A DNA stretch of 64,000 bases from Pachysolen tannophilus NRRL Y-2460 (Eukaryota). How positions within the stretch are numbered: position 1 is the stretch's first letter; each line of letters begins with the position of its first letter. Below are positions 1-64,000 of the stretch, piece after piece. A model generated the notes under the pieces. That model did not search any database, was not told the DNA's origin, and was given only the letters and a program-made list of their open reading frames with translations. The stretch is from positions 2,344,987 to 2,408,986 of the forward strand of contig KV454011.1 of NCBI GenBank assembly GCA_001661245.1, read 5' to 3'. Position numbers and translations under genes: made by a program.

Positions 1-1264
1 ATTCATAATTAAAAGTATCTAATTGTAACTTATTCATTTGAATTTTTTTAAAATAATTTGATTTTGACATTAAAAAAATTTTTAAAAAATTTTTACCATC
101 TTTATAAATTTTTAAAGATTGTATTACCCAATTTAATTTTTTATTTTGATCAATTGGTAAATCAATAATTTTTAACATTTTAATTGTTAATTCATAATCA
201 TTTTTTTTATTTTCAATTATTTGTAAAATATTTAATTTTGAATGATTAGCTATGATTATAAATTTATCATGATCAATAAATTCAATCAGATTTGATAAAT
301 TTAAACTTAAAAAATCATTGTTATTATTATTATTATTTTCAATTCCATCATTAGTTATTATTTTTTCTAAATTTTTTTCAAATACAATTGTATGATTTAA
401 TAATGACCAAATTCTTAAAATTTTATTAATTGATAAAGTTACAAGATAAATCTTGTTAAAAATTTTCATATCTAATATTGTATTAATATTAATATTATCA
501 ATTAAATCTTGATTTTTCCCCTTATTTAAGAAAAACAATTTTTTAGCTAAATTATTAAAATATGAAGAATCATTAAAATTTAAAGCACCAATTGAACTAA
601 ACATTGATTCTCTTTTAAATTCTAATAATCCACCATCTATTAAAGGAACAATAATCAAATTTTCACTTAATGAATGAATTGAAAAAGCATTTCTTAATTC
701 AAAAGAATAAGGAACATCATAATGACACCATTTTTCAATTGGAACCAAATTTTTTTCATTACCAATACCATTTTCTGATTTTTTAATAAAATCTTCTATA
801 TGGAAATAAAGAGATATAAGTAATCCATTTAAAGTTAATAAATCAATTATAATACCATCTTTTTTAACAAAAACCGATAAACAATTTTCATTATATACAG
901 TATCTGGTAATTTTAAATGGAAATTGTTTAATGTAAAATTTAAATGATTATTGAAAAGTAATGGAGTTAAAACTAATGTTGTACAATCATTTAATAATTT
1001 TAAACAAACTCGATCAATCAACCAACTTGAAGTTTCCAGTCCATTAATTTCATCGTAATCTGAAAAATCCACAAAGCGCCCAGTCTTTGTTAACTCATTT
1101 TCAAATTTAAAACGTGCATGTTCTCTACTTGTATCTTTACCGCCATCATCTTCATTATTAATTTCTACCTTGTTATAAATAGGCAAATTTATCCAAACAT
1201 CTTCAACTTCAGTTCCCAAAGCGTCATTGTTTATCACAACTTCCGAAAACGCTGCTGTCATCAT
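1..1264 (-). CDS. NUP120: Nucleoporin Nup120/Nup160 family, 5' part (runs off window start)
   Basis: Open minus-strand frame from ATG 1264 (MMTAAFSEVV...), containing WCHYDVPYSFELR...LIIVPLIDGGLLEFKR, which matches Nup120 PYDFTVR...FLEDGGLLGLKK; near TOA2/MPE1/FBA1 as in S. cerevisiae. Not in ORF track. Confidence 0.8.
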   Translation of the reverse strand, partial: MMTAAFSEVVINNDALGTEVEDVWINLPIYNKVEINNEDDGGKDTSREHARFKFENELTKTGRFVDFSDYDEINGLETSSWLIDRVCLKLLNDCTTLVLTPLLFNNHLNFTLNNFHLKLPDTVYNENCLSVFVKKDGIIIDLLTLNGLLISLYFHIEDFIKKSENGIGNEKNLVPIEKWCHYDVPYSFELRNAFSIHSLSENLIIVPLIDGGLLEFKRESMFSSIGALNFNDSSYFNNLAKKLFFLNKGKNQDLIDNININTILDMKIFNKIYLVTLSINKILRIWSLLNHTIVFEKNLEKIITNDGIENNNNNNNDFLSLNLSNLIEFIDHDKFIIIANHSKLNILQIIENKKNDYELTIKMLKIIDLPIDQNKKLNWVIQSLKIYKDGKNFLKIFLMSKSNYFKKIQMNKLQLDTFNYE

Positions 1265-1272
1265 AGACTCAA

Positions 1273-1351
1273 TCTCTCTCTCTCTCTCTCTCTCTCTATG
1301 TATGTATATATCAATTCCCCAGTTACAACACACACACACACACACACACAC
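1273..1351. repeat. (CT)n and (CA)n microsatellites in the NUP120 5' region
   Basis: Direct reading of dinucleotide runs. Confidence 0.9.
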
Positions 1352-1948
1352 TTTTATTTATATATATAGATAATTTTGTTTTACAAAAAAAAATTTTGAA
1401 ACTAGAATTATTCAAGAGCCTAAAACGAAAACAAAAAAAAAAAAAAAAAAAATCAACATAAAAAGTAGTGTTTTAATTACTAAAAGTTACAAATTTTCAA
1501 AAAGTAGTGTTTGGAAATTCTAGTGTATCCAAAAGAGGAAATATGATAGAAGTTGAGATAACAGGGGCTGTATCGTTTTTTTTTTTGCTTCTTTTTTTCG
1601 TCTCCCGTTTTTGGCAGATGAAAAGTGCAAATTCGATGGAGTTATAATTAAAAGAAGAGCAAAGACGTTATTGGGTCATGATATGGACCAAATGGGTCAC
1701 TGGATGTTGCTCAATAAGAGAAAGAAAGAAGGTCGAAGCTAAGTGTTTAAACTGAAATTTAAAGAAACTCAGGGTCCCTTGAATGGTACTCACCATTGAA
1801 AGGATCTAAATCTTTATTTTAATCGGGTAGCAAGCGGGCTTTTTTTTTCAGATCTATCCTTTCGCTATATAGCTACTAAAAAATAAAGTTGGTTTCTGCC
1901 GATATATGTAAGACTCATATTAGGATAATTGAGTACTTGCTTACCGCC

Positions 1949-1989
<41 letters not shown>

Positions 1990-2071
1990 CTTTTATATTA
2001 TCTTTGTAAATTTGGAAAAAAAATATATATATATATATATATAGAGTTATGGATTTGGAAACAATGAAGTC

Positions 2072-3268
2072 ATGGTGTCAATTACTATACAATTTATAAA
2101 AAAATTTATAAGTTGCAGACAAGGTATTTTTTTGGCCTTATTATCTCAATTTTTTGGTTCTTTAATGGTTCTTATTTGCAAATTAATAGAGCAAGATAAA
2201 GATTTTAAAGAGCCAATAAATCCTTTCCAAATTATTGCTGTTAGAATGGTTTTAACTGTTGTTTGCTGCCATGTATATGTGACATTTATTGAGCATAGAA
2301 AAATCATGCATTATCCCTTTGGTCCTCGTGAAATTAGAAATCTTTTAATATACAGAAGTATATCTGGATTTATTGGTTTATATTCTTTATATTATTCTTT
2401 GCAATATATTAGTTTAAGTACTTCGACTGTTATTAATTTCTTGGCACCAGTGGTAACAGTTTGGCTGGCATGTGTTTATCTTGGAGAACGTTATACTTTA
2501 TATGAAGCTTTTGGAGGGTTATGTTCAATTGTTGGTATGACTTTAGTTATTAGGCCTAGTTTTTTATTTCCTCACAGTATAATCACCACTAATACCACTA
2601 CTATGGATACTAATATTGAGGGGAAAAATCAAGTAGAATCTAATGATTCTCACAAGAGATTTATAGGGATTGTGGCTTCCTTTTGTGGTGTATTATCTAA
2701 TAGTTTAAATAGTATTTTACAAAGAAGTATAGGTGATAAATGTCATCCTATAATCTCTGTTCAATATTTTTCTACTTTTTCTGCAATTTTTTCCACTATA
2801 GCATTATGTATTGCTCTGAGCAGTACAAAATTTTCCATGACTCCTTTCCAAATGATGACAACTTTAAGACAATGGTTATTATTTATTGGTATAGGATTTG
2901 CAGGTTTTAGCGTTCAATTTTGTTGGTCATGGGCAATTAGTAAAGAAGAAGCAGGAAGATTAGTACTTCTTACATATTTCCAAATTGCATATTCCATCTT
3001 TTGGGAATTTGTTATTTGGGGTTATTTACCATCTTTATTGACTTGGTTAGGATTCTTAATTATAATTCTGTCTGCACTCTTGATCATATACTTGAAACCA
3101 CAAGACTCAATGTCAGAAGAAGAAATCACAAGTCTGGGTATTCTGTTGGAACCTAGTAATAGTACCATCAACAGCACAAGTAGCAGTTTTAACGATGATA
3201 GTACCGACTATGAATTGGAAGTTTTCCACATGCATGAAGATGCAGCAGAAGAAAAGGAAAAAGTTTAA
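2072..3268 (+). CDS. EamA/DMT-family membrane transporter (YMR253C/YPL264C-like)
   Basis: 398 aa, about 10 hydrophobic segments, YSLQYISLSTSTVINFLAP and YLGERYT motifs. Confidence 0.8.
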   Translation: MVSITIQFIKKFISCRQGIFLALLSQFFGSLMVLICKLIEQDKDFKEPINPFQIIAVRMVLTVVCCHVYVTFIEHRKIMHYPFGPREIRNLLIYRSISGFIGLYSLYYSLQYISLSTSTVINFLAPVVTVWLACVYLGERYTLYEAFGGLCSIVGMTLVIRPSFLFPHSIITTNTTTMDTNIEGKNQVESNDSHKRFIGIVASFCGVLSNSLNSILQRSIGDKCHPIISVQYFSTFSAIFSTIALCIALSSTKFSMTPFQMMTTLRQWLLFIGIGFAGFSVQFCWSWAISKEEAGRLVLLTYFQIAYSIFWEFVIWGYLPSLLTWLGFLIIILSALLIIYLKPQDSMSEEEITSLGILLEPSNSTINSTSSSFNDDSTDYELEVFHMHEDAAEEKEKV

Positions 3269-3545
3269 CCAAAAAAAAAAAACAAAAACTAAACCCCAAT
3301 TTTCAATCTTTTAATCATTATTTTATAAAATATTTAATCTCTTAATTTATAATCTAATAGTGTCTTTTTGCAAAACCAAAACCAAAACCTAAAATAAAAA
3401 AATAAATTTAGTCAATAATTTAATTGTAACTAACTAACCAATGTATAATAAATTAATAACCTCTGAATCTGGAAAAACCAAAAAAAAAAGTAAAAAAAAT
3501 AATTTCCTGTTAAGGGAAAACTTGGGATCACCGGTTTAATATTTC

Positions 3546-3662
3546 CTCCCGGTGGCCAAGTTGGCTAAGGCGCGAGACTGTAATTGTTCTCACCTTCAAC
3601 AATTCAAAATTGAGGGTAAAATAGTAATCTTGAGATCGGGTGTTCGATTCACCCCCGGGAGA
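3546..3662 (+). tRNA. tRNA-Tyr(GUA) with 43-nt intron (3584-3626)
   Basis: Acceptor CTCCCGG/CCGGGAG, D-arm TGGCCAAGTTGGCTAAGGC, anticodon GTA 3580-3582, TTCGA T-loop, T-run terminator after 3663. Confidence 0.95.
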
Positions 3663-3786
3663 ATTTTTTTTTATTTTTTCTTTTCTATTAATTTTTATGT
3701 AATTTTTTTCAAAGGTATTTTTATTTTTATTACTAGATAGATAGATATATTCTATATAAAAGATAATTTGGGACGTACGGACAAGA

Positions 3787-4881
3787 ATGTCAGAAGGTTC
3801 CAAGCAATTGTCGCTTAGTCAAAAGTTTGACAGTATAGTTAACGAATCTGTGAAGTTGGTGAATGATTCTTCTATAAGAAAAGATTCTGATGAATATGAG
3901 TCTAAATCAACGGAGATGGTTGAAAAATTGATTGGGTTAAAAAATAAGATTAGGCAATTATCGTTATTTAGTGATAATGAAGATTTAGAAGAAATTTCAA
4001 CTGGTGATTTAAAGTATTTATCTATTGATTATCATTTAGCCGTTTTCTTGGAGAATAATGGGAATGGAATAGAAGATAGAATGAAAAAATTAAAATTATC
4101 TAGAAATTTGTACCTTCAATTTTTGTACAATTTAGAAAATTATAATATTTTAAATAAGACTCAAAAATCAAAATTAGATAATTTTAAATCTTCATATGAA
4201 CCAAAATTATCAGAGTTAAAATCTAATGATCCTGTTTTACTTAGAAAAGAAAAATTGGATAATTTTAAATTAGAAAAAGAATTAAATGAAAAATTAAAGA
4301 TATTAAATTCTGGAAATTTTTTAGAATCTTTAGATGATGAAGTTATAAGATCCATATATGTGGACCAAGCCAAATTTTTTTCCTTGAATGCTTTTAAGAG
4401 TTTAGAACTTATAACTATGGAATTAGATTTATTATCCAATGCACCACCACCACAACAACCAAAAATTGAAGAACTTAATTCTCTTGATAAGAAGGATATT
4501 AGAGAGAAACCTTCAAGTAAAAATGATTTTTTATATACGGATAAATTAGAAACTTTAACTTCACCTTTACTTTCCAAAACAGGTAAGATTTTAAAGCCAT
4601 TTGTATTGGTTAGTGATAGGAATAAAATTGCTCAAAAGACTTTTGGTACGGGACAAGTACTTCCAAGTATGAGTGTTGAAGAATATTTGGAACAAGAATT
4701 ACAAAATGGAGGAATGGTTCAAAATAGTAATTCACAGGGAAATAATCAACAAGAAAATGATGATGAAGAAGATGAGGATAATCCATTGGTGGCTGATCGT
4801 GAAACTTATAAACTGAGAGAATGGGATGAATTTAAAGAAACACATGCTAAAGGAAGTGGTAATACTATTAATAGAGGATAA
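3787..4881 (+). CDS. TAP42: PP2A-associated TOR pathway protein Tap42/IGBP1
   Basis: LFSDNEDLEEISTGDLKYL, LPSMSVEEYL, REWDEFKETHAKGSGNTINRG C-terminus. Confidence 0.93.
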   Translation: MSEGSKQLSLSQKFDSIVNESVKLVNDSSIRKDSDEYESKSTEMVEKLIGLKNKIRQLSLFSDNEDLEEISTGDLKYLSIDYHLAVFLENNGNGIEDRMKKLKLSRNLYLQFLYNLENYNILNKTQKSKLDNFKSSYEPKLSELKSNDPVLLRKEKLDNFKLEKELNEKLKILNSGNFLESLDDEVIRSIYVDQAKFFSLNAFKSLELITMELDLLSNAPPPQQPKIEELNSLDKKDIREKPSSKNDFLYTDKLETLTSPLLSKTGKILKPFVLVSDRNKIAQKTFGTGQVLPSMSVEEYLEQELQNGGMVQNSNSQGNNQQENDDEEDEDNPLVADRETYKLREWDEFKETHAKGSGNTINRG

Positions 4882-5337
4882 TTATGGGAACTTTAATAAT
4901 GGTATATATTATAGCAATACAACGACAGTTTAAATAACAAAAGAAATATAAGAAAGAAAGCTGATAGTGATAAAAATTTTTTTTTTTTTGTTTTAAAAAA
5001 AGGAGAAACGGTGATTGGCAAAAGAGTTAGGAATATCAGTAAAAGCACATACATGGTAATATGAAAAGAAAAGAAGAAAATAAGAAAAAAAAAAAAAACA
5101 AATATGAGAATATATATATATATATATATATAAATTAGCCTAATACACATAGTCGGAAAACAACAACAATAACAAAAGTGAAGAATCATGGGGAAAAAAA
5201 AAAAATGGTGGCTACTAAACAGATTTTGAGTTTATACTTTTATATTTATAATAGTTATAATAATATAATAATTTCTGTCTTCTTCTTCTTTTTTTATATT
5301 TCATTTATTTATTTAATATTTTATTTGGTTCATATGA

Positions 5338-5996
5338 TCAAACAACATCGTTGAAAGCAGTTTCAATTGGTTTATCCATTATAGCTGCATGACCCAACAC
5401 AATAATACTGCTTACACTGATCAACCAAAAAATTGTAGCAATTGGAGAACTAATAAATAATACAGGTAAACCAATGAATGCAACTCCAGTATATAATTGT
5501 GATTGGTTTAACCTTACAAAACCTAAATTTAAATCATTACCATTTAATTTAGATATACCATAACAACTTGATATAACGAAAACTACATCAAATAATAACC
5601 AAAAATTGGTAAATAATGAATACAAGAGTAAAACCAATAAAATCAATAAATAGTTTGAACTAAAATAATTGAGATTAAACAGTATCCGCTGTTGAACATC
5701 ATTTGCTGACCTTGGTCTTGAAATTCTCTTGATATCTAAAAAATCTTGAGGTGGTTTTAACTTATGTAATCTAGATTGAAGATTTGAAATATTATCAGCC
5801 TACCAACCGCCAAAACAAAAACAAAAAAAAAAAAAAAAATTAATCTATAGTTAGTAAAAGCAAAAAGAAAAAAAAGAAAAAAAAAGTTCAATTGTGAATC
5901 CTTTATTCAAGTGTTATTAAAAGTACATACTCGCAAACTGTTAAAGTTGAAGTTTGAACTAAAAGATGAAAACTGCGCAGGAACAAACGATGCCAT
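5338..5996 (-). CDS. YIP3: PRA1-family Rab acceptor Yip3; exons 5996-5931 and 5799-5338 (175 aa)
   Basis: Intron 5800-5930 (GTATGT / TACTAAC / TAG) keeps frame; NLNYFSSNY and GHAAIMDKPIET motifs. Confidence 0.9.
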
Positions 5997-6470
5997 CTTT
6001 GGTTAAATTTTTTTTTTTATTCTTTTTATTATGATCAATTTTTTGCTTTTTTTTTCTTTTTGAAAGTTTTCCAAAAATCACAAATCGCGTCTTTCTAACC
6101 AATAAACTGTCTTAACAACTTCTCTTTACCTAGATATAGCTATAAATATCACCGTTATTTTTTTTTTAAAAACTATTATTTATTGTATATTATTATTATA
6201 ATATTATTGATTTTATCAACTTTACTTTTAATGTCCAATTATGAGGTTGTTTTTAGGCGTCATTTACACGACCACAATTTTATTAGAGAAATTTTTAAAA
6301 CTACAACGACGACGACAACGACGACGATAACGACGGTAACAATAATGATAATGATAATGATAATGATAACAAGTATATCTATATCTATAAGGGCTAAACT
6401 AGCAGTATATTTATCTCCATATAAGCACTGGTTAATTATTTATTTATTTCTTATTTTCTTTTCTTTTCTC

Positions 6471-7085
6471 TTAGGAATCACCAGTTCGTCTAGAATTACA
6501 AGCAACAATCTTAAACTTATCAACATTCACCGTCTGAGAAGAATCCAATTTAACATTGACATCTTTTATAAGAAATGTCCAAACATCATCACAGAACCTA
6601 TAGGTGTGTAAATGTCCTTTAAAAGTCAACTTTGATTTAGCTTTATCTCTAAGGTTGTCGGAAACGGCTTTATCAAACTATTTCTCTCTCAAAGAAAACA
6701 AAAAAAGATAAGATGGCGAGATGACTGTTAGTTGCTGATTAATCATTTCAAAATAATACAATTTTTATAAATTATTATTTTTCAACTTACGTTTGCCAAT
6801 ACCCTCATTGCCAACTGTGGTTGGATTCTTTGGTCTCTATTTCAAATTTATTTTTGTTAGCAGAAAAAACTCAAATCAAATAAAATCTATGAATATAAAT
6901 TTATTATACTTACAATATCAATGTATCTAAAGCATCCATAAGCGTTGTACCAGCACTATTTTATTTTAAAAAAATAAATACCCATTGTTAGTATATCAAT
7001 CAATTTATAAAGAATTATAAAATTATAATTTATCATTCACTTACTTGCTTCTCCTATAGAGTTCATAATAACCTGGTCCATTCAT
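6471..7085 (-). CDS. TOA2: TFIIA small (gamma) subunit; exons 7085-7045, 6955-6914, 6836-6791, 6677-6471 (111 aa)
   Basis: Spliced product [13 protein letters not shown]...LMDALDTLI...[11 protein letters not shown]...[16 protein letters not shown]...KIVACNS; three GTAAGT...TAG introns with branch points; 336 nt in frame. Confidence 0.93.
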
Positions 7086-7279
7086 CTTGATGGTAAAATT
7101 ATTTAAAAATTTTATTAATTAATTTTTTAAATAATAAATTTAATCAATTAATTGGTATAAATAAAGGAAAAATTTATTTTTTTGAAAAATTTAAAATAAA
7201 TTATTAATAATAATAATAATAATACCGTAATAATACCATATAATAATTATAATTAAATATTGGTTGGGTGTTAGTAGAG

Positions 7280-8563
7280 ATGTCATCGACTATATTTTAT
7301 AGGTTTAAATGTCAAAAGGAATTATCCAAGATATTTTTTGATGGTACAGGTATAACGGTATTTGATTTAAAAAGAGAAATTATTAATGTTAATAAACTTG
7401 GTGTTGGAACCGATTTTGACCTTAGATTATATAATCCTGATACTGAAGAAGAATATGATGATGATACACAAATTATTTCAAGATCGTCTGTGGTGATTGC
7501 TAGGAGATCTCCTCCACAAAGACATGGTAAGGGGAATGCTTCAAGGTATGTGACAGGTAAACCTCGTATCTTGAGAAATAATAATAATATTAGTAATATT
7601 CAACAACAACAGCAACAACAACAACAACAACAATTACAATTACAAATGCAACAACAATTACCAATAGTTTCTACATCTAATAATGTAGATCAATCGGGAG
7701 TAAATGAAGATGATAAGATTCAAAATTTTTTTTCACAACAAGATGTAGCTTGGAAAAATGAACAAGAAGTATTACAAAATCAAGAAGTTTATCATTTCCA
7801 GCGATCAAATAATAATAACAATAATAAACAAGAAGATGCTCCTCCTCCTGGTTATATATGTTATAGATGTGGAGCTAAAGATCATTGGATTAAAAATTGT
7901 CCAACAAATAATGATCCAAATTGGGAAGGAAAAAGAATTAAAAGAACTACAGGTATTCCAAAATCTTATTTAAAAACAATTGAAAGACCTTCTGAATTAA
8001 GTAATGAAGATTCAGCAAATTTAAATTATATGGTTACTGAAGATGGTAAATATGTTGTAGCATTGGCTGATAAAAAATCATGGGAAAATTATCAAAAAAA
8101 ATCTCAATTATCAACTAAATTATTATATAATTCTGATACTATTAAAGACTCTTCTTTATTAGACCCAATTACTCATACTTTATTTGATAATCCAGTTGAT
8201 ACTCCTTGTTGTCACACAACATATTCAAGATTGTCTATAGAAAATTCATTGTTAGATACAGATTTTAAATGTCCAAACTGTGGGAAAGAAGATATTTTAT
8301 TAGATAGCTTGGTGGAAAATAAAGAAGTTAATGACAAAGTAGATAATTTCTTAGAAGAACAAAATAAAAAGATACAATCTACTGATGGTACAGTACTGCC
8401 AGGGGCTGCTGCTACAGCTATAGCAAATGCTGCTGCTGCCTCTGGTGCAAAGAACGATAAGAAAAGAGTCGCGGAGGACGCTGAAGATACAGGTCTGTTA
8501 TTGGATAGTAAGAGACCAAAGATAGCATTACCTCCGGGTTTACCAGCAAGACCAGATTGGTAA
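7280..8563 (+). CDS. MPE1: Cleavage/polyadenylation factor Mpe1 (DWNN, Zn-knuckle, RING/U-box)
   Basis: MSSTIFYRFK, FDGTGITVFDLKREII, CYRCGAKDHWIKNCP, KRTTGIPK; ATG at 7280. Confidence 0.95.
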   Translation: MSSTIFYRFKCQKELSKIFFDGTGITVFDLKREIINVNKLGVGTDFDLRLYNPDTEEEYDDDTQIISRSSVVIARRSPPQRHGKGNASRYVTGKPRILRNNNNISNIQQQQQQQQQQQLQLQMQQQLPIVSTSNNVDQSGVNEDDKIQNFFSQQDVAWKNEQEVLQNQEVYHFQRSNNNNNNKQEDAPPPGYICYRCGAKDHWIKNCPTNNDPNWEGKRIKRTTGIPKSYLKTIERPSELSNEDSANLNYMVTEDGKYVVALADKKSWENYQKKSQLSTKLLYNSDTIKDSSLLDPITHTLFDNPVDTPCCHTTYSRLSIENSLLDTDFKCPNCGKEDILLDSLVENKEVNDKVDNFLEEQNKKIQSTDGTVLPGAAATAIANAAAASGAKNDKKRVAEDAEDTGLLLDSKRPKIALPPGLPARPDW

Positions 8564-8682
8564 GGAATGTACAGTATTTGTATAGCAAAATAAAAGTTTA
8601 AAAGTCATATTATTTTTTTTTCATTGTATGTTACTTTTTAAAATTAGAGCAAAAAGCAAAAAAAAGAAAATGGAAACCCCAT

Positions 8683-10126
8683 TTAAGCACCATTTCCATC
8701 TGAATAACTAATGACAGCCCATTTACCACTAGAACACCACAATTCACCTACTTCATTACCTAAACTTCTCCAATACTCGCACAATTCTTCGTTTTTACCC
8801 TTTGGTAATCCACAACAAACATCAGCTTTACATGTTCTCAATGCAAATAATTTTAAACCACTTTTATTCAAGCCATCAATAGCAACTGTAAATGGAGTAC
8901 TTCTATCCCATTGTCTATCACCTGTGAGTTTTCTATAATTTAAATCACCTTTGATGATAACCAAATCTGAATGTAATAATTCTTTATGGATCAAATTCCC
9001 ACCATATTTTGTTTCTAAAGGTGAAATATTCCAATAATCTAAATCCAATGTCCAAAATTCAGATTCTTTTAGAATTATTTTACCATTTTTCAAATGAGTT
9101 GATATTTCAGAAACCAAGAAATCCAAATCAATACGATGTTCAGGAAACCATTCAAGATTTTGCAAATCTGATAATAAAAGATGTACATCTTTAATCATGG
9201 TATCACTTACCATCCAAGGTCTGGTCTTACAATGGAAAACCACAGTATTAACCATTCCAGTATCTAACAAGAATAATGACAATATCAAATCAGTATAATT
9301 TTCAAAACCTGCATTATCCAATACAAAATCTACTCTTTTTTGATCATTTTTTTGAATGGATAACAATTGTTGCCAGGCTTGATCCAAATCGTTCGCCAAG
9401 ATATTTTTTTCTGATTTTTTCCTCAGTTCTGCACCTTGTACAGATTTAATATCTTCTAAAGTAGCATTTGCTAATAAGGATAAATCAGTAGCATTCCCCC
9501 ATAGACAAATATCAACAAATTCTCTAAATAATAATTCCAAACTATCAAGATTTGGTTTTCGGGCATCGAGTTGTTTTTTAAATTCTCTATATTGAATAGC
9601 CAATTCATAAATTCCAAAAGTTGATGACTTAAAAGTTTCTCTTTTCAAATTTTCAAAAACATCAAAATCACTCCAATGAGATTGTTTAAGAAAGAAAAGA
9701 TTTATTAATCTATAGAGATAACATTCTAAATATAACCATGGCCCAGTAAGCCAAGTTATTTCAGATTCTGGTAATTTTTGTAAAGTTTCATCGTAAGAAT
9801 TCAAACTTGGAACATTAGGTTCATTAAAAGGTTCAATTTTGGCATCATTTATAAGTTTTTGCTTTAAATCTTTCAACTGAGCAACAATTATCTTACCTTG
9901 TTCCTTTGCTTCTTTAGAATTGAATTTGTTTAACTCAGAGGTAACATCATCCACAGCATTTTGAACAATTACAGGCCATCTTTCTTGGCAAGTTTTGAAA
10001 GCGAACGATGTTGGGTCGTTATTATAATAGTGTTTTGGAACTAAGTAAATAATTAGTAACAAGTTTTAAATCTTTATTATCCAACTCAAAAGTAAAAAAA
10101 AAAAAAAACTCACCTTTAATTGACAT
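8683..10126 (-). CDS. DUF89/ARMT1-family damage-control phosphatase (YMR027W-like); exons 10126-10114 and 10040-8683
   Basis: ERWPVI, LWGNATDLSLL, LDNAGFE, KGDLNYRKL, RTCKAD motifs; intron 10041-10113 (GTGAGT / TACTAAT / TAG) supplies the ATG. Confidence 0.88.
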
Positions 10127-11491
10127 CTCAATATACAAACAAATAAATAATTGATAGTATTAGAAATAGTCATTCAACTATTCAATTCATAAAAACATCG
10201 TCGTCGTGGTATTTAAGTACTTTTCATCTCCGCTTTTGGAAGGTGTCTGGTAGTAGTGTGTCTCCTGATTGAAGAGACAAAATTCCGGGCGACTGAAAAG
10301 TCCAGATAAGAGAGAGATTGAGACCTTTGATATATCTATTACTATTGACCGGAAATTTAATTTTTTCTTTAAATTGAATTAAAAATTGACAGATTTTTCT
10401 TGCTTAATTAAGAGAGACAACCAAAAAAAGAGTAAAAAATTATATTATATTGTGTGATTTCAATTAATGGAATAAGTTTTTTCCGAATTTCCATATTTTT
10501 TAATAATTAAAACTAAAGAAACTGAAATTCAGAAAATCTTTTATCTGTGTTTGTTGGACTTTAGCCATTTCCGTTTTTTTTTTTGTTATCCCTTCCCCTA
10601 TTTTGCGCTTTCCATCGGGTTAGAAGAAAGTCAGAAGATCAGAACGAATCGAATTTTTATTTTATTTTATTTCACTTCTGATCCCGGGAAAACTAATTGA
10701 TGATATTGTTTTTCAGAACACAAACAATACAATGTTATAAGAAAAAAAAAAACAAGAGACAAAGTAGAAGGTAATCTAATTTTTTTATTGTTGTAGAATC
10801 CTTTCTCAAAAGGATACTACTTACTACTTTACTTAAACACTTTTAACCTTATAACACAAAAAAGAGTAAAGGGGTTTCGGAAAAACTTTAATACTTTCTA
10901 TTACTTTGTTTTCGGAACGAGTGCAAGGTCGGTCGGTAATCAATTTTCAATTTGAAAATCTAAGATAGACACCGCAGATTTTTTTTTTTTTTTTAAATAA
11001 AATAAAACGTTTAATATAATTAAAAAAAAGTAGAATTTGAACAACTCAGTTAACTCAGTTGATGCATACATCTTTCTATTAAACTGCAGTTCAATAGTAG
11101 AAATTATCAGCTAACACTGCAACCGCAAGAGAAATTACAGAAACTAAAAAAAAAAGAAAAATATAGAAGCTATTAGGACCTCGTGACACGCAGTAGTGTA
11201 CGCGCAACTCAAAAATATATATAAATATATATATTTATTTTCATATAAAGAGTGGTGAGGTGTAAGTGTTCTCCGGGACCACCAAACGATTTTGGAAAAA
11301 CCCCATCAGGATACAGTCAAAATATATTTATTATATATAAAGCAATAATTTAAGTTATTTTCTTATTTCAAATTATTTTTTTTTTTTATTTTCTTTATAA
11401 TTAATTAATTAATTCTTAATTTTTTATTTTTTATAATAATAATTCATTTATTTTTATAATTAGTTTACTATAATCAATTCTATAATACACA

Positions 11492-12574
11492 ATGGCTCTT
11501 ACTGATGTTTTAAAGAGAAAGACAGGTGTCATAGTTGGTGACGATGTCAAAAATTTATTTTTATATGCTCAAGAAAAGGGCTTTGCCATTCCGGCCATTA
11601 ATGTTACTTCATCTTCAACTGCTGTTGCAGCATTAGAAGCTGCTAGAGACCACAAGGCACCAATTATTCTTCAAGTTTCCAATGGTGGTGCTGCTTACTT
11701 TGCCGGTAAAGGTATTGACAATAAGCAACAACATGGTTCAATTGGTGGTGCCATTGCTGCTGCTCACTATATTAGATCAGTTGCTCCACTTTATGGTATT
11801 CCAGTTGTTTTACATTCTGATCATTGTGCCAAGAAATTATTGCCATGGTTTGATGGTATGTTAGAAGCTGATGAAGCTTATTATAAATTACATAAGGAAC
11901 CATTATTTTCATCTCATATGTTGGATTTATCTGAAGAAACAGATGATGAGAATATTGCTACATGTGTTAAATATTTCGAAAGAATGACCAAGATGGACCA
12001 ATGGTTAGAAATGGAAATTGGTATCACTGGTGGTGAAGAAGATGGTGTTAACAATGAACATGTTCAAAAAGAATCATTGTATACTTTACCACAAACTGTC
12101 TTCAATGTTTATAAAGCATTGCTGCCAATCTCACCAAATTTCTCCATTGCTGCTGCTTTTGGTAATGTTCACGGTGTTTACAAACCAGGAAATGTTGTCT
12201 TGAAACCATCTATCTTGGGTGAACATCAACAATATGCTAGAGAACAATTGGGTACAAGTGCTAAACATCCAATATTTTTAGTTTTCCATGGTGGTTCAGG
12301 TTCTTCTCAAGAAGAATATGATATTGCCATTAAGAATGGTGTTGTTAAAGTCAACTTGGATACCGATTGTCAATTTGCATACTTGAAAGGTATTAGAGAT
12401 TATGTCTTGAATAAAAAAGATTACATCATGACAATGGTTGGTAACCCAGATGGAAAAGATAAGCCAAACAAGAAATTCTTTGATCCTCGTGTCTGGGTTA
12501 GAGAAGGTGAAAAGACCATGACTGCCAGAATCGTGGAAGCATTACACGTTTTCCACACAGAAAACCAAGTTTAA
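11492..12574 (+). CDS. FBA1: Class II fructose-bisphosphate aldolase
   Basis: FAIPAINV, LHSDHCAKKLLPW, FGNVHG, FHGGSG, VKVNLDTD. Confidence 0.98.
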   Translation: MALTDVLKRKTGVIVGDDVKNLFLYAQEKGFAIPAINVTSSSTAVAALEAARDHKAPIILQVSNGGAAYFAGKGIDNKQQHGSIGGAIAAAHYIRSVAPLYGIPVVLHSDHCAKKLLPWFDGMLEADEAYYKLHKEPLFSSHMLDLSEETDDENIATCVKYFERMTKMDQWLEMEIGITGGEEDGVNNEHVQKESLYTLPQTVFNVYKALLPISPNFSIAAAFGNVHGVYKPGNVVLKPSILGEHQQYAREQLGTSAKHPIFLVFHGGSGSSQEEYDIAIKNGVVKVNLDTDCQFAYLKGIRDYVLNKKDYIMTMVGNPDGKDKPNKKFFDPRVWVREGEKTMTARIVEALHVFHTENQV

Positions 12575-13023
12575 AAAAAATCTTTTATATAAAGAAGAAG
12601 AAAAAAAAATCCTATCTTATAATAATGAAATGATGTATGATGTTTGTATATGATGGTGTAAAATGTGGTGTGGGATGTAACTTGAAATTATTGATGCGAA
12701 GAAGGAAGGTGTAAAGTAGGTGCAGGATGTAATGCAGGGTGTTTCCATTTTAGTTTCATCTCTCGAATTATCACACCACTAGTGGTGTGAGGTGAGATAC
12801 GAGGTGCAGGATGTGGTGTATGTGGTGTAGTGTGTACTTTTGATTTTTTTTGTTTTGTTTTGTTTTGTTTTCCCTTTTTCTGGTTTCGCACTTACCCTGA
12901 TTTTCCGAACTCTTTTTCCGAACTTTTTTTCTTTTTTTTTTTCAGCAATTTTTTTGAGTTTTGTCAGACGACTTTTTTATATTTTTCGAAAATTTTTTTT
13001 TTTTTTTTTTTTTTTTAAACCAA

Positions 13024-13573
13024 NNNNNNNNNNNNNNNNNNNNNNNNNNNNNNNNNNNNNNNNNNNNNNNNNNNNNNNNNNNNNNNNNNNNNNNNNNNNN
13101 NNNNNNNNNNNNNNNNNNNNNNNNNNNNNNNNNNNNNNNNNNNNNNNNNNNNNNNNNNNNNNNNNNNNNNNNNNNNNNNNNNNNNNNNNNNNNNNNNNNN
13201 NNNNNNNNNNNNNNNNNNNNNNNNNNNNNNNNNNNNNNNNNNNNNNNNNNNNNNNNNNNNNNNNNNNNNNNNNNNNNNNNNNNNNNNNNNNNNNNNNNNN
13301 NNNNNNNNNNNNNNNNNNNNNNNNNNNNNNNNNNNNNNNNNNNNNNNNNNNNNNNNNNNNNNNNNNNNNNNNNNNNNNNNNNNNNNNNNNNNNNNNNNNN
13401 NNNNNNNNNNNNNNNNNNNNNNNNNNNNNNNNNNNNNNNNNNNNNNNNNNNNNNNNNNNNNNNNNNNNNNNNNNNNNNNNNNNNNNNNNNNNNNNNNNNN
13501 NNNNNNNNNNNNNNNNNNNNNNNNNNNNNNNNNNNNNNNNNNNNNNNNNNNNNNNNNNNNNNNNNNNNNNNNN
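13024..13573. other. Assembly gap (550 N)
   Basis: Run of n flanked by long poly-T/poly-A tracts. Confidence 1.
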
Positions 13574-13723
13574 GATTTTTTTGTCATTAAAGAAAAATAA
13601 TTTCAAGAATCAAAAAGTAAGAAAAAAAAAAAAAATTAAGAAGGACAAATTATTGAGAAAGAAATTTATCGAGCAAAACTAAAAAAAAAAGAACCTGATA
13701 TCTATATATATATATGATAAATA

Positions 13724-16237
13724 ATGTCAACAGAAACTAATATACAAACAGCACCATTTAACAAGCCTACTAGGAAAACTGGTGGTGGAACTAGTGGCGG
13801 TCCATTTCGTAATTATTCCAAGAGATTTAATTCATCATCGTCGAAAATACCATCAGAATTAAAGACCAAATTGAATACACTTACTGAGTTATTTCCAGAT
13901 TGGACTCAGGATGATTTGGTTACAGTTTTACAAGAGTATGCTAATGAAGATTTAGATGTTATTATTGATTTGATTATTCAAGGTAAGATTCATAAATGGG
14001 AATCTGATTCTGGTAAGAAAGAAAAAAAGAAGAAAGAAATTGAACAACAGCAGTCTTCCTCTTCTTCTTCTGCTGCTGCTGCTTCTGCTATAAACGGTGG
14101 TCTGTCGTCTAGTTCACTGGAACATCAACAACATCAACAACAACCGTCTTCATCATCATCACAACAATCTTCTCATCATCAACAACAGCCGCTGACGAGT
14201 AGTGGAAATAATATCAACAGCAACAATAGCAGTACAGTGCACCAGGGTAAAAGAGACTTTAAACAAAAGTCCAATGTGAATAAATCTACAAATTTCAAAA
14301 GGGCAAGAGAGCAGGCTCATCAGTCATCAACTCCATCACTGCCACTGTCAACAGGTAAAACATCTTGGGCTTCTGCCTTGAGTTCGTCAGCTTCTACTAA
14401 ACCACAACAACATCAACAACAATCAACAGAAATAAAATCTAAAGATCAAACAGAAGAAGATAAAGAACAAAATGGAAAAAAACAAGAAGAACAAGTAGTA
14501 GAACAACAACAGCATGAGGAGGTTAATGATAATGACAAACAACAACAACAACAACAACAACAAGAGCAACAAGAGCAACACCAACAGCACCATGTTGTAC
14601 TTGAAGAAGAAAAAGATATATCGACTACAGACATTAAGAAACCAGAATTAATTCCAGCAGCTATTCCAAAACCAAAGACACAATCATGGGCCTCTGTTGC
14701 TGCTCCAAAAAAGAAGGTTGCTCCAAAGAAGCCAGAAGAAGCAATTACAGAACAAAAATCTACCGTTTATGAATCACCAGCTCCTGTAGAAAATCAAACT
14801 GAAAACGTTACAGAGATTACTACTAATGTTACCACTGATGAACAAGTTGGATTACAATCTACTTCTTCTCAATCAAGATTCCAAAGAAAATTAAACCAAG
14901 ATACACCTGTTGTTTTACCATCTTCTGCCAATCAGGTATCATCCATTGGTGGTATTTCATTTGGTTCCTTATCTTTAGAAGATAAAGAGCCAGTTCAAGT
15001 TCAAACTTCACAGCAACAGGATCATCAAATACAACAACAACCACAAGCTCAGCAGCAACAAAATATTTCAAACTCGCAAGTTGGCTCAGGTGTTCAGCAA
15101 CAACAACCTCAACAATCCATTATTTCTCAGCAACAACAACCACAACCACAACAACAGCCACAACAACAACCACAACCGCAACAACCACAACAACAACAGC
15201 CTCAGCAGCATCAACAACCACAACAACATCAACAACATCAACAACAACAGCAACCACAGCAACAACCTCAACAACAAAGACCTTACTATAACAGTCGTTA
15301 CAACAACCAGTACTCCAATCAGTACTACAACCAACAGGCTCAACCTCAATTTCAACAACAAGGTCAAACACCTGCTCAACAGCAACAATACCAGCAGCAA
15401 CAGCAACAACTGCAGCAACAGCAAAAGTTATATGACAACTACTATGGGGGCTACCAATCTCATCCAGCTTACAACAATGTTAGTGGATACCCGGGTGTAG
15501 AGTATGCTAATTCATCATTCCAGAATAACTACTTGCAATCCCAACAACTGAGAGGACAGCAGCCACAACCACAATCAAATGCGGGAACTGCTAACACTTC
15601 TGCTTCTACTGCTGCTCAGCAACAACAAGCCCAACAGCAACAGCAACCTCAAAACGGTTCATATGATCAACACCAAATCCCGCAACAAGGTCAACAACAG
15701 GCTTCTCTGCAAGTTCCACAACAGCAATATGGTTTAGCTCCACAAGTTCCAAGTATTCCAATTGGTTCAGGTGCTCCAGATATTTCAGGTGCTTCACCAG
15801 CTGCTGCAAACAGTATTCCAATCACAACTCCAGGTGCTGCTAACAGTAATGTTAACCCAGCTTATGCCCAATTTTATGGTGCAGCAGCAGCAGGTTTCAA
15901 TCCTTATTACTACTACTATCAACAACCTCAACAACCATTTTACAACAACTACCAACAGAACCAACAACATCAAGGTTATCAAAACCAATTGAAGCAGTAC
16001 TATAGTCAACAACACCAACAACAACTTTCCCAACAGCCTCAAGTTCAGCCACAGGCTACTCAACAAGCTAGTCAAGATGAACAAGCAAACGGAAGTGCTA
16101 ATGGTACAGCAACTTCAGCAACTGATCAATCTCAGGGTAATCCTGCAATTCCCCCATACTATGGTCAGCCAAGTCCTTACGGAGCTTATGCAAACTATGG
16201 AAATGGTGCTGTTGATACTACAAAAGGTTTTTATTAA
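13724..16237 (+). CDS. DEF1: RNA Pol II degradation factor Def1 (CUE domain plus Q-rich low-complexity region)
   Basis: N-terminal CUE LTELFPDWTQDDLVTVLQE, SWAS motifs, polyQ, C-terminal GFY; near FBA1 as in S. cerevisiae. Confidence 0.88.
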   Translation: MSTETNIQTAPFNKPTRKTGGGTSGGPFRNYSKRFNSSSSKIPSELKTKLNTLTELFPDWTQDDLVTVLQEYANEDLDVIIDLIIQGKIHKWESDSGKKEKKKKEIEQQQSSSSSSAAAASAINGGLSSSSLEHQQHQQQPSSSSSQQSSHHQQQPLTSSGNNINSNNSSTVHQGKRDFKQKSNVNKSTNFKRAREQAHQSSTPSLPLSTGKTSWASALSSSASTKPQQHQQQSTEIKSKDQTEEDKEQNGKKQEEQVVEQQQHEEVNDNDKQQQQQQQQEQQEQHQQHHVVLEEEKDISTTDIKKPELIPAAIPKPKTQSWASVAAPKKKVAPKKPEEAITEQKSTVYESPAPVENQTENVTEITTNVTTDEQVGLQSTSSQSRFQRKLNQDTPVVLPSSANQVSSIGGISFGSLSLEDKEPVQVQTSQQQDHQIQQQPQAQQQQNISNSQVGSGVQQQQPQQSIISQQQQPQPQQQPQQQPQPQQPQQQQPQQHQQPQQHQQHQQQQQPQQQPQQQRPYYNSRYNNQYSNQYYNQQAQPQFQQQGQTPAQQQQYQQQQQQLQQQQKLYDNYYGGYQSHPAYNNVSGYPGVEYANSSFQNNYLQSQQLRGQQPQPQSNAGTANTSASTAAQQQQAQQQQQPQNGSYDQHQIPQQGQQQASLQVPQQQYGLAPQVPSIPIGSGAPDISGASPAAANSIPITTPGAANSNVNPAYAQFYGAAAAGFNPYYYYYQQPQQPFYNNYQQNQQHQGYQNQLKQYYSQQHQQQLSQQPQVQPQATQQASQDEQANGSANGTATSATDQSQGNPAIPPYYGQPSPYGAYANYGNGAVDTTKGFY

Positions 16238-16668
16238 ATTAGAACAGTTTTCTGAAGTGATAAACTTTATTGTATGAGGTCAAATGTTTGAAGTTAATGC
16301 CAAGTTAGTTACGTCTTGTTCTGCAAAGTTTTTTTTATGATTATATTTTCATTTTAGTTTCTTTTCCTACTTTATTTTGGGTTGCTGAAATTTTTGTAAC
16401 TTTTTTTTTATTTTTTTTCTTGTTATAATAAAATTTAAGAATCGAAATTATTATTGAATCTGTCTTGTAATCACTAGATCTCTGATTGAACCTAATCTTT
16501 GATGTGTTGATGTAGACAAATGGATTGTCTGAATTTTATTTTATTTTTTTTTTTTTTTTTTTTCTATTTAAAAATGAAATATTTAAATATATTAAGAACT
16601 TTTACAATAGATAATTCACAATCATTACTAAGTTACACAGAAAAAAACAAGAAAAAAAACTAAATCTA

Positions 16669-19600
16669 TTAGTTTGAATCAACTTTCATCCTTTTAGCGT
16701 CTCTCCCATTATTCTCAGGATGATTATTTAAATCAGCATTATCTTCGTCTTCAACTTCATCCTCTTCCTCCCCAACGACGGCAGAAGCCGGGCTTTCATC
16801 TTCTTTATCATCTGTTTTCTTTTTGAAATTTATTTTTCTTTTCAAATAGTCTGCACCTTCGAATTCTCTAGCGATAGCCAACAACAACGTCTGACATCTT
16901 CTGGATAACTCCAATGGACTTCTTGACAAGAAAAACCAGTCAAATTTGAATAACTCATTAGTAGAAATATCCTGTTTAATTAATTTAAACAACTTTTCTC
17001 TTCTCAACCCATACTTATCGGTTTGCAATAATATGAATCTATCTTCTAAATCGGTGTACATTTTCTTCGAACTGTTTGCAGAATACTTCAAAGTTAACTC
17101 TCTCAATGGATCATTATACTTCTTGATTTTTTTACTCAATAAGTCTTGCTGGTGAAGTAATTTCGAAATTTTCTCTTCACCTGCTTCTATTTGCTGAATG
17201 TAACGTTCATGCCCCTCGATCTCAGGATATCTTTGCCAAAAAACCTTGGAATATTCGCTAACTTCTTCAGCAGTTTTTGATTTCATTTCCTTTGCAATTT
17301 CCCTGTAGCTTGTTCTACCATATTTAGCAGCAAGCTGAATAAAATGAGTAAATTCCCTTTTGTTCCAATTACCAAAACCTTGCTTCAAATATTCTTCCTT
17401 CAACTTAATCTCTTCCTCAGTTAAATCAACAACATTTTTAATCTTATCTTGTTCTCTCTTCCTTCTTGTTTCCCTGGACTCTCTTTCATCATCAGATTCT
17501 AGCAAATCCTCATCACTATCACCTATTTCTGACATGGACACCTTATAATTAGTTTTTTTCTTATATGATAACTGTTCTCTATCTAATAAACCTTGTAAAT
17601 CTTTTGGATAAAATTGATGGTCATAAAGATGGTAATTTTTAGGTGTTCTTGGGAATTTGGGTGTTGGTGTGGACTTTGTAGATTCCATTACATCTTTATA
17701 ATAGTTGTCAATAGAATAAGTTTGTTCTTTTCTTTCTCTCTTTGACGGATTTATCCACTGAAAGTTTTTGTCATGCAGTTTTTTCGCAAAATTCTCACCA
17801 TTCCATTCATAGGCAGATGTTGATTCAGATGTGAAGTTTTGCAAATCATCTAATCCTAACTTTGAAAATTTAGCATTTAAATTTTTAGTCTTTTCTTCAC
17901 CTCTTGATAAAATTGAATCTATATCGTCGTCCATCATTGATGAGCCATTAGAGGTTTCGAAAACCTTTTGAGCACCATGTTGTATCATTTCAATCAAATC
18001 ATCCTTATTATTTCCAATACTGCTATTTTTATTGATATTAGCTCTACCTTGTTGTATAACCAATTGGTCTAATCTTAATTTTTGAGCTGCTCTTTCTAAA
18101 ACTTTTTCTTCAATGGCATTTTCAGTAACAAATCTATACACACAAACTTGTTTCTTCTGTCCAATTCTATGAGCTCTATCCATAGCTTGTAAATCAGCCT
18201 GAGGATTCCAGTCAGAATCGTATAAGACAACTATATCTGCTGTGGTAAGATTAATACCCAAACCACCAGCTCTTGTAGTCAATAGAAATATAAATTTGTC
18301 ACTATCTGGTTTATTATAATCATCAATTGCTTGTATACGATCTTCATGTGATGTTGATCCATCAATACGACAATATTTATAATCTCTGAAATAACAATAG
18401 TCTTCCAAAATATCTAATAATCGACTCATTTGAGAAAAAATTAAAACTCTTGAACCTTGTTCTTTCATTCTTTTCAACAATTTATCCAATATAATCATTT
18501 TTCCGGCATTATAAACTAAATGTTCATCAGTTGTATAAGGTGGTCCTGGTTCTGCACCTTCAAATAAATATGGATGATTACAACATTTTCTCAATTGCAT
18601 CACAATATTCAATAATCTTGTTTTACCTTCTCTTTTGCCCACAACACCATTAACGGCATCTATATCTTTCTCTAATAAATTCTTATACCATTTCAATTGC
18701 ATTTCAGTCATTCCAATATAAAGGTTAACTTCTTTTTTAGGTAATAAAGATTTTTCAACATCAGCTTTAACTCTACGTAATAAGAATGGTGATAATACTT
18801 TATGTAATTGTTTCACCACCAAATCCTGATCAGATTCTTGAGTTTCAAACCATTGATCAAATGCAGAGCTATCACCAAATACATCTGGTAATAGAAAATT
18901 AAGTAAGGCCCATAGTTCATGTAAATTATTTTGTAAAGGTGTACCTGTTATTAACAATCTATTTCTTGAATAAAATAATCTTATAATTTGTGATAAAGCG
19001 CTTTCTTCATTTTTAATTCTATGTGCTTCATCTACAATAACGTATTGCCATTTAATTTTTGCCAATTTTGATTTTTCTCTTATAACCATTTCAAAAGATG
19101 TTACGCAAACATCAAATTGCAGTTGTAATAAAATATTAGAAATAAGATCATTTCTATCATCTTTTGTTCCTTGTAAAACCAAGACATTAACATCTGGTGT
19201 CCATTTAGCAAACTCTCTTCTCCAATTATCTAAAGTTGATTTTGGTACTATTATAATAAAAGGACCATCGATTCCTTTTGAATATCTAAGATAACCCAAG
19301 AAAGATATAGTTTGAAGAGTTTTCCCCAAACCCATTTCATCTGCCAAGATCCCAGATAAACAATTATCATATAATGAAATTAACCAATTAAGACCTTGAA
19401 TTTGATAATCTCTCAAAGTACCATGAACAAAAGAAGGAGATTCAGTTATTACCGTTGTTTCTTCTTCATATTCTTCATCATGTATTAATTCTGCATCTTC
19501 TTCCTTTTCAGTTTTTCTACGACGATTTGTTTGTTTTAATATTGTTGATGCAATTTTTTTAGGTTTACCTCTTTTCAGTGATGAAATTCCATTACTATTA

Positions 19601-19899
19601 TCTGCCTCTATATCAATTGTTTTCACTATTTTTTGTAAATTTTTATCTTTTTGAATTGATATTTCAATAAAATGACGAAATAAATCAGTTAAAGTTAACA
19701 AGAATTTAAACCTTCTTTTTGCATCATCATATCCATCATTAATTCTCTCTTGCTTAGCATCTGTTTTCAATAAAAACCTTGCTTTCCTTTCTTCCAATGT
19801 TTCATCTGGATACAACGGTTTGGTCTATATCAATAATCATTTTCAAATCATGTTAGTATCCTTTCTGCATGCAGATTTATTAAAATAAATACTTACCAT
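16669..19899 (-). CDS. ISW2: ISWI chromatin-remodelling ATPase; exon 1 is the ATG only (19899-19897), exon 2 is 19824-16669
   Basis: SNF2 motifs [43 protein letters not shown] is Isw2-type; intron 19825-19896 (GTAAGT / TACTAAC / TAG). Confidence 0.9.
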
Positions 19900-20988
19900 T
19901 TCCAAAATAGCGCTTTTGAAAAAAAAATTTTAATAGATCTAAGTAACGCCAACGCCAACGCCAATAATAATAATAATAATAATAATTTCAATAACAAGAA
20001 CAAGCAACAAATAAAATGAAAAATGAAAATGAAAATGAAAACTTAAACGTATAATATTAAATAGATCTCTCTTTCTCTTCTTTACTATTATCGTTCGTAC
20101 TCAATAGATGCGGCTTCTTATATATGATTTATAACGGGTCCTTAAATAACAACGATTCCACACTCAAAGTTCTAACCAACTCTAACTCCAATATCAAAAT
20201 CCTTTATTTCTTCAAAATAAAAAATAAAAAATTGAATTACTATCAAATCTTTTCTTCTTCTTCCTGAAGTTGCCTTCTTGGTTTTTTTTTTCTTCCATCT
20301 GAATTGAAATTAACCAAATTTTTTTCTTCTTTTAAAAGAAAAGAAAAAAAAAAAAAAAAAAACAATAGAAAACTGGGCCTTGAAAAACCGGAAATTAGTA
20401 TACGTCCGGTAACAGGAAGTCTGTTTGTTATGCGAGGGTTCCGCGGTCCAGTTAACAAAGGGGTCGGTTTGTGCTTCCGATAGTCGGTTTACTTTGTTTT
20501 GCCTGCTCTTAAAAAAAAAAAAATTTTTTTTTTTTTTTCTTTCTTTCTTTCTTTTAATCTGTCGCTAACGTTTTAACTATTGTGTAAAGTTTTTTTTTTT
20601 CTCTTAGCCAAAACGTACGATTTACAAAGGCTCGCATTGCATATAATCTAAGTAGTGCATCAGAAAAGCAATACTTCCTAAAGAGGAATTTTTTCTTATT
20701 TTTTTTATGTTTTTTTATTTTTTGCACTTTTGAACATTTTTTTTTCCGTTTTAGTTCAATTTATTATTTTCTTCTCTGTTTTGATTACTTAATTAGGCAA
20801 GTCCCGTTTTTGTTTCCAACCTGAAGTATTGCCAAAACAGGAAAAGTACCGAGAAAGTATACTGCTAAGACAAAAGTACTTAGTTAAAAACAGCATATAG
20901 TGAGTGTAATTAGTATGGTTTGGTGCAAAAAAAAAAATTGAAGTGTGGATGGCCATGAGATTGCTATGATTCTGCGTTACGGTCTTAG

Positions 20989-21387
20989 ATGTCAAGACAT
21001 TCAAGAGAAGAGACGTTAAGTTTTTACTATGCTGTTTATCAAGAGGTTCAATTGATACCCTATGGTAAAATCACGTCATATGGACATATTGCTAAGCTTA
21101 TCAGTAGGCCTTTAAATTCGAGACAAGTTGGACAAGCATTAAAAATTCTAAATCATTTTAATAGTGGTGAAGAAAATGTACTTTATAATACTAATAATGT
21201 TCCCTGGTGGAGAGTTGTAAATTACAAAGGAATGATTTCACCAAGGGAAAATGGTGGAATGTTGGCCCAAAAACTGAAATTAGAAGAAGAAGGTGTTGTT
21301 GTAGCTGAATATGAAGATGGAAGTCTTGGTATTGATGATAGTGGTACTACTACTATATGGTGGTTACCACCAACTGAGTTTGATTAA
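20989..21387 (+). CDS. ATL1: Alkyltransferase-like protein (MGMT DNA-binding fold, non-catalytic)
   Basis: IPYGKITSYGHIA, RQVG, and VPWWRVVN with Trp in place of the catalytic Cys of PCHR. Confidence 0.85.
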   Translation: MSRHSREETLSFYYAVYQEVQLIPYGKITSYGHIAKLISRPLNSRQVGQALKILNHFNSGEENVLYNTNNVPWWRVVNYKGMISPRENGGMLAQKLKLEEEGVVVAEYEDGSLGIDDSGTTTIWWLPPTEFD

Positions 21388-21501
21388 ATATAAAATTATT
21401 AAAAGTTTTAATTTTTTAATGTTTTCGAAAAAAGTATTACAAGAGATTAACTCAACTCCATATATATATATATATATATATGCATATATATAATAAATAG
21501 T

Positions 21502-24500
21502 TTATTTTTTTTTAGCTCCTTTGGTGTCCGATCCATTCTTACTTGTCCTTTTATTATTACCATTTTTATTATTTAAATTCCTTCTTCCCTTATGATTAGA
21601 ACTGCTAGATGGTTCTTCATTCATAATCTTGATTTGCTTTTGATACTTTATGGATTCTTCTAAAAACCATTTTTCAAATTCTTCCTCTTTTTGTATCTCT
21701 AATAATGACTTGGTATTACTAGATTTCCTTACTTTTTCTTCAATTTTATGATTTTCTTCATACATAATTTCCGATAACGATGGTGTTGCAGACATAACTT
21801 CACTGGAAGGCAAAGTCGCAACAGACTTTGGTGATTTCTTCTTTGTAGCAAAAACCAGTTGTTTCTGGAAAGTATCAGCCGCCGGTAAAACTGCATCCGC
21901 AAAAGTAGGCATCAATGAAACGAGATTTGATGAACTGGAGTTGGAACTCGACAGACCTGATACACCCCATGCATTATTAGTAACATAATTACCATTACCG
22001 TTACCATTATTATTATTATTGTTATTATTATTACTATTATTAGTATTATTATTGCCGTTAGAAAGACTAAATGGATAATCAGTATTCAATTTTTCCAAAT
22101 CAAGATTTCTTTTTTTCCTTTCCTTTTGTGATATACGTGGAGTTGAAAAGAAAACTTTTTGTTTCGGCTTTTGCTGAGAAGAATCAAAAGTTGTAGGACT
22201 AGTACCTGACAAAATAGGTAAAGCCTCAACTTTCTTCAATGAAGGAGAATTTTCTCGTGAACTAAAACCATCATCAAAAAATAAAGAAACATTGCCAACA
22301 GACCTCCTTGAAGCCGACGAAATATTTATAGGAGCTGTTTTCATTTTAAAGTCTAAAGATGAAACAGAAGTATCCAAATTACTTGCTCTTCTCTCCTTAG
22401 GCTTTTTCAAATCCTCAACAGAGTGATCAGCATGGTTGTTCTTAGACGGTAAATTGTAAAGAGTTTTTTTAGATGAGGACCTTCTTCTCCTATTATTCAC
22501 AACAGGAACAAATCCATCCTCTTCATTTTCATCTGAAACAGCAGATTCAATATCTTTCCTTGGAGTTCCCATCACATTTCCTTTTACTTCCGCGATATCC
22601 TTTTTAACTAACCCCGACCCTGGAATCAGTGTGTGTGTCTCTCCATCAACTATCTTCCTTGCTGAAATACTATTTTCCAGCTTCTTCATCGAGTTAGAAC
22701 CAGCATTTTCCTTTTTCGATTGAATAGGAGGATTATTTTTCAATTTTTCAAAAATAGGTTCAAATTTTTTCTCTGGATCCGTGGATTCTATCAAATTTAA
22801 ATTATATTTATCCAAATCGTAAATAAATTCCTTGAGTAAAACATCAGAATTTCTCTCAAAAAAACTTCTACCATTTTTTAAATTTGAATTTCTTCTTTCA
22901 GATTTCAATGTCTTAAACCATTTTAATCCATAGTCAACTTTATTCAATAAATCATGATCTGATTCATTTATTAACTCTGCGAATTCGCTATTAAATAATA
23001 AATTATCAATATTACAATAGATGAAAAATAAACAATTTTCCATTAACTTTTGACAATCTAGGGTATAAGAATGTTGTAATAAAATCAATACATTTTCTGA
23101 ATTGATAAAATCCTTAACTGCTAGTTCCAAGAAATCTTTTAATTCAAACAAAAGTAATTCATTTGCAGCATCAATACATAATAATACAAAGTTGATAAAG
23201 TCTGCAACTGTACTGAAATCTTTCTCTCCAATGTTGCCATCAAACAATTCAAACATATTGTATCCATAGATGTATTTTAACATCACCATGAAAACATCTT
23301 TTTGCATATGCTTTAAAAATATTTCTTTTAATCTGAACTTCGATTTTCTACTAGGATACCAATTATCACTTAATGCAATCTCAAAATATGAGCTTCTAGA
23401 TACTAAAATAGATGAATGACAGTATACAGCCTCATCGTCTATCAAATAAATAACAGTATCATTATTTGGATTTTCCTCATTTACACTTAATAATCCATTA
23501 AAGCACTTGGTTAAAGTCTTTTTATGTTCTGCATTATTAAAGTTGAAATTTGAAACATTTAAAAACGTTGCCAAATTCTGGAAACTCTTCTTAATAATTG
23601 ATACTTTCTCTGAAGTGAGAGAGTCCGACATATACTTATCCCAAGTGCAAATAAAATCATCTGTATATAAGTGACAAAGCATTATTAGTACAGATCTCAC
23701 ATCAAAGGCATCTAAATAGATTTCATTCTTACCAACATCTATGGACATAGAGTAATCTTTTGTGTCAATTTTTTCCACAACTGGTTCCTTTGTGATGAAA
23801 AGTTTCTTAAAAACGGATGATCTGGATGATAAGATAAATTTATGTACAGGTATCCTGAATCCTTCCTTTTCAAGTGAATCTTTGTTTAAAATCAAAAAAA
23901 AATCATACTTCTTAATACTGGCATCAGATCTCAGCCACACATAATGTTGTAACCCATCATCATCTAAGAAAAGATAAGTGCAAAATTCATCGTACTTTTT
24001 GATTTCATAAATTCTTGAGAATTTGAGTTCTTCATGAGGTAACCATCTTCCTTTATACTTGTTATAATAGAGATCATGAAATTTATCATTAGTAGAAGAA
24101 ATCAGAATTGAAGACTCAAGATAATCATTATCAAGTTTATGATAAAAAAATTCCTCTTCTTCACCATGTAATTCAGTTTTGTGAACAAAATTACATATTA
24201 AATATTTGTCATTATTATCATCTATTTCCTCTCTAAGCACCTGTAATTTTTTCCTTTCTGTTCCTTGTGGACTATCAATAAGCGGTGATAAAAAGGACAT
24301 GTCGTCTAAGAATTGATTCTTCAACAATTTGTGAGGAAGTAAATCGAGATCATCTTTAATGAATCCAAATGTAGCGAACAAAGGGTCTGCGAAAACTTTA
24401 ACGATATTATTCAATTTCAACACTTTTTGGAATTTATATTCTTTTTTACCTCTTGAAACATTACCTACAGATGATAATGAAGCGGTCACGGAATTTAATG

Positions 24501-26400
24501 ATGATGAAGGTTTGGAATGATTATTAAAATTCTTCACTTCAGTTCTTTTAATTCTTTTATAAACAGAACCATCTTTAACACATAAAATTACAGAACCATC
24601 ACTACCAATATCAGAATCGACACATTTTAAGTGATCTTTAGTGGCCTTCCAAACATTAATAAATTTTAAATTTTTGGAAAAATCATTTGCATTTTTCGCT
24701 TCAGATATTATTTTAAATTGTATAATATCTCCATTATCAAATAAGATGAGACATATATCTGAATTAGATTTAATAATAATCTTGATAATTTTATTTCTCC
24801 TTGAATAAATTTTAGGTTTAAAAGTATGGAATTTCCCATCATCAATTATCTTATTAAACAAGGGAACTTGAACTTTAACATGAAATCCATTTAAATACAA
24901 ATGAAGTTCATCTGAAGATGTTAATACTAAAGTTGCAATTTCAGTACATGCTACTTGCTTAATAGTACCATAATTAAAAGATAATAACTTGGGTCCTTTT
25001 TGAATTACACCTTTATAGTTATTATATTTGAGTGTATTTCCAACTGATACTGACCCCATTTGACCAATATTTAAACCCCAAAGATAAATACTATCTTTTG
25101 TATAACATAAAGAATGAATTTTAGAACAATTAATACCAATTATTTTAGAATTATTTTTTTTCAAATCAGCGCTAAGAATTTTTCTTGGTTCTAAAGACAT
25201 TGGTTCATTATAATTAGTAAAATTAGATCCATTTCCTGGTTCTGAGTTATAACCTAATTGATTAAAATTATTTAAACCCCAAGAAAAAATTTCATTATTT
25301 GCAGTCAATACTAATGTATGATCATCACTAATAGATACTTCTAAAATTTTTTCATGAATTAATTTTGTTATAGGTACAAATTGATATTGAGGTTGTAAAT
25401 TTCCTAATCCTAATCTTCCTCTACTACCAATACCTGAAATATAAATATTTGCCATTGAATCTGTTGTTAATATGATGGTATGTAATTTGGATAATTTTAA
25501 ATCTCTTATACGTGGTAATGATATTCTTTCACTTAATTTTGGATAAAATGAGGCATTACCATAATTATATTTCAATTTTTCCAATTTTACCTTTATTGGA
25601 ACTAATCTATCAACAGAATCAGAACAACCTAAATTATTATTTTTATTTGATCCAAATAACCAAACTTCATTACCACCTCTATCTTTTGTAAACCAATGAT
25701 GACTATGATTTATATCTGAACGATAACTTATATTTATATGTTTGATTGCATTTTTATTATGTGATTCTGTTATAGAAGGATGATGGAAACCAATTGATAT
25801 TGGGATATAAATAAAACTTCTTAAATCATTTTCACTACTTAATAAATCTAGTGGAGTATAACCTTCACGATCTTTATGTTTTATTAATAATTCTGTTAAA
25901 TTTTTAAATTGTTCTTGATTATAATTTAAAATTAAATTTGCCATTATAAAATTATTATTATGAATAGCATAATGAAGACAATTCCAATTACTTTCATAAT
26001 CTGTTATCAAAATATTTAAATTTGGATTTTTAAATAAATATTTTAAATAATCATACCTATTTGTTAAACAAATTATATGTAAAATTGTACGTCCAAAACA
26101 ATCTCTAATATTTAATTCATCTTTAGTTAGTTTTGGTAATTTTGAAGAAACAGTTTCATGATTATTATTATTATGATTATGACGATGTTTAGATTTAGAC
26201 TTTGCATCTCCAGGGGATGGAGAAGATATTGAAGATAACGATATTGAAGATGAAGATAGCGCCGATGACGGCGATGAGGGCAGCGACAGTAACAGTGATA
26301 GTAATGGCGACAGCAGTGACATCAGTGACAGCAGTGACGATAATAACGATGGCGACGATGGCAACGATTCTACATTTCTTGTAGTTGTCGTTGCCATCAT
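21502..26400 (-). CDS. Ankyrin-RCC1-BTB protein (IBTK / S. pombe Btb1-like)
   Basis: Ankyrin RDCFGRTILH, DYESNWNCLHYA; RCC1 FGSNKNNNLG, SWGLNNFNQLGY; BTB PVHKFILSSRS and CHSSILVSRSSYF; SLLEIQKEEEFEKWF tail. Confidence 0.85.
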   Translation of the reverse strand: MMATTTTRNVESLPSSPSLLSSLLSLMSLLSPLLSLLLSLPSSPSSALSSSSISLSSISSPSPGDAKSKSKHRHNHNNNNHETVSSKLPKLTKDELNIRDCFGRTILHIICLTNRYDYLKYLFKNPNLNILITDYESNWNCLHYAIHNNNFIMANLILNYNQEQFKNLTELLIKHKDREGYTPLDLLSSENDLRSFIYIPISIGFHHPSITESHNKNAIKHINISYRSDINHSHHWFTKDRGGNEVWLFGSNKNNNLGCSDSVDRLVPIKVKLEKLKYNYGNASFYPKLSERISLPRIRDLKLSKLHTIILTTDSMANIYISGIGSRGRLGLGNLQPQYQFVPITKLIHEKILEVSISDDHTLVLTANNEIFSWGLNNFNQLGYNSEPGNGSNFTNYNEPMSLEPRKILSADLKKNNSKIIGINCSKIHSLCYTKDSIYLWGLNIGQMGSVSVGNTLKYNNYKGVIQKGPKLLSFNYGTIKQVACTEIATLVLTSSDELHLYLNGFHVKVQVPLFNKIIDDGKFHTFKPKIYSRRNKIIKIIIKSNSDICLILFDNGDIIQFKIISEAKNANDFSKNLKFINVWKATKDHLKCVDSDIGSDGSVILCVKDGSVYKRIKRTEVKNFNNHSKPSSSLNSVTASLSSVGNVSRGKKEYKFQKVLKLNNIVKVFADPLFATFGFIKDDLDLLPHKLLKNQFLDDMSFLSPLIDSPQGTERKKLQVLREEIDDNNDKYLICNFVHKTELHGEEEEFFYHKLDNDYLESSILISSTNDKFHDLYYNKYKGRWLPHEELKFSRIYEIKKYDEFCTYLFLDDDGLQHYVWLRSDASIKKYDFFLILNKDSLEKEGFRIPVHKFILSSRSSVFKKLFITKEPVVEKIDTKDYSMSIDVGKNEIYLDAFDVRSVLIMLCHLYTDDFICTWDKYMSDSLTSEKVSIIKKSFQNLATFLNVSNFNFNNAEHKKTLTKCFNGLLSVNEENPNNDTVIYLIDDEAVYCHSSILVSRSSYFEIALSDNWYPSRKSKFRLKEIFLKHMQKDVFMVMLKYIYGYNMFELFDGNIGEKDFSTVADFINFVLLCIDAANELLLFELKDFLELAVKDFINSENVLILLQHSYTLDCQKLMENCLFFIYCNIDNLLFNSEFAELINESDHDLLNKVDYGLKWFKTLKSERRNSNLKNGRSFFERNSDVLLKEFIYDLDKYNLNLIESTDPEKKFEPIFEKLKNNPPIQSKKENAGSNSMKKLENSISARKIVDGETHTLIPGSGLVKKDIAEVKGNVMGTPRKDIESAVSDENEEDGFVPVVNNRRRRSSSKKTLYNLPSKNNHADHSVEDLKKPKERRASNLDTSVSSLDFKMKTAPINISSASRRSVGNVSLFFDDGFSSRENSPSLKKVEALPILSGTSPTTFDSSQQKPKQKVFFSTPRISQKERKKRNLDLEKLNTDYPFSLSNGNNNTNNSNNNNNNNNNGNGNGNYVTNNAWGVSGLSSSNSSSSNLVSLMPTFADAVLPAADTFQKQLVFATKKKSPKSVATLPSSEVMSATPSLSEIMYEENHKIEEKVRKSSNTKSLLEIQKEEEFEKWFLEESIKYQKQIKIMNEEPSSSSNHKGRRNLNNKNGNNKRTSKNGSDTKGAKKK

Positions 26401-26939
26401 CTTTCTATTTGACTTTTGACCAGTGAATTTTAAAACATGATGACCAATAAAACAAAAAAGAAAAAAAAAACCCCCCGAAATTAAAAAATTAAATTAAGAA
26501 TCAATTAACCGCTGATAGAATTAACTTAATTAAAAAATAAATATCTATTTTATTATAATCAAAATAGTTCAAATAACATAAATAGCCCTTAATCAGATTT
26601 AAGAGATGAGCAAGATGACACCTTTTATATAAATATATAATTATGTTTTTGTGTTAATATATAAAAAATATGATTATGATTTACACACGTGTAAACCGCC
26701 GTTTCAATATAACCAATACGATATTAATATATTTAAATAAAAATATATATCTCGTTTATATGATTATTAACATATTCAAATTATAACCAAAAAATTAAGG
26801 AAAACCTTTGGTCGTGTGAATATGAAACAAAAAAAATTAATAAAATTAACAAAAATTAAAATTATTTTCTATTAAATTTAGCGCTTAATGAGTTTTATAA
26901 TAAGTTTTTAAAAGTTGTATTTATGTATGAACAAGCAAT

Positions 26940-27385
26940 ATGTCATTTTTCTTGAATCAAAAGTTATTTGGGAATGATGAGGTTGATCTGGAAAAGGTTA
27001 AGCTAGCGGAAGTGCAGTTTGAAGCTATGTCGACCACTTTTAATACGTGAGTATGAAAAAAGTAGAAAAAGAATAATAATAATTTTAATTAGGGTATATT
27101 TATTAAGTTTCAAATTTACTAATTGAAAAGAATTTTTTTTTTTTTTTTTTTTTTTGGTATTTGTTTAGGATGTTAAAAGTTTGTAGGGAGAAATGTATTC
27201 CACATGAATATGGTGAAAGTGAACTTAATAAGGGAGAAAGTGTATGTGTAGATCGGTGTGTTTTAAAATATATGGAGACAAATTTAAAAATTGGACAGTA
27301 TGCTCAATCTGTGAGGCTAGATGCAAAAGATTTAAATTTTCATGAATATTTAAAATCAAAATATACTGAAAAAAAGAAAGAATAA
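26940..27385 (+). CDS. TIM12: Small Tim chaperone Tim12; exons 26940-27046 and 27169-27385
   Basis: MSFFLN...VQFEAMSTTFN, twin CX3C (CREKC, CVDRC); intron GTGAGT / TACTAAT / TAG; adjacent to NHP6. Confidence 0.9.
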
Positions 27386-27849
27386 ATTATTAATTGATTT
27401 AAATTTTTTTTATAAAAAATTTTTTCATAAAATTAAAAGAAAATGGAAACTGTATATATATAGATTATGAATATAAGCAATTTGGTTTAATTTGGTTTAA
27501 TATGATTTCAATTTTAGTTACAAAAAAAATAATATTAATAATATACAAAAAAAAGTTATTGAAGCATATTTCAAAAAAAACATAATGGTTGTTAATACCA
27601 TTAGAAAAAAGAGAAATAAAAAAGATAAAATCACTTCACATATATAAAAGAAAATATAGCTATAAAGAAAAGCAAAAAAACAACAAAAATAAAAATAAAA
27701 GAAAAGAAAAAATAAGAAAATAATAATCAAAAAAAAAAAAAAAAAGAAAAAACCCACTCACAACGAATAAAACAAACAAACAAAAAAATTATCTATTTTT
27801 CTTTTATTTCGATTAGAATTCCAATCCTTAGATTTTAAAATTCAATCAT

Positions 27850-28217
27850 CTATTGTTGTTGAGTTTTCAAGTATTCAGCTTTTTCTAATTCGTATCTTTT
27901 CTTATCAGCTTCAGCCTTATCTTCAAAAGGTTTCTTTTGATCATCAGAAAGAGCCTTCCATCTTTCACCCAAGACCTTACCAACTTGACCAAAGGCAATA
28001 CCTGGGTTCTCAGCACGGACTATATCACGAGTCTCGTTTGCAAAGAACATGTAAGCGGACAATGATCTCTTTGGAGCATTTGGATCTTTAAAAAAAAAAA
28101 AAAGAGAAAAATTTTTTTTCTGTTAGTAACAAGTTCATTTCTTTAAACTTGATATAGAATTTTTCATTTATACATACCCTTCTTCTTCTTTTGTGTTCTT
28201 GATCTTCTTTCAGCCAT
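27850..28217 (-). CDS. NHP6: HMG-box protein Nhp6; exons 28217-28178 and 28085-27850 (91 aa)
   Basis: [22 protein letters not shown] restored by intron 28086-28177 (GTATGT / TACTAAC / AAG). Confidence 0.93.
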
Positions 28218-29572
28218 TTTGGAAATAATTAAGCTAATTGAATTGTTAGTATAATAATTATAATATACTAATAATATAATACAATTTACTAAATAAACAA
28301 GAAAACAGTATATTATTTGTTTTTCTTTTTTTTGGGGGGGAGGACAAGAACCGTACATTAAATAAACATAGAGAGAAACCCAACTGTTTATTTGTTTATG
28401 GGAAAAAACGCGTACTGGGGGAGAAAACCAAAGAAACTCGTGTTTTTCTCAATCTCAATGAGGGAAAAAAGTATCGGGCCACTACCCGTGCTCATACTAG
28501 CGCAGTACTCGAAATTTCCCTGTTTAATTGGTAAATCATTCTGTCATATGAAAAAAAAAAAGTAGTCATTTCAAAGGGCGTGCATGCACTTACTATCGGT
28601 TTTGGTACTTTCCGGCACTACTTGTTAAAATTTTGCTCTCTCTTGGTAAAACCAGCTGACACACAAACTTTCTCTCTCTCTTTCTCTCAAAGGGGAAAAA
28701 AACAAAGATAGCCAGAACAAATTAAAATTTCCATTGAAAGAAAGTAGAAAAAAAAAAAAATAGGTTGAAAACCCATACAATATGGGAACAAAACTGGTTT
28801 CATCAAAAAAAAAAATAAATGAGAGGAATTAAAAAAAAAATTTTTTCCTTTCTTTCTTTCAAGAATTAACCATGTTCCAAGTATCGTATTGTGTAATCAA
28901 TCTTATTAAAAAAAAAGTAGAGTATTGTATTAAAAAACAAACCAATTATGAGTACGATAAACCGATAGTAAAGTAACAGCGCTAACTCATGAAATAAATT
29001 TATAACTTTAAATGAAGTTAAATTTTTAATAAATTAAACGGGGTCTCTCTTCCAAAATGATTGATATTCTTGTAATCCATCTTGTTTTCAATTGTAAATG
29101 TATTATATTGTGCATAAATTATTTTTAAAAAAAAAATTTTTTTTTTTTTTTCAAGCTATTATGAACTTTTTACTTACTATGTAAAAATTTAGTATGGTAA
29201 AATATTACTCTCTTTATTAATTTTTACTATGATATTAATTTTTATATAGGTGAAATTTAATATGAGAGGAAAAACCTGTATTTAAGGAAGGAAATTAAGG
29301 AGGTTTCGCTAATTATTTAAAAAAATTAAATTGCGCCTGACTTGTTGACCCGTGGCTGGCTTTTTCTGCTTAGAAAAAAAAAAACCAAAAAAGAAAAAAT
29401 CTGTCATTTAAACAAAAACCCAAAACAAAACAAAACACGTTGTGTTTACTTACACTACCTTTCTGGGGTTTTTTATTTTTTTTTTTTTTTTTTATCTTAC
29501 ATAATTTTTCGCTCTATTATAATTTTTATTCCTTTTTTCAGTATATGGTAATAATAGTAATAATAAACTGTA

Positions 29573-30462
29573 ATGATTAGTACTGGTACTAATGATGTAT
29601 TTTTCAACAAACTAACGAATGAAGATGATATAGATGAACATATTTTTCAGATATACTCAGAGTCTGGTCTGGTTTTCGAAAATAGAGGGTTGGGTTTTAT
29701 TTCAAAAGATGTATTTGTTCAAATCGAATTACATAATGGTGATGAATTGATAATTGAACAATCAATAACTTGTCTTTCTGGTAAGGAATCTAGTTCTACA
29801 GGGTTTCTGCTGTGGAAAGTAAGTCCACTTTTTGCAGAGTGGTTGTTGTATCATAAGAATCAGCCATTTCAAGCATTATTTTCACAAATTGATTCAAAAA
29901 ATATTTTAGAATTAGGTTCTGGAGTATCTGGGATATTAGCATCAACAATTGGGAAAAAATGTAATCATTTTATAGCTACAGATCAACGTCATATTTTAAA
30001 ACTTTTGAAAAAAAACATTTTAAATAATGTTGATCATTTTAAATCAACTACTATTGATAAAAATATTACAAATAATAGTAGTAATCAAAGTTTTTCTAAA
30101 TTAAATAAAATTAACAAAAAAAAATTAAACCTATAATAGACGTTGTGGAATTCGATTGGGAAAATTTAGAACAAGGAATATATAATACTCACCATTTACT
30201 GTTGGAAAATTCTATTGATTTAATACTTGCATGTGATACCATATATAACGAATATTTAATACCCTTTTTCATAAATTCAGTACTGAAATTGGCAACTGAA
30301 AATACAATAATCTTAATTGCTATCCATCTAAGAGACTGCGAAATTGTTGAATCTTTCTTAAAGTCAAGTCTACCAATATTTGACTGCTACAATGTGAAAA
30401 ATGAGTTTTTAACATCTGATTTACAAAAAGGTTATTCCATTTATTATTTCAAGAAAAAATGA
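29573..30462 (+). CDS. RKM5: Protein lysine methyltransferase Rkm5-like (frameshift at A9 run 30116-30124)
   Basis: STGFLLWK, ILELGSGVSG, ATDQ in first frame; EFDWE, ILACDTIYNEYLI in second; one extra A joins them. Confidence 0.75.
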
Positions 30463-30819
30463 AAAAATAAAAAATAAAAATTGGTCCACCACTATATATA
30501 GATCTCTTAATCACTTTACTCTTTTATTATTAATCCAGTAGCTTCAATATCATCACCAATATCTATCAAATCAACTTCCTCATCTTGTTTCTTTTCTCTT
30601 AAACCCCATTTTTATCTTAGTGGTAGTGCGCAAAAGTATCAAATTAATTTGTACCTTTTTTTTTTGGACTTTTCCTTTCTAATAAGGAGCCAATTTTATT
30701 GATAATAATAAATTATAAGTGGTTAGGTTTATATTAAATTATATGATATAGTTAAGTTTTGAAAGATTCTGAAAAGAAAGGGGGAAAAAAAATCAATTCA
30801 TTGAATCAATCATATATTA

Positions 30820-33048
30820 ATGGTAAATTTGATAAAAAGTATGTTATCTCAAAGGGGTTTTCCAATTTTACGGAAAGGTATTTCCAATCGTCTTTTCCAT
30901 AGTTGTATTATTATGAGAGCTGCACCAACTTCTGGTACGCCTGCAAAAGTAAGCGTTACAGTTGATGGAGTTACAGTACAAATAGAGAAAGGATCATCGA
31001 TTATCCAGGCATGTGATATGGCGGGTGTTGCTGTGCCAAGGTATTGTTATCATGATAAGTTGGCTATTGCTGGTAATTGTCGAATGTGTCTTGTTGACGT
31101 TGAGCGGGTACCAAAGATAATTGCATCTTGTGCATTTCCAGTTCAAGATGGTATGGTTGTTCATACAGATTCAGAAAGAATTAAACATTCAAGAGAAGGT
31201 GTTACGGAGATGTTGTTGGAAAATCATCCTTTGGATTGTCCAATTTGTGATCAAGGTGGAGAATGTGATTTACAAGATCAATCACAAAGATATGGTAAAG
31301 ATCGTGGTAGATTTCATGAAATTACTGGTAAAAGAGCAGTAGAAGATAAAGTTATAGGACCATTAGTTAAGACATCCATGAATCGTTGTATTCATTGTAC
31401 TAGATGTGTAAGGTTTTTAAATGATATAGCTGGAGCTCCAGAAATGGGATCTTCAGGTCGTGGTAATGATTTACAAATTGGTACTTATGTTGAAAGAAAT
31501 ATTAATTCAGAATTATCTGGTAATATCATTGATTTATGTCCAGTTGGAGCTCTTACATCTAAACCTTATGCTTTTAGAGCAAGACCATGGGAATTGAAAA
31601 GAACTGAATCTATTGATGTTCATGATGCTTTAGGTTCAAATATTAGAGTTGATCTGAGAGGAATAGAAGTTATGAGAATCTTACCAAGATTAAATGATGA
31701 AATTAATGAAGAATGGATCTCAGATAAGACTAGATTTGCTTGTGATGGATTAAAGACTCAACGTTTAACAACCCCTTTAATTAGAAGTGGTAACACTTTT
31801 GTTCCAACAAGATGGGATGAAGCTTTATCAATGATTGCATCTGAATTTGATAAGATTAAACCTAATACAAATGAAATTAAGGCAATTTCAGGTTCTTTAG
31901 CAGATGTTGAATCAATGGTTGCATTGAAAGATTTAATTAATAAATTAGGATCAGAAAATTTAACTACAGATATCAAATCAAATAATATTCCACCTGCTCA
32001 TGGAACCGATTTTAGATCCAACTATATCTTTAATTCAACCATTGAAGGAATTGAAGACGCTGATCAAATCTTATTAATTGGTACTAATCCAAGACATGAA
32101 GCTGCTGTATTAAATGCAAGAATTAGGAAAATTTGGTTAAGAACAGATCTTGAAGTTCATCACGTTGGTGAAAATTTTGATTCTACTTTTGAATTAAACC
32201 ATATTGGTGAGGATGCAAACTCCTTGAGTAAACTGTTATCAGGTGAAGTTGGATCTAAACTTTCTAAAGCTTCAAATCCTATGATTATTGTTGGTTCAGC
32301 AGTTACCGAATCAGAAGATGCCAAAGTAATTTATGACATCGTTGGTAACTTTGTAAACAAAAATAAAAATTTCAATACAGCTGATTGGAACGGTTATAAC
32401 TTATTACATCGTGAAGCTTCTCGTGTTGGTGCATTGGATATTGGGTTTGTTACTCAATCTGAAGAAATTTCTAATACAAAGCCAAAATTTATTTATTTAT
32501 TAAATGCTGATGAAATTTCAAGTGAAGACATTCCTAAGGACGCTTTTGTCGTATACCAGGGCCACCATGGTGATGTAGGTGCTTCTTTTGCAGATGTCAT
32601 CTTACCAGGTTCAGCTTATACGGAAAAGTCAGCAACATATGTTAACACTGAAGGTAGAGCACAAATTACAAGAGCTGCAACAAATCCACCTGGTGCAGCA
32701 AGAGAAGATTGGATGATTATTAGAGCCTTATCTGAATTCTTGGGTAAAACGTTACCTTATGATGACCTTTATGGAATGAGAGCACGACTTTTAGAGATTG
32801 CTCCTCATTTACTAAGACATGATGTTGTAGAGCCTGTATCTAGTGAATTGGCTAAATTGGGTTTTCAAACAGGTTTAATTTCAGGATCAACCAAAGCAAT
32901 TGGTACCCCATTGAAAAATCCAATTGAAAATTTTTATTTCACAGATGCAATTTCTAGATCTTCTGCAACCATGGCCAAATGTATTGCATCTTTTGGTCCA
33001 AAATGTGAAAAAATTGAAGTTGATAAAGCTCAATCTCTCTTTGCATAA
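30820..33048 (+). CDS. NUAM: Complex I 75-kDa Fe-S subunit (NUAM/NDUFS1)
   Basis: PRYCYH, IAGNCRMCLV, NHPLDCPICDQGGECDLQDQS, RCIHCTRCVRF. Confidence 0.97.
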   Translation: MVNLIKSMLSQRGFPILRKGISNRLFHSCIIMRAAPTSGTPAKVSVTVDGVTVQIEKGSSIIQACDMAGVAVPRYCYHDKLAIAGNCRMCLVDVERVPKIIASCAFPVQDGMVVHTDSERIKHSREGVTEMLLENHPLDCPICDQGGECDLQDQSQRYGKDRGRFHEITGKRAVEDKVIGPLVKTSMNRCIHCTRCVRFLNDIAGAPEMGSSGRGNDLQIGTYVERNINSELSGNIIDLCPVGALTSKPYAFRARPWELKRTESIDVHDALGSNIRVDLRGIEVMRILPRLNDEINEEWISDKTRFACDGLKTQRLTTPLIRSGNTFVPTRWDEALSMIASEFDKIKPNTNEIKAISGSLADVESMVALKDLINKLGSENLTTDIKSNNIPPAHGTDFRSNYIFNSTIEGIEDADQILLIGTNPRHEAAVLNARIRKIWLRTDLEVHHVGENFDSTFELNHIGEDANSLSKLLSGEVGSKLSKASNPMIIVGSAVTESEDAKVIYDIVGNFVNKNKNFNTADWNGYNLLHREASRVGALDIGFVTQSEEISNTKPKFIYLLNADEISSEDIPKDAFVVYQGHHGDVGASFADVILPGSAYTEKSATYVNTEGRAQITRAATNPPGAAREDWMIIRALSEFLGKTLPYDDLYGMRARLLEIAPHLLRHDVVEPVSSELAKLGFQTGLISGSTKAIGTPLKNPIENFYFTDAISRSSATMAKCIASFGPKCEKIEVDKAQSLFA

Positions 33049-33087
33049 ACGTAAGTTTTACTAAAAATGGTATCCTACTAACTGCCT

Positions 33088-33185
33088 AACTATTTATTTA
33101 TTCGCCTATTTATTTATTTATTATTTATTTATTTATATAATTATTTATTTATTTATTTATTGAGTTATTTATTTATTTATTTATT
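33088..33185. repeat. (TTTA)n imperfect tandem repeat between convergent genes
   Basis: Direct reading. Confidence 0.8.
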
Positions 33186-33355
33186 CTGTCTATTTATGAC
33201 AATTTATTGTTATCTATATTTTCCACTTCTGTGTCTTAGGCTCCATCCCATGATCAATTAACAGGAAAAAAATATACGTATTCTTAATTTAAAAAAAGAT
33301 CTATACAAGTGTATGATGTAGTTTTACCTTAATTAGTTAAGGATAAGTTACTGTT

Positions 33356-35113
33356 TCAAGGAATAATACCATAATCCTTCAACAAGTGGGTGTTTTCCAA
33401 AATATATTGAGCACATCTGTGACCTGCTAACTTGGAATTTCTATCTACAGTAGCTACCAAGGGTACACCATTAAGACTCAACACACATTGAATATTGTTA
33501 TTGGAAAGTTTTTGTATATCATATAAAGGCTTGATACTAAATCGTGTTAATAACGAATATAGTCTACCTTTTGCCTCTACATCTATTAAGTAGTCTTTAA
33601 TTGGGGGAGGAGTTAATGGTAAATGCCTATCTACGACACTAATGTTTGTACCGGGAGTGCTCTTATTGTAAGTATCTCCTGTTCCAACAGTACTGGTAGA
33701 ACTTTCACTAGATTGTGGAGGTGGTAATACACCTGATTTTGAGATGTTGATATTGTGCACTGATGTTTTATCAGTCTGGTGTTGTTGATTCCCTTCATCA
33801 GTTAATGCAGATTCAGGGCTTTCACCTCTCAATACAGATATAGATCTTGGCATTTGTCTCCTTATCATTGAATATTTTTCCACTTTAGGTTTATTAGATA
33901 ATGCATCCATAGCCAGCCTCAAGCCAGCTTCTTTAATATTATTTCCTCGTCCTCTACCAATTTCTTCACCTTTTATGGAGCATGCGACTACAAATGATTG
34001 GTCTGAACCATCTCCTGTTTTCACGACATCATACTTTGGAGGCATAGCTGCACATCCAACTAAGGAATATAACTCTGATTTTGCGTTTTTATTTAATGTT
34101 GATGTACTAGTTGAATTTTTTTCTTCAAATTTGTCCAAAATAGGAAGAGAAAGCAATTTTAACCAATTTTTAATCAGTTCCATATTTTCCTTTTTCTCTA
34201 ATGTTAAAGCACCAACATAAGCTTCAAATACATCTGCAAAAATTTTCATTTTTCCTTTATAAAAGGCATTATCACTTATATTTTTTCTCAATTCTTTATC
34301 AAACCCATATAATTTCGACCATGTAGTTAATGTCTGATTATTTATTAACTCTATTCTTACTTTTGACAATTCTCCTTCGTTAAATTCTGGGAAATAATCA
34401 TAAATAATTAATGTTATAAGGTTATTTAAGACAGAATCTCCTAAAAATTCTAATCTTTCATAATTAGAATTTACAAGTTCCTTATCTGAAAGATATTTCT
34501 TATCGTTAACCACTGATTTATGCATAAATACTCGTGATAGTAAGACAGGATTGCTGACTTTTGGTAGTGGCGGAGGATAATTACTATTACCAACATGATC
34601 ATGACGTTCATCACCATCACTATCTTTTGTTGAACATCCTTCATCACTATCATTTGTCGTTATTGGAGTATTATAAACCCCAATAGAATCATTCTCAAAC
34701 AAATCATCTTCAATACTCTTATCTTTAAAATCTAAAATATCATCAAACATTTTTTTCAAATTTGCTGAAGAACCATTATTATACATACTTTTCAATTTTG
34801 AAGCCAATTTGATTTTTTGATTTCTTGATAAAGCTATAAAAATCTCTTTTTTAAAAGGATCATCCATATCTATATGCTTTATGAACTTTATCAACTGGTC
34901 ATAATCAGGTGTGTCATGGATTATCTTTAATATTGAATTCTGTAACGTTGTTATAGCATACTCTATACCCAATATGTCTGTCAATTTGATATCTATTTCA
35001 GCACTATCAGCACCATCAGTACCATCATCCGCTCCATCTGCAAGCTTCAGTTTCTTCAGTTCCAAATTTTCATTCCCTTCGTCCTGCTCTGATTTCTTCC
35101 TCTTTTCATTCAT
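33356..35113 (-). CDS. RNT1: RNase III of the Rnt1/Dcr1 family with two dsRBDs
   Basis: NYERLEFLGDS and FADVFEAYVGAL catalytic motifs, dsRBD1 NAKSELYS...GRGNNIKEAG, second dsRBD-like C-terminus; adjacent to CUS1. Confidence 0.85.
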   Translation of the reverse strand: MNEKRKKSEQDEGNENLELKKLKLADGADDGTDGADSAEIDIKLTDILGIEYAITTLQNSILKIIHDTPDYDQLIKFIKHIDMDDPFKKEIFIALSRNQKIKLASKLKSMYNNGSSANLKKMFDDILDFKDKSIEDDLFENDSIGVYNTPITTNDSDEGCSTKDSDGDERHDHVGNSNYPPPLPKVSNPVLLSRVFMHKSVVNDKKYLSDKELVNSNYERLEFLGDSVLNNLITLIIYDYFPEFNEGELSKVRIELINNQTLTTWSKLYGFDKELRKNISDNAFYKGKMKIFADVFEAYVGALTLEKKENMELIKNWLKLLSLPILDKFEEKNSTSTSTLNKNAKSELYSLVGCAAMPPKYDVVKTGDGSDQSFVVACSIKGEEIGRGRGNNIKEAGLRLAMDALSNKPKVEKYSMIRRQMPRSISVLRGESPESALTDEGNQQHQTDKTSVHNINISKSGVLPPPQSSESSTSTVGTGDTYNKSTPGTNISVVDRHLPLTPPPIKDYLIDVEAKGRLYSLLTRFSIKPLYDIQKLSNNNIQCVLSLNGVPLVATVDRNSKLAGHRCAQYILENTHLLKDYGIIP

Positions 35114-35391
35114 CTCCTACCCTTTCTCTTTATTTCTTCTCAACTATTACAAATTATAATTCACATATTTGATATGTCTTCTCTGTCTGCTCTTCTTCCC
35201 ATATGAAAAAAAAGACTGAAAAAATATTGGCGGAGACGGAGAAAAAAAAACTTTTTTTTAAAGTCTCCGGATTGGAGATGTTTTATTACAGAAACTTCGC
35301 GCAAACGGAGAAGATTTGGATTTTTACTATTACTTTATTACTATAGTACATAATAAATAAATCATATATATATATATATATATGGACAAGT

Positions 35392-36837
35392 TCAGAACCT
35401 AAACTTCTTCCAACTAGCCGTTCCATCTCCTTGATCATCAGTTTGTAATTCGATCTTTCTCTTTTTCTTTGAGCCTTCATCGTCTTCTTTAGTTTCTTCT
35501 GTGTTTGTAGGTAAATTGTATCTTGTGTTTGTATCTTCTCCTGTTTGTTGTAATATTTGATACAATGGCCTATCATCTTTTTCCCTTGCTTGGGGTTTAT
35601 TTATGGTACCCAGAGTTGCATTATTATCGAGTGATGTTATAGGTATAGGTTTTATTTCGTCTTGCTTTTCGTCTGGATTTTCTTGTTCATATTCTATATT
35701 CTGATCTTCATCTTCTTCGTCTTCTTCTTCGTTGTCTTCTTCTTCGTTTTCATCTTCCTCTTCTTCATCTTCAGCTTCTAGTGCACCCCAGTGTGACCTA
35801 TCTATGTCATTGGTCGACTCCGTATTAGTTGCATTATCTATTGGAACGTTGAAACCAGGAACTTTCAAGTATGGATAACTTGGAGGTAAACCTATTTGAG
35901 ACATCATTATTATCCAAGGAGGAGGAGCTCCATAAGGTATTCCAAGAGCATTTGATAATGTTTTACTAATTTTCCCAGGTCTAAAACTATCAATTTTATT
36001 TAATAATTCATCATTTGCTAATAATTCTCTACCTTCATAGTATACATCACCATATCCCAAAAGTTTTGGTTTTGTTTGTCTATTAAAAAAAGCATCATAT
36101 AATAATTTATAATCTAAATCCAATTTATTTAATTTTGGTTGTACTCTTTCTCTTGAAATTTTTTTCAAATTTTCTTCAGAAATATTTGTAGTATCTCTCA
36201 TTTCTGCAATACCTGTATTTTGAATAAAATCTGGAAGATTGAAAGGAGGTCTTTCCATTCCTCTTTTTGAAGAAAGATATTCTCTTTTAGAAGACCAATG
36301 AGATGGAACTGGAATTATATTTTTCAATGATTTAAGGTATATTAACAATTTTGGATCAGTTGCATCAACATCATTCCATTCCACCACTTCTGGTCTCTTT
36401 GTTTGAGATTTTAATACAGCCAAAGGTATTTTATTTTTAATTCTTCTTTGCCTTTTACTAAGTGGTTTCAAATTATCATTTTTTTGATTATCATTTTCTT
36501 CATCAGATGATTCAATATTACCATTTACAGATTTTTCATCATCGCTATAAAAAATATCAGCTTTCCCATTTTCTTGTTGAATTATGTTTTGAGCTTCTGT
36601 ATCGGGCAATTTAAACTTCTCAAACACTTTTCTAAATTCTTCTTCAAGTATTGGATTATTTGTAAAATCTATATCTAAAACTTGATCATCATATCTCAGT
36701 TTATCATCATGATTAATATTTATTAAATTTTTATCATTTATTTTTAAAGATTCATTTTTTAAATCACCTATTTCAAGCTTTCTCTGTTTAATTTTTTCAC
36801 GCCTCAATTGATTCTTGGACTTTCTGACTTTACCCAT
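35392..36837 (-). CDS. CUS1: U2 snRNP SF3b subunit Cus1 (SF3B2)
   Basis: VVEWNDVDATDP, PVPSHWSSKREYLS, RERVQPK, GDVYYEG, PPSYPYLKVPG. Confidence 0.93.
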   Translation of the reverse strand: MGKVRKSKNQLRREKIKQRKLEIGDLKNESLKINDKNLININHDDKLRYDDQVLDIDFTNNPILEEEFRKVFEKFKLPDTEAQNIIQQENGKADIFYSDDEKSVNGNIESSDEENDNQKNDNLKPLSKRQRRIKNKIPLAVLKSQTKRPEVVEWNDVDATDPKLLIYLKSLKNIIPVPSHWSSKREYLSSKRGMERPPFNLPDFIQNTGIAEMRDTTNISEENLKKISRERVQPKLNKLDLDYKLLYDAFFNRQTKPKLLGYGDVYYEGRELLANDELLNKIDSFRPGKISKTLSNALGIPYGAPPPWIIMMSQIGLPPSYPYLKVPGFNVPIDNATNTESTNDIDRSHWGALEAEDEEEEDENEEEDNEEEDEEDEDQNIEYEQENPDEKQDEIKPIPITSLDNNATLGTINKPQAREKDDRPLYQILQQTGEDTNTRYNLPTNTEETKEDDEGSKKKRKIELQTDDQGDGTASWKKFRF

Positions 36838-37274
36838 ATCCAATTATAATAACCCACTTCCACTAAATACAACAATCAACCTTTTAAATAATTGTAATTT
36901 CAATTCAATTTCAATCTTTTATAAATTTTGACCTTAAAAAATTTATTAGTGACCCGAAATTCTACCTGTCAAAGATTAAATTGGTTCACAAAATGACCCA
37001 ATTTAATAAATCATATTTAAATGATGGAATTATTGAATCAATTGAAGTTAGAAATGCCTTTATTGAGTTGAGACTATTGGGTAACTGGATCAATTGTAGC
37101 AAAAGCCAAAAAAAGCCAAAAAAGAAAAAAATTTTACAAGGTTACTTACAATTTTTAGTTATAATTTATAATACAATTAATTAATCTCATTTAAATATAA
37201 AACATATCAATCAAACACCAATGACATAAACAAAACCCATTCTTTTTCTTTTTTTCCACTATCGTAATTCCACA

Positions 37275-37671
37275 TTATTCCTTATGAGATTCTATTTTTT
37301 CTTCTTCTTTTGAAGGAATTTTACCTTGGATAGAAGCTAGCCTATTTATAATACTCTGGACTATCATGAAAAAAAAAAAAAATATTTTGTTAGTAATTTA
37401 AAGAGATTCGTATCATTAAACAATATTTGTACTAATTAATCCAACTAACCTTTCTCTCCTATTTCCAGATCAGATTCTTCAACTTTTTGTGACTATATAT
37501 AAATATATATATATATATATATTGGTTAGTAATTATAATTTGAATTTCACTTATATGGAAAAAAGATTTAATAACACTTACTAAATTAGTCAAACTAGTT
37601 ATTAATTCTGAAGATATTTCAAATATTGAAGCCTGATTAGAACCATTATTCTTCTCTGAAGACGAATCCAT
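37275..37671 (-). CDS. Small coiled-coil protein, HSBP1-like; exons 37671-37582, 37492-37450, 37360-37275 (72 aa)
   Basis: Two 89-nt introns, each with perfect TACTAAC and TAG (donors GTAAGT, GTTAGT), give a 219-nt open frame; heptad pattern resembles HSBP1. Confidence 0.7.
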
Positions 37672-37877
37672 TTCAAATCAATTTAACAAAAGAATAAAAG
37701 CTAACAAAACAGAAACAAAAGAATTTGAAAAATTATTTGATAAATAATAATTTGTATATAAATAAGAAACGCGTTATTGAAAAAAGTAAAAAGAAAGAGA
37801 AAAACACCTAATTAATAAAAATTTATCATTTAAAACTCAGATTGATTTATAAATCAATAATCAAGTTGTTTACGGTG

Positions 37878-38603
37878 ATGTATTATACACCTAGATTACT
37901 GAAATATATAACAAAGTATAATGATTTACAAACATATTTAACACATTTAAAAATAAATAGTTTATCAACTACATCAACACATTTTACAGGAACATTATAT
38001 GAACTTTCAACTTTAAAATTTTTAAAAGATTATTTAAAAGTTACTGGATTAGTACATTCTGGAGGAACTTCTGATAATGGTATAGATATTAGAGGTTATT
38101 GGGATTTAAGTCAATATGTAACATTAGCTAAAACTGAAAATATAGAAGAAGAAGATATTATAAAGAAAAAAACTATAATTGTTAATGGATCAAGAATTAA
38201 ACCATTAATTTTGAAAAAATTATATAATGGTAATAATCCTTTAAAGATAAATTTATTAGTTCAATGTAAAGCATATCAATCCAAATTACCTCCAACAACT
38301 ATTAGAGAACTCTCGGGGATTTTCAATTATAATGTTAATAATTTGAATAAAAATAAATCAATTTTAATGATTGTAACACCAAATACTTTAACTCATCAAG
38401 CTTTAAGAGAATTTAATAATTGTAGATTTGGAATGATGTTGGTAAATTTAAAATTATTAGGATTAAAAGATTCAAAAATGGATAGATTCACAATAGCAAG
38501 TTATAAAGGTGGAACTTTGGATGGGTTTTATCTTAATCCATATTGTAAAGCAATGTTAGAAGGAATTGATATTAATACCGAAATGAAAAAATTGATTTTG
38601 TAA
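37878..38603 (+). CDS. RRG7: Rrg7 (DUF2034, PD-(D/E)XK-like mitochondrial protein)
   Basis: STHFTGTLYE, SGGTSDNGIDIRGYW, LVQCK, IRELSG; clustered with SNU66/SLY41. Confidence 0.85.
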   Translation: MYYTPRLLKYITKYNDLQTYLTHLKINSLSTTSTHFTGTLYELSTLKFLKDYLKVTGLVHSGGTSDNGIDIRGYWDLSQYVTLAKTENIEEEDIIKKKTIIVNGSRIKPLILKKLYNGNNPLKINLLVQCKAYQSKLPPTTIRELSGIFNYNVNNLNKNKSILMIVTPNTLTHQALREFNNCRFGMMLVNLKLLGLKDSKMDRFTIASYKGGTLDGFYLNPYCKAMLEGIDINTEMKKLIL

Positions 38604-38705
38604 ATAGATTTTTTAAATAAAAGTATACTTGATGATTATATATATATATTAAAAAAAATAACTATATAATAAAAATTTTAGAAATAGATCTTATATAATA
38701 ATATA

Positions 38706-40195
38706 ATGGAAGAAATATCAGTAGAAGAGACCAATAGGTTACGTATTCAATTAGGGTTAAATCCTATACCGACACCCATTAATAGTAATAATAATAAAAA
38801 TAATAATTTTTTGGTAAATGATAAGTTGAATAATGATGATGAAAAAAATGATCTTGATGATGATGATGAATGGTTGAGTAAATTATCTTCAACAAAATCA
38901 GGAAAAGTGCCTGAGAATAAATCAAATGATGATAAGCTGGAAAATATTAAAGTAGGTCATAGTTTGAAAGATGTTGCTAAATTAAAGGATGGTGAAGTTT
39001 TCACTTTAAAGGATAAATCGATATTATCTGATGAAGATGAATTAATATCTGAATCTTTAGTAGAGAAAAAGAAAGTTCAAGATACTTTGAAGCTGAAATT
39101 GGGTAGACTGAAGTATAGTGGATTTGATGATGATCAATATGAAGGAGAAAATAATGGGAAAGATGATGAGATTGAAGAAGGATCATTTGTATTAAATGGC
39201 GATATAGCAGTTGATAATAAAACTCAAATTGAAACAAAAAAATCTTTACAGAAACAATTGAACAAAAAAAATTATTGGAATTAGCACTGTCTGATGATGA
39301 AGATGATAATGAAGATGAGGAAGAATTAAATGATTACCATACAGCAAAACCAATCAAAATTAAAAAACATAAGGTCAATAAAAAAAGTGTATCGAGAAAG
39401 AGAAAATTAGAACTGGACTTGGACTTGGACTTGGACTTGAAACAAGAACAAGAACAAGAACAAGAAGAAAAGGATAAAGTTCCACAGAAAGTTTTGTTGA
39501 ACAATGAGGATGAAGGAGACATAGTTGATGATGATGAATTACAAGCTTTGTTGTCATTACAGAGAAAGAAACTGCAGAAAAACAACAAGAACATTCAAAT
39601 AAAACGTGAAAAGTTTTCATCTTTCTCCAAAGAAGCAACTTCGCCAAAGAAAGAAGAGCAAGAGTATGGGTTGGTTATTGATGAAAATAGTTTGTTTTTA
39701 GATAACATCAGAGCCAAGATGGAAGAACCAGTAATTGTCAAGACTGAACCCCTGCAAGCACAAATTCCGCCTACCACTTCGACATCCACTCCCACTACCA
39801 TTTCCCCTCCAACCCCATCAAGTTTAACTTTACCGGAAGTCAAACCAGAAACAGAGTACTTTGGCTCAGGTTTAGCATCTACTTTGAAATTATTGAAAAA
39901 CACAAATGAACAAGATAAAAAACTTTCAATGAATCAAAGAACTTTTAATCAGAAACGTGATCTATTGAGAATAAGCAGAGAAACAACTAGTTCTACAAAT
40001 ACAAATACAAATACAAATACAACTGACCCAAAATTATCAAAAGAACAAGAAGATTTATTAAACCACCACTATAACCCAAAGATCAACTTAAAATACTATG
40101 ACGATAAGGGCAACATACTCAAGACCCCAAAGGAAGTATACAAATACATGTCCCACCAATTCCACGGAAACGGAGGCGCGAAGTCTAAAAAATAA
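38706..40195 (+). CDS. SNU66: U4/U6.U5 tri-snRNP protein Snu66/SART1 (frameshift near A8 run 39264-39271)
   Basis: HIND motif ISVEETNRLRIQLGLNPI, FTLKDKSIL; second frame YNPKINLKYYDDKG...KEVYKYMSHQFHG. Confidence 0.85.
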
Positions 40196-40548
40196 GAAAT
40201 CACACATTCCGCCTCCGATGAAAATTTTTTTTTCTTTTTTTTTTTTCGCGAAAATGAAATTTTGAAAAATTTGAAATTTTTCATAATAAGAAATTTTACT
40301 ATAATATTGTGTACATATAGAGAAAGAAAGAAAGAGAAGATTGTTAACTATTTGAATTATTCTTACCTTTTTGATAAAAGCAGAATTTCATGTTGTTTGT
40401 TTTTATTGAAATTTTTTGAAAAAGTTGCTTTTCTATTTGATATTATATATATTTCAAAGAAGGGAGAGTTAAGGTAATAGATAGGCTGGATAGATATAGA
40501 TAGGCAAGTGGATTTAATCATATAACACATATGCTAATAACGATATAG

Positions 40549-41883
40549 ATGATTAGTACAATTCAACAGCAGCAACGTCAACAGCACACTATAAGTCTTA
40601 CTCATGATCATGGGAATACTACTTCATATGAGCAAATGGACCAAAATGGACAAGTTGTCAGTCAGACTACCGCAGGAGATGAGTTAAGAACATATAGTTA
40701 TTATGATACCAAAGAGAATAGAATATATTTATCTTCTGCTTTACCAACAACGTTACCTTTATGGAGTTCTAATAAATATTGTTCAATATACAAATTTCTT
40801 CCGCATTTTGATCTGAAAATTATTGTGTTATGTCTGGTTTGGTATTTATCAAGTGTTGTTTCTAATAGTACAACAAAATTAATATTAAAAGATTTTAAAT
40901 ATCCATTGACTTTAACTGAAATTCAATTTATATTAAATTCAAGTTTATGTTTGGCATTAGTACGTTTTATTAGAAGTTGTGGTTCATTTTCCGAAAAATT
41001 TTCAGCTGGTACATTTCCAAAAAATATTTCTGATCCTAATTATTCAATTTTAAAAAATTTTTTAAAACCAACAAGATTAATTATTTATACAACTTTACCA
41101 ATGGGTATTTTCCAATTTCTGGGACATATTGCTTCTCATAAGGCAACTTCTATTATTCCTGTTTCATTGGTTCATACCATTAAAGCATTGTCTCCGTTGA
41201 CAACTGTTTTAATCTATAGGGTATTTTTCAAAGTTGAATATAGTTTTAAAACTTATTTAACATTAATACCTTTGGTATTGGGTGTAATGTTTTCATGTTT
41301 AAAAAATAATTCATCAATTGCTGATCATTTATTTTTCAGTGGATGTATTTTTGCATTTGCTTCAATGTTAATTTTTGTCTTACAAAATATTTTTACCAAA
41401 AAAATATTAACTTTTACAACCAATGAAATCTCAGTTGATGGAATTCAAAAACCACCAATTTTGCCAACTGCTAGCAATGATCACATTAAAGTTGGGCATG
41501 GTTTAGAAACCAAATTAGACAAATTAACAATTTTATTTTATTGCTCAGTAATAGGCTTCATGTTGACATTACCTATTTATACAATTTCCGAATTGTCAAA
41601 CATTTTCCACTCGGACGGGGAACTGTCCTTTTTAAGAATAAGTCATGATACTGTACTGCTCATGTTATTGAACGGTGTATCACATTTCATTCAATCTTTA
41701 ATGGCATTCCAAATCTTGGGATTGATATCACCAGTTAGCTATTCAATCGTTAGTATCTTAAAGAGAATAGTGGTCATCACATGCTCGATTATCTTGGAAA
41801 GACAAAGTTTCAACTGCTTGCAAGGTTTTGGACTAGTGCTAACTGTAGCCGGATTATACAGTTACGACAAATGGGGTAAATAA
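40549..41883 (+). CDS. SLY41: Triose-phosphate/nucleotide-sugar transporter family Sly41
   Basis: CLVWYLSS, IPVSLVHTIKALSP, QNIFTKK, SPVSYSIVSILKRIVVI. Confidence 0.88.
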   Translation: MISTIQQQQRQQHTISLTHDHGNTTSYEQMDQNGQVVSQTTAGDELRTYSYYDTKENRIYLSSALPTTLPLWSSNKYCSIYKFLPHFDLKIIVLCLVWYLSSVVSNSTTKLILKDFKYPLTLTEIQFILNSSLCLALVRFIRSCGSFSEKFSAGTFPKNISDPNYSILKNFLKPTRLIIYTTLPMGIFQFLGHIASHKATSIIPVSLVHTIKALSPLTTVLIYRVFFKVEYSFKTYLTLIPLVLGVMFSCLKNNSSIADHLFFSGCIFAFASMLIFVLQNIFTKKILTFTTNEISVDGIQKPPILPTASNDHIKVGHGLETKLDKLTILFYCSVIGFMLTLPIYTISELSNIFHSDGELSFLRISHDTVLLMLLNGVSHFIQSLMAFQILGLISPVSYSIVSILKRIVVITCSIILERQSFNCLQGFGLVLTVAGLYSYDKWGK

Positions 41884-42255
41884 TAAGTGCATCAGGTTTT
41901 CAATATACAAATTTCTCTCTTTCTCTCTTTTTTTTCTTTCTCTTATTTCATTTATTTCTTTCTTTAGTTCTTTATTTCTCTTTGATAATCTCAAACAAAA
42001 AGACTAATTAATATATAATCAACTAACTAGGGTTAATTTTTTTAATAAAGGTATTGGTTTATAAAGCTTTAAATTATAATTTGATAATAGAAAAATTTTT
42101 GTGCAGCCGTTTACGGAGCGTAAAAGTTGGTGAAAATCTTCCCCAGTTTTCCTATCCCGAAGGAGTATTTGGTACTCTTCTTTGACTCACTCATATAATT
42201 AATTCTTTTAAGTTTTGTTGATTTACTGTGTTAAGTCTATAGATCTATTATTGAA

Positions 42256-43270
42256 ATGAGTGAGCCTAGTACTATTGAGAAGAAACCAGTTAAGTTTTCA
42301 AACATCCTATTGGGTGGTGTTTTAAACATGTTCGAGTAAGTATTAAAATAATTTCAATTAGTAGAATTAATTCAATCAATTGATGCTAACCGATTTCAAT
42401 TTTTTTTTTTCTTCTTCTCTTTTTAGGGTTACTACCTTGGGTCAACCACTCGAAGTCACCAAGACTACAATGGCTGCCAACAGAAAATTTACAATGGCTG
42501 AAGCAATGAAATTTGTTTGGTCAAGAGGTGGTATTTTTGGTTTTTATCAAGGTCTTATACCTTGGGCATGGATTGAGGCTTCCACTAAAGGAGCTGTTTT
42601 ATTATTTGTTTCAGCTGATACTGAATATAGATTGAAAAGTGTTGGTGCTTCAAATTTCCTTGCTGGTATTGGTGGAGGTGTTACTGGTGGGTTATCTCAA
42701 GCTTATGCAACAATGGGATTCTGTACTTGTATGAAAACTGTTGAAATTACAAGATCAAAACAAGCTGCTGCAGGTGTTCCTACTCAAACCACTTTCCAAG
42801 TCTTTAAAGAAATCTTTCTGAAAGAAGGTATTAGAGGTATTAACAAAGGTGTCAATGCTGTTGCCATTAGACAATGTACCAATTGGGGATCTCGTTTTGG
42901 ATTTTCGCGTTTGGCCGAGGAAACTATACGTAAATTTACTGGGAAAGGTGAAGATCAAAAATTATCAGCATTGGAGAAAATTGGTTCTTCCGTTATAGGT
43001 GGTGGATTGTCAGCATGGAATCAACCAATTGAAGTTATTAGAGTGGAAATGCAAAGTAGAACTAAAGATCCTAAAAGACCAGCAAAATTAACTGTAGGAT
43101 CTGCTTTTAGGTATATCTATAAAGAAAATGGTTTCAAAGGTTTATACAGAGGTGTTACCCCAAGAATTGGTTTGGGTATATGGCAAACTGTTTGTATGGT
43201 TGGCTTAGGAGACATGGCTAGAGATTTTGTTGAGAAAGTCACTGGTGATAAACCAGTTGCTAAACATTGA
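42256..43270 (+). CDS. YHM2: Mitochondrial citrate/oxoglutarate carrier; exons 42256-42335 and 42427-43270
   Basis: KKPVKFSNILLGG...FE-VTTLGQPLEV, GLIPWAWIEASTKG, RQCTNWGSRFG; intron GTAAGT / TGCTAAC / TAG. Confidence 0.95.
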
Positions 43271-43605
43271 ATTTAGAATTGAAATGAGAGAAAAGAAAGA
43301 AAGAAAGAAAGAAAAAAAAAAGAGATACAATGAAACTTTTGAAATCATTTATTTATTTTTTTGGGATTTAATCAGCTTTGAGTTTTACTGTTTTCCATAG
43401 TCTTTTAGTTTAGATCTATTATCATATACAATCGTTTACATGGTGACTTGACTGGCTTGATCTTCCCGTATAAATTAAAATTAAAATTAAAATATAAATT
43501 AAACAACGATTCTAAGTTCTAAAAATTCTTGAGCAAAATATTAGCAAAAATTATCAGTTACAGAAGAAAACAAAAAAAACACAACAAATAACCTACCTTA
43601 ACCTT

Positions 43606-46600
43606 CTATGCTTCAACTGGATAGCTTCGTAAATCCAAAGTAACGGTCTTAGAGCTGTTTTCCTCTTGATCTCTGAATATTCCAATTAAAGCATCACTTT
43701 TTTCAAATAATGAATTTTTCAAACTGATAACTATGAATTGGAGATGCTCATTACTATTATTAACAATATAATTTGTCAACTTATTTACATTAGCGTTATC
43801 CAATGCTGCATCAACTTCATCCAAAACAAAGAAAGGAGAAGGATGAAAAGAATGTATGGCAAATAATAAGGCCAAAGCTGCAATAGTTTTTTCTCCACCT
43901 GATAATAACTCCATATCTCTAAATCTCTTCATAGGTGGCATTGCATGGTATTTAATTCCAGCAAGGTATGGTTCATCTTCATCTTCTAAAGTTAAATATG
44001 CAGATCCACCACCTCCCAAAGGTGATATTACTGAATTTGTCCTAGTCAATTCTTTATATATGCTATCAATGTGAGAAGAAATATGTTCAAAAGCTTGATT
44101 AAATAACAGATATCTTTTTTCCTTAACTTCATTAAAATGGTTCATTAACTCCATTTCATCTTTCTTAAATCTCTTAAATTCACCATCAACATCTTTGGAT
44201 TTAATCTCCACTTCTTTCAATCTCTCAACAGCCTTGATATTTGGTGAAAGTGAATCTAACTCATCATTAATTTTACTTAATTCTTCAGCAATTTTATCAG
44301 CGAGTTCTGAATTTTGCTTATAAGTTGAAGATAAAGAATTGAAGTTAACCGCTATACTTCTCAACAAATGTGTTAAATCTTCTTGTACGGCAGCGCGATC
44401 CACTGGTAAATCCTCTAAAGAACCCGATAACAATGGGATATTAATATTTTCAATTTTACAATTCTTTAAAATTTCAAATTTCTGACTTATTTCTTCTTCC
44501 ATATCAGCTTCAAGAATAGCTATTTCGTTAGTAACACCATCCTTATCATGTCTTAAATCTTCGACTTTTTCCTGTAACAGCTTATTGGATTTCAATTTGT
44601 TGTTAGATATAGATTCCATCTTCTTGAGTTCATCATTCAATACTTCAACTTCACTTTCTAATAAGTCCACATTAGACTCGACTTCTGACTTTTTCTTGTT
44701 TAAACTCTCTAATACCAGGTCATTTTTTTGTTTTTCAGTTTTCATTTTCAGCAATCTACTTTGAGACTCTTGCAATCTTTCACTTTCAAAATTCAATTTA
44801 TTTTCCAAAGTAGAAATTTGTTTCAAAAATCTGGATTTTTCTTTCATAATTTTTCTTAATTTTGAACCATTATTCAGTTCATAATCCTCAATTGAATCAA
44901 ACCCGTATTTGTTACAAAAATCTGAATAGAAATCAGCTTTCATACTATTAATTTTACCTTCAATTTGTTCAACTTTTGTATTTAAATCATTTAACTCTGA
45001 TTCTGACTTTTTCAAAAATTCATCATTTCTCGTTAAACTTTCTTCTTGAACTTTCAGGTGAGACTTTTTATCATTCAATTCCCTTTCTAGTTGCAATCTA
45101 TTAGATCTTGAGGCCTGTAATTCTAATTCAAGCTCGTCAATATCATCTAGAAGTTTCTTTTCGAGTAAAGAATTAGGACCTTTGCGTTCCAATTCTTCAA
45201 GTTGTTTCTGTAAATCTAGCTTAACCGAAGTTAAACTGTTAATATCTTCTTTATTAAATTTTCTATTATCGTGTTCAGTACGACCACCAGTCATTAACCC
45301 TGATTTATGAATTAATGAACCATCAAGTGTTACAACTTTGACGTCGATGTTTCTCTCCCATCTGATGTATCTTGCTACATCAATGGTATCACATACCATT
45401 GTATTAGAACAACAGTACTGTATTGCTCTCTCCAATGAGAAATCAAATTCTACTACGTCTAATACTGGTCTTGCTTGCTCGTGAACATTTCTCAAATAAG
45501 ACTGTGGTGGTTTGGATTCAACTGAATCAAGAGGAATAAAAGCTGCCACCCCGGCTCTTTGGTCCTTTAAATATTCAATACATTTTGTAGCAGTACTTGC
45601 AGTATCTACAATAATAGCATCAAAGTGCTTTCCAAGAGTTGTAGCAACTGCAAGTTCATATTTCTTTTGTTTTGGACGGCAAAGATCATGAACAAGGCCA
45701 ATAACTCCTTCTGGGTACATTCTTCTCAATTTAGCGGTATTTTCTCTTAATTTCTTTTCTCTTTGTGTTTCTTTCTTCTCAGCATTAATGTTATTGATTG
45801 TTTCCAAGACGGTCCTAAGTTTCTTTTGGATTGTCCAAGTTTCTTGAACATTTTTCTCTTTTGAGATTTTAAAATCATTCAACTCCTTCTTTTTTGTGTT
45901 CAAATTCTCTAAAGTATCGTTTAATTTTGAGTTTGAATCACTTAAACTTTGTGATAATCTTTCAATATCATTATTCAAATCTGCCACCATTTTTTCAATT
46001 AACTTTCTTTGTTCATTATAACTGCTAATTTTCTGTTCTGTGCGTTCTTTTTGATTACTTAATTCCGACAATTCATCATCAAGAGAATTGTCTGCGAACA
46101 TTTTATTTTTAATTTCCATATATTCGTTAAAGATTTCTTCATTGTTATTATTTGTGTTACCACTGCCACCACTTCCTTCATTGATTGAATTCAAAAAAGT
46201 TTCTTTGGCATCAGTAACAATTTCAAGTTGTTGTTTGATATCATCATGAATCAGTTGTTGGTTGGAGATATTTCTAGTAATTTCATCGATTCTCTTTTTA
46301 TATTCTGATACTTTTTTCAAAACTATTGATTTTTCAGTATCAAATGGAATTAATTCACGTTTTGTATCTTCTAAAGTTTTAACTTTCTTATTAATTTTTG
46401 AACGAATCTTATTTAATGCAATTTGATCTTTTGAAAATTGAGCATTTGCTGTTTTAAAATTATTTTCTTCTTTTTTCAACATTTCTTTTAATTTTTTCAA
46501 ATCTGTACTTTTAACTTGTAAAGTTTTCAATAATAAATCATATTTCTTTTCATGATGATACAATTGATAAATTTTTTGTAAAATAATTAAATCATTCTTT

Positions 46601-47298
46601 TCAATTAATTTTTTTTCAAAAATTTCAGCTTCAACAGTTTCCTGTTTATATTGTTTAAATTCAGCATTAATATTTCTCCTTGTTGAAAACAATTTCTTTG
46701 TCTGCTCGTTGATATTTTCTACTTGTTCTTTCAATTCATTATATTCATGAATATATTTCGAACTACCACTAACAACTTCAATAATTTTTGTTAATTCCAA
46801 TGGAGCTGAAATTTTTTGAACATCTCCTTGGAAAACTAAACAATTTTTAGTCTTGTTTAAAATATTTTCATTTTTCAAAATATCCGAATACTCAGCAGCA
46901 GATACAATTCTATCGTTGATTCTATATTCACTATTACCATTTGAAGTTATTTCTCTTTTCAATTTTAAAATCTCACCATCAGATTTTTCATAAATACACA
47001 TAACATAAGCTCTAGACAGTTTCTTATTACCATCATCATGATCATCATCATCATCATCACCCTGCTGCTCTGAATCTTGTCTATTTCTAACACCTCTATA
47101 AATTAAATCCTTAAGATTGTGCGATCTCAAATTACTCGTCTTAATACCAAGAACAAAAGAAATAGCATCCATCATATTTGATTTACCTGAACCATTTGGA
47201 CCAATAATACTCGTAAAGAAAGTAGTACCAAATCCAATAGATGTGGTTCCCTTATACGATTTAAAGTTATGTAACTCTAAACCAACCAATCTCCCCAT
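43606..47298 (-). CDS. SMC1: Cohesin subunit Smc1
   Basis: MGRLVGLELHNFKSY, GPNGSGKSNMMDAISFVLG, PPMKRFRDMELLSGGEK, FVLDEVDAALD. Confidence 0.97.
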   Translation of the reverse strand: MGRLVGLELHNFKSYKGTTSIGFGTTFFTSIIGPNGSGKSNMMDAISFVLGIKTSNLRSHNLKDLIYRGVRNRQDSEQQGDDDDDDHDDGNKKLSRAYVMCIYEKSDGEILKLKREITSNGNSEYRINDRIVSAAEYSDILKNENILNKTKNCLVFQGDVQKISAPLELTKIIEVVSGSSKYIHEYNELKEQVENINEQTKKLFSTRRNINAEFKQYKQETVEAEIFEKKLIEKNDLIILQKIYQLYHHEKKYDLLLKTLQVKSTDLKKLKEMLKKEENNFKTANAQFSKDQIALNKIRSKINKKVKTLEDTKRELIPFDTEKSIVLKKVSEYKKRIDEITRNISNQQLIHDDIKQQLEIVTDAKETFLNSINEGSGGSGNTNNNNEEIFNEYMEIKNKMFADNSLDDELSELSNQKERTEQKISSYNEQRKLIEKMVADLNNDIERLSQSLSDSNSKLNDTLENLNTKKKELNDFKISKEKNVQETWTIQKKLRTVLETINNINAEKKETQREKKLRENTAKLRRMYPEGVIGLVHDLCRPKQKKYELAVATTLGKHFDAIIVDTASTATKCIEYLKDQRAGVAAFIPLDSVESKPPQSYLRNVHEQARPVLDVVEFDFSLERAIQYCCSNTMVCDTIDVARYIRWERNIDVKVVTLDGSLIHKSGLMTGGRTEHDNRKFNKEDINSLTSVKLDLQKQLEELERKGPNSLLEKKLLDDIDELELELQASRSNRLQLERELNDKKSHLKVQEESLTRNDEFLKKSESELNDLNTKVEQIEGKINSMKADFYSDFCNKYGFDSIEDYELNNGSKLRKIMKEKSRFLKQISTLENKLNFESERLQESQSRLLKMKTEKQKNDLVLESLNKKKSEVESNVDLLESEVEVLNDELKKMESISNNKLKSNKLLQEKVEDLRHDKDGVTNEIAILEADMEEEISQKFEILKNCKIENINIPLLSGSLEDLPVDRAAVQEDLTHLLRSIAVNFNSLSSTYKQNSELADKIAEELSKINDELDSLSPNIKAVERLKEVEIKSKDVDGEFKRFKKDEMELMNHFNEVKEKRYLLFNQAFEHISSHIDSIYKELTRTNSVISPLGGGGSAYLTLEDEDEPYLAGIKYHAMPPMKRFRDMELLSGGEKTIAALALLFAIHSFHPSPFFVLDEVDAALDNANVNKLTNYIVNNSNEHLQFIVISLKNSLFEKSDALIGIFRDQEENSSKTVTLDLRSYPVEA

Positions 47299-47404
47299 CT
47301 TTCTGTTCAAATAATCATACAAAAAATATTTAAATATATCTATTATATTATTATTAGATTATTCTTTTGTTTTATATTTTCATTTTTACAAATATTATCA
47401 AGAG

Positions 47405-47410
47405 ACGCGT
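47405..47410. promoter_or_regulatory. MCB element (ACGCGT) upstream of SMC1
   Basis: Perfect MluI cell-cycle box about 110 bp upstream of a G1/S-type gene. Confidence 0.6.
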
Positions 47411-47668
47411 AACAACGTAAATACTTCCAAAAAGGGAAACTCGGATTTTTCACCAAAAAGTCAACCAAAACTAAAACTATTACAATCTATTCAGTTGATC
47501 TACTTGTTCTACTTGTCGTTATGTTCTGTTTGAGTTAACTATTTAAGTATATTAACATTTCTATATCTTATTTATACATTTTTAGATCTTTTTGTTTATT
47601 TTTTTTTCTTGGTGTTTGCAATTTTTTTTAGTTCAAAACATCATTGACTCAAAATATCTTTCTTTGAT

Positions 47669-48652
47669 TTAAGCATCTTTAACAGCAGCTTCGTGTAATT
47701 TTGCGTATCTACCTGATGGATCTTCATGACAACCCCAGTCGGCCTTTGGAATCCATCTCATGACAGTGGAAGCAGCAGCAGGTTGTGGGAACAACTCATC
47801 AAACATACATCTGTACCAGTAAGCTTCCTTTGTTGTTGGAATATCTGAACCCCAGTGTGGTTTTGGATTTTTCAATTGTTCATCTGAGATCAATCTTTCT
47901 GCTTCATCTTTTAAGCCATCAATCCATGAGTAACCAACCCCATCAGAAAATTGTTCTTTTTGTCTCCATAAGATTTCTTCTGGTAAATATGGTTTAACAG
48001 TTGGATCATCACTTGTATCAAATGCTTTTCTTAAAATATATTTTTCAATTCTCTTTTCTTGAGGTTTAATTAATTTTTCATTTGGATCAATGTTCATACA
48101 AACTTCCAAGAATTTTTTATCCAAAAATGGAACTCTTGCTTCTAATCCCCATGCCATTGTTGATTTATTGGCTCTTAAACAATCAGCCAAATGTAAGTTT
48201 TTAACTCTTTTAACACATTCAGTATGGAATTCATTAGCAGATGGAGCAGATCCAAAATACAAGTATCCACCAAAGATTTCATCTGAACCTTCACCAGATA
48301 AAACCATCTTTACACCTTGAGCTTTAATTTTTCTTGAAAGTAAATACATTGGAGTTGAAGCTCTAATAGTGGTAACATCATATGTTTCCAAATGATAGAT
48401 AACATCACGTAATGCATCTAAACCATCTTCTAATGTAAATGTATGTTCATGATGAATAGTTCCAATGAATTTTGCAACTTTTCTTGCAGCAATTAAATCT
48501 GGAGCACCAGGAAGTCCTATAGCAAAAGAATGTAATTTTGACCATCCATTTAGTATTAATTTACCATCATCATCAACTCCAGTTAAAGTATGAGTTGCAT
48601 CAACACTATCTTGATTTTGAGCAGATTCAGTTACAGAACATTCTGGTGTAAA
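47669..48652 (-). CDS. ASN1: Asparagine synthetase, C-terminal half (no own start codon)
   Basis: Open frame from 48652: (F)TPECS...[17 protein letters not shown]...[16 protein letters not shown]...SGEGSDE...[12 protein letters not shown]...EDPSGR. Confidence 0.9.
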
Positions 48653-48692
48653 TCACAGGCTTGATTACATAATAATTTTTTCTTTTTATATT

Positions 48693-48699
48693 TGACTCA
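48693..48699 (+). promoter_or_regulatory. Gcn4 site TGACTCA in the ASN1 promoter
   Basis: Perfect Gcn4 consensus about 225 bp upstream of the ASN1 ATG. Confidence 0.65.
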
Positions 48700-48923
48700 T
48701 TTTCGCTGTGTGAAATTTTTTTTTTTTCTTTTTTTTTCAGGTGAAGGTAGATTTGGACTATTTTTCAAAAGGTTATATTGAATAATAATATATATTTAAT
48801 AAGTAATTTAAGGTGAAAGGTATAAGGTATTATATATCTTTTATAGAATTTATTTTATTCACTGATATTTCATTTATAAAAGAACTAGTTTTCTTTTTTT
48901 ATCTTTATTTTTCAGTGTTATAA

Positions 48924-49709
48924 ATGTGTGGTATTTTTGCTGCTTTTAGGCAGCCAGATGTTGAAGAGTTTAAATCAAAAGCTTTACAATATTCCAAGAG
49001 AATTAGACATAGAGGTCCAGATTGGTCAGGTAACATTACTTTGAACTCTACTATTTTGTGTCATGAGAGATTAGCTATTGTTGGTTTAGATGCTGGTGCG
49101 CAGCCAATAACATCTAAGGATGGAGAATTAGCACTTACTGTTAATGGTGAGATTTATAATCATATTCAATTAAGAGAACAATTTAGTTCTTATCCATTTA
49201 AGAGTTTATCAGATTGTGAAACTATTATTCCATTATACCAGAAATATGATATTGATGCTCCAAAACATTTGGATGGTATGTTTGCATTTGTTTTATATGA
49301 TAAAAAACAAGATCGTATTATTGCAGCTAGAGATCCAATAGGTATTACAACTTTATATATGGGTAAAAATTCAAAAAAATCACAAACTGTTTATTTTGCA
49401 TCTGAATTAAAATGTCTTGTTGATGAATGTGATGAAATTATTGCATTTCCACCGGGTCATGTATATGATTCAAAAACTGATAAGTTGACTCGTTATTTCC
49501 AACCAACTTGGTGGGATGAAAATAAGATACCATCACAACCAGTTGATTATAAACTTGTAAGAGAAACTTTAGAAATGGCTGTTAGAAAAAGATTAATGGC
49601 TGAAGTTCCATATGGTGTATTATTATCAGGTGGTTTAGATTCTTCTTTAATTGCTTCTATTGCTGCAAGAGAAACTCTTAAAGCTGCTAATTACACGGTT
49701 ATGAATTAA
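48924..49709 (+). CDS. ASN1: Asparagine synthetase, N-terminal half (Ntn glutaminase plus start of synthetase domain)
   Basis: [46 protein letters not shown], then a premature stop. Confidence 0.92.
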
Positions 49710-49768
49710 TAACGACGACAACAACAACATGATAATAATAATAATAATAATAATATTATACCTATAAG

Positions 49769-49796
49769 TGACTCACTGTTGATAAGGATATGAGTC
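49769..49796. promoter_or_regulatory. Gcn4 sites (TGACTCA 49769-49775; TGAGTC 49791-49796) stranded beyond the inversion
   Basis: Consensus sites in what is now a 3'-3' gap; they would lie in the ASN1 promoter if the segment were re-inverted. Confidence 0.55.
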
Positions 49797-49954
49797 TTTC
49801 ATCCTGAAACATAAAAGAAAAAAGAAAAAAGTAAAAAGTAAAAAAAAATTTCATTATAAAAACCTACCAGTACCATCCATCATCATTAACCAAAAGAAAA
49901 GAAAAGAAAAGTTAAAAAAAAAAACCTAAAAACCGTCATATGCTTTATGCTCTA

Positions 49955-51136
49955 TCATTTCGCCGTTATAGTTGTCATTGTATCGGTGTTTGTGTTGGTG
50001 TCATGAACTATTACTAGTTTTTTTGTGGCATCATCAACTTGAATGCTTGGAATACTATTATCGTGTAAATGCAGTTGTTGAATTTGGTCTTTTCCTTGTT
50101 CTTGCAGTTCTCTTTGCCTTTTATTTTTAATAGATCCACCACTAAATAATATATCACCAATTTTTCTAAACCACAAGAACCTATTTATTCTGGAAAATTT
50201 ATCTAACCCCATACCATAATTATCATAAGCTTGTTTTAAATCTGATTGTGACAGTCCATGAATATCATTTCTAATAAGAAAATTTGCTTGATTCAGTTCA
50301 TTAGCATTAAATAATTGTAAACCAGTTGAAATAGATGCAATTGCAATTATTCCAATTAAAATTTGATACTTATTTTTTTCAAAATTTTCTTTATTAAATT
50401 CATTATTTTTATTATTTTTCATATTTTGAAAATCTTCCCAAGTACCTGCATAATAATAATTATGTTCTTTAAAATCTTGACCTGATTGGAAACTTGTTCT
50501 ATTTGAAGCAAAAGGTGAAGAATTTGGATAACCTCTTGAATAAGATGACATGTTGTTGGTAGAATTATTCGGATTTTTCGGTGGTGACTTCCATCCAATG
50601 TTATGATTATCATAAAGAGATTTTTTAGAAGGATTTTTCAACAATTGGTACGCACTTAATACAGTCTTGAATCTTTCACTTAATAACTCCGGCGTGTATT
50701 CTTTTAATTCTTTCTTCAATTCATTATTGATCGTATTACCTTCCTCCCGTGGCAGTTCCAATTCCAGTTGCAGTGGCAGTTGAAATTTCAAATGATTAGA
50801 ATCTGGATGGTAAAGCTTGGCAAATTTATAAAACAGTTTTTTCAATAACACAGGATCAAACTCGCTAGGACTAATATTAAACACCTCATATGGCGTAGGA
50901 TACAATTTCTTTGGCCATGCTTTTAAAAGTCTTAAATGTTCACGTTCGCGTTCCCGTTCACGTTCCCGTTCATGATTAACACTACCATTATCACCACCAT
51001 TATTGCAACTATTGCTATCAATACTATGAGCAAACCTATTTTGAATTAAAAATGGCCGATACATTCCAAAAAAATTAACTAGTCCATGACCATTCCCATG
51101 TCCATGACCATGACTTATCTGTCTTTTTGGAAACAT
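49955..51136 (-). CDS. JID1: Mitochondrial J-domain protein Jid1-like
   Basis: WPKKLYPTPYEVF, AKLYHPD, ERFKTVLSAYQLL, AGTWEDF, RINRFLWFR; near ARO7/YMC1. Confidence 0.8.
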   Translation of the reverse strand: MFPKRQISHGHGHGNGHGLVNFFGMYRPFLIQNRFAHSIDSNSCNNGGDNGSVNHEREREREREREHLRLLKAWPKKLYPTPYEVFNISPSEFDPVLLKKLFYKFAKLYHPDSNHLKFQLPLQLELELPREEGNTINNELKKELKEYTPELLSERFKTVLSAYQLLKNPSKKSLYDNHNIGWKSPPKNPNNSTNNMSSYSRGYPNSSPFASNRTSFQSGQDFKEHNYYYAGTWEDFQNMKNNKNNEFNKENFEKNKYQILIGIIAIASISTGLQLFNANELNQANFLIRNDIHGLSQSDLKQAYDNYGMGLDKFSRINRFLWFRKIGDILFSGGSIKNKRQRELQEQGKDQIQQLHLHDNSIPSIQVDDATKKLVIVHDTNTNTDTMTTITAK

Positions 51137-51271
51137 CTTCAACAAAATCCAAAACTAAACAAAATAACAATTATTAAAAATCTAGTATAATTTGGGTCAT
51201 ATCTTGACCCAAATTATACCGATATACCATATTTTTTAGTTTGTCTTTTAACTGCACTACCTTTTTGTTTT

Positions 51272-51302
<31 letters not shown>

Positions 51303-51933
51303 TTGGATCTTTAATTTTTAATGACCAAATTTGGTCAAATTTGGTCATATAATGAACCTGTCCGAATCGGGAAACCGATGAGGTCTTATCTCTTCTTTTA
51401 TATGTGAAAGAACAGATCAAAAGTATCTATAGAATAAGTTAAAGTAAACAGCGTACATTTTTTTGGTTTTTCTTTTTCTCTTTCTTTTTCTTTCCCCCTT
51501 TTTTTTTTTCTTGGTTGTAGTATCTCAATTATAGATCTGTATCATTGGCTTATCTTTGGTCAGTTTCTGGTGTTGCCAGTAGTCCAGATTCATTAGAATT
51601 GTTTTTCTTTATATATATATATATATATATAAAAAAAGGTGTTTTATTTTTTGTTTTTGTACAAACAATTTAGATTAAAAAAAATTAGCGCGCATCTAAA
51701 ATTTAGATATACAAACATTAGCGTTATCGTTTGCATTATCGTTCTCATCAGTATTAGTGTTAGCGCTAATATCATTATCATTATTATCTTTATTTTTTAT
51801 ATCCAATAGATTCTTGGTTGGTTAATTGTTTGCTGGTATTTGGTTTTTGAATTTTATTAAAATATTTTGGTTGGCGGTAGTTTAAGTGGTTTCAACATTA
51901 TTTAGATAAAGAGCATTTTTTGAAAAAAAAATA

Positions 51934-53928
51934 ATGTCAATAACTTCCCCTACACATAGAGAAAACTTGAGAAATGGGAATGTTACTCCAATATCTGATT
52001 TGCAAAAAATTGGTTCATCGGCACTGATAAATTCAGCTTCATCATCTTCACCAGCGCATACTTTGAAGTCATCGGCTCATGGAGTGTACCAACCACATCC
52101 ATTACGTCCTTCAAATAGATCATATTCTTTGAGCAAAGTATCTTCATCTTCTGCAAGTTCTCCATCTTCTCTTTCGACTGCTCTTAGTGGTTTCAATCAT
52201 GACAATAATAATATAGATGAATCATTTTCATCACAACAGCCTCCTATACATCAAGTGACTCAGGTACTTCAAGTTGATCCACCTGTTATTGAACCTTTCT
52301 CTGATAGCATGGGGCTTTCACATTCATCAATTGAAACAAATAAGAATAACATTATCACGGGTGATCAATTGCTGGTTAACAATTATGAAACTGAAACTGA
52401 AAATGAAATTGAAACTGAAACTGAAACTTTTGGTAGAATCTGCTCAGTTGATCAAAATGTAACCGGTCAAAGCCAGGTAACAAATCCAATCAGTAATAAT
52501 AATACTAGCTTTAATTCACCAATTTCTTATCTGTCTTTAGTACTATCAAGAAATTTAAATTCAAGAAGTCGTACAAGTATCAATGGTTTAAATGGATTAA
52601 GTGCAACTATTTCTCCAACTTTTACAATTTCAAATAGTTATAGCGATGTTTCTCATTCTTTAGTTGCTCAACAATTGGGTGATAATTCTAATTCTTTATT
52701 ACCCAAGTTGAAAACTATCGAATTATATAAGCAAAATGCAAGGAAATCTCATGATCCAGAAGTTCTATACGAATATGCACGTTATATGTTAAATACTGCA
52801 TTGTTTATAGATGTTGAATCTGAAGATGTCATTGTTATTGATGAGGAAAAACCTATATCAAGAGATTCTACAGGAATTCATGGAAGAGGCAAATCTGTTA
52901 CATCTTTATTAAATTCTCTTAATATAAATGAAGGTGGTGATGAAGAAATTGAAATGGATTATAAGGTTAGTCTTTCTTTTGAAGAAAAAATTAAATTGAA
53001 AAAACAATTTTTAAAAGAAGCAATCCATTATTTGAGAAAATTAAGCGATAGAGGATTTTCCGATGCTCAATATCTACTTGCAGATGCATATTCTTCTGGA
53101 GCATTGGGGAAAGTTGATCATAAAGAAGCTTTCCCATTGTTTCAAGCAGCAGCAAAGCATGGTCATGTTGAATCATCTTATAGAACCTCATATTGTTTTG
53201 AAGAAGGTTTAGGTACACATAGGGATTCAAGGAAAGCTTTGGAATTTTTGAAGTATGCAGCTAGTAAAAATCATCCTTCTGCAATGTATAAGATGGGAGT
53301 TTATTCTTTTTATGCAAGAATGGGATTACCTAATAATATAACCACTAAAAAAGATGGTATTAAATGGTTAAAAAGAGCTGTTGAAAGTGCAAATGAATTA
53401 ATTGCATCAGCACCTTATGAATTGGGGAAAATTGAATATGAAGGTTTCCAAGATATTGTTATTCCAGATAAGATTTATGCCTTAGATTTATATAGACTTG
53501 CTGCTTCATTAGGACATATTCCATCTGCACTGATATTGGGACGTGAATATGAATTAGGTGAAGTTGTACCTCAAGATCCAGCATTATCAATACATTATTA
53601 CACAATGGCATCACTGGGAGGTGATTCTGAATCAATGTTAGGCTTATGTGGTTGGTTTATGGTTGGTACTGATAGATTAGAGAAAAATGAAAAAACACTG
53701 TTTGAATGGGCAGTTAAAGCAGCAGAGGTAGGACTACCAAAAGCACAATTTGCTGTAGGACATTTCTTGGAAAAGGGAATTGGGTGTGGAATGAATAGCG
53801 ATAATGCTAATATGTGGTTTGTTAAAGCTGCTGATAATGGGAATGAAAGAGCAGTACAGAGGTTAAAAGGTACTACATTTGAAAAAAAGGATGAAAAGAA
53901 AAAATGGGTAAAGAAAAGGTTTAAATAA
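51934..53928 (+). CDS. SKT5: Sel1-repeat chitin synthase activator (Skt5/Chs4/Shc1 family)
   Basis: KTIELYKQNARKSHDPEVLYEYA, AQYLLADAYSSGA, AAKHGHVES, SIHYYTMA. Confidence 0.8.
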   Translation: MSITSPTHRENLRNGNVTPISDLQKIGSSALINSASSSSPAHTLKSSAHGVYQPHPLRPSNRSYSLSKVSSSSASSPSSLSTALSGFNHDNNNIDESFSSQQPPIHQVTQVLQVDPPVIEPFSDSMGLSHSSIETNKNNIITGDQLLVNNYETETENEIETETETFGRICSVDQNVTGQSQVTNPISNNNTSFNSPISYLSLVLSRNLNSRSRTSINGLNGLSATISPTFTISNSYSDVSHSLVAQQLGDNSNSLLPKLKTIELYKQNARKSHDPEVLYEYARYMLNTALFIDVESEDVIVIDEEKPISRDSTGIHGRGKSVTSLLNSLNINEGGDEEIEMDYKVSLSFEEKIKLKKQFLKEAIHYLRKLSDRGFSDAQYLLADAYSSGALGKVDHKEAFPLFQAAAKHGHVESSYRTSYCFEEGLGTHRDSRKALEFLKYAASKNHPSAMYKMGVYSFYARMGLPNNITTKKDGIKWLKRAVESANELIASAPYELGKIEYEGFQDIVIPDKIYALDLYRLAASLGHIPSALILGREYELGEVVPQDPALSIHYYTMASLGGDSESMLGLCGWFMVGTDRLEKNEKTLFEWAVKAAEVGLPKAQFAVGHFLEKGIGCGMNSDNANMWFVKAADNGNERAVQRLKGTTFEKKDEKKKWVKKRFK

Positions 53929-53971
53929 GTTTGCTTCACTCAACATATTCTCTTAAATTTTTTGATGATTC

Positions 53972-54005
<34 letters not shown>

Positions 54006-54119
54006 TATATTTTCTAGCTTTGTGTTAAAAGGTAAATTAATAATTGTTATTTTATATTTGTAAGGCAAATAGTAAACACAACAACAAGAAAGAAAGAAAA
54101 AAAAAAGTTAGCTTTTAAA

Positions 54120-54201
54120 CGTCACAGACAGGATTCGAACCTGCGCATGCAGAGCACAACGCCTTAGCAGGGCGTCGCCTTAACCACTCGGCCACTGGGA
54201 C
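54120..54201 (-). tRNA. tRNA-Ser(GCU), intronless
   Basis: Reverse complement GTCCCAGTGGCCGAGTGGTTAAGGCGACGCCCT-GCT-AAGGCGTT...long variable arm...GGTTCGAATCCTGTCTGTGACG. Confidence 0.95.
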
Positions 54202-54643
54202 GAACAAAACGGCTCTTTTGCTCTCAATTCTCTTCATATACTGTAATATATTATTCTGTATTCTATATTCTTTTTTGGTTGTACAGAAGGACGGAGATAA
54301 AAACGAGAAAGACAGATTCCTCCTGTTTTAATTCAAGCTTATCTAAATCCCAATCCCAATTTCAATCATGATCCCATTTATTCAAACTAAAATTTAAAAT
54401 TAGAAAAGAATTAGAAATTATAATATTTGTATCTTTCTCTTTTTTTCTTTTGTTGTTTCGATGTGTTATCTAACTTTGAATTTGATTTCAACGGCCAAAA
54501 ACAGAAGTAAAAGTATAGGAAGAAAAAAATAAACCATAGAAAAAATATATACATATATATTTATATATAAATATACATAATTCAGTAGTAGAAAAGAGAA
54601 TCTTGTTGGGAACGATTTATAATCTTTAAGGAAAGAGTTGAGT

Positions 54644-55423
54644 ATGGATTTTATGAAACCTGAGACAGTTCTTAATCTTGGTAATATTCGTGATGCGTTA
54701 GTAAGGATGGAAGATACTATTGTTTTCAATTTTATTGAAAGATCACAATTTTATTCATCACCTTCGGTTTATGAGATTGATAAATTTGAGATTCCTGATT
54801 TTGTTGGAGGATCATTTTTAGATTGGACAATGTTACAATTAGAAAAATTACAATCTCAGATAAGAAGATTTGAAGCACCAGATGAGTTACCATTTTTCCC
54901 TAAAGAAATTTTGAAAAGTTTTTTACCACCAATTGGTTATCCTAATGTATTAGCTTCTTATTCAACTGAAATAAATTTTAATGATGAAATTAAAAAATTT
55001 TATATACAAGATATAGTACCATTAATCAGTTGTGGTGAAGGTGAACAACCAGAAAATTTAGGATCTACATGTACAGCAGATATTGAATGTTTACAATCTT
55101 TATCAAGAAGAATACATTTTGGGAAATTTGTTGCAGAAGCAAAATTTCAATCAGAAAAAGAATTATTTATTAAATTAATAAAGGAAAAAAATGTTAAAGG
55201 TTTAGAAGATGCTATAACAAATAGTGTTGTTGAAGAAAAAATTTTACAAAGATTAGTTGAAAAGGGTAAAGCTTATGGAGTTGATCCAAGTTTAAAATAT
55301 TCACAAAATCCTCAAAGTAAAGTTAATCCAGAAATTATTGCTGTTATTTATAAAAAATGGATAATTCCCTTGACTAAAAAAGTAGAAATTGATTATTTAT
55401 TAAGAAGATTAGAATGCGAATAA
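54644..55423 (+). CDS. ARO7: Chorismate mutase
   Basis: MDFMKPETVLNLGNIRDALVRMED, LQSLSRRIHFGKFVAEAKF, TKKVEIDYLLRRL. Confidence 0.97.
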   Translation: MDFMKPETVLNLGNIRDALVRMEDTIVFNFIERSQFYSSPSVYEIDKFEIPDFVGGSFLDWTMLQLEKLQSQIRRFEAPDELPFFPKEILKSFLPPIGYPNVLASYSTEINFNDEIKKFYIQDIVPLISCGEGEQPENLGSTCTADIECLQSLSRRIHFGKFVAEAKFQSEKELFIKLIKEKNVKGLEDAITNSVVEEKILQRLVEKGKAYGVDPSLKYSQNPQSKVNPEIIAVIYKKWIIPLTKKVEIDYLLRRLECE

Positions 55424-55541
55424 TTTTTCAAATATTTATTATATATATATATATATATTAAGAAAAAAAAAAAAAATTAGCATTTACAATTTATTTTAAA
55501 GTTTCATCAATCTATATTTATATAAGAGTTTTTTATATACA

Positions 55542-56468
55542 TTAATCAAGTAATCTCATAGTTAATTCGAAAACTTGGAAAGTAATTGCATTAGCAGGAG
55601 CAGCTCTTAATAATGTTGGAACAAAACCTTTGAAAAAACCTCTATACCCTGTAGTTTTATAAATATCTTTAATTACATGTAATGAAGTTTTATATTTTGG
55701 ATTATTTAAATTATCACTTTGTAATTTTGTCTTTATAACATCAATTGGATAAGCAGTACACCACATTGAATAACCAGCAGTTGCACCAAATAAACATAAT
55801 TTCCAACTTGGTATTTCCTTTCTTGAAATATTATTTTTCACCATATCATTTTTAATTAAAGCTTCAAAAGTCATAAAATATATACCAATACCATGACCTT
55901 CTCTTATTAATGTAGGAAAAATACCTTTAAATATTCCTCTTGTTCCATTTTTCTGATAAATTTTTTTAAAACAATCTAGTGGTCCATTAAATTGTTTAGT
56001 GTTTATATTTCCTGTTTGTATTTGTAACTTGATTCTAATTAATTCAATAGGTGAAGCTAATAAACCATTAGCAAGACCAGCAGCTCCACCACAAAGATAA
56101 TATTCCATTGAACTTAAAGGAGTATTCGGAGCTAATCCTTTCTTAGCATGATAACTTGAAAAAAATCTCTTCATAAATTCATTCACACCAAATTGAATTG
56201 AAACACATGCTCCAATACCAACTAAAGGTGTTAAAGTACCTTTATAAAAACCTAATATACCTTCATTTTTTAAAAGTTGTTTAATAACTTCAATTGGACC
56301 AGAATAATTCCCTTCAACCAACCGGACCTTCGTCGTATCAAAAGGCATCCCAGTTAAAACTTGAGCAACACCAGCCATCGTCCCAGAAAACAAATCTTTT
56401 GCAATTCTCTTTGGGTCCGACTCAGGTTTCGAATCAATCAATTGTGTTGCAACCTCTTCAGCTGACAT
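55542..56468 (-). CDS. YMC1: Mitochondrial carrier Ymc1/Ymc2 type
   Basis: Three PX[DE]XX[KR] repeats; GFYKGTLTPLVGIGACVSIQFGVNE; adjacent to ARO7. Confidence 0.85.
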   Translation of the reverse strand: MSAEEVATQLIDSKPESDPKRIAKDLFSGTMAGVAQVLTGMPFDTTKVRLVEGNYSGPIEVIKQLLKNEGILGFYKGTLTPLVGIGACVSIQFGVNEFMKRFFSSYHAKKGLAPNTPLSSMEYYLCGGAAGLANGLLASPIELIRIKLQIQTGNINTKQFNGPLDCFKKIYQKNGTRGIFKGIFPTLIREGHGIGIYFMTFEALIKNDMVKNNISRKEIPSWKLCLFGATAGYSMWCTAYPIDVIKTKLQSDNLNNPKYKTSLHVIKDIYKTTGYRGFFKGFVPTLLRAAPANAITFQVFELTMRLLD

Positions 56469-56941
56469 GATCAATTAATTTTACTTTCTTAATTCCACAA
56501 AAACAAAAAAAAAAGAAAAAAAAGCAAAAAAAAGTTATCACCTGAAAACTTAAAAGGCCCTCAAACCCTTATCTAACTTTTAAACAAACTCAACTAATAC
56601 AACTTTATATACTTTAATGACTAACAACATCAAACTCATTGAACACTTTTTTAGCCGTATATTTTGACTAGTTTTTTATGAAAAATTTCATGTAGTGTGC
56701 ACAATACAAATTTCCCAAAAAGGTAATTTTTTTCTTTTCTTTTTTTTCTTTTTTTTTTTCTTTTTTTTTTTTTTTTATTTTGAAAGTTTCTTTTTACCAA
56801 GCCAGAAAGAAATCTTTATAAATACATTTTATTATTTCTTTTTTGTTTTTTTTTTGAAATAGTTTTAATTGATTGTAAATTGGTATTTAGAGAAGAAAGG
56901 TGTGTTATAAAGAGGTTGGTTAAAGGTTGAAGTTAGATATA

Positions 56942-57754
56942 ATGCCTGCACATAATAGTCGAAAGGAAGAAGGCGGTGTTGCGGGTGCGAAACGCCAGGA
57001 ATATAGCGGTAAAGATACTAGTAGTAGTCATAATAAAGATATATCGAAATTGAAGCAACAAAAACATGATAATTCTGTTATTTCAAAAGTAAAGAGAATC
57101 ACGTCTTGCTCTTCGATTCAGTCATTGTCCAATAATAATATCAATAGGGATTTTTTTTCAGATCAAATTAGGCCAGCACCTGAAACTACATCTTTTTTAA
57201 AACCTGGTTCAAATTTCATTGGTTGTCAACAATCTGGAAGATCGACTTATGAAGTGTCTGTTGAATTGAAAGAAGTTGATTTATCGAAATCCGAATTATC
57301 TGGGTTTTTAACGATTGAAGGTTTAACAGAGGATCATCCTGAAATTACTACTTTTTTCAAAGCTGAAATTGTTGGTCCTCATTATTCATTTTTCACAAAT
57401 CATGATTCTTGGGGAGCCACTCATAAGATTGATTTACAGCATTGGTCAAGATTCCCAAGTTGGCGGAATTTGGAGATAAATTTTGAAAATGATTTACAAA
57501 ATGTTGATTTTTATAATGATAATTTTAATCAAGAATATGTTTATATGAGATGGAAAGAAATGTTTTTAGTTCCTGATGCGAAAGTCACAGATATAAGAGG
57601 AGCCTCGTTTGCAGGATTCTACTATATATGCTTCAATCAATTAACGGGATCCATAAGTGGATTGTATTTCCATAACGCTTCTGAAAGATTCCAGCAGTTG
57701 GAATTATGTCATGTTCCAGACTCGGGTTGTTTTGAAAGTTTTGAATATCAATAA
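56942..57754 (+). CDS. VID24: GID complex Pro/N-recognin Gid4/Vid24
   Basis: SFLKPGSNFIGCQQSG, DLQHWSRFP, MRWKEMFL, GASFAGFYYICF, FQQLEL. Confidence 0.9.
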   Translation: MPAHNSRKEEGGVAGAKRQEYSGKDTSSSHNKDISKLKQQKHDNSVISKVKRITSCSSIQSLSNNNINRDFFSDQIRPAPETTSFLKPGSNFIGCQQSGRSTYEVSVELKEVDLSKSELSGFLTIEGLTEDHPEITTFFKAEIVGPHYSFFTNHDSWGATHKIDLQHWSRFPSWRNLEINFENDLQNVDFYNDNFNQEYVYMRWKEMFLVPDAKVTDIRGASFAGFYYICFNQLTGSISGLYFHNASERFQQLELCHVPDSGCFESFEYQ

Positions 57755-58405
57755 TAATAACAAATTAAAAATTCTGTTTTATGTTTCTTTTTTTCTCTTT
57801 TTTCTTTGCTTTGTTTTGTTTTGGTGTCATTTTGTTGTTTTTTTTTCTTGATGTTTAATTTTTGGTTGTTTATATACATATATATATATGTATATATATA
57901 TATATTTGGTTGGTATTAATGTTCATTCTCTATTGCCTAGTATTTTGTTTTGTTTTTTTGTTTTTTCTTGCAGTTGTTTCATTACTTCATGGGCTCCATC
58001 TGCTTTCAACAGGTTGTGCTATATACATATATACAGATAAATATATAAATATCATGTTTTATCGTCTTCTTCTCTCAAAATCAGTTAATAACTTTTAAAT
58101 GTGAGTCTCTGCGGCGCTAAATAAAAATCGAAGAGGACAAAAAAAAAACTTACCGCCGCACGATGTAGGTGCATACTTTTATCACTTTATACATATTTTT
58201 GCAATGTAATCTTTGTGTAACACATTTGATTACTGGTATTATGATGGATTTGACAGGAATTGGAATGATTATATAGTTTTAGTTTGTTTTTTTTTTAAAA
58301 GTATTTATTTCACAGTTTCTTTTCCATTCTTGAGAGCTTTTTTTCCATAAGAAAAAAATAATAGTAATAAGCATTTATTTTTTTTTTCTTCAAAAGAGTA
58401 TAAAG

Positions 58406-59623
58406 ATGGAGTCTTTTAATCATTCATCAGATCAATTGCTAGGAAGTAACAAACCTAATTATGTTGTTTATGATAAGGCCAATTTTTATATTGATTCAAG
58501 GTATCAAGTTCAGCATGTTTTGGGAAAGGGATCTTATGGAACGGTATGTTCAGCTGTGGATTTGAAATCTAGAGAAAATGTACCATTGGCAATTAAAAAA
58601 GTTTCTGATATTTTCACAAAAGAAGTTTTGTTGAAAAGAGCTTTGAGAGAATTAAAACTTATGAGATATTTTAAAGGACACAAGAATGTAAGGATTTAAC
58701 TTTGATATATACTTTTATTTATTTTTTTATGAAAAACTAACAATTGTTGCCTTTAGATAATTAATTTACTTGATTTAGATATCATTTATATTAAACCATA
58801 TGATGGTTTATATTGTTTCCAAGAATTAATTGATTATGATTTAGCAAGAGTTATTCATTCTTCTGTTCAATTTTCAGAATTTCATATTCAAAATTTTTTT
58901 TATCAAATTTTATGTGGTTTAAAATATATTCATTCAGCTGATGTTATTCATAGAGATTTAAAACCAGGAAATATTTTAGTTACAATTCAAGGAACTTTAA
59001 AAATTTGTGATTTTGGATTAGCTAGAGGAATTAATACCAAGTTCATAACAAAAGGATCAAAGGCAAGTCAAATTACAAATTATGTTGCTACAAGATGGTA
59101 TAGAGCACCAGAATTAATTCTTTCTCGTAAAAATTATTCAAAAGCTGTTGATATGTGGGCAGTTGGTTGTATATTGGCAGAATTATATGGACGTAGACCA
59201 CTTTTTGCAGGTAATGATCTGGTTCATCAAATTACTGAAATTGTTAAAGTTTTAGGTAGTCCATCTAAAGGCCTTGTTGATCGGTTTTCTTCAAAAATGG
59301 CTTTTGATTTTTTTGGACCACCAAAACCTCAATATAGAGCAATTTCTTGGGATCATATATATCCTTTTGCCTCTTGTGATGCTCATGCATTAATGACTAA
59401 TTTACTTTGTTGGGATGCTGAAAAAAGATATAATGTTGAACGTTGTCTTCAAGATATATTTGTTTCAAAATGTAGAGATTTAAACAATGAACCATCATGT
59501 GCAAGGCCTTTTGATTTTAGTTTTGAAAATCAAATTGAAAGTATGAACGATTTAAAAAAATTGTTACATGAAGAAGTAGAGAGTTTTAAAAGTGATCGCA
59601 TTAATTTTGGTAAAAAGTTGTAA
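58406..59623 (+). CDS. SMK1: Sporulation MAP kinase Smk1; exons 58406-58687 and 58757-59623
   Basis: [23 protein letters not shown] activation loop ([14 protein letters not shown]); intron 58688-58756 (GTAAGG / AACTAAC / TAG). Confidence 0.9.
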
Positions 59624-59714
59624 AATTTTTTTTTCTTTAATTGATTTATTATTTTTGGTTTCATTGTTTTGAGTTATTCTTGTTTACCTGCAATCATCAT
59701 AATTATTTTACAGT

Positions 59715-59747
<33 letters not shown>

Positions 59748-59957
59748 TTCATTTTATTAAATTGTAAAACTAACGTAGGAACACCTATTAAAAAGAACAG
59801 AGAACTGCAAAAAAAAAAAAAAAATGATAATGATATCAAACAAAAATTAAAAGAAAGATAGCAAATAATTGTTCTTATAACAAAAAAAACCAAAAAGAAA
59901 AAAACACAAAAAAAAACAAATAAAAAACAAAGAAAACATATTGCGATAGCAGCAGAT

Positions 59958-62588
59958 TCAACCAGAACACATTTCACATGCTTCTGGGTTATTTATAGCA
60001 CATGCAATAACTTTTGAACTGAAAATATCTGCCTCTGTCTCTTCAGTAGTAACAGTTTCTTCCAGAGCTTTTTCTTCTTCCTTTATTGGCTCTTCTTCTT
60101 TCTTTGCAGATGCTTCTTCTTTAGCTTTAATAGATAAGTTTTCAATAGAGTTACTCAATGAAGAAACTGAAGATTCAGTAGCTGGACTTGATTGTTTTGA
60201 AGATCCAGAAGATGAAATTTCAGCATTAGCAGTAATAACAAATTGACGTGGTTTGTAAATCTTTCTTTGCAATTGTGAAAGATCAGCAACACGTGAAGAA
60301 GCTTCTTTAGCTAAAACAGCATCAACTGTGAATTGAATAGCAGCTGAAGCGGCTTGAGTACGTAAGTAGTACATACCGGTTTTAAGACCTTTCTTCCAAC
60401 CGTAGAAATGCATACTGGTCAATTTACCCATTGTTGGAGCTTTAATATGGATATTAAGCGATTGTGACTGATCAATATAAGCAGCTCTTTCAGCAGCCAT
60501 ATCAATGATGTGTTTCTGGGAAAGTTCCCAGACAGTCTTATATAATGCTTTCAATTCATCTGGAACATTTGGCAAGTTTTGGATAGAACCATTATCTGAA
60601 ATAATGTGATTCTTCATAGCATCATTCCATAAACCGAGATCAACTAAATCTCTTAATAAGTAAGGATTGACAATTTGGAATTCACCTGCAAGAACTCTTC
60701 TAGAGTAAATATTTGAAGTATAAGGTTCAAAGCATTCATTGTAGCCCAAAATTTGTGAAGTCGAAGCAGTTGGCATAGGAGCAACCAATAAGGAATTTCT
60801 CATACCGGATTTTACAACTTTGGCTTTTAATGTATCCCATTCCCATAAATCAGTTGGCTTTTTATCCCATAAATCAAATTGTAACAAACCTTGAGATGCT
60901 GGTGAGCCTTGGAATGATTCATATGGGCCATCTTCTTGAGCTAATTCAACCGATGCTTCTACAGCAGCGTGGTAAATAGTTTCAAAAATTTGAATGTTTA
61001 ATTCTTTAGCTTCGACAGAATCAAATGGAACTCTTAAGATCATGAAAACATCTGCTAAACCTTGAACACCTAATGCAATTGGTCTATTTTTCATGTTCGA
61101 TCTTCTAGCTTCTTCGACAGGATAATAGTTTCTATCAATAACCTTATTCAAGTTTCTGGTTAAGACCTTAGCAATAGAATGCAATTTTTCAAAATTATAC
61201 CACGAATTGGTCTCATCAGATTCAATGAAAGCTGGTAAAGCAATTGAGGCCAAGTTACAAACAGCAGTTTGACCAGGATCTGAGTATTCAACAATTTCAC
61301 AACACAAGTTCGAAGATTTGATAGTACCCAAGTTCTTTTGGTTTGATTTCTTGTTACATGAATCTTTATATAACATGAATGGAGTACCAGTTTCAGTTTG
61401 TGCTTCCAAAATAGCGTACCATAATTTTTGTGCCTTGACAACATTTCTTGCTCTGCCTTCTTTTTCATATTTTTCATAAAGTTGTTTAAATTCATCACCA
61501 TAAACTTCCGGTAAACCTGGAGCCTCATTTGGAGAGAATAAACTCCAGTCTTCATTTTTTTCAACTCTTTCCATAAATAAATCAGGAATCCATAAAGCAG
61601 GGAATAAATCTCTTGCTCTAATTTCTTCTTTACCTTGATTCTTTCTGATGTCGATAAAGTCGAAAATGTCACTATGCCATGGTTCTAAATACAAAGCAAA
61701 AGCCCCTGGTCTCTTGTTACCACCTTGATCAACATATCTTGCAGTATTATTGAAAACTCTAATCATTGGAATGATACCATTTGAAGTACCATTAGTACCA
61801 GCAATGTAAGAACCAGTTGAACGAATGTTATGGATGTGTAAACCAATACCTCCAGCAGTTTTAGAAATCAAGGCACATTCTTTTAAAGTATCATAAATAC
61901 CTTCAATAGAATCTTCTTTCATGGCAACTAAAAAGCATGAAGACATTTGAGGACTTGGAGTACCAGCATTGAACAAAGTTGGAGAAGCATGAGTAAAATA
62001 TCTTTGAGACATTAAGTTATATGTTTCCAAGACTTTTGGAATATTTCTACCATGGATACCAATAGCAACTCTCATATTTAAATGTTGTGGTCTCTCAGCA
62101 ACTTTACCATTAATTCTTAACAAGTATGATCTTTCTAAAGTTTTGAACCCAAAATAGTTATAACTGAAATCACGGTCATAAACAATAGAAGAATTTAATT
62201 CTTCTGCATTTTCCATAACAATATCATAAGTTTCTTTTGAAACCATTGGTGAATGAATATTAGTTATTGGATTATAATAATTGTATAACTGAGAAACAAC
62301 TTCTGAAAATTGCTTTGTTGTTTGTTTATGCAAATTTGAAATTGCAATCCTAGCAGCCAAGACAGCATAATCAGGATGAATAGTAGTCATATATGCAGCA
62401 GTTTCAGCAGCCAAGTTATCCAACTCAATAGTGGTAACACCTTCATAAACACCAGAAATAACTCTCTGAGTTATAGCAACTGCGTCAACGTGTTTTGGAT
62501 CCAACCCATAACATAACCTAGAAACTCTTGCTGTTATTTTATCAAAACGAACTGGCTCCTTACGGCCATCTCTCTTAAGGACATACAT
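59958..62588 (-). CDS. RNR1: Ribonucleotide reductase large subunit
   Basis: [11 protein letters not shown]-cone, SSCFL, SNLCCEI, GMYYLRT, C-terminal CEMCSG. Confidence 0.98.
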
Positions 62589-62697
62589 AATATATGTAGT
62601 TGAACTCTTATAATCTTTCAATCAAAAAAAAGAAAGATAAATAATAATAATAATAATAAGAATAAGAATATATTAGAAAACTAAATTCGATGGAAAG

Positions 62698-62755
62698 ACG
62701 CGTCTATTTATATATCGTCTTCAATTATTAATCAAACTGAAAAATTAAAACGCGT
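62698..62755. promoter_or_regulatory. Two MCB elements (ACGCGT 62698-62703, 62750-62755) upstream of RNR1
   Basis: Perfect MCB pair upstream of a classic MBF target. Confidence 0.7.
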
Positions 62756-63181
62756 TTTTAAAAATCTGTCACGTGATTAATTTTTAACGCGGAAATGGGA
62801 AATTTTGACACATTACAAAAGTAGTGCAATTTGCCCTTATTTGCATACTAAATTGCTAGGTTTGATGCGCTGATTAGGTCTATGGAAACGGGAAAAAAAC
62901 GTGTTTGGATTCGGAGAATAATGGTTTGTTTACCTTTTCCCCTTTTCGCTCAATATATGTTTATGTCCCGAAAAGTTTTAATCTGATCTATCTAGGTGGA
63001 AAACTACAAGCAGATCATCGGAAGATACATAGATTATGAGAGAGGTTTTTTTTTTTTTGGTTTCTTGATTAACTTGATCCGATAAAATGCAAATTATTAT
63101 ATTATAGCCTCAATACTGGGGGTTTTTATTTTATTTTTATATAAGCTAATTTTTCAAAATAGCTAGGGTTCAAACGGTATT

Positions 63182-63574
63182 TTATTGAATTTGGTTATAA
63201 TGAGCATCTTTATCTATATAATTAAAATGGTTTGAATCTTCTAATGGGAATATCATTTTTTCAATGGTAGTTTCCAATTTTTGTTTAAAAAGTGGTATGA
63301 AATGACGTTTTGCATAATGCGTATCTTGTTGTTTCTCAATTTCTTCACTGTTTGCAGTCTTGGGTATACATAAAAGTAAGCCATCTTTTTGAGCAAAATC
63401 CAATTCCACACCATTGTCATCATTTTCCAATGACATTGATAAAAATTGCTTGTTTTTCTTACCAATGTGAGTCTTAGTTGAATACTGTTTTATGGAAAGT
63501 ATCTTCTCCTTTGTATCTTTAGTCAGAAACATAAAAGATGAAGTTTCCGGTGGGACTGTTGAATCTTGATTCAT
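63182..63574 (-). CDS. Hypothetical protein (possibly the 3' part of a larger gene)
   Basis: 130-aa open frame with coding-like composition; no family recognised; in-frame stop just upstream at 63584-63586. Confidence 0.3.
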   Translation of the reverse strand: MNQDSTVPPETSSFMFLTKDTKEKILSIKQYSTKTHIGKKNKQFLSMSLENDDNGVELDFAQKDGLLLCIPKTANSEEIEKQQDTHYAKRHFIPLFKQKLETTIEKMIFPLEDSNHFNYIDKDAHYNQIQ

Positions 63575-64000
63575 CGCCAAAAGCTATTTCCTTCAAGTAA
63601 ACTTTTTCAAATCTAGTAGGCTGTCTACTAAGACTAATCAATAATCTTTTTTTAAACCTTTACTCATAAAGGTGAAATCATTTCTGAAAGCCAGTGCAGT
63701 GAAAAGAAAAGAAAGAAAAAGTATTAGCCAATGATACGGTATACAAAAGCTAGCTTTAAAACTAAACTACTCAAAATTGTTTAACCTTGTTTTATTGTAG
63801 ACTTTCAAAAAGCAAATAGAAAAAAAAAAGAAAATTATTCACTTCAGGTAGCCAACAATAAGAAGTTAAATTCACAGTCAATGTCAACTTTCTTTTTGTG
63901 TTGCGAGATGAGATAAGATTAGGATTTTAATAACCAAGACAAAACCTCATGCGGCTGTAAAAGAAAGTTCAAAGAATAGCAGCATGGAAAGAAAACAACA

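Follow-up and report, generated by a model that had tools for sequence, protein, structure and literature searches.

The closest described counterparts of the gene examined here are the asparagine synthetases Asn1 and Asn2 of yeast and AsnB of Escherichia coli (PDB 1ct9). The locus in Pachysolen tannophilus NRRL Y-2460 differs from all three in that its coding sequence is present as two pieces on opposite strands. Gene arrangements governed by DNA inversion are described in yeasts. In the flip/flop mating-type systems of P. tannophilus, Ogataea polymorpha and Komagataella phaffii, the orientation of a segment decides gene expression, a trait in which they resemble the locus studied here; the sections of PMC6692504 that treat these systems give flanking inverted repeats of about 2 kb and inversions of 8-138 kb. 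The same sections describe the MAT inversion of P. tannophilus itself as a recombination between 2-kb inverted repeats that is inducible by nitrogen depletion. The ASN locus is unlike these systems, since it carries only a chance-level 6-bp repeat and its coding sequence is broken. Local inversion misassemblies in draft genomes offer a further comparison. With them the locus shares the disruption of a conserved and otherwise flawless gene by a small balanced flip, as well as assembly gaps and homopolymer frame errors. Such misassemblies usually occur at gaps or repeats, whereas the ASN junctions lie at neither. Here, we describe the two-part gene and conclude that a genetic switch is a less likely origin than a fault of the assembly or a knockout mutation of very recent date.

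Results

The window, i.e., the whole stretch of 64,000 nucleotides that was analysed (assembly GCA_001661245.1, contig KV454011.1, positions 2,344,987 to 2,408,986), contains an ASN1/AsnB-type glutamine-hydrolysing asparagine synthetase gene in two pieces that face each other head to head on opposite strands (Table 1). The original prediction had described two intact, divergent halves, and both ORF ends that it gave, 48924-49709 on the forward strand and 47669 for the C-part on the reverse strand, agree with our coordinates. Pfam searches assign GATase_7 (1.9e-38), GATase_6 (5.5e-30) and profile positions 2-46 of the Asn_synthase domain (PF00733) to the N-part, and the rest of that domain (1e-68) to the C-part. 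A complete Asn_synthase domain on one polypeptide is absent from the locus as written and appears only after an in silico flip. In the N-part, a cysteine follows directly after the initiator methionine (MCGIF), inside the class II glutamine amidotransferase domain, and the SGGLDSS sequence at the start of the synthetase domain, which we take to be the PP-loop motif, aligns with all 45 yeast orthologues used for comparison. In alignments with E. coli AsnB, the N-part covers residues 3-248 and the C-part residues 263-551; the best full-length yeast relatives among the matches listed share 84% identity with the N-part and up to 86% with the C-part. P. tannophilus reads CUG as alanine. Both ASN parts (47669-49709) are devoid of CTG codons, so their reading is independent of this reassignment.

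Table 1. Features of the two-part ASN locus and its neighbours, in positions of the window
Feature	Position	Strand	Description
SMC-family gene, one neighbour of the locus	43606-47358	-	ORF and Pfam
C-part open frame	48652 down to 47669	-	327 codons, begins F-TPECS
C-part by homology	47669..48631	-	320 codons, TESAQ... to end; rest of synthetase domain; TAA stop 47669-47671
TGA, then seven open codons FTPECSV	48632..48655	-	TGA at 48655-48653; surplus relative to the relatives' loop; no start codon
GTGTAA	48646..48651		reverse complement of TTACAC 49691-49696
Spacer from which both parts diverge	48653..48923		271 bp; TGACTCA 48693-48699; T12 and T9 runs
N-part ORF	48924-49709	+	261 aa, starts MCGIF, closed by stop
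N-part by homology	48924..49688	+	codons 1-255; GATase domain, synthetase start, SGGLDSS; homology ends ...ETLKAA
Six codons NYTVMN and TAA past the N-part	49689..49709	+	no counterpart in relatives if joined by homology
N-part stop to stop of DnaJ-domain gene	49710..49954		TGACTCA 49769-49775
DnaJ-domain gene, other neighbour of the locus	49955-51154	-	ORF and Pfam
Flipped segment, homology placement	48632..49688		1057 bp, 1 bp microhomology, 575 aa
Flipped segment, originally predicted placement	48650-49694		1045 bp, 2 bp microhomology, 583 aa

Both parts have public counterparts. Except for a 33-nt model intron, the N-part is identical to NCBI protein P0121 (250 aa), which bears the label Pachysolen tannophilus NRRL Y-2460; the C-part corresponds to a public 319-aa model that starts with ESAQ and lacks a methionine. 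The P0121 model excises the 33 bases at 48969-49001 (+) as a GT..AG intron. Most of the 11 residues lost in this way match the consensus of the 45 orthologues, and the intron looks like a gene-model error. The exact 261-aa N-part is not in the protein collection. Among the matches listed, there was no near-identical full-length allele (the best reached 84%) and no Logan-derived copy of either part. A second asparagine synthetase labelled as Pachysolen was likewise missing from the 120 matches listed in each of three protein searches, an absence that weakly suggests that ASN is single-copy in Pachysolen. Metagenome scans with two unchanged window stretches, one beside each junction, gave 0 matches.

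The sequence of the two parts is pristine. Aligned against 45 yeast orthologues of full length, they agree at all 238 invariant columns and at 321 of the 322 in which conservation is at least 95%; when the orthologues themselves were treated in the same way in a leave-one-out control, the median number of mismatches was 0 and the maximum 8. The ASN halves are without any decay, as had been claimed.

The capacity of the locus to make the enzyme is a separate matter. Directly upstream of the C-part lies an in-frame TGA, and an in-frame ATG does not occur until codon 102, at 48349. A search upstream of the C-part for 5' splice-site and branch-point motifs was negative, which bears out the earlier description of a C-half without an ATG until 48349 and without splice signals. 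As these signals are absent, the idea that an intron, or an exon further upstream, supplies the C-part was rejected. The N-part reading, in turn, stops after the PP-loop region. Since the C-part has a stop upstream, lacks an ATG in its first 101 codons and shows no intron signals, the locus as written cannot make the enzyme. These observations also weigh against a working split enzyme, whose two chains would be read outward from the shared 271-bp spacer and would combine into a functional synthetase. In favour of that reading, the most variable loop is where the gene is broken, and a cut there might be tolerated; the parts are also arranged head to head with a TGACTCA between them. However, such an enzyme would need a C-part polypeptide, and besides the TGA, the late ATG and the missing intron signals, the first 40 C-part codons offer a single near-cognate codon (ATA, codon 33). 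Moreover, the best relatives among the matches listed are all single chains (564-639 aa, about 575 aa). The split form was not seen in relatives, and the sole near-identical short form listed is the gene model of the same strain. We consider a functional split synthetase scarcely credible.

Reversal of the segment between the two junctions restores a single gene. Flipping 48632-49688 yields a 575-aa ORF that is collinear with the relatives and whose variable loop has the same length as in the closest of them (P0001, P0007, P0054 and P0101). The flip of 48650-49694 put forward in the original prediction does give the expected 583-aa ORF, but its breakpoints are not specific. That join counts as coding the first two (NY) of the six codons past 49688. 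In it, the final four N-half residues take the same alignment positions as the start of the aligned C-half and four more C-half residues are unplaced, which leaves 8 surplus residues. Among the flips tested around both junctions, 238/960 gave an ORF of >500 aa, so an in-frame result does not fix the breakpoints. Judged by alignment to the relatives, the homology placement at 48632/49688 is favoured over 48650/49694; the 21 bases on each side of the homology join are then noncoding, with frames open by chance. As predicted, the break lies in a variable loop, the most variable of the protein, between AsnB residues 248 and 263. This loop makes up only a few percent of the ASN gene.

We found nothing at the ends of the segment that could account for its reversal by recombination. 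The 6-bp inverted repeat that had been noticed there is present, GTGTAA and TTACAC being exact reverse complements, but its proposed role as a segment end does not withstand comparison with the remainder of the window: when 3000 random position pairs 1045 bp apart were searched within +-20 bp, 1147 of them showed an inverted match at least 6 bp long. The repeat is thus no better than chance. A flip symmetric about it does not place the gene in frame, just as the prediction had anticipated for a crossover within the repeat, and it was rejected as a recombination site on both grounds. No repeat of >6 bp occurs at the junctions, and such longer inverted matches as exist in the vicinity consist of low-complexity A/T runs with no more than 82% complementarity, lying asymmetrically and away from the ends. 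The ends are therefore without anything able to drive recombination. The closest tRNA gene is a tRNA-Ser(GCT) at 54119-54202 (-), and a tRNA-associated breakpoint was rejected as well.

The nature of the ends bears on the ON/OFF switch that the original prediction entertained. By analogy with the flip/flop mating-type inversion, a programmed reversible inversion might turn asparagine synthesis on and off. One orientation would be the intact gene and the other the dead gene, and the species is described in the relevant sections of PMC6692504 as inverting an 8-kb MAT region under nitrogen depletion. However, the MAT inversion has 2-kb repeats, whereas the ASN segment has a 6-bp match at chance level, recombination at which is out of frame, and the A/T runs nearby provide no symmetrical substitute. 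In addition, Pfam detected 0 recombinase families among the 32 ORFs scanned (3 ORFs matched no family), a count to be read in light of the fact that yeast flip/flop systems use general recombination. A programmed switch is therefore highly improbable. We attach equally little probability to the reading that the only ASN gene is truly turned on and off by inverting back and forth through a mechanism without need for long inverted repeats.

The flip also rearranges the putative regulatory region. Exact TGACTCA sites at 48693 and 49769 flank the right junction, in line with two of the Gcn4 sites predicted earlier; a third, at 49791, has no exact match to TGASTCA. In the whole window there are 5 exact TGACTCA motifs versus 8.35 expected, and 3/5 lie around the ASN gene. 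The 271-bp spacer is the proximal promoter that moved with the N-part, and the stretch between the N-part stop and the DnaJ-domain gene would be the distal ASN promoter once the segment is flipped back. The position of these motifs would fit a promoter under general amino-acid control that was cut in two by the flip.

The window shows further signs of draft quality. Its sole N run is a scaffold gap of 550 N at 13024-13573, flanked by long T and A homopolymers, and two conserved genes are frame-broken at A-runs. The first, a Methyltransf_16 (lysine methyltransferase) gene at 29567-30459 (+), is read in two overlapping frames that cover profile positions 12-98 and 100-168, with the frame change at an A9 run (about 30116-30124). 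The second, a SART-1/Snu66-like gene at 38688-40192 (+), is likewise read in two overlapping frames (profile positions 70-200 and 206-574); it contains A7 and A8 runs at 39236-39271 and breaks at the A8 run, at about 39263. Both splits are probably homopolymer-length errors. A published table gives an assembly of the strain as scaffold-level, with a contig N50 in the 10^4 class.

Two other features of the window stand apart from these. A protein kinase domain at 58334-59620 (+) is distributed over two ORFs (profile positions 1-60 and 70-262), and the 60 bases that separate them probably represent a short intron. About 3 kb at 26494-29566, with a large ankyrin/RCC1/BTB gene on one side and the methyltransferase gene on the other, hold no ORF of 110 aa or more and no Rfam match.

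Sequencing runs from two studies (X1-X4 from P1 and X5 from P2) each contain 0.96 of 405 words sampled from the stretch, a share that cannot tell the orientation of the segment, as junction-spanning words are only about 1.5% of those sampled. The stretch has five homopolymers at least 9 bases long, and these alone could account for the missing 4%. The runs listed as containing the stretch include no RNA data set.

Discussion

The locus is one ordinary ASN1/AsnB-type gene of which about 1.05 kb, namely codons 1 to 255-257 together with the 271 bp of promoter next to them, stands reversed in the assembly; the geometry of the original prediction is thereby supported. Two accounts of this reversal merit serious consideration. 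In the first, it would be a local assembly or finishing error, with a flip that is not the state of the living genome, and to this we give about an even chance. In the second, a real and very recent two-break inversion in the sequenced DNA would have knocked out the ASN gene before any decay set in, which we judge a serious possibility at somewhat below even odds. Such an inversion would need either to be confined to the sequenced clone or stock or, if fixed in the strain, to be accompanied by a second ASN gene elsewhere.

Much of the evidence is compatible with both accounts. The pristine state of the two parts and the balanced flip that restores a protein collinear with the relatives are expected of an artefact, yet the absence of decay fits recency equally well, and a balanced segment whose reversal restores the gene is also what a real inversion would leave. 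The structure of the junctions argues for an event in the sequenced DNA. Both lie inside a gap-free stretch of >50 kb, free of Ns, and have no repeat of >6 bp able to mislead an assembler; unless reads spanned the junctions, neither an overlap nor a k-mer assembler would be expected to reverse the segment. Real end-joining typically leaves 1-2 bp of microhomology, and the homology placement shows 1 bp and the originally predicted placement 2 bp.

Physiology points the other way. The methods of PMC3610204 describe cultures of strain CBS4044 in yeast nitrogen base lacking amino acids, and CBS4044 equals NRRL Y-2460 according to the title of Liu et al. 2012, a reference in that paper. A strain with its only ASN gene broken is predicted to be an asparagine auxotroph and should not grow without amino acids, yet this stock of the strain does; on the other side, the prototrophy evidence comes from another stock than the one sequenced. 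The lack of a second Pachysolen-labelled synthetase among the matches listed speaks weakly for an artefact and weakly against an inversion compensated by another gene. Similarly, the word share of 0.96 in the runs of both studies gives no sign of a difference between samples, which is weak evidence against an inversion private to one clone. The draft quality of the window, with its gap and two genes broken at A9 and A8 runs, adds to the case for an error, as does the published scaffold-level listing of an assembly of the strain. Taken together, growth without asparagine, the absence of a second ASN gene from the matches seen and an error-prone assembly make it most likely that the flip is not the state of the living genome. 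We therefore lean to an assembly artefact over a real recent inversion, and the warning in the original prediction that a misassembly was plausible holds good. In the literature on the P. tannophilus assembly, inversion, strain and auxotrophy that we searched, nothing on the ASN locus was found.

Neither an assembly error nor a plain loss-of-function inversion is new in kind. If the flip is an artefact, the result is a correction only: the public 250-aa and 319-aa fragment proteins should be one 575-aa synthetase, and metabolic reconstructions built on the fragment models would wrongly predict asparagine auxotrophy. If the inversion is real, it would be of wide interest only under the unlikely reading as a switch and otherwise of local interest for users of the strain, to whom it would offer a clean natural or laboratory ASN knockout allele in the type strain of a xylose-fermenting yeast.
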